A stretch of 62,756 bases of DNA, the filler included, from Chrysochromulina tobinii (taxonomy: Eukaryota), in assembly GCA_001275005.1 (NCBI GenBank). It is 4 parts of 4 records of this genome, joined end to end, with 100 filler letters (N's around TTAATTAATTAA, not from the genome) between each part and the next. Parts side by side here need not be neighbours in the genome. Positions count along the whole stretch, not along the records: positions 41,367 to 59,713 come from JWZX01001024.1; 3 more parts are not named here. One strand, given 5' to 3'. Under the pieces are notes generated by a model. It saw only the letters and a list, made by a program, of their open reading frames with translations. It made no database searches and had not been told where the DNA came from. Of this stretch, positions 1 to 62,756 are shown one piece after another (positions within the stretch are counted from its first letter, which is position 1; every line of letters begins with the position of its first letter). The position numbers and the translations under genes were made by a program.

Positions 1-874
1 GCCGACTCAGAAGAGGCCGCCCCCAGCAAACCCGACCCTGCCTCCGCCCGCTCCCAGAGCGCCTCCCCGCGCCTGCTCAAAGGCGGTAGGCGAAATGAAG
101 GCGCGTGCGGCAGACGCGTAACGGCCGGTAAAAAGACACCGGGGGGAGCCGGGACATCTCGGGACGACACAGTACTGTACCGGTAAACGAGTGTAGAGAG
201 TCTGTTTTTCGCGGTCCCACCCCGCGCTGCGCTTGCGCTCACTCCTCCACCGGCTCGCGGTCCGGCTCCGCCGCTCCAGGTCAGGCACAAACAAGTACTG
301 TACTCAATCCCGAGACTCACCACTCGCACGTACGTGGTCTCCGTCGCGCGTCGGAAGCTGTGTGAAGCCTGATGATCCCCGTCGCTGGTATGTACGAATT
401 CGTCTTTCGAGGTTTTTCGTTTAGTAATCATTTACGACGACGGTATGTCACGCGAGAAATACGCCAAAGTTTGCCAAGTAATAATATCCAGGCGCCGGTC
501 ATTGCCCCCCGGCACTAACCCGGCACCGTGTTCCGCGGTCCGAGACCAGCGGTACCCGCTCGACTCTCTGGTTACTAGTCGAGTGCGCTTGCTGCAGGTG
601 TGCAGTGTGCCGGAACAGGCCTCATAGAGGTCTACAGTCCGCGCCGCACGGCAGCGGAGATGGCTGTCATTCTCATCCTTCCGTCCCTACGAAAGCCTTC
701 CATCCCTCCTGAGGATTATCCGTCCGTTGGTAGCTTCGCTAGCTACCTTCCCCACGCCAGCTGCCCTTCACCGCTGAGCACCATCCCATTGCCGTCGCCT
801 TTTGCCATCCTCCAACCGAACTCAGCAGCAACAGACGACGTGAGAGCCCTTTCACATTCGTCTGTCACTCCGCG

Positions 875-1016
875 CCGAGCTCACTCCGAGCTCACTCCAA
901 GCTCATACCGAGCTCACGCCGAGCTCTCTCCGAGCTCACTCTGAGCTCACTCCGAGGTCACTCTGAGCTCACTCCGAGGTCACTCTGAGCTCACTCCGAG
1001 CGCACTCCGAGCTCAT
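875..1016. repeat. 11-bp minisatellite (GAGCTCACTCC-like), about 12 degenerate copies
   Basis: Tandem gagctcactcc/gagctcactct/gaggtcactct units overlapping the stop of the minus-strand gene ending at 1013. Confidence 0.9.
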
Positions 1017-1776
1017 GCCGAACTCATGGCCTCGGCGCGCGGCAGCATGTGCTGGGTGGCCGCCTGCAGCGTGCGGCGCGCGCTCTGCAGCATGAAGTGG
1101 TGCGGTAGCTGGTTCAGCGGCGCGTTCTCCTTCGTGCCGCGTTCTAACGCTCCCGCCACGGTCCCCTTTCCTGGGGCGATGGCCTGCACGACGGCGCCGT
1201 TGTGAGCGCCGTAGTTCTCCGCTTGCTGCTGCTGCGCCGCTGCGAGGGTGTGCTTATTCTTATGGCCCTTACCGCGCCCGCCACGACGCGAGCGAGGCTT
1301 GACGACACCGTTGACGACACTTTCATTGCCAGCGACAGACTCAGCCTCCTCAGCGTCGTCCACCTCTGCGGGGGCCGAAGGGACGTATGCCGTGAGCGCG
1401 ACCGTTGGAGCGACCATTGGAGCGATCGTTGGTGCGACCGTTGGAGCTCCCGTTGGGGCGGAAGGCGCAGGCGGTGCGGACGCGGGCGGCGCGGGCGTGG
1501 AAGTGGGTTGCGGCAGCGTCGGAAGCGACCACGAGGACTTTATGGCCGGCTGCTGGAAGGGCATAGAAGGCGCAGCCTGCGCCATCGAGCGTGGCGCGAA
1601 GGCCACAAAGGCTGCAGGTAGCGCCATGGATAGGTTGCTGTGCATAGGTGCATGTTGGATGGGCCCTTGCCAACCAGGAAGGATCTCAAGTGAATCCGTC
1701 CCGTTGGCGCGCTGCCGCTTGTTATTGGAACCGGGCAGGTTGGGCAAGTGGAGGGCCGGCGGCGGCTCGATAAATA

Positions 1777-1810
<34 letters not shown>

Positions 1811-1829
1811 GTGCTGTTGGTGCTGTTGG

Positions 1830-1910
<81 letters not shown>

Positions 1911-3230
1911 CGGAGGCGCTCGAGTTGCGCCTCGGTGTCCTTGAGCCGACTGCGGGCGCGCTGGACGGATTGCTGCGCCGTGGCCACATGCTGCTCGAGT
2001 CCGTGCGCCTGCACTGCTGCCTGCACCGCCGCCTGCATGGCGCGCTCCCGCCTCAACGCCGCCTCAGCTGCCGCCACCTTGGCGGACGTTTGCTCAGAGG
2101 CGGCTGCCTTGATGGCGGCGGCCTCCGCGACGCCCGCTGGCTCGGCGAGTTGCGCATCAGCGACGGCCGCGTCGTACATCAGCGCGGCCGTCACTACAGC
2201 CTCTTGCGCGGCCGCCTCGACCGCCGCTGCCTCCTCTGCATCACTCGCTGCCGCCTCGGCCGCCGCTTTGGCTGCGAGGAGCAGCTGCACCTTGGCGTGA
2301 GCCTCCGCCTCGGACCTGATGAGGGACGCAATCAGACGTCATCAGATGAGCAATGAGACCCTATCAGATGTCATCAGAGGAGCCATGAGACGAAATCAGA
2401 CGTCGTCAGAGGAGCCTTGGCGCCTCGGACCTGGCGAGTTCAAAGACGCATCGCGCCTGCTCCGCCTCCGAAGCCCTGAGGATCGGGTCGTCGCCATCGG
2501 GTTCGGCGCTCGTTCCAATGCCGGAAACGGTGCGCGACCGACCACTCGTCGCTCGCTCTTGCATGACCGGCAGCGGCGGCGCGGCGCTCATCGCACGCTC
2601 TTGCATGCAGGGCGCTGCGAGTCCGCCTGTACTCGTCGCCCGATCCTGCCCGGCGATGGGTGGCGCAGTACTCGTCGCGCGGTCTTGTAGGGCAGGAGTG
2701 AGGTGTATGCTACTGGGAGAGGTGAGCATGGGATTGGATCCGTTGCAGGCAGCTGCGCCAGCATCGAAGGGTGTAGAGGCGGTACGCTGGACGGGGCTGG
2801 AAGCACTGGCTTTTGTAGTAGGATCGAGCGACTGTGAGCGACTGGCTTGCTGAGATGGAGGCAGATTCGAAAAGTGCGGCTGCGCGGGCGTGGGCGGGAG
2901 TGCCGGATGCGGAGATCGGAGTGCATCGGCTATCCTCATGAGCGGTGGTTTGGGCGGCTGAGCAGGCATCGGCCGCTGCGGCATGTTGGCTGGCCGGTCG
3001 CTCGGGGCAGGCGAATACGAATCGTATGAGTACTGTGATGAGGACCTTGCGGGTGAGTACTGCTGCGAAGAGGAGGACCTTGCGGAGGAGTACTGTGAGT
3101 AAAGCTCATCCTCGTCATATCGCTCGCCCTCCTCTTGGGGCGCGTCCCCATCATTGGCCACATCATTTGACGATGCTGGCGGGTCGTCGTAGTAGGAATA
3201 CGAGGATTCGGACCTCGTGTCCGCCATCAT
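1013..3230 (-). CDS. Low-complexity protein of unknown function (Ser/Tyr-rich N-terminus, Ala-rich coiled coil, polyQ, Pro-rich); two exons
   Basis: ORFs 2406-3230 and 1013-2290 join in frame by removing GT..AG intron 2316-2430 (115 nt, phase 2): ...ELAR|SEAEAHAKVQLL. The 3' end is uncertain because it runs into a minisatellite. Confidence 0.65.
1777..1909 (-). repeat. Coding CAG/CAC/CAA trinucleotide tract (about 44-codon polyQ with His interruptions)
   Basis: (ctg)n run on the + strand with three ttggtg interruptions. Confidence 0.95.
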
Positions 3231-3385
3231 GCTTCAAAGGGGGGAAGGAGAGGCGATGGCAGGATTCCAGTTGATATTCGGAATTCGTGAAATGCACGTA
3301 ACCGAGGAACGTCGCGGGAACTTCTCGGATCGGAGGTCCCGGAGGAAACACTGCGGAAACTGACGAACCGCCGCGACGGAGCCTC

Positions 3386-5052
3386 ATGCTCGCCGTGCAA
3401 TTGACCGTGGCCGTGCTCTCCGCCGACATCTGGGACCCACTTCGCCGCGGAGCGGAAGCCTGGGCGTCGCTTCAGTTCGACACTCAATTCGCCATCAACG
3501 TGGGCGATGAGAACGGTCGCCTCTTCTCGTGGGAGACTCCCGGCTTCTCGATGGACACTACTCACATGAAGGGCGCGTCACTCTCCAAGTGGCCATCCGC
3601 CATCATGATCTCGGGCCTGGTGGCCAACGGCACGCTGCACTACGACGACCTCGCCTCCAAGTACCTCCCCTGGTGGAGCAAAAATCCCAAGGACCCGCGC
3701 TCACGCGTCACTCTCCGCCACCTGCTGAGTTTCCGCTCCGGCTACATGTCGGAGGGCACCGCAGGCGCCGAGTGCATGACCGATCCGAATGCCGACTTCC
3801 TGCACTGCGCCGAGAAGCTCTACCAGAACGTGCCCAACGAGTGCGAGCCGGGCCAGTGCTGGGCCTACCTGTCGTGCCACCTGCAATTCGCAGGCGCGAT
3901 GGCAGTGGCCGCGTCGGGTCAGCACATCCAGGAGCTCTACGACAAGTACCTGTACAAGGCTTTCAACATGACGAGCACGACGTGGACGCCGTACAACAAT
4001 CCTCAGATCGCGACCGGCATCACCACCACCGCGAACGACTTTGAGAACATGCTGCACCGCATGCTGACGTACAGGGTCTTGCCAATGGCAATCTATGCTC
4101 AGATGGAGACTGATTACTCGCAGCCGCCCGTCACGCCGTCGGGCGACGGGTGGTTCGGGCACTACGCGATGGGGCACTGGTGGGAGTGCCTCGGCTACGG
4201 CACACCCCATCTTTACGAGCGCTTTGCGCTGCCTGCGGAGTGCATGGACGCGCACATCCAAGCGGGCCCTGGTAAGCTCTCGGTCCTTCTCTCGGTCCAA
4301 CGAGTGCAAACGTGGCGCGAACCCGAACCCTAACCATACCCTAACCCTAACCTTGACCCAGGCATGTTTGGCTATTACCCGCTTCTGGACCGAAGCGGCG
4401 GCGGCGGCTCGGCAGGACCCGTGCGGCGCCCCTACTACTTCCAGGTGGCGCTCCAAGAGTCCCAAAGGCTTAGCGGCATCCCCGAGTACCTCCGCATCCT
4501 CGCCAAGCCGATTGCCGTACGCCGCGCGCCAGCCCGCACGTTCACGGCCGAGCCCATATCATTCCCCCCACTCGGCCCTCTTCACGGGCCCGGGGCTACA
4601 TGGCCCTGCGCCGCACGCAAATCCGACAAGCCCGCCGCTGCGGCCGCGTCTCCCAGCCCTGGTCGCGTCCCCGCCCTCAATTCTCCCCTCTCATCTCCGG
4701 TAATCTCCGGGCGCAGGACGCCATCCTTGCCGGCGGGAACCCGGACATTCTTCCTCGCGATGAGCTGATCGCCAGGGGGGCGGGGCTTCTTCAGCGCGAC
4801 CTGAACGACATCGCGTCGGCCCTGGGCACGTGCACATGTGCCAAGGAGCCGCACAAAAAAGGCCTTCCCTACAAGGCGCTCACCGATTATCCCCCGGGGC
4901 TGCCCGCCGATGACAGTGAGTTGACACGTTTCGCGCTTGCCAGGCTCGGGCAGGGCATCATCATGCGCGACCTCGTGGCGGTGGCGGATCAGATGGGCGA
5001 GTGCACGTGCGAGGGGCGCCCCAACGGGATGAACGCGACCGTCGAGGCGTGA
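3386..5052 (+). CDS. Beta-lactamase-related serine hydrolase, probably secreted; three exons
   Basis: SxxK motif (ASLSKW), VTLRHLLSFRSG and PGQCWAYLS match class C/beta-lactamase-fold hydrolases; hydrophobic N-terminus. In-frame exons 3386-4271, 4362-4516, 4717-5052 (GT-AG introns 4272-4361 and 4517-4716). Confidence 0.8.
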
Positions 5053-5449
5053 GTGCGAACTTTGAAACTAAACTAGCTCGTGGCGCAAAGGCATACCATG
5101 CATGTCCATTTACGGAGCAGAAGGCACGTGATAGCAACAAGAACAGATCGTTGGCCGTGGGACCGCGGGACAAAACACCTGGGCCGGCATACTTAGCGCG
5201 GCATAGCCGGTGTGCACTGCAGCCTCGGTGCAGCCGCGAGCCCGCGCCCCGGTCGGGGCGCGCGCGGGGGTAGCGCGGGGGGGGGTGACCCCAAATTTGT
5301 GAATATGCACACGTCGTAAAACGGCCCACTGACTGGGTGACTTTTTTCATGCTTCGTGTATTAACGAGCCGAGCGCTCCCGGTGACGAGGTGCGGTCCCC
5401 CCAGACCGCCCGACTCGCGTCTCCCTGGGATGCGCTCGGCTCACACATC

Positions 5450-6316
5450 CTACACTTGATGAAGGCCCATCCATCCCCTTACCGGCACGCCGACCACCGT
5501 GCCCGTGGCCGTCGGCATCGCCGCCTGCGCAGCAGGCGGGTCGGGAACCGGCATCCCGAGGAGCCGCGCCTTTGCCGCGTCGAACTCCTGGGTGCTGATA
5601 TGCCCCGCAGCGTGCAGCATCGCCAGCTGGTTGAGCTCGTGCGCTACCGTCAGTTGACCGCTCATCCTACCGTGGATAGGGTTCTCGGTGAGGGCGACGC
5701 CCGCTATGAGACCGGGCACCGACACGGCGGACGCAACTGGCCGACCTTGCACGATCGGTGCTGGGGGCCGCTGCTCCTGTCTTTCTGGAAATTCCCACGT
5801 GTGCCTGCGAAGGGAGCCCAAGTTTTGCGCTGCCAGACGGCGGTCCCATGCCATCTGGCGTCGGGTTCGCACACGGAACGCCAAAATGATGAAGATGAGG
5901 AGGCACGGCAACGGTCCGAAGAATATCCAGTACGGAGAGAAGAAGGAAGGCTGCGTGTTTGTCGTCGAGCCACCCTCCCACTCCACCGGAAAGGCGCACG
6001 CCTCAAAGCCATTTGAACTGACGGTCATGTCCGTGACCCAGCGCATCTCTTCGTAGGCAAGCATAGATACTCCATCGGGACCACGAGGGTACTGTTCGCT
6101 TCGATACGCGACGTTGCGTATGAAAAGGTAGTCAAAGCGCGCCTCCACAAAGTAGGTTGCCATCGAGATGGTGAGCGGCTGTAGTGCTATGACCGTACAG
6201 CCGTCAAGATTTCTATACGGGCCTGGGCCATCGGTGACGCATCTGCCGTCACGGCTCAACTCACACCCTCGGCCCGTCACGATCTGCCAGACAGCGGACG
6301 CCGTGGTGTTGGCCAT
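5450..6316 (-). CDS. Single-pass membrane protein: CUB-like N-terminal domain, TM helix, C-terminal SHOCT-like motif
   Basis: CVTDGPGPYRNLDGC...VEARFDYLFI...WVTD..VSSNGF is CUB-like; WIFFGPLPCLLIFIILAF is a TM; ELNQLAMLHAAGHISTQEFDAAKARLL fits SHOCT. ATG taken at 6316. Confidence 0.7.
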   Translation of the reverse strand: MANTTASAVWQIVTGRGCELSRDGRCVTDGPGPYRNLDGCTVIALQPLTISMATYFVEARFDYLFIRNVAYRSEQYPRGPDGVSMLAYEEMRWVTDMTVSSNGFEACAFPVEWEGGSTTNTQPSFFSPYWIFFGPLPCLLIFIILAFRVRTRRQMAWDRRLAAQNLGSLRRHTWEFPERQEQRPPAPIVQGRPVASAVSVPGLIAGVALTENPIHGRMSGQLTVAHELNQLAMLHAAGHISTQEFDAAKARLLGMPVPDPPAAQAAMPTATGTVVGVPVRGWMGLHQV

Positions 6317-6628
6317 TTTCGTATGAGGAGGGTCTCGACGTCCTGCTGGTCGTCCCGCGCGTGGTGACGAAAATGCAAAAACCATTTCTCGGAAAGTTCT
6401 CTGAAGGACGGTTGTGCGTTTCGTACCGGGTAGCATGTCACGTTTCGACTAATTTAGCTCGCTTGCTTGCTTACGTACCCCACACGCCACATAGCCACAT
6501 ACTCGACTTCAACTCGACTCGACGCCGCTCAGGGACAGCGCATTCAGACGAATCAGACCTCTCTTGCACTGGAAGACGACTCCCCTCCTCGACACCCCTA
6601 AATTCTCCCGAGGCTGTATTGTTCCTGT

Positions 6629-8191
6629 TTATGACTCTTGAGGTCTTGAGGATAGCGTACCGTTGCCTTCGAACCAGCGTTTCATATCGAGCTTGAGGTA
6701 CGCATTGCACGCCGCCGGCCTCCAGTTGCCAGGCTCGGTGCCCGTGCCGGCGCCGTCCTCCCATGCGGCGTAAGCGATGAGGTTGGTCGGGTCGGTGGCG
6801 ACCGAGAGCACATTGCAGCCGCCCTTGAACGGCGGCGTGCATGCCGCATAGTCGGGGCCCTTCTGACCGATCAGCGCAGTGAGCCGAACCGCATCGAGCG
6901 CGCTGATCGGCTGGGCGCTGCTGCGGATGGTGTCCGCAATCAGGTGGTACCGGTGATCCGAATCATTGTATGCGCCGGTGGTGTTCCACATGAAGTGGCT
7001 GACGATGCGCGTGTCGAAGCCGTGGTTGGTCCGGAAGACGGCGTCTTCCATCGGAGCACCATGAATGATCCGCCCGCCCGGGCCAGGGAAGGCAGCGGCC
7101 GCCTCGCGCGGGTCATTGGCGCTGAAGTAGGCGCTCGTCTGTGAGTTCGTCTCGATGACGAGTGCGGACTGGTCCGCGGCCGAGGCGATCATGTGGTTGA
7201 AGCCAACGGTGTTGTTTGTCTCCGCCCAGACGCTGCGCGCCTCGGCGAGGTTGGAGGCGCGCTCCATGACGTGGCGCAGCCTGAGCAGCCACGGAAAGCC
7301 GCGAAACGAATCGAGATTCGATTCGAGATTCGCTTCGTGGACCGTGAGGCCCTCAGCCGACATGCCCGCAAGCGCACCGATCAGCCCCCCGAAGCCAACC
7401 GTCATGTGCGCGTGCCCGTCAGGCGGATGGTAGACGGTCACGATCTTCCACTTGTCGAGCCCTGTGTTTTCGTTCCAGTCGAGATTGCGACCTGAAAAGA
7501 TCTGGCCGGCTACCGCGGTGCGCTTGCCCCACACGCCAAACATGGAGCACTGCGCGAGGGGCCAGCGCAGTCTGCCCAGCCAACCGCGCAGGCTCGGAGC
7601 GCCGTCGCCGCGACCGTTGCTCCGCAGTGCCTGAGCTGAACGGAGTAGGGCCTCCGCTTCACTGGCCACCGCCTTGGGCAGCTCGTCAAGGAGGACGTAG
7701 ACAACGTCCGCCACGTCGCCCGGCGCGTTCGCGAGCACCTGCGTACGTCCAACCAGATGCTGGCAAAATTGCCCGTCGAGCGGTCGCGCCGACATACAGC
7801 CGTCGGCAAAGCCGTTCAGCTCCTCGACCATGTTGGATGGCACCGCCTTTGACAGCGTGGACGACCACTGCCAGTCAATGACCACCTCGAGCGCGGCCTT
7901 TTCGAGCTTCCCCGCGAGGGTGGAGGTATCGAGGAGGGCATCCAGCAGGCTGTCGTAGTTCTCGCGCGCGGCGTCCCCACCAAGCTTTCCCGAGGCGAAG
8001 CCCTGCTCGTACCGTGTGCCGTGCAGATCCAGAAGCTGCGGGGCGCCGCTGGTGTACTCGGTGTTGGCGGTCACGATGTTGTACAGTGTGCTCTGCTTGT
8101 AAGTGCCCACGATGTCGAAGCGAACAGGTTCGACGATGTAGCCTGGCACTGAGCTGAGAATCGCGGCGGGGCCGATGATGAGGGCAAGCAT
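6629..8191 (-). CDS. Peptidase C45 / acid-ceramidase-like Ntn hydrolase with signal peptide
   Basis: LHGTRYEQGFASG, nucleophile segment QCSMFGVWG, GRNLDW, AGMSAEGLTVHE, RTNH. Probable start MLALIIGPAAILSS at 8191. Confidence 0.8.
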   Translation of the reverse strand: MLALIIGPAAILSSVPGYIVEPVRFDIVGTYKQSTLYNIVTANTEYTSGAPQLLDLHGTRYEQGFASGKLGGDAARENYDSLLDALLDTSTLAGKLEKAALEVVIDWQWSSTLSKAVPSNMVEELNGFADGCMSARPLDGQFCQHLVGRTQVLANAPGDVADVVYVLLDELPKAVASEAEALLRSAQALRSNGRGDGAPSLRGWLGRLRWPLAQCSMFGVWGKRTAVAGQIFSGRNLDWNENTGLDKWKIVTVYHPPDGHAHMTVGFGGLIGALAGMSAEGLTVHEANLESNLDSFRGFPWLLRLRHVMERASNLAEARSVWAETNNTVGFNHMIASAADQSALVIETNSQTSAYFSANDPREAAAAFPGPGGRIIHGAPMEDAVFRTNHGFDTRIVSHFMWNTTGAYNDSDHRYHLIADTIRSSAQPISALDAVRLTALIGQKGPDYAACTPPFKGGCNVLSVATDPTNLIAYAAWEDGAGTGTEPGNWRPAACNAYLKLDMKRWFEGNGTLSSRPQES

Positions 8192-8208
8192 TTCGGCGAG
8201 GCCGCGTA

Positions 8209-8277
8209 CCGGTAAAAAGACGCCACCGGGGCCCGCGCGCGGGGGTCCGGTAAAAAGACACCGGGGGAGTCCGGTAC
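8209..8277. promoter_or_regulatory. Duplicated CCGGTAAAAAGAC(ACCGGGG) motif in a short divergent intergenic region
   Basis: Copies at 8209 and 8247; a third copy at 125-146. Function is inferred from position only. Confidence 0.35.
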
Positions 8278-8370
8278 TGCACTTCCTTTCCGGCTCCCCC
8301 CGGTGTTGTTGGACGGCGCCCGACTTTTGCATCAGAAATCACGGAGCATTCACACATCGAGAACTTCCTC

Positions 8371-9123
8371 ATGCACGAGGCGATGGACGACGAGATTTCC
8401 ATGCCTCTTGATGTCCTCTTCGCCGACGCACCAACCTCGTCCTGGTCGGCCTTTCGACTAAGCGACGCAGTCACCGTTGACCTTCCCGTCACTATGGCAG
8501 TCTGGGGCTCGGCGCTCTACCTATCGCAATGGCTTGTTGCACACCCAGGAATTGTGCACGCTCGGTCCGTGATTGAATTGGGAGCCGGCATCGGCCTGCC
8601 GTCGCTCGCGAGCGCAAAACTCGGTGCTCGATCTATCGTCTGCACCGAGTTTTGCGACAAAGCGTTGGCTCTCATTGACGATGCTGCAGCGCGCAATCAA
8701 GTGGCCGACAGGCTGCGAGCCTCAAGGCTTGACTGGTTTGACGTGCTCCGCACTCGGTCGGGGGCGCCGACGGCGGAGGTGGTGCTGGCTGCCGATATCA
8801 ATTACTACACTGAGGCGGTGCAGCCACTTTTGGCCACGATCCGTGCAACGCTGGCGCCAGGCGGTATCCTTGTCCTCGCGTCTCGAGAGCAGAGACACGG
8901 GCTGCTCGAGTGCTTCAACGCTCTGCTCGCGATGCCCGACATGACGCTCACGCAGGCCGTGAGCTTCGACGGTAACGGTGACGGTGCGTGGGTACATCTC
9001 GACCACGCGGATCTGTGCACGAGCACACCCAGTTCACAGGACGCCACTGCCGACGCGCCAATTGTCGTCGCCGAGCATCGGCTTTGGGTCTTCCGCCGAT
9101 CGGCCGATGTAGCAGTGGTGTAG
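8371..9123 (+). CDS. Methyltransferase_16 family (METTL21/EEF-lysine methyltransferase-like) SAM-dependent methyltransferase
   Basis: VWGSALYLSQWL, VIELGAGIGLPSL (motif I), LDW, VVLAADINY, LAPGG. Confidence 0.9.
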   Translation: MHEAMDDEISMPLDVLFADAPTSSWSAFRLSDAVTVDLPVTMAVWGSALYLSQWLVAHPGIVHARSVIELGAGIGLPSLASAKLGARSIVCTEFCDKALALIDDAAARNQVADRLRASRLDWFDVLRTRSGAPTAEVVLAADINYYTEAVQPLLATIRATLAPGGILVLASREQRHGLLECFNALLAMPDMTLTQAVSFDGNGDGAWVHLDHADLCTSTPSSQDATADAPIVVAEHRLWVFRRSADVAVV

Positions 9124-9546
9124 CGGTATTGGACGATTGCCCGTAACGGCGGCGCGCATTATGTATATCACGCTATCTGCCCGAACGATGCGTGGGAAGT
9201 CCTCGAGCTTGACGAACGCGGCTGCAACCTTTTGTCGAAAGCGCGTTAGTTTGTCCGCTTGTCCGCACTGCGCACAGGTTACGCACCCAGGCTCGAGGCT
9301 CGGACCACACCGGTCAGGCACAGCCGCACACACCAACCCCACCCACAAGTGCCCAGACCGATACACGAGACCCAGACCGACCGAATGGGCGAGCGATCAT
9401 ACGATCTGAGCGCGCGCCGCGACCACGACAGGTCACGATAGGCGATTTCCCTTCCTTAGCTTTCACACAGAAGGTCTTCACACACGGACCCACACACGTA
9501 CGGGTATGCGGACCGGCCTCCGGCGTACGCTCACCGCGTGGATGAC

Positions 9547-10935
9547 ATGAGCAGCACGGTTATGTATGGGGAGGTGGCGTCGGCCGTGGCACCAGCTGTC
9601 TCCGCCACCATTGCGCCATCAGCGTCACAAGCGCTGCATCCGTGGGGCGCCATCATCGCCACGTACCATGCCGGCGCCAGTGCTGGCGCACACGAGCGCG
9701 CAGCTCCCGAGTCGTCCTGCGCTGTGCTGTTGCGGACGGCAACGTACGGCTACGACTGGCGCGATACGACCATCAACCTGATCGTGCTCGGCATCTGCGT
9801 AGGCGCCTTCTGTGCGGCCAGTGCGGTGGGTGAGCTGACCTTCAGCGCGCTCTTCTGGGTTCCGCTGGCCGGACTGGTCTCAGCGCTCCAGTGCATCGTG
9901 ACGGTGCTGGCGGAGCAACAGGGCTTCTCTCTCGTGTGGGCGGTGCTGGGCGGGCTGATGGCGTACGAGGAGGCGTGCCATCACGTCTTCTCGCGCGCAG
10001 GAGTCGGCGTCGCCGCAGTCGCGCTCGCCGCAGCCGCAGCCGGCGGGCTCGCCGTCGTCTACTACGCCATAGAGGAGCTGTTGTGGTTCAACGTGCCCAA
10101 AGGTGGCGAGCGGTGCCCCGCGCTGTGCTGGTACCGCACAGGCACGACGATGCTGCATTTGGCCATGTTTGGCCTCGGCGCCCTCGTTGGGCTCGCTGCC
10201 GATTCGCACGCCGAGCGCACCTTGCCTTTTTGGGTCGTCGTTGGCCTTGCGGGCGCTGCCGGCTTGGCGCTTTTTTGTGTCTTACGGCGCCTGCGGTGGC
10301 TGCGCCGCTGTTGTGGCTTGGCGAGAGTGGCGCCGAGCGACGAGCCCGCGAGCAGCTATTCGGATCAGGAGCTTGCGATCGCTTTACTGCAGGCGCAGCT
10401 CCTGCAATGCCGCGACCAACTCGGTAGAGCGACAGCAGCCGCGGCAGCGGCAGCGGGGGGCGCGGCGGCGGCGGCGGAGAAGGAGGGCGCCGCCGCTAAG
10501 CGCGTGAACGTCGAGGCGCAGGACGTGAGCAGACCCGCGCTAGATCCGGCAGATGCGGCAGATGCGGCACGTGCGGCGCATACGGCGCGTGCGGCGGCGC
10601 CAGCGACAGCGAAGGTGGCAGCAGCGGCGGCGGTGGCCGTGGCGGCAACGGCGGCGGCGGCGGCGGCGGCGGCAGAAGCCAATGAGGCGGCGGCGGCGGA
10701 GATGAAGGCGCAGGAGAAGATTGAAGAGTTGCGCAAGCGAGAGTTGCTGCTGCTCGAGCATATCGCCGAACACGTCGGCCAGCTTGGAGATGTGCCCGCC
10801 TGCACGGCGATGTGCTCGAGCTCGCCGAGCTCGAGTACCGGTACATCTCATCAACAACCAGCTACCCGGGGGGGATACGCTGCCGCCCCGGCAAAGCCAA
10901 CGGCGCAGGTTAGATTCATTAATGTCGTGCCATGA
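9547..10935 (+). CDS. Multi-pass membrane protein (about 6 TM) with Ala-rich coiled-coil C-terminus, unknown function
   Basis: Long ORF with several hydrophobic helices followed by a coiled coil; first in-frame ATG at 9547. Confidence 0.6.
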   Translation: MSSTVMYGEVASAVAPAVSATIAPSASQALHPWGAIIATYHAGASAGAHERAAPESSCAVLLRTATYGYDWRDTTINLIVLGICVGAFCAASAVGELTFSALFWVPLAGLVSALQCIVTVLAEQQGFSLVWAVLGGLMAYEEACHHVFSRAGVGVAAVALAAAAAGGLAVVYYAIEELLWFNVPKGGERCPALCWYRTGTTMLHLAMFGLGALVGLAADSHAERTLPFWVVVGLAGAAGLALFCVLRRLRWLRRCCGLARVAPSDEPASSYSDQELAIALLQAQLLQCRDQLGRATAAAAAAAGGAAAAAEKEGAAAKRVNVEAQDVSRPALDPADAADAARAAHTARAAAPATAKVAAAAAVAVAATAAAAAAAAEANEAAAAEMKAQEKIEELRKRELLLLEHIAEHVGQLGDVPACTAMCSSSPSSSTGTSHQQPATRGGYAAAPAKPTAQVRFINVVP

Positions 10936-11242
10936 GTTTTGGGGCGGCGCACAGGAACGCACTGGTCACTGTGCCCTACTAGAGGAGACCAGTGCACTTC
11001 TATCGGTTACTTCGTTATCGGACCGGGGGAGTGAAACGTCACGAAACTGCACCGATTGTTTCGGCGACTCGGACTGAGTGTGAGGAGACTTGCAAGACCG
11101 CGACGTCCGGTCGGGTGTGATCACAGGACAAGAGTGTCGGCCGGGAATTCCTATGAAGTCGAGCGAGTCAACCGAAGTCCTTCGTGTTAACGTTCACAGC
11201 CAATGTTCACACACCAAACACCCCTCCCTCCTTGCTTGATCG

Positions 11243-12931
11243 ATGCGAGAGCCACTCCTGTTCGATGCGCTGCCGAGCACCTCATGTGCCCTTGTCGCCG
11301 AGCAGCTGTCACAGCTCAAGCTGAACGCCACGCGCTGGTTATCGGCAGCTGCGACACCAAGAACGCCGCTCGAGGAAGCTGCAGCGGCCATTTTCTCGTT
11401 TCACACAAGGAGCATGAGTTTTGACGCTTCGCAGTCGGGCGCAGAGTTCTGGGTGCAGTCGCACCTTGAGAGCAAATCGATTGGCGTGCCATTGCACCGT
11501 GACTTTGACCTGGGAGCCCTCGAGGCTGAAGGTCGCACTGACCTCTTTCCAGCGGTCTCCACGATAACCTATTTCAGCAGCAGTCCGTCCATGCCTACAA
11601 TCCTTCTCACCAACTTTACGCAAGGCAAGACGGTGCGCGACTCGGTCGCACGCGAGGCGTGGGCCGTCTTTCCTCGCGCGGGCAAGCATCTAGCCTTCGC
11701 CGGCTCCGCGTGGCATGGAGTGGCACCTCCTCTTCTCTGGTCAGCCGGTGTGACCACTCCTACCCAGCTGGCACGCCCTGGACAGTTGCGAGTGACGCTG
11801 CTGGTCAACATTTGGCTGGATCACGTGCCATTAGGTGCTGCCCAGCGAGAGCGCGAGCGTACCTCTCAGCGGCAGAAGGCGTCCGCGGTGGCTGACGACC
11901 TCATCTTGATCCCGACCCTTAATCTAGTCGAGAACAACGACCCAAAGGACCACGAACGATGGGTGCTTACGACGGCGCGTGTGTGGACGCACGAGGTTGG
12001 CATCTCCCCAAGCGAGGCTGGAATCTCCCCAAGCGAGGTCGGAATCTCCCCGAGCCCGAGCCTCGCTGACGAAGTCTTTTCCGGGCCCGCCAAAGCGGCC
12101 GTGGTGCAGCGCGAAGCGGCGCTCGCTTTGGTCATGGACCGGGCAGCGTGCACAGGAGCCAAGCTATGGTTTCCGGAGCTCATGGCAACGGCCCGTGGCT
12201 CCGCAGTGGCGCGGAAGGTGACTTTCACAGAGGAGGGGCGTCGTTTGGAATCGGTGAGTGGCCTGTGCATGAGTCTCGAGCCGACTGCCCATGCAGCTGC
12301 GCCGTCCGAAGAAGCCATCCAAGCCGCCTTGGTGCAGGCAGAGGCTGACTATGCAGAGGCCCTCGCGATGCGTTCGACCGATATGGCCGCATCCATGGCA
12401 CTGATCCAGCGCGCCGCGGCGGGCGGGCATGCTGAGGCACAGTCGGTGATGGGATTGGCTTATGCCCAGGGCCACGGCGGAGTCGCTGCCGATCTGGAGA
12501 AGGCAGTGCACTTCTGTCGCGCGGCCGCCCTTCAAGACCATGCCGAGGCGACTTACAATCTGGTCGCCCTGTGCAACGCCCGCCCCGGCTGCCTCGAGGC
12601 TCAGAGCTCTGAACAGGCGATCGGATGGCTGCGGCAAGCTGCGACCCAAGGGCACGCGGCGGCGGCGTACGAGGCGGCCCAGCTGCTCTTGCTGCACGCC
12701 CCCGGGGAGCTGCAGGGCGCCCTTGAGCTCTTCCTCATCGGAGCCCGGGCCGGACATGCCCGCGCCCAGTACAACGCTGCGTCCCTGCTGCATGAGATGG
12801 GCTCCCTCGACGAGGCGCTCGTTTGGTTTGGCCGAGCGGCGGAGCAGAACGATGACGCCAAGGTAGCGGCCGACGCCCAAACCGCGCTGGAGGTGCTCAA
12901 AGCGAATCCCATGTTGAAGGGGGAGTTGTAG
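11243..12931 (+). CDS. 2OG-Fe(II) oxygenase-like domain fused to Sel1/TPR repeats
   Basis: GAEFWVQ..LHRDFD (HxD)..PAVSTITYF..WHGV..RVTLLVNIW; C-terminal AAAGGHAEAQ, AALQDHAEATYNL, AATQGHAAAAY and GHARAQYN Sel1-like repeats. Confidence 0.75.
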   Translation: MREPLLFDALPSTSCALVAEQLSQLKLNATRWLSAAATPRTPLEEAAAAIFSFHTRSMSFDASQSGAEFWVQSHLESKSIGVPLHRDFDLGALEAEGRTDLFPAVSTITYFSSSPSMPTILLTNFTQGKTVRDSVAREAWAVFPRAGKHLAFAGSAWHGVAPPLLWSAGVTTPTQLARPGQLRVTLLVNIWLDHVPLGAAQRERERTSQRQKASAVADDLILIPTLNLVENNDPKDHERWVLTTARVWTHEVGISPSEAGISPSEVGISPSPSLADEVFSGPAKAAVVQREAALALVMDRAACTGAKLWFPELMATARGSAVARKVTFTEEGRRLESVSGLCMSLEPTAHAAAPSEEAIQAALVQAEADYAEALAMRSTDMAASMALIQRAAAGGHAEAQSVMGLAYAQGHGGVAADLEKAVHFCRAAALQDHAEATYNLVALCNARPGCLEAQSSEQAIGWLRQAATQGHAAAAYEAAQLLLLHAPGELQGALELFLIGARAGHARAQYNAASLLHEMGSLDEALVWFGRAAEQNDDAKVAADAQTALEVLKANPMLKGEL

Positions 12932-13117
12932 AGAGAGCACTGTGGACGGGGCCATCGGGACGGCGGGGCGAGAGCACTGTGTGAAAATAATTCAACTTAA
13001 ACACCGCCTCCCAAAGAAAATTGGGACGAAACCTCGTTCACAACAGGTACCGGTACCGGTAGCTCGCGTCAGCGCGTTCACGGGATCTAACTCGGATCGG
13101 CTACCGTCCGAAAAGGC

Positions 13118-16100
13118 ATGTCTAAGCAGTCCATTACGTCGCTTCAGGCTCTGTGGGTGACCGCGAGCAGCGACCAGGAGCCAGAAGCGTACTTGAAGGC
13201 ATTCGTGACCGGCCAGCGCTCGGACGGCTCGCTCCGGTGCACCACCCAAGGCCGGAGTCCAGGCGAGAGGATCTGCAGGTTGCACGTGGATGCGTGGCCA
13301 CGAATTGCGGACAGCGCTTCTATGGGAGAGGAGCCATCCGATCTGACAGAGCTTCCCCTTCTTCACAAGCCCGCCCTGCTAAACTGCCTTCGTCGGCGGT
13401 TGGAGCAAGACCACGCCTTTGGCACGTGGCTCGGCCGAGACTCGTTGCTCTGGCTCAACCCATGCGGACCGACGCCAGAGCTGTGGACGGCGAAGCGCAT
13501 GCGTATCGCGGCGGCGGCGGCCGAGGCGGACGATGGTAGCCCGCCCGATGCCCACTGCTACTCGCTCGGCGAGCGAGCGCTCCGCGCTGCGCTCGGGCGT
13601 AGCGGCACTGGCGCCGCTGCCGGCAAGGAGACGCTCGCTCGATCACAGGCAGTGCTTGTGCACGGAGCGCAGGGCGCTGGCCAGCCTGAGGTCTTCGTGC
13701 TACTGGCCTCTTATTGGCTCTGGCGCACGACTGACCCGTACGGCCGCGCCGCCGGCGTGCTCGCAGGCGGAGCTGGTGGCAGTGGCAGTAGCAAACTCGT
13801 CAGCAGCAAACTCGGTGGCAGTGGCAACGGCGGCGATGCAGCGGCACTTCTCGCGGCAGGCGAGGCGGTGCTGCAGGCTTTCGGCAGCGCGCGCTCGCGC
13901 CAGTTTGCAAGCACGCCCCGCTTTGGCCGGTGCCTGCGCTTGCGCCTCGACGCACAGAATGGCTCGACCGTCTCGATCACGGTCTCTGCATTTGGTCTCG
14001 AAGCTTCCCGCGTGTGCGAGGCGGCTAGCGAGGCGGAGGGCAATTTCCATGCGTACTATGCCGTGCTGCACCAGGCGTCGCTGCGCCATGGCGCACCGCT
14101 CGCCACGGACGCCGAGAGGAAGCCCATGGCTGCCGGATCTCGCAGCGTCTGCGCACCTCCTCGTGACTTTGCGATGCTGCGCTCGTGCGCGGCGGCGGCC
14201 GACGGTGCGCGGCGTGGCCCGGAAGACCTTGAGCGCCTGCGCGATGCGCTCGGGACGGCGGCGCTCGGCTTGAGCGGCAGGGAGATCTCGCATCTGTGGT
14301 GCCTGCTCGAAGGGATGCTGCATCTGAGCAACCTCGTCTTCGTCGACGAGGCGGCGGAGGAGTATGTCGACGAGCACGCGAAGGCCTCTATCTCCTCCGT
14401 CGAGCTGCACAGATGTGCGGCACTCCTCGGCCTGCCGTCGCTGCATGCGCTGCTGTGGGAGGCCGAGGTGCGCTCGATGACGAAACTGCCGTCGCCGCCG
14501 CTCTCGCAGCTGCAGCCGCCACCGCAGCAGCCGCCGCCGAGGGCGTCGTCGCCCTCGGCGCTCGCGGCGGTGCGTCGGACGGCGGCGCAGGCGGCCACGG
14601 TGCGCCGGGCGCTGATGGAGGAGATCCATGCGCATGTCTTCCAGCTGCTCAACGGCCGGCTGAATGCGGCACTCGCACGGCTCCTCTCCAAGCACCAGGC
14701 TGGAGGCCGCAATGCTGGCACTGCGCCGGGGCCGCCGTCGGGCGTCGCGAGCACGGAGCTCCTGCTCCTCTCACCTCCGCCCTCGGAGATCTTGCCGGTG
14801 AACGGCCTGCACCAGCTGTGCTCGCAGTACGCGTCCGAGCGCCTGCACGCCCTCTTCGTGAGCACCACACTCGTGGCAGAGCAGCGTCGCTACCTGGACG
14901 AGTGCGTCGGGTGGACGGAAGTACCCCTTCCCGACACGCGCGCGCTGCTGTCGCTGCTCGATGGGCGCGTCGAGATTGAACCCCTCGCACCCCTCCCCCC
15001 ATCACCAAGCCGCCGCGCGGCGCTCACGGCCGAGGGAACAGACGGCGCCGCCAGCAGTGTCGGCGGCAGCACTGGGATGGGCGGCGGCAACGGCGGCACG
15101 CCACTGCTCGCGCTGCTTGAGCTGCACTCTCGCGCGGTTCCGTCAAGCTCAATAGCCGATGAGGCCACGAACGCCGCACTGCTCACCAGCGAGCTGCATC
15201 GCAAGCACCCTAGCTCCGCTGCTCTGGCGCACCACACCGCCTCTTCCTTCGTGGTGCACCACACGGCTGGTTCCGTGCTCTACGACGCACGCGCCCTGCT
15301 CAGTTCGGGCCGGGGCTCGGGCCTGCCGTACACTGCCAAGCTCCATTTTCTGGAGTCGTCCAATCTCCTCGTCAAGCAGATTGGCGAAGCCTTCCTCCCC
15401 GGGGCCGCGGCAGTCGGCGGTACGGCCGCCGATGGCAGCAGCCTGGGCGGCGCGGGTGGCATCGGCGGTGTCGCCAGGCGTGCCGTTCGCTCGGTTGCGG
15501 CGAATTTCGTGCACGAGCTGCGTGAGATTTTGCACTCCTGCGAGCTCTACGAGCTGCGCCACCTGCTCTGTGTGGTCCCCAACGGCTCCGAGGTTCCCCA
15601 CACGTTCGAGCCACGCGTCGTGCTCCGTCAGCTCGATGCGTTGGCGGTGCCCTCGGCGGCCTACCTGTTGGCCAACGGCTACCCTGTGAAGCTACCGCTG
15701 CTCGCCGTCACTGGCCGTCTGCGCGCGGCCGCGCCGCCTTCATGGGCGGCTCTCGCTCCTCGTGGTTTCGTGCAGGCTATCTTCACAGCATGCGGGCTGC
15801 GCTTCGGCCGCCACTATCAGCTCGGGCGCACATGCGCGCTCGTGCGCACGCAGCCGCGCTGGGGCGGGCGCAAGCTGTACGCGCAGGTGCTTGCGCTGCT
15901 TGCGCTGCCCGAGACGGCGCTCAAGGCGGAGCTCGCTCAGCTGCATCTAAAGTCGTCACGGCTCACGCTATATGCGACGACCATCTTCACCTACTGGGCG
16001 CGCCGTTGGGTTCGAGCCCATCGCGACGCACCCAACAGACCGTATCGGGCGATGCGGGCCGTACCGGTACCTGGCGCGGCGAGACCCTCCCCGAAGACGG

Positions 16101-19100
16101 AGCCATTGCGTCCCGGCCCACCCCCGATGACGCCTGCGGCGCACCTCGAGGCTTCACACCTCCATTCACACCTCGAGGCTTCTGCGCCCCGTGGAGCGCC
16201 CCAGACGCTCGCGGATGGCGAGTCATTGGCTTCTCAGCCCCGTACCCGAGCAGCCGTTGCAGCCGAACCAACCATGTCGGCGGAGGCGTGCCGTCTGCAG
16301 CAGCAGATGGCGCGACAAGAGTACGAGGATGCGGCAGTCTCCGAGGCGAGGGATGCACGCACGGGCCGGGCAGCCGCGCCCAGCCTCACCCTTGCCGCCG
16401 TCGAGGGACTAGTCGACACGGCCATGCGCGCGAGTGCCGCTTGTCCGCCAGCGTGGGCGCGCGACCCCCCGCTCGGGCACGCTCGCTGCGCTCTCGTGCG
16501 TCCGGACGCGTCGGGTGGCATGGTGCACACAGCAGCGCGCTCGCCGGAGCGCCACCACTTGCATCGGCCTGCGGCTCTTCACTGGAGCCCTAGCTGTGAA
16601 GATCTCGAGGCCGATCTGGCCGGTGGTCTGGCAACAGAGGGGAGCAGCACCCCCGCTCGCTCCATGGTGCTCGCGGTCGCTTCGAGGGCAAGCCGAGCGC
16701 TCGCATTCGGAAGCCGCGCTCCCACGAATGCGAGCGCTCCTACGAATGCGAGCGCTCCTACGGCGGCGGCGCTCGCCGTGAGCAGCCGCTCGACGCGGCC
16801 GGCGCCCTCGCCGCCACCCTCGCCGCCGGCGTCGGGTGGGGGGTGGGCCGGCGGCGGGTGGTTCGCTGGAACGATCCGCACCCTCGTCGAGTTCATCGAT
16901 GGCCCGTCGGGTGTTGGTGAGCCTGACCAGCTGTACCACCATCACAGCCACCACTCTCGCTACCACCACCACCATGGCTCCCCTCACCACCACCGGCACC
17001 GGCATCGGTGCCGCGACGGGCTCGCGCACGAGCAACTGTACGAGCGCACTCCGCGCGGCGCGAGCCACCACGCGAGCCATCACGAGCTCCTCGAGGACGT
17101 CCTGCATCGTCGCGAGCAGCAGCAGCAGCAGCACGGCGCGGCTTGGCTGCGGTCGCCACCGTCGGTGGCGTTCGCCGACTGGGACGGCGACGAGGAGGCC
17201 ATCCGACTGGATGACGAGGAGGCGGTACCGGTAATACAAGGAGCCTGGCACTCGGCCGGTAATACCGGTACTACGCTGGCCGGCTCGAAGTCGTGGGCGC
17301 CATGGTGGGCGACAACGATGGACCCGCGCCATGGTGAGCGCCATGGTGAGCGCCGGGGCGTGCCCGAGCGCTACCCCCTCCACCGAGACGGCGCCTCGGC
17401 TGCGGGCGAAACGCCCGCCGCTAAGGTCGCGCCGCGTCGGGCGTCGTCGGTGCAGGCGGACGGCCGAGGTCGACCTCGAGGTCACGGTCACCCTCGAGGC
17501 TCCATCCGGCTCTACCCGGCCGCGTGGGAGGATGAGGAAGAGGACGACGTGGAGGACGTCGTCGAGGGCAGCAAGGCGGTCGCCTTGGAACAGCTCCGTC
17601 CGGACTATTGCGGCGCGAGAAGCGCGGTCGACTCCATTGGCGTCGCTCAAGAGTGGCAGCCGGTCTCCACCAACGACGCCGCCGACCTGTCGCCACCCGG
17701 CTCACCGCCCAAGCGGTCAGTGCGAGGCCGGATCGGGCGCGCGGCGGGAGGCGAGGCGGCAGATGTGCGCACGCTCGCGGCGACGCTGCGCGCGTGGGAT
17801 CGTCCAACTCTCGTTGGAGCCCACCTGCCGGCCCTCGTGGCTCTCTCTGACGCGCCCAAGGCGATCGCTCTCTCCGCGCTGCTGCCTTCTCGCACGCTCA
17901 CCAGCCTGACGCTGCGTGATTGCCAGCTTGGTGAGCGATGCGCCCTCGCCATCGGCCAACTGCTCGCGATGGGCGTGCCGCTCGCCTTCCTCGACCTGCG
18001 CGGCAACGCGATCGGTGAGCGCGGCCTCGCCGCAGTCTCGTCCGGCATCCAAGAAGGAGTGCCCCTTGCAGAGCTCAAGCTCGTGCATGCCATGCCGCAC
18101 CCTTTCTCGGAGGCGGCGCTCGACTGTCTGCATGCTGCCGCGAGCCGCTGCACCGTGCTCATCTCCATTCACCTCGGGGAGGTGAGCACGGCTGCGGCCG
18201 GGAGCGGCGGATCCCTCGCCAAATTGCAGCGCGCGCTGCTGCTCAACGTGGAGGCGGCCTCTGCTGCCTCGCGCCCCGCGATGGCATGGGGGCACGAATC
18301 ATTCACATGCACAGCCAACGGGGACACGGACGTTCACGCCCTCGCACCGTCGACCGAACTCGAGCCCTTGCCGATGCCCTCGCCCCCGCCCTCACCGCCC
18401 AACGTGGCGCAACAGTCGGGTGAGTCGGCCGACTCTGTTGCCGCGCCGCTGGCGGCGCCAAACGGCTGTGAACGTTCACACCCGGCGCCAAACGGCTGTG
18501 AACGTTCACACCCGGCGCCAAACGGCCCACGCCCAACGGCCCAATTCGCCCCCGCCACGGTGCCCGTGGGCGCACTGAGCGCTGACGCCTCGGCGGACAA
18601 GCCAAGCACGCTCGGCGGACAAGCCGATGGGCTGTCGAGCGTGCTTGGCGCGCTCGCACGCGGGGGTCTGCGGACTCTCAAGCTGACGCACGACGCCGCC
18701 GCCGCGCGAGCGCCGCCCGCTCGGCAGATCGAGCTGCTGCGCGCTCTGTCCAACTGCCGCACGTTGCGTATCGCGCAGCTCGTCAATGTTGGACTGGGAG
18801 ATAGCTGGGGCTTTGCGCTCGCGGCGGCGCTGCCACGGCTGCGCTCGCTGCGCATCCTTGACGTCTCCTACAACCACATCGGTTCGGGCGCCGCGCGTGC
18901 CATCGCCGTGGCCCTGCCTTCGAACCACTCGCTGGTCTGGTGTCAGGTGCTGCCGCAGTGGCTCCCCCTAGACCGTGCTGCCGAGCTCGCCTTGGGCGCC
19001 GCCCTCGCGCCGCGCCGTATCAAGCTCGACCTGCACGTGCGCGCGGCCAAGGGCGTCGTGTCGGCGGGGGGGGACGTTGGTGAGCCATCCGTGCGCTTCG

Positions 19101-20272
19101 AGTGGCGCGGCGTCGTGCCGAGCACCGGCGCCGCGACGCCCGCCGCGACGCTCAACCCGACGTGGGGGAAGCACTTTACGCTCTGCGTTCCGGGAAGTCT
19201 GCTGTGGCCGCCCTCGCGAACGCCGCTCACCCTCCGGTTGATCGACCAGCGCCGTGACGCTCAACACAGCGCGCCCGACCTACCGATGGCCACCTGTGAA
19301 TTGCCGCTCGGGGCGCTATTGCTTGCGGAGGAGGTCCTCGCGGTGCACTGCACACTCAACCGGCCGGCGGGCGCCAGGCCCATCGCCGTGCGCGGCGCCG
19401 CCGAGCTGCTGCTCGAGCTGAGCACGCTCCATGTGGGCGCTGAGCAGCCAGACGACCAAGTGCCCGGCGTACCGGCCGTATGGCTGCACGGGCTCGCACA
19501 GCAGAGGCGCGCCGAGATCGGTGCGGCCACGCGGCTCCAGGCCGGCTACCGGGGGCGCAAGTTGCGCCGGTACATTATAAGCCGCCGCCAGAGCCCCGAG
19601 CTAGTTCGTCAGAAGCTCGAAGCTCCGCGCTCGCTATCCGCCGAGGCGGCCGAGGCGTCTCATGCGGAGAGCGCGGGTGGCACGGTGTGCCTCGCCCTGC
19701 GCCGCTGCCCGCACGGCTCGTGGCGTCTCGTCCGACGTCTGGTCCGCACGGTGGCCCCGTGCTGCGAGGCCTGCTGTAGGCCAGCCCTTTCGGGGCTGCG
19801 TGGGCGTGCGTATGAGGTCTACCACAACCGGGCACCCGCCTCTGCGCCAGGCCGCGCCAGCGATGGTGCCGCCGCCGCCGCCAACACCGCAATGCCCTTG
19901 CTCCCTCAGACTATGGAGCGCAGCGACGTGCCGCGCGGCGGCGGCGCGGGTGCGAAAGTGGCGCCTGTGCGTCAGGAGAAGTTCGAAGAGCGTCAGGAGC
20001 AGCAAGAGGTCAAGTCAAGTCAAGTCAAGTCAAGTCAAGCAGAGGCGAGCCTGCGCGTGCGGAACCTCGAGGCGGCCATCACAACGGCCGATTTGAAGGG
20101 CAACGAACCCGCCGCCAGAGGGGCGCTTTCCTCCTCCTCTGCCGGCGGCTTGGCCAACGACCAGGCGAGGCGCCGGGAGCAGCTGCTGCGCCTGGTGCTC
20201 TGTCTGCTCTGCTCGTGTATCATCGTCTTCGGCGCAGCGGGCCTGGCGATCTTGGTTGTCGTGCTCATTTGA
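13118..20272 (+). CDS. Divergent myosin-head-like protein with LRR domains, C2 domain, IQ motif and C-terminal TM anchor (2384 aa)
   Basis: Myosin landmarks in order: DLTELPLLHKPALLNCLRRR, LLWLNP, AHCYSLGERA, LQAFGSARS..RFG, EGNFHAYY, NGLHQLCSQYASERLHALF, FVVHHTAGSVLYD, HLLCVVPN, VLRQL, GYPVK, YQLGRT. Then LRRs (LDLRGNAIG, LDVSYNHIG), C2 (TLNPTW), IQ (LQAGYRGRKLR) and a hydrophobic tail. Confidence 0.8.
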   Translation: MSKQSITSLQALWVTASSDQEPEAYLKAFVTGQRSDGSLRCTTQGRSPGERICRLHVDAWPRIADSASMGEEPSDLTELPLLHKPALLNCLRRRLEQDHAFGTWLGRDSLLWLNPCGPTPELWTAKRMRIAAAAAEADDGSPPDAHCYSLGERALRAALGRSGTGAAAGKETLARSQAVLVHGAQGAGQPEVFVLLASYWLWRTTDPYGRAAGVLAGGAGGSGSSKLVSSKLGGSGNGGDAAALLAAGEAVLQAFGSARSRQFASTPRFGRCLRLRLDAQNGSTVSITVSAFGLEASRVCEAASEAEGNFHAYYAVLHQASLRHGAPLATDAERKPMAAGSRSVCAPPRDFAMLRSCAAAADGARRGPEDLERLRDALGTAALGLSGREISHLWCLLEGMLHLSNLVFVDEAAEEYVDEHAKASISSVELHRCAALLGLPSLHALLWEAEVRSMTKLPSPPLSQLQPPPQQPPPRASSPSALAAVRRTAAQAATVRRALMEEIHAHVFQLLNGRLNAALARLLSKHQAGGRNAGTAPGPPSGVASTELLLLSPPPSEILPVNGLHQLCSQYASERLHALFVSTTLVAEQRRYLDECVGWTEVPLPDTRALLSLLDGRVEIEPLAPLPPSPSRRAALTAEGTDGAASSVGGSTGMGGGNGGTPLLALLELHSRAVPSSSIADEATNAALLTSELHRKHPSSAALAHHTASSFVVHHTAGSVLYDARALLSSGRGSGLPYTAKLHFLESSNLLVKQIGEAFLPGAAAVGGTAADGSSLGGAGGIGGVARRAVRSVAANFVHELREILHSCELYELRHLLCVVPNGSEVPHTFEPRVVLRQLDALAVPSAAYLLANGYPVKLPLLAVTGRLRAAAPPSWAALAPRGFVQAIFTACGLRFGRHYQLGRTCALVRTQPRWGGRKLYAQVLALLALPETALKAELAQLHLKSSRLTLYATTIFTYWARRWVRAHRDAPNRPYRAMRAVPVPGAARPSPKTEPLRPGPPPMTPAAHLEASHLHSHLEASAPRGAPQTLADGESLASQPRTRAAVAAEPTMSAEACRLQQQMARQEYEDAAVSEARDARTGRAAAPSLTLAAVEGLVDTAMRASAACPPAWARDPPLGHARCALVRPDASGGMVHTAARSPERHHLHRPAALHWSPSCEDLEADLAGGLATEGSSTPARSMVLAVASRASRALAFGSRAPTNASAPTNASAPTAAALAVSSRSTRPAPSPPPSPPASGGGWAGGGWFAGTIRTLVEFIDGPSGVGEPDQLYHHHSHHSRYHHHHGSPHHHRHRHRCRDGLAHEQLYERTPRGASHHASHHELLEDVLHRREQQQQQHGAAWLRSPPSVAFADWDGDEEAIRLDDEEAVPVIQGAWHSAGNTGTTLAGSKSWAPWWATTMDPRHGERHGERRGVPERYPLHRDGASAAGETPAAKVAPRRASSVQADGRGRPRGHGHPRGSIRLYPAAWEDEEEDDVEDVVEGSKAVALEQLRPDYCGARSAVDSIGVAQEWQPVSTNDAADLSPPGSPPKRSVRGRIGRAAGGEAADVRTLAATLRAWDRPTLVGAHLPALVALSDAPKAIALSALLPSRTLTSLTLRDCQLGERCALAIGQLLAMGVPLAFLDLRGNAIGERGLAAVSSGIQEGVPLAELKLVHAMPHPFSEAALDCLHAAASRCTVLISIHLGEVSTAAAGSGGSLAKLQRALLLNVEAASAASRPAMAWGHESFTCTANGDTDVHALAPSTELEPLPMPSPPPSPPNVAQQSGESADSVAAPLAAPNGCERSHPAPNGCERSHPAPNGPRPTAQFAPATVPVGALSADASADKPSTLGGQADGLSSVLGALARGGLRTLKLTHDAAAARAPPARQIELLRALSNCRTLRIAQLVNVGLGDSWGFALAAALPRLRSLRILDVSYNHIGSGAARAIAVALPSNHSLVWCQVLPQWLPLDRAAELALGAALAPRRIKLDLHVRAAKGVVSAGGDVGEPSVRFEWRGVVPSTGAATPAATLNPTWGKHFTLCVPGSLLWPPSRTPLTLRLIDQRRDAQHSAPDLPMATCELPLGALLLAEEVLAVHCTLNRPAGARPIAVRGAAELLLELSTLHVGAEQPDDQVPGVPAVWLHGLAQQRRAEIGAATRLQAGYRGRKLRRYIISRRQSPELVRQKLEAPRSLSAEAAEASHAESAGGTVCLALRRCPHGSWRLVRRLVRTVAPCCEACCRPALSGLRGRAYEVYHNRAPASAPGRASDGAAAAANTAMPLLPQTMERSDVPRGGGAGAKVAPVRQEKFEERQEQQEVKSSQVKSSQAEASLRVRNLEAAITTADLKGNEPAARGALSSSSAGGLANDQARRREQLLRLVLCLLCSCIIVFGAAGLAILVVVLI

Positions 20273-20459
20273 GAAGAATGTCAGAGGTTGTTTTCACATG
20301 TTTTCACGTTCACAGGTCAAGTGTTTGGCCCACACGCAAGGGGGAGCGGCTTCCGCAAGAGTCTCTGTACCGCGGTTTGGCTCTCAAAAAGCTCTCACCT
20401 CCAAAGACGCGGGCGACCGCACACCCACCCGCGGGGAACCGCATCGCACCCTGCGCATC

Positions 20460-23400
20460 ATGACCATAGGCTACTTCTTCGCCTTGGGCTCGGCGTTTTT
20501 CAATGGCATCTTCGTGGCGTTTATGAAGATACCGTCTGTCGCAGCGACCAAACTACATCCGGTGCTCTTCAATGGGTACGTGAGTCTGGGCGTCTTCCTC
20601 TCATCATGGCTGGTTGTGCCTTTCTTCCAGCTGGCCGGCACCTCACTTGCATTCACGTGGTTTGGCTTCCTGGCCGGCGCGATCTTTGTGATCGCAAGCT
20701 CATTCAGCTTCATCGCGGCCAGCAATATTGGTCTGAGCACCGGCCAGGGCGTTTGGGGCGGGACGGCCATCGTGGTCTCCTTTTTGTGGGGCACGCTCGG
20801 GCCGGAGCCCATCTGCGCGCCCGTGCAGTCAGTCGCGCTCTCGCTCGTTGCCGTCGGACTGCTCCTCATCGGTGTGCTCGGCATCGTTAAGAGCGTGCCC
20901 ATTGGCGACGCGCTCGGGAGGCTGTGCGAGGCGCGCGCCCGGACGTCAGCTGTCGACTCGGCGGCAGTGCGGCTGCACGAGTCGGTGGTGGCGTCCGACG
21001 ACCCGGTGGTGGCGTCCGACGACCCGGCGGTGGGCGGTGGTGCACCAGCGGTGGACGGCAACGCGGCCGCGGCCGCCTCCGCCGCCTCGACCCGCGCTGT
21101 CGGCCTCGCAGCAGCCCTCATGGTAGGTCTCTTCGGTGGGTCCGTCCTCGTGCCCGCGTCGTTTGCTGGAGAGGCCTTCAGCGGCCAGAAGGCGATTGCC
21201 TTGCTGCCCTCGTTTGGCATCGGCGCTCTGAGCATGGCGCTGCTGACCACCGGGAGCTGGTATGCAAGGCTGCTCTCACGCGGCGAAGCGCCGCCGCTTC
21301 ATCTTCGGGCTGCCTTGTGGGCGGGCTGCCTGAGCGGTGCCACCTGGAACGCGGGGAACCTCTGCTCGATTGTCGCGATCAACTACTACTCGGTGCCGTT
21401 TGGGGTCGCGTACCCGTTGCTACAAGCGAGCCTCGTCTTCGGTGGGTTGCTCGGTATCTTCGTCTTCGGAGAGCTCAAGAAACGAAAGGCGATCGCCGTC
21501 TTCTTCGCGTCCGCGGCGCTCGTGCTCGGTGGCGCGGTGCTGCTCGGGATGTATGGGCCGTCCAAGTCGGCCTCGCCCTCGCCCATCGCCTCGCCACCCG
21601 CGCCACCAGTGAGGGCGACCCTACTAGCTCCAGTTTCGTCATCGGCGACCCTGATGCCGTCGTGGGCGACCCTAGAGGCTCCGGTGCCGACGCTCGACGC
21701 GGCGAGCGGTGACGAGCCGCCCTCTGCCCCCTGGTCGCCCACCGCGCCGCCTGCTGCTCCCCCCTTGGACCACTTGCTCGAGATCACGAAGGTGATGGTC
21801 ACGGTCACCAGCCTGAACGTGCTCGGCTACTTTCTCAAGCGCGCCTCCGATGCGGGTGCCCGGGCGGAGCGTGGGCTTGGCTTCCTCATAGGGAGCGTCG
21901 CGCTGCCCGCCCTGATCATGCACTCGCTCGCCACTATCGACCTCACGACGGTCGACTTCGACGTGCTCGCGGCCGTACTCATTGCCAAGCTCGGCATCCT
22001 CATCCTGGGCGCCATCATCGGCTACCTTGGGCGTAAGAGCCACGCGGCAGGCGATGGCGCGATGCGCGCGGGTGCTGTGGCCCTCTTCTGCACCAACTCG
22101 GATGACATCGGGTTGGCGTACCCCTTCTTCCTCGGCCTCTTCCCCGAGGAGAAAGCAAACATCCTCTTCCTCCTCTCGGCCGCGCAGGCGCTGCTCATCG
22201 CGCCGTGGTGTTTTGTGCTCATGGAGATAGGCGACGGCCAGGCGAAGGCAAGGGCCAAGTCGAGGGCCAAGGCCAAGGCGTTGTGCGAGCTCCCGCAGGC
22301 CGTCCTCCCGCAGGCCGTCCTCCCACAGGCCGGTGGAGCTCTGGAATCCTCCTTGAGCACTTGCTTCCTCGACTCGGTCTCTTCCCAAGCCGCCATCAAT
22401 GGGATGACGTCTTCGGACAGGGCGCCCAGGACGGCGCCCCCACTTCGAACGCAGGGCAACAAGATCGTCCTGCGGAAAGTGCTGCTCAACGCGGCGCGCA
22501 ATCTCGCGTGCAACCGGCTCATCCTGAGCGCGCTCGCCGGGCTGCTGTGGAATCTCATCTTTGGCCCGGTGCTGCCCTGGTATGCCCTCGAGCAGCGCTT
22601 GATTGCCTCGAGCAGCGCTTGATTGCCTCGTGATTGCCTCGTGATTGCCTCGTGATTGTCTCGTGATTGCCTCGTGATTGCCCCTTGATTGCCTCATGAT
22701 TGACCCTTGATTGTATTTTGATTGCTTCTGAGCGTCTCCCTCATCAGGTATATTGAGCAGCCCATTACGTCGCTCGCGCATATGTCCCAACCGCTCCTCC
22801 TGATCTTGGGTGGCATGTCGCTCGTGGGCACTGGCAAGGCGGTCGATTCGCTTGGCAAGGTGGCACTGCCCGCCGCAATCGTGGCGGTCAAGGTGCTGGT
22901 GCTGCCCAACATTATCAGCGTGCTCGCAATCGAGTTCAGCGTAGACTCGAGCTCCGAGCAGTTCTCGTTCGAGTTTGGGCTCGTCCCAGCCGCCGCATCG
23001 ACCATGGTGATGGTGGGCCAATTCGGCGCATCGCAGGAGCTCATGCTCATGCTCTCGGGTGCGTATGCAATCGGCAGGGCGCTCTCGATCTTTCTGCTCT
23101 TCGTCTTCGCCGCTCTGCTCACGATTCCATCCGGCGAGCCGATGCGCGCTTTGATCACACATACGTGCGTCGTGATGCACGCGCTGTCCTTGTGCGGCAC
23201 GTTGTGGATCGTGCTCCTCGCCATCATGCTGCCGCGCTACCGCACCCACGCGCCGCACGTGCGTGTCATGGGGCTCACGCTTCTTCAGCTCGCCTTCTCC
23301 GCCTCCTTCCTCGCCGTCGGCCAGGACCGCATCCTGCACGATGGCACGAGCGATGAGCGCCTGACACTCTTCACCATCGTCAACTCGTTTCGCTGGGCAG

Positions 23401-24485
23401 TGGACGGGTGGCTCTTGGTCGTCACATGGGCTCAAGCACGCGAGGCTGGTTTGGGGCCCGGGGCCCGTCGTGTCGGCCGGCATAGGCCGGAGGCCGAGAC
23501 CGCCTTCCTCTCTGCTCGTGTGTGGCTGTGGTATGCGGGCCTATCGGCCGCGCTGTCGGGGATTGCCCTTTCTTCTCTTCCGTGGCTGCTCGGCGGCATC
23601 CCGTACCCAAAGGACCCACCCGTTCCGCTCTGGATACTGTATGATTCACAGATGCTCACGTATGCGATCGTGTACTGCATCGTCGCGGCGGTGGTGTTCG
23701 GGCTGCTCGCGCTCACCATCGTGCGCGCGCGCATTTACGAGAAGATGAGCCGCTATGAAGCGGCCTGGGAAGAGCTCGGTGGTTCCGCCAACGCCCCGCC
23801 AAGCCCGCTCGTCTGGAGCGAGCACGTAGCCACGCGCGCGTGCGCCAACGAGCAGCGGACTCCGCAACAGGAGGCAGGCGGATGCCTCAACGCGACTTCG
23901 GATTCCGCAGCTCCTTCCGCAGCTCCTTCCGCAGCTCCTTCCGCAGCGCGAGAGGAGCCTGGACCTGAAGAGCCGTCCGAGACGGGCGCCGAGTCGGGCG
24001 CATCGTCTCGGGCGGCGGCGGCAGCGGCGGCAGCGGCGGCGTCGGCGGCGCACTCCGGGCTGCAGCTGCGGATCGGCATTCTCTGTGCATGCGGCCTTAT
24101 CCGATTCGTGGCGCAGGGGGTCTTATGCCTCAAGCTCTGGGAGGATGACCGCATCGCGGGCACGCCTCAGGGCTTCATGGAGATCGAGGGCTACATCGCG
24201 CAGCTGCTGATCGTGGTCATGGTCTTCGAGGACGGGCAGGGCTTCTGGACCTTCCTCATGTTCGGCATGCCGCCCGAGTTGCTCGCGCTCATCCAAAGCG
24301 CTCTGAGTCGCTCGTATGCAAAGCTCAAAAGGCTCTTCCATCAAGGCATCCGGCACACCGAGACTGGCAGGGACCTCTATAACCAGACACAGAGTGACGA
24401 AGACATGTGGGCGCCTCGGACCGCCGACGAAACTTCCTTCGTGCCACGCAGCGACTCGCCTACCATGCGCCGCCCCCCTCTTTGA
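20460..24485 (+). CDS. Fusion of a TMEM144/GRP-like DMT transporter with a GPR155 (LYCHOS)-like PIN-transporter/GPCR-like protein; two exons
   Basis: DMT part: IGLSTGQGVWGG, CLSGATWNAGN, GVAYPL, GLLGIFVFGELK. PIN-like part: ALPALIMHSLATIDLTTVDF..IAK..FCTNSDDIGLAYP. GPCR-like tail ends EDGQGFWTFLMFG. Exons 20460-22579 and 22748-24485 join in frame (PVLPW|YIEQP). Confidence 0.8.
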
Positions 24486-25057
24486 TGCGCGTCGATGCAT
24501 CGTGAACGGAGCTGTGAACGGAACCACCGGAACCGCAGACGGTTACGTCATCCTCGTACGCGTGCACGGCGCCGGGCAGCCTTGGTAGGCCACCGACGTG
24601 CGCGAGATCCGGTGTGCGGAGCGCTCTCGTCGATCTCGGCTTGATCATCCTCGTGTGAGTCCTGTGTGTGTGCCATGCACCCGATATCGTATGCACCCGA
24701 CCCCGCGCACCGGAACGGCGCGAGCTCGGGGGAGATGACGGGACATAACGAAAGTGGGCCGTGCGTGACGACCGCCCGTGGCGCGTCGCGTGTGCGAGAA
24801 GCCATTGTACAACTCACCTCTCTCAGTAGCTACTGGCAGTACGCACCGAGTGACAACCGAGTCAGAGGACTCACGTTTTCGGTTTTGTAATCAATATTAT
24901 CAGTAATCACATTGATACATCACCGATCACGACCGGAGCGCGGAGGCCGCCTATACACGCCATATTGATATTCCACTCGACCAGACGACACAGGGTTAAC
25001 GTAAGGGAAACGCAGTCGTTACGACCGTACGCTCTGGCTACGGCTTTACCTCCTCCT

Positions 25058-27465
25058 CTACTCCTCCTCCTCTTGCTCTTCCTCAGGGGCCGCCATGAGC
25101 GATCGGATGAGGCTGTCCGCGCCGATGATCTTTTTGACCGACTTAATGGATTTACTCCACTTGCCCGGGCCGGCACCTCCCGAGCCAGCTCCCGCAAAGA
25201 GGGCAAGCACGCCGGTCGCCTTGGTGTCGCCGATGGTAGGTGCCTGAGGCTCGGGCTCGGTCGCAGCAGCAGGTGCGCCGTCCACCTTCGCCGGGCTCGA
25301 GCCCTTCGCAGAACGTGGACGTGGGGAGGGCGTCCGACGACCCGGTGTGAAAAGCGTAGTGACCGTCGACATCGTCTTGAGGTCGTCAATCTTCAACGCC
25401 TCGACATGCTCGAGGCCGCCCTTGCGTTGGATCTCGATCTTGCGCCTTCGCAGGATTCCCTCGATCAGCTTGAAGTTCGGCACGTCCGGGTTCTCGCCGC
25501 TCGTGGCCGTCTGGTACAGTGCGAACAGCTCTTTCTCCGGCAGCTCGGGCGACGCATTCATGATGCATCCGGCGAAGACGTCGAAGCTCTCCTCCCCACC
25601 GGCCGCTTTCACCCATGTCTTGTAGATGCCAGTGAGGATCTCGGCGTCCTTATCTTGCTGCCTGAGCATGCCCTCCACGGACAGGTCCAGAAACTGGAAC
25701 AGCGTCAGGTGCCCTCGGGAGTCCAGATCCGGCTTCCCGAGGTACTGCCTCTTGTAATTCGGAAAGGGCAGGTCGTTCTCGTCCTTTATCTTTGCTTTGG
25801 CCTTCTGATTCTGGGTTGCAGTCTGCAGGATCATACGCTGGAGTCGATCGTGGAGGTCTTTGTGACTCTTCTCGAACATGCGCTTGATCGTGTTGAGGCA
25901 CACAAACACGGGCACGGAGATCTGCGTCATCGAGCCGATCATGTTCCAGAAGGCACCGATGCTTTTGAGCCCGAGCGTGTGCTCGTCTCCTATCGTCTTT
26001 GAGATACCATCGAGCATGTCAATGTAAAACTCGAACTCCTCGTTCGGCGTGCGCTCCTCAACCGGCACGCCGTGCCACGAGCCTTTCCAGAAGGGCATCA
26101 GAAATGGCTCGCCCTCCGTCAGACCCTTCTTCTCGTCCTTGCGGTAGCGCTCCACGCGCACGCCGTACAGGAACTCGTTGATGTTCTTGATCGCGAGCGA
26201 CTTGATGCCGTACAGCACCATAAACTGATCGGGGATGAACTCAGGGAATGGCTGGCGATCGCGCTGCTGCTTGTCGGCCTCGATGTTGGCCTCAATCTTG
26301 ACCTGGTAGAGCGCCGAGAGCAGCCGGCGGCACATGAGCACGTTCATCGCCTTGACGTCCTTTCGGTTGAACTTGATCTCGCACAGGGAAGTCACACACG
26401 ACGTTGGCATCATGCGTTTGCCATCGCCGCCATCACCGCCTACCTCCTCGACCGCACCACCTCCCGAAGGCCTTTGGCTCATCGAGACCATCGACTGCCC
26501 CGCCTGGCACCCAATATCAGCGGTATCGTCGCCGCCTGCGCCGCCGCCGCCCCTGCGGCCGCCGCCGCCCCTCTTGGCAAGCTGCCCCTCAAGTCGCTGC
26601 AGCTCGATGAGCTCCTCGGGCGTTAGCTCGCCCGCCGCCTGCCGTCGCTTTAGATCAGCGAGGCGCGCCGCCAGCTCGTCCTCCTCGGCTGTGCCGCCGC
26701 CCTTGCCGCCGCCCTTGCCACCGCCCTTGCCGCCGCCCTTGCCACCTCCGTTTCTGTGGCCAGCTAGCAGAGCGCGACGTTCCTCCTCCGTCAGATTCGG
26801 GTCCATCAGCTTCTCAAGGAGCTCGTCCATCCGCTTCTTCTCGGCGTCGAACTCCTTTTGCATGCGGCGCTCCATCTCCCGCAACCGACGCGCGAGCTCC
26901 GCCTCCATATCGAAGTCATCGTCGCTGTTACCTTTGCCGCCCTTGCCGCCCTTACCGCCCTTACTTCCTTTTCCCTTTTTGTCCTTGTCGATCACGCTTT
27001 CGAGCTCCTTCATCCTGGCTTCGAGCCGCCTCAGCTCCTCCTCCTCCTCGGGGGTGAGCTGCCCGAGTGCCTGACGCCGCTTGAGGTCTGCGATGCGCGC
27101 GGCCATCTCCGCTGCCTCCCTCTCGGCGTCTGAGAGCTCGTCGCCCTTGCCGCCCTTGCCGCCCTTGCCCATTGCCGCGTCTAGCTCCTTCATCCTGGCT
27201 TCGAGTCGCCTCAGCTCCTCCTCCTCCTCGGGGGTGAGCTGCCCGAGTGCCTGACGCCGCTTGAGGTCTGCGATGCGCGCAGCCATCTCTGCTGCCTCCC
27301 TCTCGGCGTCTGTCATTTCTTTGCTGCCCTTGCCGCCCTTACCTCCTTTTCCCTTTTTGTCCTTGTCGATCACGCTTTCGAGCTCCTTCATCCTGGCTTC
27401 GAGTCGCCTCAGCTCCTCCTCCTCCTCGGGGGTGAGCTGCCCGAGTGCCTGACGCCGCTTGAGGT
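25058..27465 (-). CDS. 5'-truncated protein with tandem helical repeats and a TSNAXIP1-like/EF-hand-like C-terminal region
   Basis: Frame open to the contig edge; EMAARIADLKRRQALGQLTPEEEEELRRLEARMKEL repeats. LYQVKIEAN..PFPEFI..FMVLYGIKSLA resembles TSNAXIP1-type flagellar proteins (tentative). Confidence 0.7.
26970..27465 (-). repeat. Near-identical coding tandem repeat (about 130-bp core, 180-200-bp period, at least 3 copies, cut by contig end)
   Basis: Cores at about 27002-27132, 27182-27312 and 27381-27465 are almost base-identical. Confidence 0.9.
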
Positions 27466-27565
27466 NNNNNNNNNNNNNNNNNNNNNNNNNNNNNNNNNNN
27501 NNNNNNNNNTTAATTAATTAANNNNNNNNNNNNNNNNNNNNNNNNNNNNNNNNNNNNNNNNNNNN
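27466..27565. other. Artificial contig spacer (N44-TTAATTAATTAA-N44)
   Basis: Same 100-nt structure at all three gaps; the 12-mer gives stops in all six frames. Confidence 0.97.
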
Positions 27566-28982
27566 AACCCCGACAACTGGCCCGATGGCCCGTACGCTCG
27601 CAACTGCCCCGACGAGAAGACCGAGTACACCGTGGGCGAGTTCAACTGCTCGTGCGTCGGCATCTCCAAGTTCCAGGCCGTGTGCGGCGGCGAGAAGACG
27701 CTCGCCGACGTGCCCGACGAGGACTACTTCGACGCGTGCGAGCTGACCGACCTCATGGGCGTGAAGGCTATCGAGATGCTCGAGAAGGCCAACAAGGGGG
27801 GGAAGAAGCCCGTCAAGGTTGAGGAGAAGAAGCCCGCCAACCAAGCCGAAACCGTGAAGGCGGAGGTTGCTTCATACACACTCCGCGACAAACCTCTTGG
27901 CGAAGGAGTATGGGGCACTGTCTACCACGGGTCCCGGCTGAATGCTGCCGGCGAGGAGGAGCAGGTAGCAATCAAGAAGCTGGACAAGACGGACAAGGAA
28001 GGCAAGGAGAAGCAGGATGCGAGCACACAGCTCGCCGAGATGGAAAAGGAGTGTCGCCTCAATCAGTTTGCTCATGAGCTCTCCAAGCCTTCGATGTCAT
28101 CCTTGGGCTGTGCCCGAGTGCCGCGCGTGCACAGCTACACAGGTGGCACCGCGATCATGCAGTTTGTCCAGGGCGATAAGCTCGAGAAGTACATCCGCGG
28201 TCCAGGCTACGACGAAAACCCCAAGAGACTGCGCAGCATCGAAGACGTCGCTTTCGCGGCACACCTTCGCTCCGTATGCCATGTGGTGGTCCAAAAGATA
28301 TGCAAGTTGCTGCTGCTCGGCCGAGATTCAGAGTTCTCTCACCGCGATCTCAACGACGGCAACGTGATGATCGACGTCAAGGACACCGCTCGCGACGCCG
28401 TCGTCAAGGACCCAGAGGACATCGATGTCTGGATGATTGACTTTGGAAAGTCGATGGCACTCATCGACGGCGAGCAGGTGCGCGCCGAGCCTTCGCCGAG
28501 CCCACGATGGCGAAGGCTGCGCATGCATGCATGAACACCGTGCGCTGCTGCACCATTCACCGCGCACGCTTACGCCTTTTGCACGGCAGGTCACCGCAGG
28601 CATGAAAGGTGCGTACCAATACAACCCGACGACTGACGTCGTCCGCATGCTCATGAACATCCAATGCTCGTACATCCGAGCCTATTATGAGTACGCGAAG
28701 GAAAAGGAAGTGCCTCAGGGCGAGGTCCGTGACTTCCTTCTCGAGTACATGCCCTTCCGTGCGCCCATGGAGAAGTTCGTCGAGCACGTCAAGGAGATCG
28801 CTCCCAAGGATCCGGATTGGGCGGCTATTAAGGAGACGAAACCGAAGGAATGGCCCAAACCAGAACTCGACTTCCTCGAGCTCGCCCGCACGACACCGTT
28901 GGAGTTGCTTCGACATTACTACATGTCTCCTCATCAACTCGCAGAACTGATGCCGGAGAAAATTCTGGAGAGTCTTCGATAG
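27566..28982 (+). CDS. 5'-truncated protein: C-terminus of a Cj0069/DUF6815-like ATP-grasp domain followed by an atypical protein kinase; two exons
   Basis: Frame open from contig edge. EYTVGEFNCSCVGIS, then LGEGVWGTVY, VAIK, E, HRDLNDGNVMI, IDFG. Intron 28478-28589 joins in frame (GEQ|VTAG). Confidence 0.8.
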
Positions 28983-29447
28983 GGCGCCTCGCGCCTGTGT
29001 GTTGTGAGACGCTCCCGGGTACCGCCAGGAGCTGTCAGATGATCACCCGTGACGGTCGTCTCGTACGAGCAGACGTCGAGGTCGTCGAGGTGTCCCCACC
29101 GAACGGTGCAAACACGCACGCGCCGTATGCGTCGGGCGGCCGCGGCGCGGAGGGACTCTTTGCACTCTTTCTCGCAGAAGTCGTACGAACCCCACGCCAT
29201 GTATCGGTGGGATCGAATCATTGATAAGTACAAGTAGGGAATCAAGGGAACTGAGTTGCGAACTGCGAGCAGCGGAACGGAAAGGTGTGGGCGTCCTTTA
29301 AATTACGTAGGTCCTTTTAGGGATTAGGCAGAAGGGAACCATATACACGTTTCGGCACGAGGTAGGCCGGGCCAGGAGTAATGGGTATCGAATCTAAGTT
29401 CTAACGCGGTATGCGAATTTCTGAACTAAGGTCGACGGTTCGGCGCG

Positions 29448-32400
29448 CTACCACGCCTTGTCGGTGAACAGCCCCAGCGCCTCGTTGAGCATGTCATCCT
29501 CTGAGTATGCGCCCGGCTGCTTGAGCATCTGCTCAAACTTGGTTGGCTGCGGCGCCTGCGGCGTGGGTCGCTGTGGCGGCGGCTTGCGCTGTGGCGACGG
29601 TGGCTTGGGCTCCGGTGGCTCCGGTGGCTCCGGTGGCTCCGGTGGCTCGGGCGGCTCGGGCGGCTCGGGTGGCTCCGGTGGCTCCTCGGGCTCGGGAGGG
29701 GGCTCGGGAGGCGCTTTGGGAGGCGGCGGCTTGTCCGCCTTCTTGTCGCCGCCGCCGCCGAGGCTCATCTTGAGCAGCAGCTCCTTGAGCTCCTCGACGC
29801 GCTTGCCCGTCTGCGCCTGCTCCGCCTTGAGCTCGGCGAGCTCCTTGAGGGTCGCCGGGTCGATGCTCGACGCGCCCGCGCCCACCCTGCCCGCCACCTT
29901 GTCGACCGCCTTGTCGGCGACGCGCTCGGCACGGCGCTCCTCCTCCATCGCCTCGAGCTTGGCAATCTGGCGCTCGAGCTCGCGCTGCCGCTCGGCCTGC
30001 CGCCGCGCCTCCTCCTTCATCATCAGGATCGTCTCGGACTCTTCGACGACGATGCGCTCGCGCAGCCGGCGGCTCTCCTCCGCCGCCGCGAGCCGATCCA
30101 CGAGCTGCGCTTCGACGGACGCCGCGCGCTCCTCGGCTGCGGACGCCTCGCGGACGGCCGCGTCGAGCTTCTCGCTGAGCGTGTCGAGACGGCGTGTGGC
30201 GGCCTCCTCGCTCTGCTTGCGCACCTCGTCCAGGTGCTCACCGAGGCGCTCCGTCGAGGCGGCCATCTCCTCGGGCGCGTGCCGTTGCTGCTCGAGGGCG
30301 CTCAGCTGCTCGGCGAGCAGGTGCAGCTGCACCGCGACCGCGCCGTCAGCGTCGCCCCGGGCCACGCTGGCGAGCGTGCGAGGTCGCGGCGAGGTCGCGA
30401 TCTCGTCGACGAAGCGCGCGCCACCGCCAGCATAGGGCGTGGGCGGCGCCGAGGGGGGGCCGCGACGGCTGCGCACGGGCGAGAGGGCGTTCGCCAGCGC
30501 CACCCCATGCGCGTCGGCCATCTGCAGCCTCGCGGCGCGCGCGACGAGCTCGCTCGCCGCCACCGCCGCCTCGCGTGCCGCCACCTCGCGCCGCAGCTGG
30601 CTCTCGTACGCCTCGCGCGCGGCCGCGGCGTCTTGCTCGGCCTCGTCGAGTTGCAGCTGTAGCGTCCGCCGCTCGGCCGCCGCCACCACGTCGCGCGCGA
30701 CGAGGTCGCGTTCCACATCGGAGCGCGCGAGCTCGAGCCGCTGCTCGAAGAGGGAGCGCGCGCGCTCGGCCGCCTCCCGTTGCTCGGCGGCCGCGCGCTC
30801 GGCCGCCTCGAGCCGGCGCTGCAGCAACCGACGCTCGGCCGCCTCGCCGTCGGCCTTGGCAGCGAGCGAACGCTCATTGATCGCCCGTTGGGTCGCGAGC
30901 TGCTCCTCGAGCTGCTTTGCCGAGCGCTCGAGGGCCTCGTGGGCCTCCCGCGCCGCACGCTCACTCTTCTCGAGCTTCTCCTCGAGCTGACGGCGCGCAT
31001 TGGCTGCCGTCTCATCTCGGATCGCTAGCTCACGCGCCGTCTCTGTGCGCGCGAGCTGCAGCCGCTGCTCGTGCTCCGAGACGGCGCGATCCAAGTCCGC
31101 GCGCGCCTCGTCCGCCTCGCGTTGCGTCTCGGACAGCTCGTCTTCGAGCCGTCGGCGTTCGGCCGCGGCCTCCGCCTCTTGCCGCGCGAGCGCTCGTTGC
31201 GCCTGCGCCTGCACGAGCTGCGCCTGCTGCTCGTACCCTACCTGCATCGCCTGCTGCTCCATGAGCAACCTCTGGCGCACCGCCGCGTACGCAAACTGGC
31301 GCCAGAACCCAAAGGCGCTCGCGAGCCCCGGCGCGAGGAAGTGAGCCGCCGCGCGCCGGAGCCGCCTGTGCTCCTCGGTGGCGTCGGTCCACGTCGAGAA
31401 GGCTTGCGCGAGGCGCGCATTGAGGAGGCGGCGGCAGCCCTGCTCGAACAACTCCCGCGCTCGAGCCTCGCGCTCGAGCTTCGCGAGCTCCGCCTCGCGC
31501 CTCGCCGCCTCGAGCGCGCCCTCGAGGCCCTCACGCTCACGCGCCGCCACGGCGCGCGCCCGTTCATACGCGTCCTCGAGCCGCGCGGCTTCAGCCTGAC
31601 GGCGCGCCTCCTCGAGCGCCTCACGCTCGGCCGCCTCTCGGGCCTCGCGCGCCTCCGCCGCGACCGCCAGCCATGCGCCAAACGCACTCGCGAGCCCCGG
31701 CTGCCTCAGGCGCTGCGTCGCGCGCAGCAGCTGCCGCCGCTCGTCCACGGCGGCCTTCCATGCGCCGAGGGCGCGCGCGACCGGCAGCTGCATGAGCCGG
31801 CGCATCGCCTGCTCCTGCAGCCGCGCCAATGCGCGCTGCGCCTCGGTGCGATGCGCGTCGAGCTCCTCCTGCAGCGCGCGCACGCGCTCCTGCAGCGCGT
31901 CGCGCTCGACGGCCGCCCGCGCCTCGCGCGAGAGCAGCTCGCCCTCGCTGTCGGAGCGGATCAGGCCTAGCCGCAGCTCCATCTGCTCACGATAGCGCGC
32001 CTCGAGGGCTGCCTCGCGCGCCGCACGCGCCATCGCGAGCGAAATGGTCTTCCACTCCACAAACGCAGCGGCCAGCCCCGGGACCAGCATGCGCGCGACG
32101 GCCTGTCGCAGCCGGCGCCGCTCTTCGACCATCGCCCGCCACGCGCCGAAGCCGTGCGCGAGCGGCAGGTTCATCAGGCGCCGCAGCCCCTGCTCCTGGG
32201 CGAGCTTGACCTTGGCGTCGTGCTTCGCCTTCTCCGCGAGCATCCCGCGCTCGAGGTCATTGAGCCGCGCCTCGGCCTCTTGACGGCGGAGCGCCTCCTC
32301 GATCTCCTTGAGTGCGAGCTCCTTCTCGGAGTCGGAGCGGGCGAGCGCGAGCCGCTCCTGCATCCGTGCCTCAAAGGACAGCTCGAGCTCGCGCGCCTCG

Positions 32401-34875
32401 CGCTCGCGCCGCTCCCTCTCCCTCTCAGCACGCCACGTGGCAAACGCCGGGGCCAAGCCCGGATGGCGCAGCCGGCCCGCGGCCTGCTTGAGGCGGCGGC
32501 GCTGCTCGCCCTGCTCGGCCCAGGCGCTGAGCGCGCGCGCGAGGCCGAGGTTCAAGATGCGACGCATCCCTCGCTCCTGCAGCTCGCGTGTGCGTCGGTC
32601 CTGATCGGTGAGGCTCCTGCTGAGCGCCGCCTGTGCGGCGGCGAGTCGCCGCTCAAGGTCCTGGCGCGCCGCGTGATGCGCAGCGTCCCGCGTGGCGAGC
32701 AGCCCCTCCGTGTCGGAGCGCGCGAGAGCCAGTCGCTCCTGCAATCGCCGTTCAAACTCGTCCTCGAGCGCCTTGTGCTCGCGCGCGCGTCGCTCCTCAG
32801 CGGCGAGACGGCGCCACTGGAGCATCGCGGCGCGCATCGCGGGTCGGCGCCACTGGCCCATGGCGGCGCGCAGCTGGCGCTGCTCGTACACACTTTCGGT
32901 CCACTTGCGGATCCCGCGCGTCTGCTCGGGGCTGCGCAGCTGGCTCGCGGCACGATTGAGCCGCCTGAGATTGTCGAGCCACTCTGCCCAGCTGCGGAAG
33001 CTGCGCGCGAGCTCGAGGTTGAGGATGCGACGCATCGCGTGCTCCTGCGCGCGCCTGTCCGCGAGCTCCCGCGCCTGCTTCTCCGACTGCGACTCGGCCT
33101 CCTTGTGGGCCAGCCGCTGCTCGAGCAGGCGCAACGCACGCTCGTGCTCCGCGCGCTGCTCGGCGAGAACCTGCTCGGCGCGGCGCCGCTCCTGCAGCAC
33201 GCGATCATCGAGGAGCGCGCGCGAGCGCTCCTCCACCTCGGCAGCGTACTGCGCCTGGCGCAGATCGGACGTTACCTGGCGCCAGTGGCGCAGGCTCGCC
33301 GTGAGCCGCGGCTTGTGCCAGCTCGAGGCGGCCTGGCGCAACTGGCGCAGGTCCTCGGCCCATTGGGTCCATGAGTTGAGAGCACGGCCCGAGGGCGAAC
33401 TGATGCGGTTGGCCGTCGAGCGCATCGCTCGGACCGCGTGGTCCACCTCGACCCAGTTGCGGAACATGCGCGCGATCTCGAGGTTGCGCATGCGCAGGAT
33501 GGACTTGCGATGCTGGGCCTCGGCGCGCTGGCGCTGCTGCTCGAGCTCGGCGAGCTTCTCGCGGTCGAGCTCGTCGAGAGCTCGCTCGAGCTCGCGCTGC
33601 TTGGCCGCGGCCGCCGCCTGCCCGATGGCCATCTGGCGCTCCGACTCGGAATGCGCGAGTGCGAGCTGCTCTTGCAGCCGCGCCTCGTGGAACTCTTCGA
33701 TCTCTCGCCGCTCGCGCTCACGACGCTCGTCCGCCGCCGTCTGACGCCACTCGCGCAGCGCGGCCACTTTGACGGGCGAGCGGAAGCCGCTCGCCGCACG
33801 CCGAAGCAGACGCAGCTGCTCGAGCCGATCGATCCACATAGCCCGCCACGACTGGAAGCCACGGTGCAGGTCGCGGCGCAGCGTCCGGCGCATCACCTGC
33901 TCCATGACCCCCTGGCGCGTGTGTGCTCGAAGCTGCTGCAGCTCCACGTCTCGTTCGCGCAGCTGCTGCTCGAGCGAGCGCACCTCGTCGTCGCGCGAGC
34001 GCTTGAGCACTTCGGCCATCTCGGCCAGCGTCGCCTCCGATTCGGACTTGGCCAGCCGCAGACGCTCCTGCATCTGCTCTTCCATGTGCATTTGCCATTG
34101 CTCGCGCTCCGCCGCCTCCCGCTCAGCCCGATGCCGCTGCACGTCGAGCGCAGCGTTCAGGCCGTCGGAGAGCGAGGCCAGCCGGAAGGCGAGCTCGTCC
34201 GTCTCGGCGTCGGGATACGGCCCGCGTCCGAGGCCGCCACTGTCCGCCTCGCCCTCGTGCAGCGCCGCACGGAGCCCGTCGACCTGGTGTGCGAGAGCAG
34301 CGAGCCGAAGGTCGAGATCGGCATCTTCGGCGATCTCGAGAGGCGGCGGCAGCGGCGCGCGCGGCCGCGTGGGTGGCGAGGAGGGCGGCTGCGTGAGCAC
34401 ACGCGGCTGTGGGCTGGCCGGAGGCTCCGGGATGGCCGTCGCTCCCATATTAGGCAACGAGAGCACCCGCGGAAGCCCGGCGGTCTGCACGCGCAGGATG
34501 TCGCTCAGCTGACGCTCGAGATTCTCGAGCTGCGCCTCGAGGGCCGAGGGTCGACGCGGCGAGGGCAGGCGTGGTGGCGAGGGCGGCGCGCGCTCGATGG
34601 CGGCGACGAGGGTGCTCTCGAGACCCTCGAGCCGCCGGGCCACGTCCCGCTCCTCAGCCTCGTGCATCTGCTGCGTCAGCCGTTGCTGGTGCTCCTCCAT
34701 GCGGGCCATGCGCTCGGCCGCGACCGCGTCCATGGCGCCGCCGCCGCGCGCGCCGCCGCCGTTCTGCAGGTACATCTGCTCCTCGAGCGCACTCAGGGCA
34801 TCCTCGCTCCGTTCGGTCGCCACTCGCAGCTTGCGCTCGAGCGCGGCGATGCGCCGCCGCGGCGCGTCCGGGCCG

Positions 34876-34919
<44 letters not shown>

Positions 34920-37900
34920 ACCCGAGGGGCGCGACGCGCGCGGCGGCAAGCCGGCAAGCCGGCGCTGCTGCTGCTGCTCGTGCTCCCGATGTCGCAGCCG
35001 CTGCTGGTTGAGCTCCTCCTCAAGCTCGGCGCGCGCCTTTTCCGCATTCGACGCGCGTCGGAGCGCCGCCTCGAGCGCCGACTTGGCCTCCGCCTGCGTC
35101 GCGGCGACGGCCGCCTCCAGCTCGGCCTTCACACGCGCCTCGAGCCGCTCGCGCTCGAGCCGCTTCGCCTCCGCGACGGCCGTGTGCCACGAGTTGAAGC
35201 CGTTGGCGAGCGCGCGGTTCCGGATGCGCCCCGCGGAGTGACGAATCTTCTGTAGCGCGAGCTGGAGGGCTCGCATCTTGTTGAAGGCGCGAGCGAGCGT
35301 CTGCTTCTGCCAGCGCATGATGACCATCTGGCGCAGCTGGTGCAGCCGCTTCTCGTTCCGCTCGGCCTCGGCGACGGCGTCATCGAGCGTCTTCTTCCCG
35401 AGGCGAAACAGCTCGTCCCGCGCCGCGCGCGCCGCATCGGCCGCCGCCCGCTCCTGCTCGCGCGCACGCTGCAGATCGTCGAGCAGCGCGTTGCGCTCTC
35501 CCTCGAGCGCCGCCGCCTGCGCCGCTTGCGCCTTGCGCTCCGCTTCCTGTGCCTCCTCGAGCAGATGGCGGCGCAGCCGACGCCACGCGCTCGGAAGCAG
35601 CACGCGGCGCAGGACTGCCGCGCCGTTGAAGCGGCGCGCCTCGGCAGCGGCGTGGTGCCAGCGGCGGAAGGCCTCGGGCACGTCGAGCTTAGCGAGGCCC
35701 ACGTGGCGGAGCGAGCGCTCCAAGAGCCGCTTGGCGATCGTCTTCTTCGCCTCCGTCTGCTCGGCGAGGGCTGCATGCAACCGCTGGGTCTCCACCAGAT
35801 GCGCCTCCGCCTCCGCCTCGCGTGCCTTGGCGAGCGTCTCGCTCTGCTCGTGCATGCGCCGCTCGAGGGAGCGCTCCTTCTCATCCGCCTCGGAGCGCTT
35901 CTTGGTCGCGAGCTGCTCGTGCTCCTGCCGCTCTTGGTTCAGGCGCCGCAGGAGTGCCGCGCGCTGTGAACGCTGCTCCACCTCGTGCCGCAGCCGGCGG
36001 AAGACGCCGGGCAGCCGCGCACGGCGCGCGAGCGCGCGCGCCTTCTCGGGCGTGCGTCGGCGCCGCGCCGCAGCCTTCTGGCGCCACTGCTGGAAGGCGA
36101 GCGCCGCCTTCGCATAGCCCCAGCGCATCGCCTTGTACGGCGCGAGAGCCTGCGCCTGCTTGGCCATCTCCTTCCTGCGCCGCGCCTCGTCGTCGACCCT
36201 CTCGCGCAGCTGGCGCTCGCGCTCGCGCTGCGCGTCCTCGACTGCCTCGCGCTCCTCGGCCAGCTGCTGCTCGCGCGCATGCATCCGCGCCTCGAGCTCC
36301 CTCCCCTTCTCCTCCGCCTCCGCGCGCAGCCCCGCCTCAAGGTCCTGCAGACCCTCGATCCGATCGGAGACGCGGCGCGACTCGGCCGCGCGCCGCTGCG
36401 CCTTTTGGAACTCGAGGCGCAGCCGGCGGAAGGCGCCCGGCAGCCGCACGCGCCGCGTGAGCGCCTCGCGCTGCTCGGCGCTCGCGCCGCCGCGCCGGCG
36501 CCTCGCCCCCAACTGGTGGATGAACCTCGCCCAGCCGCACGCGAGCCGCTTGACAAAGAAGAGGCGGATCATTTTCTCCTGCAGGGCGGCCGCCGACTTT
36601 TGGTGCGCCTCGCCCTCCTGCTTCCTTACGTCCTCGAGCGTCGACGCGAGCTGGCGCTGCTTCTCGTTGGCCGCCTCGCGTGCCGCCTCGAGCGCCTGCT
36701 GCTGCTCGCGCCGCAGGTGCTCGATCGTGGTCGCGTGCTGCTGGCGCAGCTCGTCGCGCTTCCCGCGCTCTGCCTCGAGGCTCCTCGCGAGACCCTCGCG
36801 CTCATGGCGCAGCTCCGCGGCGCGGCGCATATGGCGAAAGACGCCCGGCATGCGTACACGCCGTGAGAGATACCCACGGCCGGCGGCGCCGCCGCGCACG
36901 CGGCCGCGCATCCAGTCGCGCCAGCGCGACCAGCCACTGTGTAGCCGCGAGGGAAGGATGGCGCGCAGCTTGGCGATGACGCGACCCATCTTGTCCATCA
37001 GAGCCTGTCGCGAGGCTTCGGCCGCCCGCCGTGCCTGCACGAGCTGCTCGCGCATCGCGAGGAGCTTGGCCTCGTACGCCGCGCGGTCCTCCTCCGCCTC
37101 CTCCTCCTGCAGCGCGAGCTGCGCCTGCAGCGCGCGCTCCTTCTCCTCCACGTCGTCGCGTAACGTCTCCTCGAGCTCGCGTAGATGCTCCGCCTCGCTC
37201 GCGCGCCGCTGCGCCTCCGAGTCGCGCCGCTGCCACTGCTCAAACTCGCGCCGCAGCCGGCGGAAGGCGCCCGGCAGCCGCACGCGCCGCGTGAGCGCCT
37301 CGCGCTGCTCGTCGCTCGCGCCGCCGCGCCGCCGCCGCTCGTACGCATGGAGCTTCCACCTTTGAAATGCCTTGGCGTAGCCCCAGCGCATCAGGCGCGC
37401 TAGGGTCATCCGCTGGGCAAGGCGGCGCGCCTCACGCTCCTTTTGTTGGCGCTCGTCGAGCCGCTCGCGCAGCTGGGCTTCACGCTCGCGCGCCTCCCGA
37501 CTCTCCGCCTCGCGTTCCACAGTGACGAGGCGCTCGCGCTCGGCCATCTGCTCCTCGAGCGCCCGCTGCCGGTTCGCGTCTTCCTCGCGCAGCCGCTCCT
37601 CGAGCGCACGCAGCTCCGCGCGCTCGGCCTCGCGCTGCTTCTCGAGCGCCGCCTGGCGCTGTCTCTGCTCCAAGTCACGCCGGAGCCGGCGGAAGACGGC
37701 CGGCAGCCGCACGCGTCGCGCGAGCACCCGCAGGGCGCGCTGCCGCTGCAGACGCTTGAGCTCGGCGAGGCGGGTGCCCATCGCTTCTCTCTCGGCGGCT
37801 GCCGCGTCGCGCTCCCTTTGGCTCTTCGTTCCCCGCGCGATCTCGGCCTCGATCTCGTGCATCTCGCCCTTCAAGAGCTCGAGCGCCACCGTCTCCTCGG

Positions 37901-40900
37901 GCGTGGGCCGCCCGAGGGCCTTGGCACGCGCCTCGCGGTACTCCTGCCAGCGCTGGAAGGCCTTCGAGTAGCCGTACCGAAAGAGATGGCGCATGGCGTC
38001 GATCGCCTGCTGCCGAAGCGCGAGCCGCCGCCGCTGCATCTCCTCAATCTCGCGCTCCTCGAGCTCTCCCCGCATCACCAGCCGCTCCACCTCCGACTCC
38101 CGCGCTTGCCGGGCCATCTCTGCCTCGCGCCTCGCCGCCTCCGCCATCAGCTGCTGCTCCTGCTCGCTCAGCCGGTCCGCCGCGAGCGCCGCGCGCGCTG
38201 CCTCGTCCGCGTCTTCGCGCGCCTTTTCACTCCAGCGCCTCCACTCCCGGAACGCCTTCCCGAGCGCCGGGTTGCGGATGAACCCGAGCGACTGGAGCAT
38301 CATGCGCCTCTGGTACGCGAGCGCGTGCCACGTGTTGAGGGCGCGCGAGAGGCCGCGTTGGAGCAGGTGGCGCGCGCCTTGCTCGGCAAGCCGTCGGACC
38401 AGCCGCGCATGCTCGTGCGCGAGACGCGCCGCATCGGCCGCTGCCTCTTCGGCCTGCAGCGAGAGCGAGAGCCGCTCGCGCGCGGCCGCGTCGAGGCTGC
38501 TCGCGAGGGCCTCCCCCGCCTCCGAGCGCTCCTGCTCAAGGCGCTCGCGCAGCCGTCGCTCGTACTCCTCCTCGAGCTGCCGCTGCTCCTTTTCGCGCCG
38601 CGCCTCGGCCGACAGGCGCCGCCACCGGTGCACGAGGCGGCGCATCGCGGGCTTGTGCCACTTGGGTCAGCACGGAGCGCAGCTGGCGATGCTCGTCGGC
38701 GGCCGCGCTCCAGCTACGCATCCCGCGCGACTTTTCGGGGCTGCGCGGACGGTTCGCGGCCGCCGAGAGCCGCCGCCGTTCGTCGAGCCACTCGATCCAG
38801 CTGTGGAAGCCGCGCGCGAGCTCGTGGCGGAGGATCGTGCAGCCGGCCGGCGAGCTCGAGCTCGCGCCGCGCGGCCTCCGCCTCCGCCTCCTTCTCGGTG
38901 AGCTGCCGCTCGAGCTCGCGCGTGATCGCCGCCGCGCGCCCGTCCATCTCGTCCGCCGCCGCCGCGTAGGCGCTGCGGGCCTGCGCGAGCTCGCTCGCCA
39001 GCCGCTCCTCGTACTGCCGCTGAAGGACGTCCTCACGCTTGCGCTGTGCCTCGTCGCTTGCGAGCTTGCGCCACTCGCCAAAGGCCGCCGCCACCTTGGG
39101 CGCGCGCATTCGGGCGAGCACCGCTCGCTCGAGGCGCCGCTGCTCGGCGAGCTCGCGCCACGTCGCCCACGCACGAGGCACAGCGCCGCGCATCCGGGCG
39201 AGCACCCGGCGCTCGAGACGGCGCTGTTCGCACCGGTCCCGCCACGTCACCAAAGCACGGCCGACTGGCCGGAGCGCTTCCTTGACAACGAGGCGCGCCG
39301 CCGCTTGAATGCGCGCGCGTTGGGTGCGCGCGCCCTCGGCCCACTGGCGCATCAGGCGTAGCAGCTGCAGCCGCGAGAGCCGTTGGTTCACCTGCGCCTC
39401 CCTAGTCGCAAAGTTGCGTGCGATCGCCTCCTCGCTTGTGTGCAACTCGTCGAGCAGCACGCGCTGCTCAGCCGCGGCGGCCGCCTCGCACGCAGCGAGA
39501 GCCGCCGCCACTCGCTGCTCCTGCTGCGCGGCCGTCGCGGCCTCCAAGGCTGCCTCGGCCGCTCGGGCTGACTGGTGCTCTGAGAGGCTCACGAGAGAGG
39601 GTTTGGCCAGCGGCGGCGGCGCGGTGCGCATCTCGTCGCTCTTGTCGCTCGTGTCGCCCACCTGTGCGGCCTCGTGCGCGCCCATCGTGTCGGGTAGCTG
39701 AGCCAGAGCCTCGGCGGCGGTGCGGCGCAATGGCAGTTGAGTACCCCATCGGTTCGGCAGCGCCTCCGGCTGCGCCATGGCCTCCAGGAGCGCCTGTCCG
39801 AACCCGGCAAGATCGCGCACGAGCGCCTGCGTGCCCTGCGGGTCGAGCTGGGCGCCGAGCTCCGCTACGCGCCGCATGCCCGACTGCACCGTCGCCGCGT
39901 CCGACGGTCGCTCCGCGACGGCCGAGCCGCCCGGCAATAGGCGGAAGCTGGGCGGCGGCGGCGGCGGCGGCGGCGGCTCGACGGCGCGTCGCCACGCTTC
40001 GAAAGCCGCCGCGCGCGGCAGCAGCCGACGCGCCACTTGCGCCATCCTCTCGCGCCGGCTCCGCTCCTCGTTCGCGTGCGCGCACCACGTGCGGTACGCG
40101 CCGAGCTGGGCGCGGAACGCTTCACCGCCCACGCTCGAGAGCAAGCCGCCCACTTTGGTCGCGATGCGCTCGAGACGGCGCTTCGCCTCCACGCCGCGCC
40201 GCCACTGCCGAAAGCCTAGGCCCTGCCGCAGGTGCCGGAGCTGTTCGGCGGCCTCGCTCGCCTTCGCGCCGAGGAGCCGCTCCTGCAGCGCGCGGTCCGC
40301 CGCCTCCTGCGCCGCCGCCTCGGCCGCCGCCGCCGCCGCCGCCGCCGCCTCGGCTTCCTTGGCCGCCTCGAGCTCCGCACGGATCTCCCTACGAGCCTCG
40401 GCCTTGGCGCCCTCGGTCACGGCCACCAGTTCGGCCGCCCGCGCCGCCGCCTGCTGCTGCTCCGCCTCGCGTGCCGCCGCCTTGCGCGACACGTGCGCCT
40501 CGAGCGGCACCGTCGGCGCCGAAGGCACCGCGCCTGCGGACGAGGGCGTGCCCGTGCGCAGTACCTCGACGCTCGGGTCGCTCGCTGCGATGGCCTCGCG
40601 CTCGAGGGCGGCTGTGTCGCGCACGTCGGGCAGGTACGGCCCACGCGCTCGGTGCACGGGCGGCGGCACCGTCGGCTGCGCGATCGTCTGCATCAGCTGC
40701 CGCCCAAACGATGCCAAATCCGCAACGAGCGCTTGGGACGCTTGGGGCTCGAGCGTCGTCGCGAGCGCCGCGAGGCTCTGCATGCCCTGCTCGATCGCCG
40801 ACACGTCCGAGGGCCGATCCGAGACGAGCGTCTCGGCGTGTGTCAGCCGGCGTGTGAAGGGCTTCGCGAGCGCCGGCTCGGGCTGCGGCGGCGGCGTGAC

Positions 40901-41266
40901 CGCGGGCGGCGTCGCGGCGGCGGGTGGCAAAGGCCGGTGGAAGGCTTCTGCTTCGAGGCGGTCGGCGGCCTGCTCCTCGAGCTCGATGACCGCCTCGAGC
41001 CGGGCGACGGCTTCGTCGCGTGCGCCCGCTTCGAGCAGCTGGAGCACGCGCTGCACACGCACCGCCGTCTGCCGCCCGCGCTGCTCGCGCCGCGCCGCGT
41101 CCGCCGAGCTCGGCCTTGACGAAACCGAAGCTTCGTCAACGAGCGCGTCGTCGTCGGCGCCCGCGTCGGCGCCCGCGTCGGCGCCCGCGGCGGCGCCGGG
41201 GTCGGCCGCTTCGGCGACGCGGCGCAACTGCGGCCCAAGCGCCGCGAGCAGCGCGGGCGCGTCTGC
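29448..41266 (-). CDS. Giant (>3900 aa, 5'-truncated) coiled-coil protein with many Sfi1-like LxxxF/LxxW repeats; two apparent frameshifts near 38840 and 38662
   Basis: ORFs 38714-41227, 38536-39174 (part) and 29448-38645 are collinear. Repeats include LARSFRSW, LAPAFATW, LAHGFGAW, LASAFGAW, LAQAFSTW and LANGFNSW; (PPE)n tail. Confidence 0.8.
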
Positions 41267-41366
41267 NNNNNNNNNNNNNNNNNNNNNNNNNNNNNNNNNN
41301 NNNNNNNNNNTTAATTAATTAANNNNNNNNNNNNNNNNNNNNNNNNNNNNNNNNNNNNNNNNNNNN
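41267..41366. other. Artificial contig spacer
   Basis: N44-TTAATTAATTAA-N44. Confidence 0.97.
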
Positions 41367-41448
41367 CATACTCGGTGGCCGACATCGAGACGGATGAGAC
41401 GGGCGCGCGCATGGCGCGCATGGGTGCGGCAGCGAAGATGAGAGCCAT
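41367..41448 (-). CDS. LHCX: 5' fragment of a second Lhcx copy, cut by the contig edge
   Basis: Reverse complement matches 47981-48062 (MALIFAAAPMRAMRAPVSSVSMSATEY); the 5' UTR is also near-identical. Confidence 0.85.
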
Positions 41449-41932
41449 CGATAAACCGGATCGGGGATGGAATCGGCGAAAGAGAATTCAGGGAAAGGAC
41501 CAAGAATTCGCAGTGTTAGTCAAGAATTCTCATTTCAAGGCGCCGTAAGCGCCCGGCAAGGCGCGGCAGGGTCGCGACGCGGCGATGCGTGAGAGTGGAG
41601 TTAGAGAGGAGTTCGGGCTATGATTAAGAGCGGCTCGAGTTCTCGAGTTGCCTACCGGTACTTGCCTTGCCTTGTTGCTGCCTCATGTCTTGTGAACTTT
41701 TGGTTAATCTTTTGGAAGTCGGACGGAGCATCTTTGAGATTCGAACGATCGGGCAACTTTGCCTCGAGGCAAAAGCCGAAAGTCTCGCGGGACCCGAAAA
41801 GAGGGGCCTGAGGCGCCCTCCACCTTGTTCGGCCTGCCGTCACTCATTTTTACGCAGGCTACTTGCCCCATTGGAGGCGCGGCGACGGTTTGGAGTCGCT
41901 AGCCGCGGGTGGCTGCGCTCTCCTCGTCGCCG

Positions 41933-44900
41933 ATGCCTTCGAAGCTAGCCGCGCGCTTGCTGCAGATCGAAGATAAGTTCGAGAAGCAGCAGCTTCTTGA
42001 AGGCGATGGGAGCTTCAAGAAGTCGACGGGAGCAGCTGCTGTTTCGTCGACTTCTCCCATCGCGGCTGACGCTAAAGGAGCGGCTGCTCTGAACCCCGCA
42101 TCGAGGAGCAGCCCCACATCGAGGAGCAGCCTCGATGAGGAGCAGCCGCCCTCGGTGAAGTGGGGTGTGGAGCACTCGTATGGTGTGGCCGTGATGAGAG
42201 ACATGCAGCACAGCCCCAGGTGGCAGCAGTACATGCAGGACTTGCAGGTGTACAAGATGATGCAGGCAACGGATCGCACGCTACCGATGTCCATGGCAGC
42301 TCGCTCGCCACGGCATCTCCGCGAACACGGGAGTCGACTCGTGCCGCCAGCGCAGCCGAAGCCAAAGGCTCTGACCAAAGTCCGCAAGGAAAACGCCAGT
42401 CGCACTCTTGCCGAGATCAACGAGCCTTGGACGCCGATGAAGCTCGTCAGAGACGTTGGCCACGCGATGATGAGCCTCGTCAATGGCTTCCTGGAGCAGG
42501 ATTTTGAGGTGCAGATTTTGATCATCGTCATGATGATCAGCGCGTTCTTCTCGGTGCGGAATGGGGTGCATGGGTTCCTGGTGCATTACAAGTACGAGAG
42601 CCTGTACGCGGACGGGCAGGCGCCGCCAATGCCGCCTGCGCCGCCCGTGGCGCCAAACTGGAAAGTGTCCGCCTCGGACGCGGCGGTGTCGTTTGCGCTG
42701 AAGCACCCCGTGATCTACTTGCTAATCGACTACGGGATCGCACTGATCATTGGTGCCCTCGTCTACTTTATGGATGACATCAAAGCCTTCAACGAGCGGC
42801 AGCGCCTTCGAAGGCGCGCCCGCGAGCAGCGCAAGGCCGGGTACGTGCCTGTTGGCGACAGGCTGCGCGCTGCTGGACGGATGGTAAAGGTCATCCGATC
42901 CATCATCACTTTTGCTTTCAGCGACCTTGCGAAGACAGTCAAGTCGCCGCGCACTAAGGTCAAGCAGCTCGTCGATCCCGAGGACCCGCCACAGCAGCTA
43001 GATACCGAGGACGACCTTCGCATGGCGCGGACGCGCGAACACGATCTCATCGAAGAGCTCGAGATCAAGGCCAAGGTGCATGCGCTTGATTGCGCTTGAT
43101 TGCGCTCGATTGCGCTTGATTGCGCTTGATTGCACTTGATTTCGCTTGATTGCGCTTGATTGCTTCGGATTGCCCAAGCGGATGCAGGTGCATGCGCTTG
43201 ATTGCGCTTGATTGCGCTTGATTGCGCTTGATTGCGCTCGATTTCGCTTGATTGCGCTTGATTGCCTCTGATTGCCCATGCTGGTGCAGGTGCATGCGGC
43301 CGCTGGCTCGCCCTTGAGCGCGGCGCTCCAGAACCGCCTCAAGCTGCACAAGGAGCGCCAAGCCCTCATCAAAGAAGCTCTCAAGGGCATGCTCGGCGAA
43401 CAAGCCGAGAAAAGCAGCAGTGCTCCTGTTGTTGCCAAACCGCCACTTGCGGGGGGTGGCGGGTTCTTACATGATCTCGCCAAGAGCCCGATTGTGACGG
43501 TGCTCAAGAACTCGCTCAATGGCTTCGTCAGCGTCTTCTTCTTCTTTGCGGACGTCGTCTCCGATATCGCCGTCATCGTCCTGTTGTACGAAACCGAGAA
43601 TTACGAGTGGGCACTGATGGCGGCAGCTGCACTCGCAGCCCAATTCTTTGTCATGTACATGCGATGCCTGCCGTATCTGCGCAGCACATTTGGGGCAGAA
43701 AGCTGCCTGACGCGGACGTTCACGTACATTGGCTTGCCCATCGGTCTCCTCATCCTCGACATCCTCATGCTCCTCGAGCCGTTTGGCTTGCTCACCGTCC
43801 TGCCGCTGCCCATCTGGCTCAAACAGTTCATCCCTGCGTGTGAGCGCCCTAAAGGCCAATCCATGGCATTGCATGCCAAGGCCCGCCACTCCATGGCATA
43901 GCATAGCATTGCATGGCATGGTCTTTCCCGAGACCTCTCCCGAGACCTCTCCCGAGACCTCTCCGGGCCCTTGCCACCGCCCAGCCGGCTGATCACCACG
44001 GCGCCCGCTGACCACCACCGTCCCTCGCCTGTGCAGACAAGGCAACGCGTGTGATCGTCGAGATCGCCGTCGAGAGCCTTCCGCAGAGCCTGCTGCAGTC
44101 GTACATCCTCATTGTGGTGGTCTGGCAGACGCAGGCGGGAACAGCGTCGCCGGAGGTGCTCGCGATGGTCCCTAACGTGAAAACCATGTCCCTATCGATC
44201 ACCCTCTCGACGCTTGCCATCCTCAAGACGTGGATCGAGGTCGTGCAGCAGTCGCGCGAGGCGGGCATCTCCGTGCCAACAAAGGCTAGGCAGTTGTGGG
44301 ACGTCGGTGCCGGTCTGCCACTAGACGCGCTCAAAAAGGGCTCTATCGTTGATTGGGCGTGCACTTACGTGCTCAACAAAGCGGAGATTCCGCCCCTGAT
44401 CGATGCGCTAGGCAAGAACACGTCGCTGAGCCGGCTGAACCTTGCGAAGGCTGGTTTTGAGTGGGACCGTGCGGGGGGAAGCGCGAGCCCGATTGTCGAG
44501 GCACTCAACAAGGAGCCGACGGCGCTGGCCGGGCTGCACAAGCTGGTGATCAACGATGTAAATGAATTTGAGATACCGATGGGTGAGATACGGGGCGGGC
44601 AGAAGCGGGCACTCGCGGCGCTCGAAGGGCTCACGTTCTTTGCGCTGGGGCACAACCAAGGGCCTTGGCACGTGGACATCATGGTCATGGGCGACGTGCT
44701 GCGGAAAAACCTCGACTGGCGGATGGCGACGGATCGCGAGACGCAGATGGGCGATGAAGTCATGCGGCTCCTAGAGGATGCGCACGCCGGCCATCTCTCT
44801 CGCAAGGACTGGGAGGAGCGTACCAAGTTCCTCATGGCGAGTGGCGACCTGCGCCGATCTCTCCTGCAGAGCCTCGTGAGTGCCGAAATTTTGCGCCAAA

Positions 44901-47386
44901 TAGGCTTTAAGTCCAAGGACCTCATTAGCGCCGGTGTCAGCCTCTTGAAGCTCAAGAGCGGCCGGTTCACAGTTGCTGAGCTGCGCGAGAGCGGCGTCAG
45001 CGTAGGCGACCTAAGCTCGACTCGTTATTCGGCCGCGGAGCTCCGGGAGGGCGGCGTGGCGGCGGCCGAACTCTTGCCGCTCAAATATGAGCCCCGCATC
45101 ATGCGCGACGGCGGCTACTCCGCGGCGGAGATGCGCGCCGCCAAGTACCAGCTTGCGGACCTCAAGGGTGTGTATACAGCGAAAGAGCTGTACGAGGCAG
45201 AGTACCCGGCGGCTGAGATGCGTCGAGTCGGCTTCGAGGCCGCCGAACTTAGGGCGGCGCAGTGGCCGGCTGAGATGCTGCGTAAGGGCGGCTACTCGGC
45301 GACGGAGATTCGGGAGGGCGGCTTCAACGCATCCCAGACCCGCGAAGCTGGATATACCGCCACCGAAGCGACTGCGGCGGGCTGGGCGCTCGCGGAGATG
45401 AAGGGCGCCAACTACGATGCAGCCGAGCTGCGCAAAGCGATGCACACTGCGGAGGCAATGCGGGAGGCGGGCTTCACGGCGGCAGCGATGAAAGCCGCCA
45501 AGTATCCCCCGAAGGAGCTCTACGAGGCGGGGTACAGCGTCGAGGAAATACGCAAGGCCGGCACCGGGGTCCCGGAGCTCATGGCGGCCGGCGCGACGAT
45601 CGCGGAGATCCGCCTGTCTGGCGTCTCGGCGGCTCAACTCAAGATCGAGGGCGTGAAGCTCAAGGACATGCGGCTCGGCGGCTACACGTGCAAAGATGTC
45701 AAAGCAGCGGGCTACAAGTGCAAGGAAGTCAAGGCCGCAGGCTTCGTCAAGGGTCTCAAGGAGGCTGGCTACACGGTCAACGAAGCCGTTGCGGCGCAGT
45801 ACAGCTGCGAGGAGCTCTACAAGGGCGGGTACGCCGCGGAAGAGCTGCTCGCGGTCGGCTTCAAGCCGCTCGAGATGCGCGCAGTCGGATACGATGCCAG
45901 GGCCCTGCAGGCCGCGGGGGTGACGCTGCCCAATCTGCGGTCGGCAGGCGTCCAGGTGCGCGACTTGCGCAGTGCCGGGTACGGATACGATGAGCTGCGC
46001 CTCGTGGGCGTCAAGGCTGCTGAGCTCAAGGAGGCGTCTGCGACCGCTGCTGAAATGAAGGAGGCAGGCTATCCACTGGAGGAGTTTTACAAGTTCTTCA
46101 GTGTCTCCGAGCTTCGCGATTGCGGCTTCTCGTGCGAGGAGCTGCGGGTTGTGGGCTTCCGTGCAAAGGAGTTGCTGTCCACCGGGGCCACGAATCGCGA
46201 GCTGCGCGACGGCGGGTACAGCGCTGGCGAGCTGCGCGAGATCGGTCTCACAGCAAAGGAGCTCAAGGCCTTGCAGTTCACCTGCGCGGAGCTCAAGCTG
46301 TGTGGGTTCAACGCCAAGCAGCTTGCGAACGTAAACTTCGGCGCGCATCAGCTCAAAATGGCCGGCTTTCGTCCGCGGCAAGTCAAGGAGAGCGGCTTCA
46401 AGGGAGCTAGCGTCTTCGGACTTGCCGAACTCAAAGCCGATGGGTTCAAGGTGCCTGAGCTGCGTGACGATGAGGGCTTCACGCTCGACCAGCTGCGCGT
46501 CTGCTTCAGCGTTGAGGAGCTGCGGCTCGGTAATGTCACAGCGAAAGAGTTGCTCAAATGCGGCTACTCGCTCGAGGCCATGCGAAAAGGCGGCTTTGAC
46601 GCGTCGCAGCTGCAACAGGCGGGGTACGGCGTCCTCGATATGAAGAAGGCAGGCTTTACGTGCGTCGAGGTTCGACAGGCCGGATTCGTGGAAGGGATCA
46701 TGGAGGCAGGCTACACGTGCAAGGAAGCTCGAGCAGCTGGGTACGTTGATGACATCAAGCGGGCTGGCTACTCCGTGTCGGACCTCAAGGCGGTAGGATA
46801 CACCTTTGCCGAAGTGCGAGCCGCGGGCTACGTACAAGGGATCAAGGCTGCTGGTTACACTGCCAAGGAAGCAAAGATGGACCGCTTCCCTCCAAAGCTG
46901 CTCCGAGCTGCCGGCTTCACATGCTCAGAGGCGAAGCAGGGTGGTTACGTCAAGGAGCTCAAGGCGGCTGGCTACACTCCGCAGGAGGCGCGAGAGGCGG
47001 GATGCACGATTGACGACGTCAGGGAGTGCGGATATATCGAAGGCCTCTGCGCTGCTGGCTACACTGTTAGGGAGTGCTTTGAAGCCAACTTTGCATGCAA
47101 GCACGCGCGCTTGGCGGGCTTCGTCGAAGGCTTCAAGTCCGCCGGGTACACGCTTACAGAGGCAAAGGTTGCGGGCTTTACACCCGAGGGCTTCAGGCGT
47201 GCCGGCTACTCGGGCGAGGACTTCAAAGTCGCAGGGTTCACTTGCAAGCAGGCCAAAGAATCGGGCTACTCGGCCAAAGACGCAAAGGCGGCGGGTTGGT
47301 CGTTCGGTGAACTATCTGAAGCTGGCTACGTCATGCAGTTCACCCAAATCCCCCCTAACGGCCAGTTGACCCCCGCCGAAGTTTAA
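41933..47386 (+). CDS. Membrane protein with XK-related (Xkr)-like TM domain, LRR-like segment and a long (A)G(Y/F)(S/T)AxELxx decapeptide-repeat tail; three exons
   Basis: In-frame exons 41933-43075, 43290-43839, 44037-47386 (IKAK|VHAA; IPAY|KATRV). FFADVVSDI and EIAVESLPQSLLQSY are XK-family hallmarks; LGKNTSLSRLNL is LRR-like. Confidence 0.8.
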
Positions 47387-47980
47387 CGTGCGCATTCTCG
47401 ATCATCATCATCAAATGAATGAAAAACCCATATAGGAAGGGTTATACAGCTCAATGTTGTGTTCTTTCGAGCTCCGTACGTTTTCATCGACACAGGACGT
47501 GTCGAGTGTTCAGCTGTGTGTAGTGTGTAGATCACTGCTGATCAGCTCTCGTAGCTCCCGAGCGAGGGCTCCCGAGCGTCGAGGTAAAGTCGTGGTAAAG
47601 TCGAGTACACACTCGACTCTCGACTCCATGCTTACTCCATGCCTTGCTCTTGAGGCGGGGTTGTGGACTTGACACTTCGGAAGTGACTTAGTGGGACTCC
47701 GCTTGTGGTGTGGGCGGCTACCGGTGCGCCGCCGTGCCGGGTCTTCTCGCCGCTTGCGCTTCGTCCAGCAGCAGCACTCGCTGGACGACTGGAGGATCCG
47801 TACCGGTAGACTGTTAGGGGACTTTGGGTCCTTCAACGAGACCTCCGGGCTACATGAGTCGAGGAGCCCAGCACGCGTCGAGGTTGCACCTCGCTTGCAC
47901 CTCGCTTGATGGAGTGCGACCGTTTTGGGACCTTTACCAGAAATTCCCGGCAGCCGATTCCATCCCGGATCCGATTATCG

Positions 47981-48734
47981 ATGGCTCTCATCTTCGCTGC
48001 CGCACCCATGCGCGCCATGCGCGCGCCCGTCTCATCCGTCTCGATGTCGGCCACCGAGTATGCGAAGACGCTGCCAGGTGCTGGCCCCTTCGGCTTCTTC
48101 GACCCGCTCAAGCTTCTGGAGATCGACAAGGACATGACCCAGGGTAAGCTTGGCCCCGGCACACGCGCGAGTGCAAGCGCAACTGCGTGCGCGTCAGCCT
48201 CCCTGCGCCAGCACACTACGCCCCCACACTGCGCCAGCACATTGTGCGCACAGTAGCGTCAGCTCGCGCGCTCACACGTACCGACGTCGATTCCCTTTCC
48301 CAGGCACCGTCCGCTATTGGCGCGAGGTCGAGCTGAAGCACGGCCGCGTCTCCATGCTCGCGGCCCTCGGCTTCTTCGTCGGCGAGAAGTTCCACCCGCT
48401 CTTCGGCGGCGACATTGACGTGCCGTCGTACGTCGCCTTCCAGGCCACGCCGCTGCAGGAGTTCTGGACCTCGGTCATCCTGACCATCGGCGTCTTCGAG
48501 TTCTTCTCGATCGTCTCCTTCGAGCCCGGCCGCGGCTTCGAGATCCGCGAGACCTTCCCGACGGGCGAGGCTCGCATCGCCGGCGACTTCAAGTTCGACC
48601 CGCTCGGCTTCAAGCCGAAGGATGCGGCGGGCCTCAAGTCGATGCAGGAGAAGGAGATCAACAACGGCCGGCTGGCCATGATCGCCATCGCGGGCATGGT
48701 CGTGCAGGAGCTTGTCTCGGGCTCGAAGCTGTAA
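47981..48734 (+). CDS. LHCX: Light-harvesting chlorophyll a/c-binding protein, Lhcx/LI818 (photoprotective) subfamily; two exons
   Basis: GFFDPL, REVELKHGRVSMLA, FHPLFGGDIDVPSYVAFQATPLQ, GDFKFDPLG, KEINNGRLAMIA. Exons 47981-48143 and 48304-48734 (intron 48144-48303). Confidence 0.93.
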
Positions 48735-48863
48735 GCTCAATGTCCATTACTAAGCCCGTTACAGTAATACGTACCGCCTCGAGGCGTGAGAAAAATGATA
48801 CGGGGGGGCTCACGCGCGCCGGCGCCGCCCGAAACACGCTCCCAGAGCGCTCGAGCCTTGAGC

Positions 48864-50384
48864 CTACGAGACGATGCAGAAGCTCGAGCCGCCCCGCGCG
48901 TGATGGCTGCTAGGAGCCTGAGGCTCCTCGATGGACGCTTCTTCTCCTGCCTCCAGGGCGGCGGCATCGCTCGCAATGAGAGCCGCAAGCTCGTCTACGG
49001 CGGTGACGCCGTCGCAGTACTGCGCAGCCTCTTGCGCGCTCACACCGCGCCCCATGAGCTCGAGGAGTTGCGCCTCGCGCGCTTGCTCCTTAGCGTCCAT
49101 CTCTGCGGACAGACGCAACTTCCTGCCCACCTCATCGTCATCAGTGGCCGCGGGCAGAGGCACGAGCAACGGAGAGCCCGGGGGCAGCCCCGCGGGCACG
49201 AGGACTGCAAAGCGGCCGAAGGGCGTGTCCATCAAGACAGACTTGCCCGCCCCTTTAGGGATACGGATGCACACCCATCGCAGCCCCGTCTCGTCTGTCC
49301 GTACATCCCCTAGGACTCCATTCAAGAGAGTCGGCTCCACCACGGGGAAGACGCCGGTCGCATTGACGGCGCGGCGCGCCCACTGACGTGCAGAGAGTTC
49401 CTCGAAGGTGGCCGCCTCGACACGCCGCACGGCCTGCACGCGTGTGGAGACATCAAACGCACTCAGGCGCACTCGGACGCACTCAGACGCACTCAGACGC
49501 ACTCAGACGCACTCAGACGCAATCGATGGCAACCAGGGGCCAGCAGAGGCCATCAGAGGCCATCAGAGGCCATCAGACCTGCTCCACTGCCTCAGGATCG
49601 TCCAAATTAGGGTCGTCCTCCTCGCCCTCCTCGTCAGCCACCTCCGGAGCCTTCGCCGCCTTCTCGGCCGCTGGATGAGACGACGCCGACGCAGCCCCCG
49701 CCCCCGCCGCCGCCGCCTGTGCCTCTTCAAACTTGCGTTGGAGAGCGGCGAGCTCGACCTGCAGCCGCAGGGCCTTCTCCTCAGCAGCTAGGGTAGCCTG
49801 ACGCGCTCGCTCCTCCGCCTCCCGGACCGCCTCCGCCGCCTCCCGGCGCGCCGTCTCGGCGCCTTGCCGACGTGCGCGCTCCTCCACCTGTCGGTCTCCA
49901 GAGGGGCGCAATCAAGCGCAATCAGTGCCAATCAAGAGCAATCAGCATGCAATCATCGCTCCTCCACCTGACGTCGCACGCGCGTCTCGATTTGATGAGG
50001 CTAGCAATCAGTCGCACTCAGCATGCAATCAGCATGCAATCAGCATGCAATCAGCATGCAATCAGCATGCAATCAGCATGCAATCATCGCTCCTCCACCT
50101 GACGTCGCACGCGCGTCTCGACCTCTCGAGCTTGCTCCTCCTCTTCTTGCTGCCGCTGCTCGTGCAGCGCCACCCGCTGCTGCTCCTGCTGCTGCCGCCG
50201 TATCCGGTCCTTCTCGCGCTGCCGCCGCTGCCTCTCGCGCTCTTGGCGCAGCGCTAGCTCGGCGTCCGCTTGCTGTCGCCGCGCCTCCGCCTCCTCCTCT
50301 CGTGCCTCGTGTAGCCGCTGCTCGCGCTTGCGCATCTCGTCGACGGCCTCGGCGGAGGCGGCGGAGGCGGCGCAGGTTGGTAAC

Positions 50385-50426
<42 letters not shown>

Positions 50427-51187
50427 ATCTCCAGCTGCTGGCGCAGCCACTCGACGCGCTGCGCCTCCCACCGACGCGCCTTCTCCTGTCGATCCTCCGC
50501 AAGCGCCGCCGCCACCGCTTCGGTATCATCCTCGCCGACGACGCCGCCGCCCTCGCCGTCCTCGGCGCGGTCCTGGGCGCTGCCAGCGTCGCCGGCGTCT
50601 GCGTCGCCCGCGTCGCCGCTGTAGCCGCCGCCGCCGCCGCTCTTATCCATGAGGAGTAGCGTCGGACCGTCCCACGCGCGCCGCCACTCGCGTCGGTGCT
50701 GCAGCCGCTCCTGCATGTCGTAGCGACGCCGGCGCTCCGGATCGCTGAGCACCGAGTATGCCGTCTGCAGCGCGGTGAAGCGCTCGAGCGCCTCTTGCGG
50801 GTCGATGCCGTTGCGGTCCGCCGCGTCCGGGTGGTAGCGCATCGCGAGCAGCCGGTACTGCTTCCGCAGCTGCGCCTCGGTGAAGTCCCGTGGCACGCCG
50901 AGCATCGCGTAATGCGAGGGCGTGAGGTTGACGCGAGCCGCGACGGTGCGCATCACCTCGGTGCCCGTGCGCGTCGGCCAGCGCATCCGCTCCTGGATGG
51001 TGCCAGCCGCGGTGAGGCCCCCTGAGAGAACATGGTCCAGCCCACGAGGTGGCGGATGCAGGATCGCCACCGGCGTTGTGGGCTTCGACGTGGGTCGGAC
51101 ATCACCGAGCTTCGCCCGTGGCCGGCGCGGGATTGGAGCTACGATGCGCTCCTGGATGCCGCCCGAAGTACTGAGGTGATGCGACAT
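48864..51187 (-). CDS. DnaJ (J-domain) protein with coiled-coil and polyQ region; three exons
   Basis: HYAMLGV..LRKQYRLLAMRYHPD..AYSVLSDPERRRRYD. Exons 50099-51187, 49579-49887 and 48864-49433 join in phase 0. Confidence 0.85.
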
Positions 51188-51863
51188 CGCGGAGCGGGGG
51201 TCGGCGGCGATGTGGCCTCGACACGGCAAAAAAACTCTCGCGGCTAATTACATCCCTCATCAAGGGGGCGCAAGCTAGAGCAGGGTCGATCCGCGCCTGC
51301 GGCCTGGGTGGTCGGGTTCTTGCCAAAGTCAGGATTCCTAGAGGATACGAATTTTGCACACAGTCGACACTGCGTGCGCCACTGACGAGGTCGCGGAGAT
51401 CACCGCGGATGCGGGGCATGCGGTCGGCCCGGCACCCCGGCCGGCAGCATCCAGCATTCATCCAGCAATTGGGCCCGCGGGTGGGCCCGATTAGGGCCAA
51501 TCGGTCCCAAGAAGTGTGCGCAGACAGAAGATTGTTGGATATTGGTGCAGACCAACACGTTCATATTTCACACGCGCAGGGGCGCCCCTCGCCTCCAGCC
51601 ACCGAGAGCGGTGTTTTGCAGTCCCGGTGCATCACGCCCTATGCCCCGCATGTTCTCGTCGTTTATCTCGTGACCCATCATCTCTCCACTTACCTCCTCC
51701 GCCCGATGGTGAGAGCCAGCGTCACGCACCATGGTAGTGGCGCCAGCTCCTTGACGGCGCGAGCGGCCATGCGCGTGCGCATGCTCGAGGCCGCAACCTC
51801 GCCAACGCTCCTGCCTCACCGGCGGCGCGCTCGCGATGCCGCGTCGGCGCGGCACTGGCCAGC

Positions 51864-53102
51864 TTAGTGGTGGCTCGGGTCGTGGAAGTGGAACTTCTTG
51901 GCACCGACGGCGTTCATGACGACGTCGAAGACGCCGAACTGGCCGGCGGTGAGGGTGCCGATCATGATGCAGCGAGCGGCGAGGCCCGTCGTGCACAGGT
52001 TGACCAGGCCGAGCTCGGCCGCGATGTTGCCCATACGCGAGAACATGCCGCCCTTGCCGCCCGCGCCGCCCTTGTTCATCTTCGAGAGGAGGGTGTCGGC
52101 CGGGTGGGAGATAATGGCCGAGACGACGCCCGCGATGACGCCCGACGCCAGGGAGACAGACACCTTGCCCGACTCGCTGGTCGGCTTGCCAACGACCTCG
52201 ACAATCTTCTCAGCGGAGAGGCCCTGCACAAGGAACTTGGCCATCGTGTACGGCACCTGCTTGAAGAGGATGGGGACGAAGCCCGAGTAGAAGGCCGTGA
52301 CGAAACCCATCTCCGAAGACATGCGCTTCGCAGTCGCCATGAGCGAAGGCGCGTAGTCGGGCTGCGACACGAGACGAATGCGGCACGCCTCGTACCTGCG
52401 CGTGTAGAAAAGGTCGGGGAGGGGAGATAAGGGGAGATAAGGGGGGCGGCAGGCGGTCGGTTTCAGAGCGGGGCCAAGCGGGAGGCGTGTGCGCAGCGGC
52501 GCGGGCAAAGGGGGCGGGGAGAGGGGGAGGAGGGGGAAGGGGCAAGGGGTGGGGGATGCCCGGCGCACGAAGTTCGGGACTTTGTGGGGGAGCGGGGATG
52601 GGGCCACTCACGGGCAGAGGAAGATGTCGGCGATGAACTCGGCGATAGCCGCGGACGCGAGGTAGATGGAGGTGCGGCTGTTCCACGCCGCCTGCTCGCC
52701 CATCGAGCTGCAGAAGTAGATCTTGAAGAACTCCACACCGCCGAACTTGAACCAGCCCTGAATGAAGTAGCCCTGCGCCGTCGGGCCAAGACCCGTGAGG
52801 AGCGCGCCAGCGCCCTCACTGGCGATGATCTGGCGGAAGCCGCCGATGAAGCCCTGGTTGTACTTGACCGGGTCAAGCTGGATGCGCGTCTTGACGACGT
52901 CGACGGGCGTGAGCGCGCCGTGGGTGATCGAGCAGCAAATGCCGCCGGAGAGTGCACCGGAGAGATAGTACTTGACGTCGAAGGGACCCTGGCCCATGAT
53001 CTTGCCATCGCCGGCCGAGGCCTTCGAGGCGGCCGCCGACGACTTGAGGGCACCGAAGAGGCCAAGGCCGGAGTTCACACCCGAGAAACCGAAGAGCGGC
53101 AT
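51864..53102 (-). CDS. SLC25A3: Mitochondrial phosphate carrier (SLC25A3/Mir1-like); two coding exons
   Basis: CCSITHGALTPVDVVKTRIQL, GYFIQGWFKFGGVEFFK, LCP|YEACRIRLVSQP, FKQVPYTMAKF, SHPADTLLSK, RCIMIGTLTAGQF. Intron 52396-52611; possible 5'-UTR intron 53111-53290. Confidence 0.93.
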
Positions 53103-53641
53103 AACAAAAACTGCACACGGCGCGGGGTGGGGGCAACTGTCATGTTGAGCGGCTTGATCAATCGCCACTGGAGGTAACGTTCGGGAGTCAGGCCACGAAC
53201 ACCACAGCGCACGCGTCTACGCCGCCGATGGGCGTCGCGAGCCCTGCGAATGCGCGCTTCATCGCGCAAGTTCCGTGTATCGCATCGCACCTTTTGCGCT
53301 GGTGCGAAGCTGCTGCCACGCAGCGATGAGACCTTTTTTTCACATTCACGATTACGGTCGGATACAACGTGGGGAGCCGGAACACGGGACACACGGGTGA
53401 CACGGGGGAAACTGACACGGGGAAACATGGGCACACGGATCACACAGACGAACCTCACAGCCACGCATCCCAACCCACCTATAACGCACCCGCAACGCTT
53501 GATTACCGTACGCGGCGTGTGTACGCCTACCGCGGCTCCGCGGGCCGCCGGGAAGAGTTATTTTGTTAATTATTTTGTGGCGCTGGGCCAAACCCACGCT
53601 CCGACCGTACATCGAACCGTACACACATATTTCCATTTTCA

Positions 53642-54913
53642 TCAGAAGAACCAATTAAACATGTGCTGCTGCAGCAAGGAGCCTCTGGCAAGCAAGTCGC
53701 GATACGGCGATCGTGCGAATTCTCCGCTCCGTCGTCGTTTGCGACGCCGATCTAGAGCCGGGTGATGTGCTGCTCTTCGTGCCGTCTGCTCCTCGCCGGG
53801 CGTCGGCACTCCAGCGCCACTCACCTCTCCCGCAGCCTCGCCTCCGACCTCTCCGGCAGCAGCCTCTCCAGAAGTATGCGATGCAAGAGGCTCATCGACA
53901 CCGTCTGACGTGTCGTCCTCTAGAAGAGGTGCAAAAGGCGAAGCGCTCGCATCCCCAGCCTCCAATGATGGGGCCTTGTGCGCAGCATGCGGCTCCTCCA
54001 CAGCGCACATCTCTGCGACATCCTGAGCCTGCTCCGCAGCGGCGGCTTCCACAGCTTCCACAAGACTGGTAGCGCTCAGGACGGCGATTGTAGCGGCGGG
54101 CGCCTCGGAATGCACCGCACCCAATGCATGCACCGCTCCCAATGCATGCACCGCTCCCAATGCATGCACCGCTCCCACATGGTCCAGACTCCACTCCAAT
54201 GCTTCGCCGACATCTTCGTCGTCGTCGTGGCCGACGCCAAGCGCGGTCGGCGCGGTCGGCGCGATCGGCGCGGGCGGCGCCGTCGGCGCCGTCGGTGCAC
54301 CCGTGGCTTGCGGAGGTGGCTCGACGGCTGGCACGGCGGATGCACTTGGAGGGCACGCGGGCAGCTCGACAGGCAACAATGTGGCCGCCGCAACAAACTC
54401 CCGAAGTCCCAGGCGGCATGCTGGCAGCTCGGCGGGCGGCGAAGCCGCCACCGCCACAAACTCCCGAACGAGCAAGTCAGTCGTGGCGTCACTCTTCCGT
54501 GCGAGAGCGAGCAGCAAGGGCGGCTCTGGATTCTGCCGCAGGATTCGTCCCGTCGCCCGTGTCGATACATGGGCATGTAGCTGTGCAAGTAATGTAGCCG
54601 CTCGACCGATGGACGCTAAGCACGTGAGCGCAAACGGCATAAAGTAGGTCATCGCGAGCTGATGGCGCAGCAAGGCGAACGGCGCAGGCAGCGCGTGAAG
54701 CGCGCGCTCGATGGCGGCGACCGCTGCTTCGGCACCGCCGATCGGTGCGAGCCCCGACGGCTTGCAGCATGTGTGAGCTTCGACCATTCGTCGGTGCGCC
54801 AGCCGCAGCCTCTGAAAGTAAAGTGCGCGGTGGTGCTGCTGACGGCTCACCGTGACCACGCGACCAAGGAATGCCAGCTCATCCCCGAGCTCAGATGCGT
54901 CGCTGGATGGCAT
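53642..54913 (-). CDS. Probable NEPRO/Rmp1 (DUF4477)-like protein with low-complexity tail
   Basis: SRQQHHRALYFQRL and TYFMPFALTCLASIGR resemble the Rmp1/NEPRO N-terminal domain; basic RRRKRRR near the C-terminus. Gene ends uncertain. Confidence 0.55.
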   Translation of the reverse strand: MPSSDASELGDELAFLGRVVTVSRQQHHRALYFQRLRLAHRRMVEAHTCCKPSGLAPIGGAEAAVAAIERALHALPAPFALLRHQLAMTYFMPFALTCLASIGRAATLLAQLHAHVSTRATGRILRQNPEPPLLLALARKSDATTDLLVREFVAVAASPPAELPACRLGLREFVAAATLLPVELPACPPSASAVPAVEPPPQATGAPTAPTAPPAPIAPTAPTALGVGHDDDEDVGEALEWSLDHVGAVHALGAVHALGAVHALGAVHSEAPAATIAVLSATSLVEAVEAAAAEQAQDVAEMCAVEEPHAAHKAPSLEAGDASASPFAPLLEDDTSDGVDEPLASHTSGEAAAGEVGGEAAGEVSGAGVPTPGEEQTARRAAHHPALDRRRKRRRSGEFARSPYRDLLARGSLLQQHMFNWFF

Positions 54914-55160
54914 CGAATGGTCTGCTGAGGGCAAGTGGGGGTGCTCGCATGCAGTGCACCGAGGATCGTCAGGAACCCGCCGTCGAGACGGCCCACAAAA
55001 CGGTTTGCGGACGGTCCTGGCAGTCGACGTCGCTCGGCGGAGTGGCCCGAGCGTTCATACGCGAACGCCCCAGGGCGTTCACACTGCATGACACGCGATA
55101 GACACAGCCCACTTTCTTCCACACTAAGGCACATGTTTCTCGCGCATTCTCTCCTGTAAT

Positions 55161-57134
55161 TCATCTGAGACCATCCGTGGACGGGCTCTCAGCACCCCTC
55201 CAGACAGGTTTAATTGGTCGACGGGGGCTCAATTCATCCAAACGGCGCCAAACAGACCCGATCGGGGGTTGGGTCGGCACCTGCTTGACGTCGGCCAGGT
55301 TCTGGCCGTTGCGGGCCCACGTGACCCCCGGAGCCTCAGATGCTGATCGACGCAGAGCCTTGGGGCTCCCCGGAACTTCCCCCTTGGGTATGAACACGGA
55401 CGTGTGCGCCAGCGCCGGGTACCCAGAGTCTGAGCCCCGGAAGTCGCCGCGCTCGTCCGGCTTGGCCACCTGTTCCCAATACTCCTTACGCGGGCCCCGA
55501 GTGGCGAGGGTATCGAGGATCGACTCGGGCGGCGGCCCTTGCGAGTGCAAGAGCACGCCGTACGGCCGACCCGCCACGCCCATCTGCGCGCCCGCCTGTA
55601 TCCGTTGGACAGCCGCCGCTCCGCCCCGCCACGGCCGAGGTGTCCCAACGGCCGGGTCGGTCCGAGGCGAGGGTCCCCACGCCTGCGGCCCCGCACGGCC
55701 ACGTGCACGCACGGCGGCGGCGACGGCGCGGGCGCGGGCGCGGTGCGTGGGTGCATGAAGGTCGCCGCCAGCGCCCATGGCCTCCTCCGCCGAAAGCTCC
55801 GCCTCCGCCGTAGCAACTCGCACGTCGCGGACTCGCAGCTCGGGCGGCAGCACACCGGTAAACTTGGCCAGGTAGTCGGGGAGTCGTTCGTAACCGCCGC
55901 CCACGCGCACCGCATGCGCCCCTTTGCCCTTCTCGTCGCTCATGCGCTTGAGCTCGATCAACAGCTTCACCAGAGAGTCTCGCTCCTCTCTGAGCGCCTC
56001 CCACTCCGCCGGCGAGCCCATCGCTGAGGGTAACGGCGCGCCGCCGAGCCGCGGCTGGGCCGCCGGCCCTTGTGCGAGCTCGCGCGCGTGCTCGCGCAGG
56101 CGGCTCGCCTCCTCCTGCGAGCGCGCGCACTCCGCAGCCAGGATCTCCTGGTTCTGCTGCCCTTTGGCCAGCTCGTCCCGAGTCGCCTCGAGGGACATCG
56201 AGAGGGAGAGCGCCAGTCCTCGAGCGTCCTCCGCAGCCTCGTGCGCTGAACGCTCTTTCTCACGCGCCTCCTCGACGGCCTCGTGCAACTGGCGCAGCTG
56301 TGACTCTTGCACGATGCACCGCGCGTCCGCCGCCGCCGCCGCGCGCTGCGCGTGCACCACCGCTTCCCGCATCTCCGAGAGCTCGAGGGAGGAGATATCC
56401 TGCCGACGCGCCGCCGCCTCCGAGGCGGCGGATGCGCGCGCGAGGCTCGAGGCCGCGTAGTCGTCGCGCCGCCCGATGTCGGCATCGACGGCCACGATGC
56501 CAAAGGCCGCCGCGCGCGCCACGGCCTCGGCTTTCACCACCGCCTCGCGCGCGTCTGCGAGCTGCTTCTCGTAGTGCATGGCGAGCGCGCGCATGGCCCG
56601 CACGGCCCAGGTCGGCGGCGCCTGACGACCCGCCGCGTGGTGGATGAGCAGCCGGTCGATGTGCGAGCTGGCCGCCCCGGAGAGCGCCTCGGTGGCCGCC
56701 CCGGAGAGCGCATCGGCCGGCCGCGCCTGGAACGGCGAGGGCGGCCGCGGCGGCCTCGGCGGCGCCTGCTGCTGCTGCTGCTGCTTCTGCCTTGCGCTAG
56801 CAAGGTGTTTCTCGAACTCGATGTTGGCCCTCGAAGCCGATACGGCCGCATAACTCTCCCTCTCCCTCTCGGTAGCAAGCGCATTCGCGCGCCACTTTTC
56901 TGACGGGTCGAGCTCCTCGGCGATCGTGGCGAAGGTTGCCGCCGCCGAGGAGCGGCCGAGGCCGAGGCCGCCGGGTTGGCCGCCACCGCTTTGGCCGCGT
57001 TGCTGGTACGGAGCGTTGTGCAGCGCGGGCTGCGACTGCGAGGGCGCACTGCGCAGTCCGGGTTCGAGCGGCGGGTCCGCCGGTCGTCGCGCTGCGAGTG
57101 AGAGGTGCGGCTGCGAGTGCGAGGTGCGCAGCAT
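55161..57134 (-). CDS. Coiled-coil protein with GAS2-related (GAR)-type VRVGGG motif
   Basis: 657-aa ORF; long coiled coil followed by AVRVGGGYERLPDYL. Confidence 0.7.
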   Translation of the reverse strand: MLRTSHSQPHLSLAARRPADPPLEPGLRSAPSQSQPALHNAPYQQRGQSGGGQPGGLGLGRSSAAATFATIAEELDPSEKWRANALATERERESYAAVSASRANIEFEKHLASARQKQQQQQQAPPRPPRPPSPFQARPADALSGAATEALSGAASSHIDRLLIHHAAGRQAPPTWAVRAMRALAMHYEKQLADAREAVVKAEAVARAAAFGIVAVDADIGRRDDYAASSLARASAASEAAARRQDISSLELSEMREAVVHAQRAAAAADARCIVQESQLRQLHEAVEEAREKERSAHEAAEDARGLALSLSMSLEATRDELAKGQQNQEILAAECARSQEEASRLREHARELAQGPAAQPRLGGAPLPSAMGSPAEWEALREERDSLVKLLIELKRMSDEKGKGAHAVRVGGGYERLPDYLAKFTGVLPPELRVRDVRVATAEAELSAEEAMGAGGDLHAPTHRARARAVAAAVRARGRAGPQAWGPSPRTDPAVGTPRPWRGGAAAVQRIQAGAQMGVAGRPYGVLLHSQGPPPESILDTLATRGPRKEYWEQVAKPDERGDFRGSDSGYPALAHTSVFIPKGEVPGSPKALRRSASEAPGVTWARNGQNLADVKQVPTQPPIGSVWRRLDELSPRRPIKPVWRGAESPSTDGLR

Positions 57135-57283
57135 TGTGGCCGGTGGGTTGCCGCGACGGTTAGGAGAGTGTAAAGTACTTCAAACTTCCGAGGATTGCAC
57201 CTCCCGAGCCTCCCCTGAGGTGTCTTGAATGCCTGACGAGTTTCGTTCCGATTGGGAGGACAATCAACCTAAGAAAAGGACCC

Positions 57284-57849
57284 ATGCAGCTCAGGTGTGT
57301 TCTTGCTGCCCCTGCTGCGCGCCTCGCGCTCCCTGTCGGGCCTGACGGGCTTGCGTGCGGCCGCTGTGGAGTGGCGGTGGCCATCAGCTCGTCGGAAGCC
57401 CCGCCGCCCACGATCGACACACATGCAGGCGAGCCGCGTGGAAGTCGCCGCCGCTTCTGAAGTGACTTCAACAACTGCTCCTCCCAGCCGGAGGCAGCGG
57501 CGACAGCTCGCCAGCTCCGCCACGCGCAAAAGTCCTGTGCAAGCACCATGAGCCACGCCGCCGCCCACCCAATCGCGCGCTCGTGCCTTGCATGCTCACA
57601 AGCTGCTCGACCGCCCTGGTGCTCAGGTCATCGGCTCTCAAGCTGTCGCAGCGCCTTGCGGCGCGCGGCTCGGGCGCGGGCATGGGAGGCGGCGGCCACG
57701 CCAACAACCCCACCTTCATGTTCCAGGCCGACTGGCAGAAGAACAAGTGGAAGGGCGCTGTCTTCGTCCTCTCGGTGGTTGGCCTCGGCACCTACCTCCC
57801 CTGGTTCTGCCTCTCCTTCGCGCAGCGCAAGGCTGGCGTGTGGAAGTAA
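57284..57849 (+). CDS. Small mitochondrial single-TM protein, cytochrome c oxidase subunit VIIc-like; two exons
   Basis: Exon 1 57284-57294 (ATGCAGCTCAG) plus exon 2 57627-57849 gives MQLRSSALKLSQRLAARG..NKWKGAVFVLSVVGLGTYLPWFCLSFAQRKAG: basic presequence, one TM, and a P..Q.K ending like COX7C. Confidence 0.55.
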
Positions 57850-58266
57850 GCAGTGCATCCCAATTCGAGGCGGCTGCGGCGATAGAATGGCGCGGCCGCC
57901 GTGTGTCTATTGCCTCGCGGGGACAGGGAGGGCGGGGCCCTGCGACGTGTCCTCAGCGGATCCGGTAAATGCCAACGCTCGTTTCGGGCGGCCCGGGGGA
58001 TCGCCACTCCGTACTACAAAGTTCGTTGAGAGGAGCACACTTAATATTACGCATATTAGCATATTACGCATAGCCTCACGTGAACTCAATGCTCGCACAA
58101 CACTAGCCTGCGCACTCCAGTCTTGTGCGATCTTAAACGATTCAGCAGCAGCCCTGGGCGCTGTGGGGCGCCGTCCCGTCCAGGGACGCCCCGTGCATCC
58201 TCGAAGCGGTACTGCATGTCGTGTCCTATGATCACCGGACGAGGGCGCGGCAGTCGTGCGCGACGC

Positions 58267-58620
58267 TCACTGGTACAGCGGGACCTCAGCCTCGAAAAAG
58301 TCACTAGTGCGGGTGCGCCCTGTCGGTTCCTGCTTCGGAGGCGAGTAAACGGGCTGCTCAAGCTTGGCAGCCATGGTGCCCTTCGGAAGCGGCTTGTACT
58401 TGAACACCGTCTGGCCCTCGTGGAGCGGGCCCGTGTATACGTGATCGTTGAGAGCGCGGCCGTGCCAGTCCGTGGCGAGCGGGGCCTTCGAGCGCGGGTC
58501 GAGAAGCTGCTGCTGCTCAGCGCCAACCGAGCGCGCGTAGCCGGACTGCTTCGCAGTCACGCCGGAGATCCACGGCTTCTCCTGTGGCGGGAAGAGCCTG
58601 CTTTCGAAGGGGTTGGCCAT
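58267..58620 (-). CDS. Small hydrophilic protein of unknown function (117 aa)
   Basis: ATG-started ORF with G/C-ending codon bias and protein-like composition; no recognised domain. Confidence 0.5.
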   Translation of the reverse strand: MANPFESRLFPPQEKPWISGVTAKQSGYARSVGAEQQQLLDPRSKAPLATDWHGRALNDHVYTGPLHEGQTVFKYKPLPKGTMAAKLEQPVYSPPKQEPTGRTRTSDFFEAEVPLYQ

Positions 58621-58950
58621 CCTTGGCGCGGCTGTCGGCGAGCAGCGGGATGGCCCAAGTCCGTTTTCAGACTTCTGAGACTTTTTTGGATCATGTCTGT
58701 GTAACCGCCGTTTTGGATCTCCGCATCCAATTGTACGTCCCCCCTTTCTCTGCCCACCTTGTCTTCGCGCTACTTGATATGCTTTTCCAATGCATACACC
58801 ACGACAAATTGCTTGATTGTGCCTGTGCGGCCTTCTCTCTCACCATGTGCACATGTCTCTCACTAACGCTCAGCGTTCAGCCTTTTTCGGAGCGTAACCG
58901 CCCGGCTTTTATTGACCTCCCGATTCGTCCCCCCAAGGTTCTCTCCCCGC

Positions 58951-59713
<763 letters not shown>

Positions 59714-59813
59714 NNNNNNNNNNNNNNNNNNNNNNNNNNNNNNNNNNNNNNNNNNNNTTAATTAATTAANNNNNNNNNNNNNNNNNNNNNNNNNNNNNNN
59801 NNNNNNNNNNNNN
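59714..59813. other. Artificial contig spacer
   Basis: N44-TTAATTAATTAA-N44. Confidence 0.97.
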
Positions 59814-61445
59814 GTGCTGCGTCTGTGCATCGCTGCTCAGCGAAACAGATCCACCCGAGGCTCGCAAGAGGTTAGCTTCCTCGCAACACCGAGCATGCAC
59901 GGTTGATGCAACCCATCTGGAAGGTCGACCGACGACACAATGCAAAGAGCAGATCGATGAGGCCGCTTCCTGCCGGCTGCTGCGACACGTGTAGATGCGT
60001 CTAGCACGAGTGCTGCGTATGTGCATCGCTGCTCAGCGAAACAGATCCACCCGAGGCTCGCAAGAGGTCAGCTTCCTCGCAACACCGAGCATGCACACAC
60101 GGTTGATGCAACCCATCTGCAAGGTCGACGACGCAATGCAAGGTGCAGATCGATGAGGCCGCTTATTGCGGCTGCTCCTACACGCGTAGATGCGTCTAGC
60201 ACGAGTGCTGCGTCTGTGCATCGCTGCTCAGCGTCACAGATCCACCGCCGAGGCTCGCAAGGTCAGCTTCTTTGCTTGACCAAGCATTGTTGTCGCCGTC
60301 TTGGACTCAAGTGCACTGTCGTCGACGCAATGCATGTGCGGATAGATCAGGCAGCTTCCTGCGGCCGCTGCTACACGCGTAGATGCGTCTAGCACAAGCG
60401 CTGCGTCTATGTATAGCTGCTCAGCGTGACAGATCCACCGCGCGCCGAGGCTCGCAAGGTCAGCTTCCTTTTGCTTGACGAAGCATTGTTGTCGCCGTCT
60501 TGATGGACTCAAGTGCACTGTCGTCGACGCAATGCATGTGCGGATAGATCAGGCAGCTTCCTGCAGCTGCTGCTACAGACGCGTAGATGCGTCTAGCACG
60601 AGCGCTGCGTCTGTGTATAGCTGCTCAGCGTCTCAGATCCACCCGAGGCTCGCAAGGTCAGCTTCCTCGTAACACCGAACATGAGCACGACTTTGCTTCT
60701 GTAAAACAAGGCCACTCAACGCAGCGGTGTGTCGTGCTATACACATCTAGGCGTGTAGCGGTAGTGTAGCGATGTAGCCGCCCGAAACGGCGTCCTCGAT
60801 GTGCACCGTCGCATCGTCGAGCATGCAGACGGGTTGCGTCGAAGGTCGCACCAAAACCTTGCTCATGCTTCTGTGCAGCAAGGCCACTCAACGCAGCGGT
60901 CACATCATGGCGTGGGGTAGTGAGCGCAGGACGCGGCGTCCTTGATGTGCACATGCATCGCGCGCGGCGTCGTCGAGCAAGGTCGACTTCCTCGCAAGAC
61001 CAAGCATGAGTATGGTTGTCGCCACCTTGGACTCAAAGTGCACCGTCGACGACGCGCAATGCATGTTCGGTGTTTTGCGAGGAAGCTGACCTTGCGAGCC
61101 TCGGGTGGATCTGAGACGCTGAGCAGCGATGTACAGACGCAGCACTCGTGCTAGACGCATCTACACGTGTCGCAGCAGCCGCGAGAAGCTGCCTCATCGA
61201 TCTGCACTTGCACTGTGTCGTCGACCTTGCAGATGGGTCGCATCAACCGTGCTCATCCTCGGTGTTACGAGGAAGCTGACCTTTTGCGAGCCTCGGGTGG
61301 ATCTGAGAAGCTGAGCAGCTATACACAGACGCAGCGCTCGTGCTAGACGCATCTACGCGTCTGTAGCAGCAGCCGCAAGAAGCTGCCTCATCGATGTGCA
61401 CTTTACATTCGTCGTCGACCATGCATAGGGTCGCATCAACCTCTG
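59814..61445. repeat. Non-coding array of about 200-bp units: five forward and two inverted copies
   Basis: Core TAGATGCGTCTAGCAC..GCTGCTCAGCG..CAGATCCACC..GAGGCTCGCAAG..GTCAGCTTCC near 59814 (partial), 59992, 60187, 60380 and 60584; reverse-complement cores near 61070-61165 and 61260-61355. Confidence 0.9.
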
Positions 61446-62334
61446 CCGCCGTCGCGTGACTATACAGATAGGAAAGGGCCGAGAAAGGGGCCGAGAAAGG
61501 GGCCAAGAAAGGACGTAGAAGGACGTTCCGACGCAAATGAAGCCACCATCGGCCACCAACACCGGGCTGCGAGGGAGGCCGCGGTGTTGGTGGCCGAGAC
61601 AGCCGATGCAGCAACGGTGACCGTGTTGGCGGGCATATATAACACTTAACACACATCAACAATAGCGAGACAGTTTGTCTTGTAAGCGCGCTGTGCGGTG
61701 TACGGTATTGTATGTACAGTAGTCGACGACATTTGGTCAGACGAATAGCGAATAGTGTAGTCTGCGTGGGCACAATGGTCTGGTTATGGTCAGGCATCCT
61801 TACAGTGTAAACTGCTGTTATTTGCAGTAAATAGTGCCCAAATTTTCGCGCCTGCGGCGGGCTAAGGGGCAACTTGAATACCCCTTCCAGAACGCGCGCC
61901 CCGGTCGATCCTCGACAAGTGGTGCCTACCCATTGCTATCTCGGCAGCCGTCGTTCTCGCGGACGCAACTACCATACTCCTCGCCGCTCCCATGAGCTTC
62001 AATGTGTGTGTGTGAATGTGAATGTGTGTCTGTGTGACTTCTAACACACAAACGGGTATGCTGTCCCGGCTCCCCCGGCGTTTTTGAAACGATTAACAAC
62101 TATTAGCTTGCTGGGAATAACGAAACCGGGACACACTAAGGTGACACACACGGGACACGGCACCACGGCAGTCGGCACACCGGGCACACGGATCCCAGAC
62201 GAACCGTACAACCATCCCCTGACCCGAACAGCGCGCACTCGCTCACCTCTTGAGCTCACTTCGCGCTCGCCGCTCGCTCGCGTGCCCCACAAACGTAGGC
62301 CTGCCCAGCTTGAAGATCATCAATAAGAACAAAA

Positions 62335-62756
62335 TTAGGAAGTTGACGAGCGATACGCGCGCCTGGACGATCGATGGCTCGAACGACGACTCATCGGTCT
62401 GAACGATGGCGCGAACGCGAGCGTTAACCTCGCTGAAGGGCTGCTATTGCTGCAGTTCTTCTCATCACTCCTGTGGCTGCTTCCATCGTGATCGAGGAAG
62501 CGAGAGCCCTGATGGTCACAAGGCGTCACAGCAATCGCATGGACGTGTATGAGCGAGTAGAGGCGTTCCGTGAACGGCCGGTACAGCTGTACGAGCGCAT
62601 CTCGATGGCGAGGCAACAGATGGCCACGGCCGCACGCCTTCGAGTTCTGCTTGCCTTTGCCTCGCACTCGAGCGACGGCCTCAGCGGTGATGGCCGAAGG
62701 CATGCCTGCGTGGCGTAGCACATCTCTGAGCACGACGGCGGGGCGGCGCGCGTAGC
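62335..62756 (-). CDS. 3' end of a gene cut by the window edge, possibly a sulfotransferase-like C-terminus
   Basis: RDALVQLYRPFTERLYSLI resembles the L..FY.P.N..L..L end of heparan-type sulfotransferase domains; weak evidence. Confidence 0.35.
   Translation of the reverse strand, partial: YARRPAVVLRDVLRHAGMPSAITAEAVARVRGKGKQNSKACGRGHLLPRHRDALVQLYRPFTERLYSLIHVHAIAVTPCDHQGSRFLDHDGSSHRSDEKNCSNSSPSARLTLAFAPSFRPMSRRSSHRSSRRAYRSSTS

Follow-up and report, generated by a model that had tools for sequence, protein, structure and literature searches.

The closest described systems are introner families. The family reported from Chrysochromulina sp. makes a 4-bp duplication and carries the 5' splice site (Gozashti et al. 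2022, bioRxiv 10.1101/2022.06.06.494994), and introner classes 4/5 and 6/8/10 are distinguished in Polarella and Symbiodinium, those of Polarella carrying the 3' site and producing 4- or 8-nt duplications (bioRxiv 10.1101/2020.10.14.339549). Introner families without target-site duplications are also described, hence a variable duplication does not bar membership of the introners. In Daphnia pulex, staggered double-strand breaks are held responsible for the direct repeats of neointrons (Li et al. 2014, PMC4202315), and tandem duplication of exonic sequence at AG/GY is given in part of a study of Drosophila as the explanation for some near intron pairs, less than 32 nt apart (Lehmann et al. 2010, PMC2891723). 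Literature searches gave no description of the present intron class, with its variable duplications, although the supplements of the introner preprints may list it; the main text of PMC12130899 contains no mention of Chrysochromulina or haptophytes, and the opening part of PMC11282704 contributes nothing specific. Replitrons were also considered, one locus being reported in C. tobinii in part of PMC10288648, and nothing at the intron described here links to them. Intron gain, shifts by a few codons and the merging of introns are usually inferred from distant species. In the present case the duplicated copies are still identical, a second allele is public and look-alikes recur, so that population reads of a single alga could test in which order the events took place and what became of the spare splice sites.

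The intron lies in a window of 62,756 nt (filler included) from C. tobinii assembly GCA_001275005.1, within a DnaJ-domain gene on the minus strand. It is 211 nt long and is built of two modules, both from an intron class with TGATTG repeats that is very abundant, and the locus behaves like one introner-type insertion placed next to another. It departs from the systems above, as far as the cited parts of those papers describe them, in several ways. Firstly, the duplications of introners are fixed at 4 or 8 nt, whereas those of this class range from 9-11 to at least 35 nt, around a body that is a branch-point-like minisatellite. Secondly, the Chrysochromulina introner carries the 5' site, the reverse of the arrangement here. 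Thirdly, unlike introners, the insertion at this locus copied the donor of a neighbouring intron. Fourthly, the locus is like D. pulex in that young introns grow by later duplications and gains occur in parallel at one site (RRQ|V, in the distant locus L002), but the source of the Daphnia inserts is mostly unknown and their repeats are internal to the intron, whereas this insert belongs to a recognisable high-copy family and its duplication reaches the exon. Fifthly, it shares with the Drosophila cases an AG/GY proto-splice start and two potential intron positions 24 nt apart, yet the intron here consists of more than duplicated exon, since foreign family sequence separates the copies, and the new position has been given up. 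We favour, at a probability of roughly 0.58, a history in which a second TGATTG/CCTCATCAG-class intron arrived 24 nt upstream of one that was already there, and later lost its acceptor. A single locus of this kind changes no protein and is modest in itself, its value being that of a readable example of a variable-duplication intron class.

The gene (PF00226, E 2.5e-20; J domain at about residues 91-156 by Pfam) is flanked by a light-harvesting protein gene on one side and a mitochondrial carrier gene on the other, on a eukaryotic, GC-rich contig. Its three exons (Table 1) give a spliced product of 655 aa, and an intronless orthologue (L003) is continuous across both exon junctions. A public Chrysochromulina parva gene model (P0006) is 100% identical to the N-terminal part and covers 66% of the query, which marks the host as a haptophyte of the Chrysochromulina type; the model leaps from shortly after the J domain into the final exon, missing about 370 residues that are supported in part by RNA contigs and L003. 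This gap is probably a mis-annotation, and such introns may mislead gene models more generally, the whole region being omitted in this one. Exon 1 also contains a CAG repeat (50386-50426, minus strand), and the length of its poly-Q tract varies across alleles P0001-P0003 and P0121-P0134.

Table 1. Features of the DnaJ-domain gene and its first intron, and other introns of the same class, in window coordinates
Feature	Position	Strand	Basis
Exon 1; ATG at 51187, ends ...EVETRVRRQ	50099..51187	-	RNA contig over 50088-50315
Proto-splice site AG|GTCGAG within the exon, at which the duplication has its left edge	50117..50124	-	sequence
53-nt duplication, upstream copy: takes in the coding exon end, the donor in use (50098) and the first part of the intron	50069..50121	-	coding use from RNA contigs
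Intron 1, GT-AG, 211 nt, phase 0	49888..50098	-	RNA joint; absent from mature RNA
Array of module A, with the 11-mer TGATTGCATGC repeated 6.6 times	50014..50086	-	TRF; many similar unitigs of other loci
Module A end, CCTCATCAA|A against family end CCTCATCAG|G	49991..50000	-	family ends; junction unitig
24-nt pseudo-exon, would read IETRVRRQ (coding copy: VETRVRRQ)	49968..49991	-	not in RNA joints
Inner copy of the 53-nt duplication; intact CAG|GTGGAG at 49968/49967	49938..49990	-	sequence
Module B, 80 nt, 10-mer TGATTG variants, ends GGAGACCGACAG	49888..49967	-	same 3' end in P0154
Exon 2 (VEERARRQ...)	49579..49887	-	RNA contig; orthologue L003
Intron 2, 145 nt, repeat-rich; class intron, 1-nt exon-copy start	49434..49578	-	RNA joint with skip 145 in X13 and X14
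Exon 3, to stop	48864..49433	-	RNA contigs; orthologue L003
Class intron, 10-nt exon-copy start	2316..2430	-	
Class intron, 4-nt exon-copy start	22580..22747	+	
Class intron, 1-nt exon-copy start	59247..59335	-	

Removal of the first intron is directly visible in RNA. A CT..AC joint of 211 nt (49876 to 50088, cut +11), equivalent to excision of 49888-50098, occurs in contigs from two of the four RNA runs (X13 and X14), at depths of 34.2 and 2.3, and the mature RNA joins 50099 to 49887, with the protein matching L003 across the junction. The original prediction had named junction use in RNA as a check and had held that the protein was unchanged; the excision of the whole intron in two runs, and the agreement with the intronless orthologue, bear this out. 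Hence the composite intron behaves as an introner should, being spliced out to leave the mRNA unaltered, which does not hold for module A alone. The X13 contig extends over 1100 nt with 11 other letters, so a diverged strain makes the same mature RNA. No joint at this intron is listed for X15 or X16, and an unspliced X16 contig over 49558-49915 says nothing about it. Another X13 contig, on 49986-50042 with seven differences before it diverges, was taken for a different locus. Joints that use the inner copy or include the 24 nt are absent from the contigs of all four RNA runs, which drop rare forms, and none is listed at the cryptic in-frame acceptors TAG at 50001 and GAG at 49986, which would add 11 or 6 residues. 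The 24 nt have an intact donor and CAA in the place of an acceptor, one intact site rather than the two of a true micro-exon.

Recursive splicing at AG|GT ratchet points is described for very long animal introns. The DnaJ intron resembles such cases, as YAG directly abuts GT at the inner CAG|GTGGAG, the sequence of a ratchet point, and this site could split the intron into 131 + 80 nt. Recursive removal of the two parts, with a zero-length exon between them, could then yield the same product.

The duplication is longer than had been recognised. A 34-bp copy (49957-49990, matching 50088-50121) had been pointed out, and it is part of an exact repeat of 53 of 53 nt, in which the last 23 nt of the exon are followed by the 11-nt exon-copy that opens the intron, 1 further nt and some 18 nt of 11-mer array. 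In 100 second-order Markov resamples of 49800-50200, the longest exact repeat reached 15 nt at most, with a mean of 10.4. On the sense (minus) strand the inner copy is preceded by CCTCATCAA|ATCGAG (50000-49986) and the coding copy by GAG AG|G, the dead acceptor and the AG|GTCGAG of the real exon (50124-50117) both reading as claimed. The chance that the duplication is an assembly artefact, the reservation attached to the original prediction, is negligible. The region is rich in repeats, and locus L001 (99.97% identity) represents the same or a near-identical assembly and gives no independent support, but an 82-83-nt unitig over 49961-50042/3 is present without other letters in all three DNA runs examined. 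It reaches 31 letters on the short side of 49991/49992, and its depths of 86, 40 and 52, against 66-89, 32-39 and 39-60 in the flanks, are at the single-copy level. The flanking unitigs end at 49967 and resume at 50092, the 31-mer break expected of a two-copy 53-nt repeat. At 49991-49992, the bases that the prediction wanted verified, no other letter is listed in the unitigs of these three runs. The runs are probably from the cultured strain that gave the window sequence, and so they confirm the assembly rather than any spread in the population; runs X19-X21 contain next to none of the query words.

Moreover, P0221, an antisense ORF on a 2182-nt contig, is an independent allele carrying the duplication. 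Both copies are present, 120 nt apart as against 131, and the array has one 11-mer fewer and three residue changes, so that a second allele with a different array length adds to the junction unitigs in excluding an artefact. The P0221 reading frame gives D-L for AG|G and AA|A alike. Alleles were also sought via the antisense frame that separates AG|G (P) from AA|A (F), which gave 26 candidates, none of which scored, and none of 65 phmmer hits covers the junction in that frame.

Within the intron, the two modules are non-homologous, aligning only along a 30-nt start that they share and in the repeat word. Module A, on the 5' side, ends CCTCATCA and is a family copy in its own right, with five CTGAT branch-point-like words in its array, and module B is flanked by a 14-nt duplication (3 + 11). 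The letters by which the end of module A differs from the family lie at 49992-49991, where the plus strand has TT and CC is expected. Another locus supplies a 74-nt unitig that differs from 49993-50062 at six places and breaks off at these two changed bases, and loose ends read CCTGATGAGGGAG. Module A ends in exact register with the exonic AG|GT. AGGT occurs at six of 1968 CDS positions, only one of them in the last 302 nt of exon 1, and this one is the left edge of the duplication; we infer that the AG|GTCGAG there was the target of the second insertion. A plain tandem duplication that took in the exon end and the entire ancestral intron, with the two 3' ends diverging later, is a very improbable origin. 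Duplication of a whole intron has a precedent in the window at 43076-43289 (112 and 102 nt), but modules A and B differ in repeat unit and 3' end, yet the 53 nt they share are identical; furthermore, the end of B is kept in a diverged allele (P0154), and that of A matches another locus.

Relatives of the gene suggest when each module was gained. All 26 close exon-1 ORFs, which form two groups (98-100% and 84-93% identity) and include some contigs called twice, continue through E-VETRVRRQ-VEE[R/P] to a stop, so that they share the RRQ|V donor and no ORF has an intron of its own at E|V. P0154, a diverged exon-2 ORF, begins with the translation of the module B 3' end, and P0007, P0010, P0016, P0153 and L003 are free of an intron at RRQ|VEER or its equivalent. 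The composite intron as a whole is thus absent from the orthologous site in relatives, as is typical of introners. Together, the shared donor, the P0154 end and the intron-free relatives indicate that module B was a lineage-specific gain older than the split between the two groups. The order B-then-A is read from sequence identity only: module A is probably the younger because the 53-nt copies are identical. Among the 80 loci listed in a metagenome scan with alignment A1, which covered 19 of 64 parts, L001-L005 resemble the gene family; L002 and L003 span the intron site, and the junction motif has no match in L004 or L005. At RRQ|V, the intron of L002 and of the P0012 cluster is built from a different repeat. 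The L002 intron, at about 2118-2254 in this distant relative, is a minisatellite with a unit of about 22 nt that starts GTGGA, and is likely a parallel gain.

The favoured history of insertion and subsequent acceptor loss would comprise the following steps. Firstly, module B would have entered at CAG|GTGGAG, the 14-nt duplication around it being the visible footprint of that event. Secondly, module A would have entered at AG|GTCGAG, duplicating at least 35 and up to about 54 nt, past the donor of module B. This would have placed two donors, all sites being in phase 0, upstream of the module A acceptor. With that acceptor intact, the donor at 50122 would restore the normal peptide, and the copied donor at 50098 would add an eight-residue unit. 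Thirdly, splicing from the copied donor to the module A acceptor would have produced a second VETRVRRQ, and the change of AG|G to AA|A would have closed this route, leaving the splicing seen today. On the other strand that change is CC to TT, typical of a single UV-type tandem change. The loss of the acceptor, as read from these two letters, would have to accommodate two adjacent changes beside 53 unchanged bases, such that a tandem mutation or an insertion error is needed. Also against this history, an intact AG|G allele was not found among the alleles that were searched, the duplication at module A is 3-5x longer than the 9-11-nt duplications of single introns in the window, and three window introns of the class show an exon-copy of only 1-4 nt.

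The same adjacent changes bear on a different possibility, that module A came with a faulty or non-templated junction, AA for GG, such that a functional second intron or micro-exon never existed and nothing was ever lost. Under such an origin, two differences beside 53 identical bases would need no later mutation. The AG|G allele was not found; Daphnia neointrons often gain internal direct repeats, ascribed to staggered breaks in part of that account (PMC4202315); and the inner exon copy of P0176 comes after an array that is truncated and lacks the PDEG acceptor signature. Set against this, the odd bases sit precisely where the family end and the target both have G, with the length in register, and most of the family ends that can be read are intact, seven of eight xDEG signatures having P or S before DE, which is compatible with AG. 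Hence arrival in a defective state, though a serious contender, is unlikely.

The original prediction had envisaged two established introns around a used 24-nt exon, with loss of the first acceptor shifting coding to the upstream duplicate and merging the introns. Two modules in series are indeed present, whereas an established two-intron stage is improbable, as the module B donor was copied too. The upstream copy holds the CAG|GTGGAG donor that RNA uses today, which would therefore have competed from the start; the perfect identity of the copies suggests that any two-intron phase was short; and an independent intron at E|V is found in none of the 26 ORFs. These points make the proposal quite improbable, despite the fact that splicing from 50122 to 49992 and from 49967 to 49888 would give the same peptide with an intact acceptor. 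Short exons between family arrays are also common in antisense ORFs (P0202, P0214 and P0179), and P0189 has a 39-nt piece twice, the acceptor-side residue being L, compatible with AG, in one copy and V, which is not, in the other. Since the duplication also copied the module B donor, the 24-nt micro-exon was likely redundant from birth. The event at this locus therefore looks like a second insertion that was redundant on arrival, rather than the joining of two introns already established on either side of a genuine micro-exon.

Within 30 nt, the end-to-end inverted matches of module A, module B and the whole intron reach 4 nt at best. Terminal inverted repeats of the DNA-transposon type are also lacking at the other introns of the window (0-6 nt). 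With a fixed 3' end, variable array and duplication lengths, and no clear terminal inverted repeat, the features would fit better with a staggered break mended by template-guided repair, or with an intron RNA copied by target priming, than with a cut-and-paste transposase. More tentatively, and at less than even odds, an undescribed process in Chrysochromulina-type haptophytes may add a branch-point minisatellite with a ready CCTCATCAG acceptor at AG|GY, copying a variable 9 to more than 50 nt downstream, even a neighbouring donor. Such a process would make redundant micro-exons, ratchet points and near intron pairs that are resolved by losing one splice site. If so, the DnaJ locus would show intron sliding and turnover captured midway, in a process whose stages may still segregate in lakes.

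The class is far from confined to this gene. Between 464 and 479 contigs per DNA run fall on a 361-nt stretch at the intron, and the summed depth of the array rises to about 216,000-219,000 against about 75 in the flanks in X1, a rough measure that is not a copy number. Like introners, therefore, the class has many similar copies at unrelated loci. Within the window, two introns other than that of the DnaJ-domain gene end CCCTCATCAG|GT, as does L208, their family ends lying at 2316-2324 and 22739-22747. An exon-copy begins each of six window introns of the class, with lengths of 11, 10, 9, 4, 1 and 1 nt; hence the target-site duplication has no fixed length, ranging over 1-11 nt at these introns and reaching at least 35 nt at module A. 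Among the four class introns of Table 1 with exon-copy starts of 10, 4, 1 and 1 nt, the comparison with RNA covered the second intron of the DnaJ-domain gene. At 43076-43289 (plus strand), a whole intron is present twice head to tail, the copies being homologous throughout and meeting at CAG|GTGCAT with no exon between them, and the frame is open after removing both. From this arrangement, it is a candidate for two-step splicing.

Family-like sequence accounts for 50 of 65 hits to the antisense translation, and 13 of these 50 repeat a non-array piece of at least six residues, in a sample that is biased toward multi-array loci and was read only as protein. By eye, nine of the 13 (P0157, P0158, P0168, P0176, P0178, P0183, P0187, P0189 and P0211) have 18-45-nt pieces separated by array; P0161, P0193, P0194 and P0201 were set aside as other repeats. 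P0176 and P0189 are like the DnaJ locus in that an acceptor signature precedes one of the exon copies but not the other. Duplications of 18-45 nt are thus a recurring by-product of the intron class. In P0176, P0189, P0211, P0158 and P0187, exon pieces of 21-45 nt are repeated between arrays, with the acceptor signature on some of the copies.

Motif scans were extended to other genomes. In viral contigs there were 120 loose matches, three of which passed the repeat filter with none family-like, and two stricter patterns gave no match. Prokaryote genomes gave 11 matches, and of the two that were read (L202 and L208) only L208, at a 31-nt contig end, is family-like. This contig (L208/L212, G001:C520) is 1.5 kb long, belongs to a bacterial genome bin, and ends in family array and CCCTCATCAG|GT; it is likely algal contamination of the bin.

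Tandem repeats of other kinds also occur in the window. Arrays lie at 875-1026 (11-nt unit, 13.8 copies), 59814-60683 (196-nt unit, 4.4 copies) and 26944-27465 (180-nt unit, 2.7 copies), the latter two adjoining assembly gaps of N. Finally, an open frame of 1124 aa at 44012-47386 (plus strand) contains many short repeats of the type L.EAG(F/Y)T..E.
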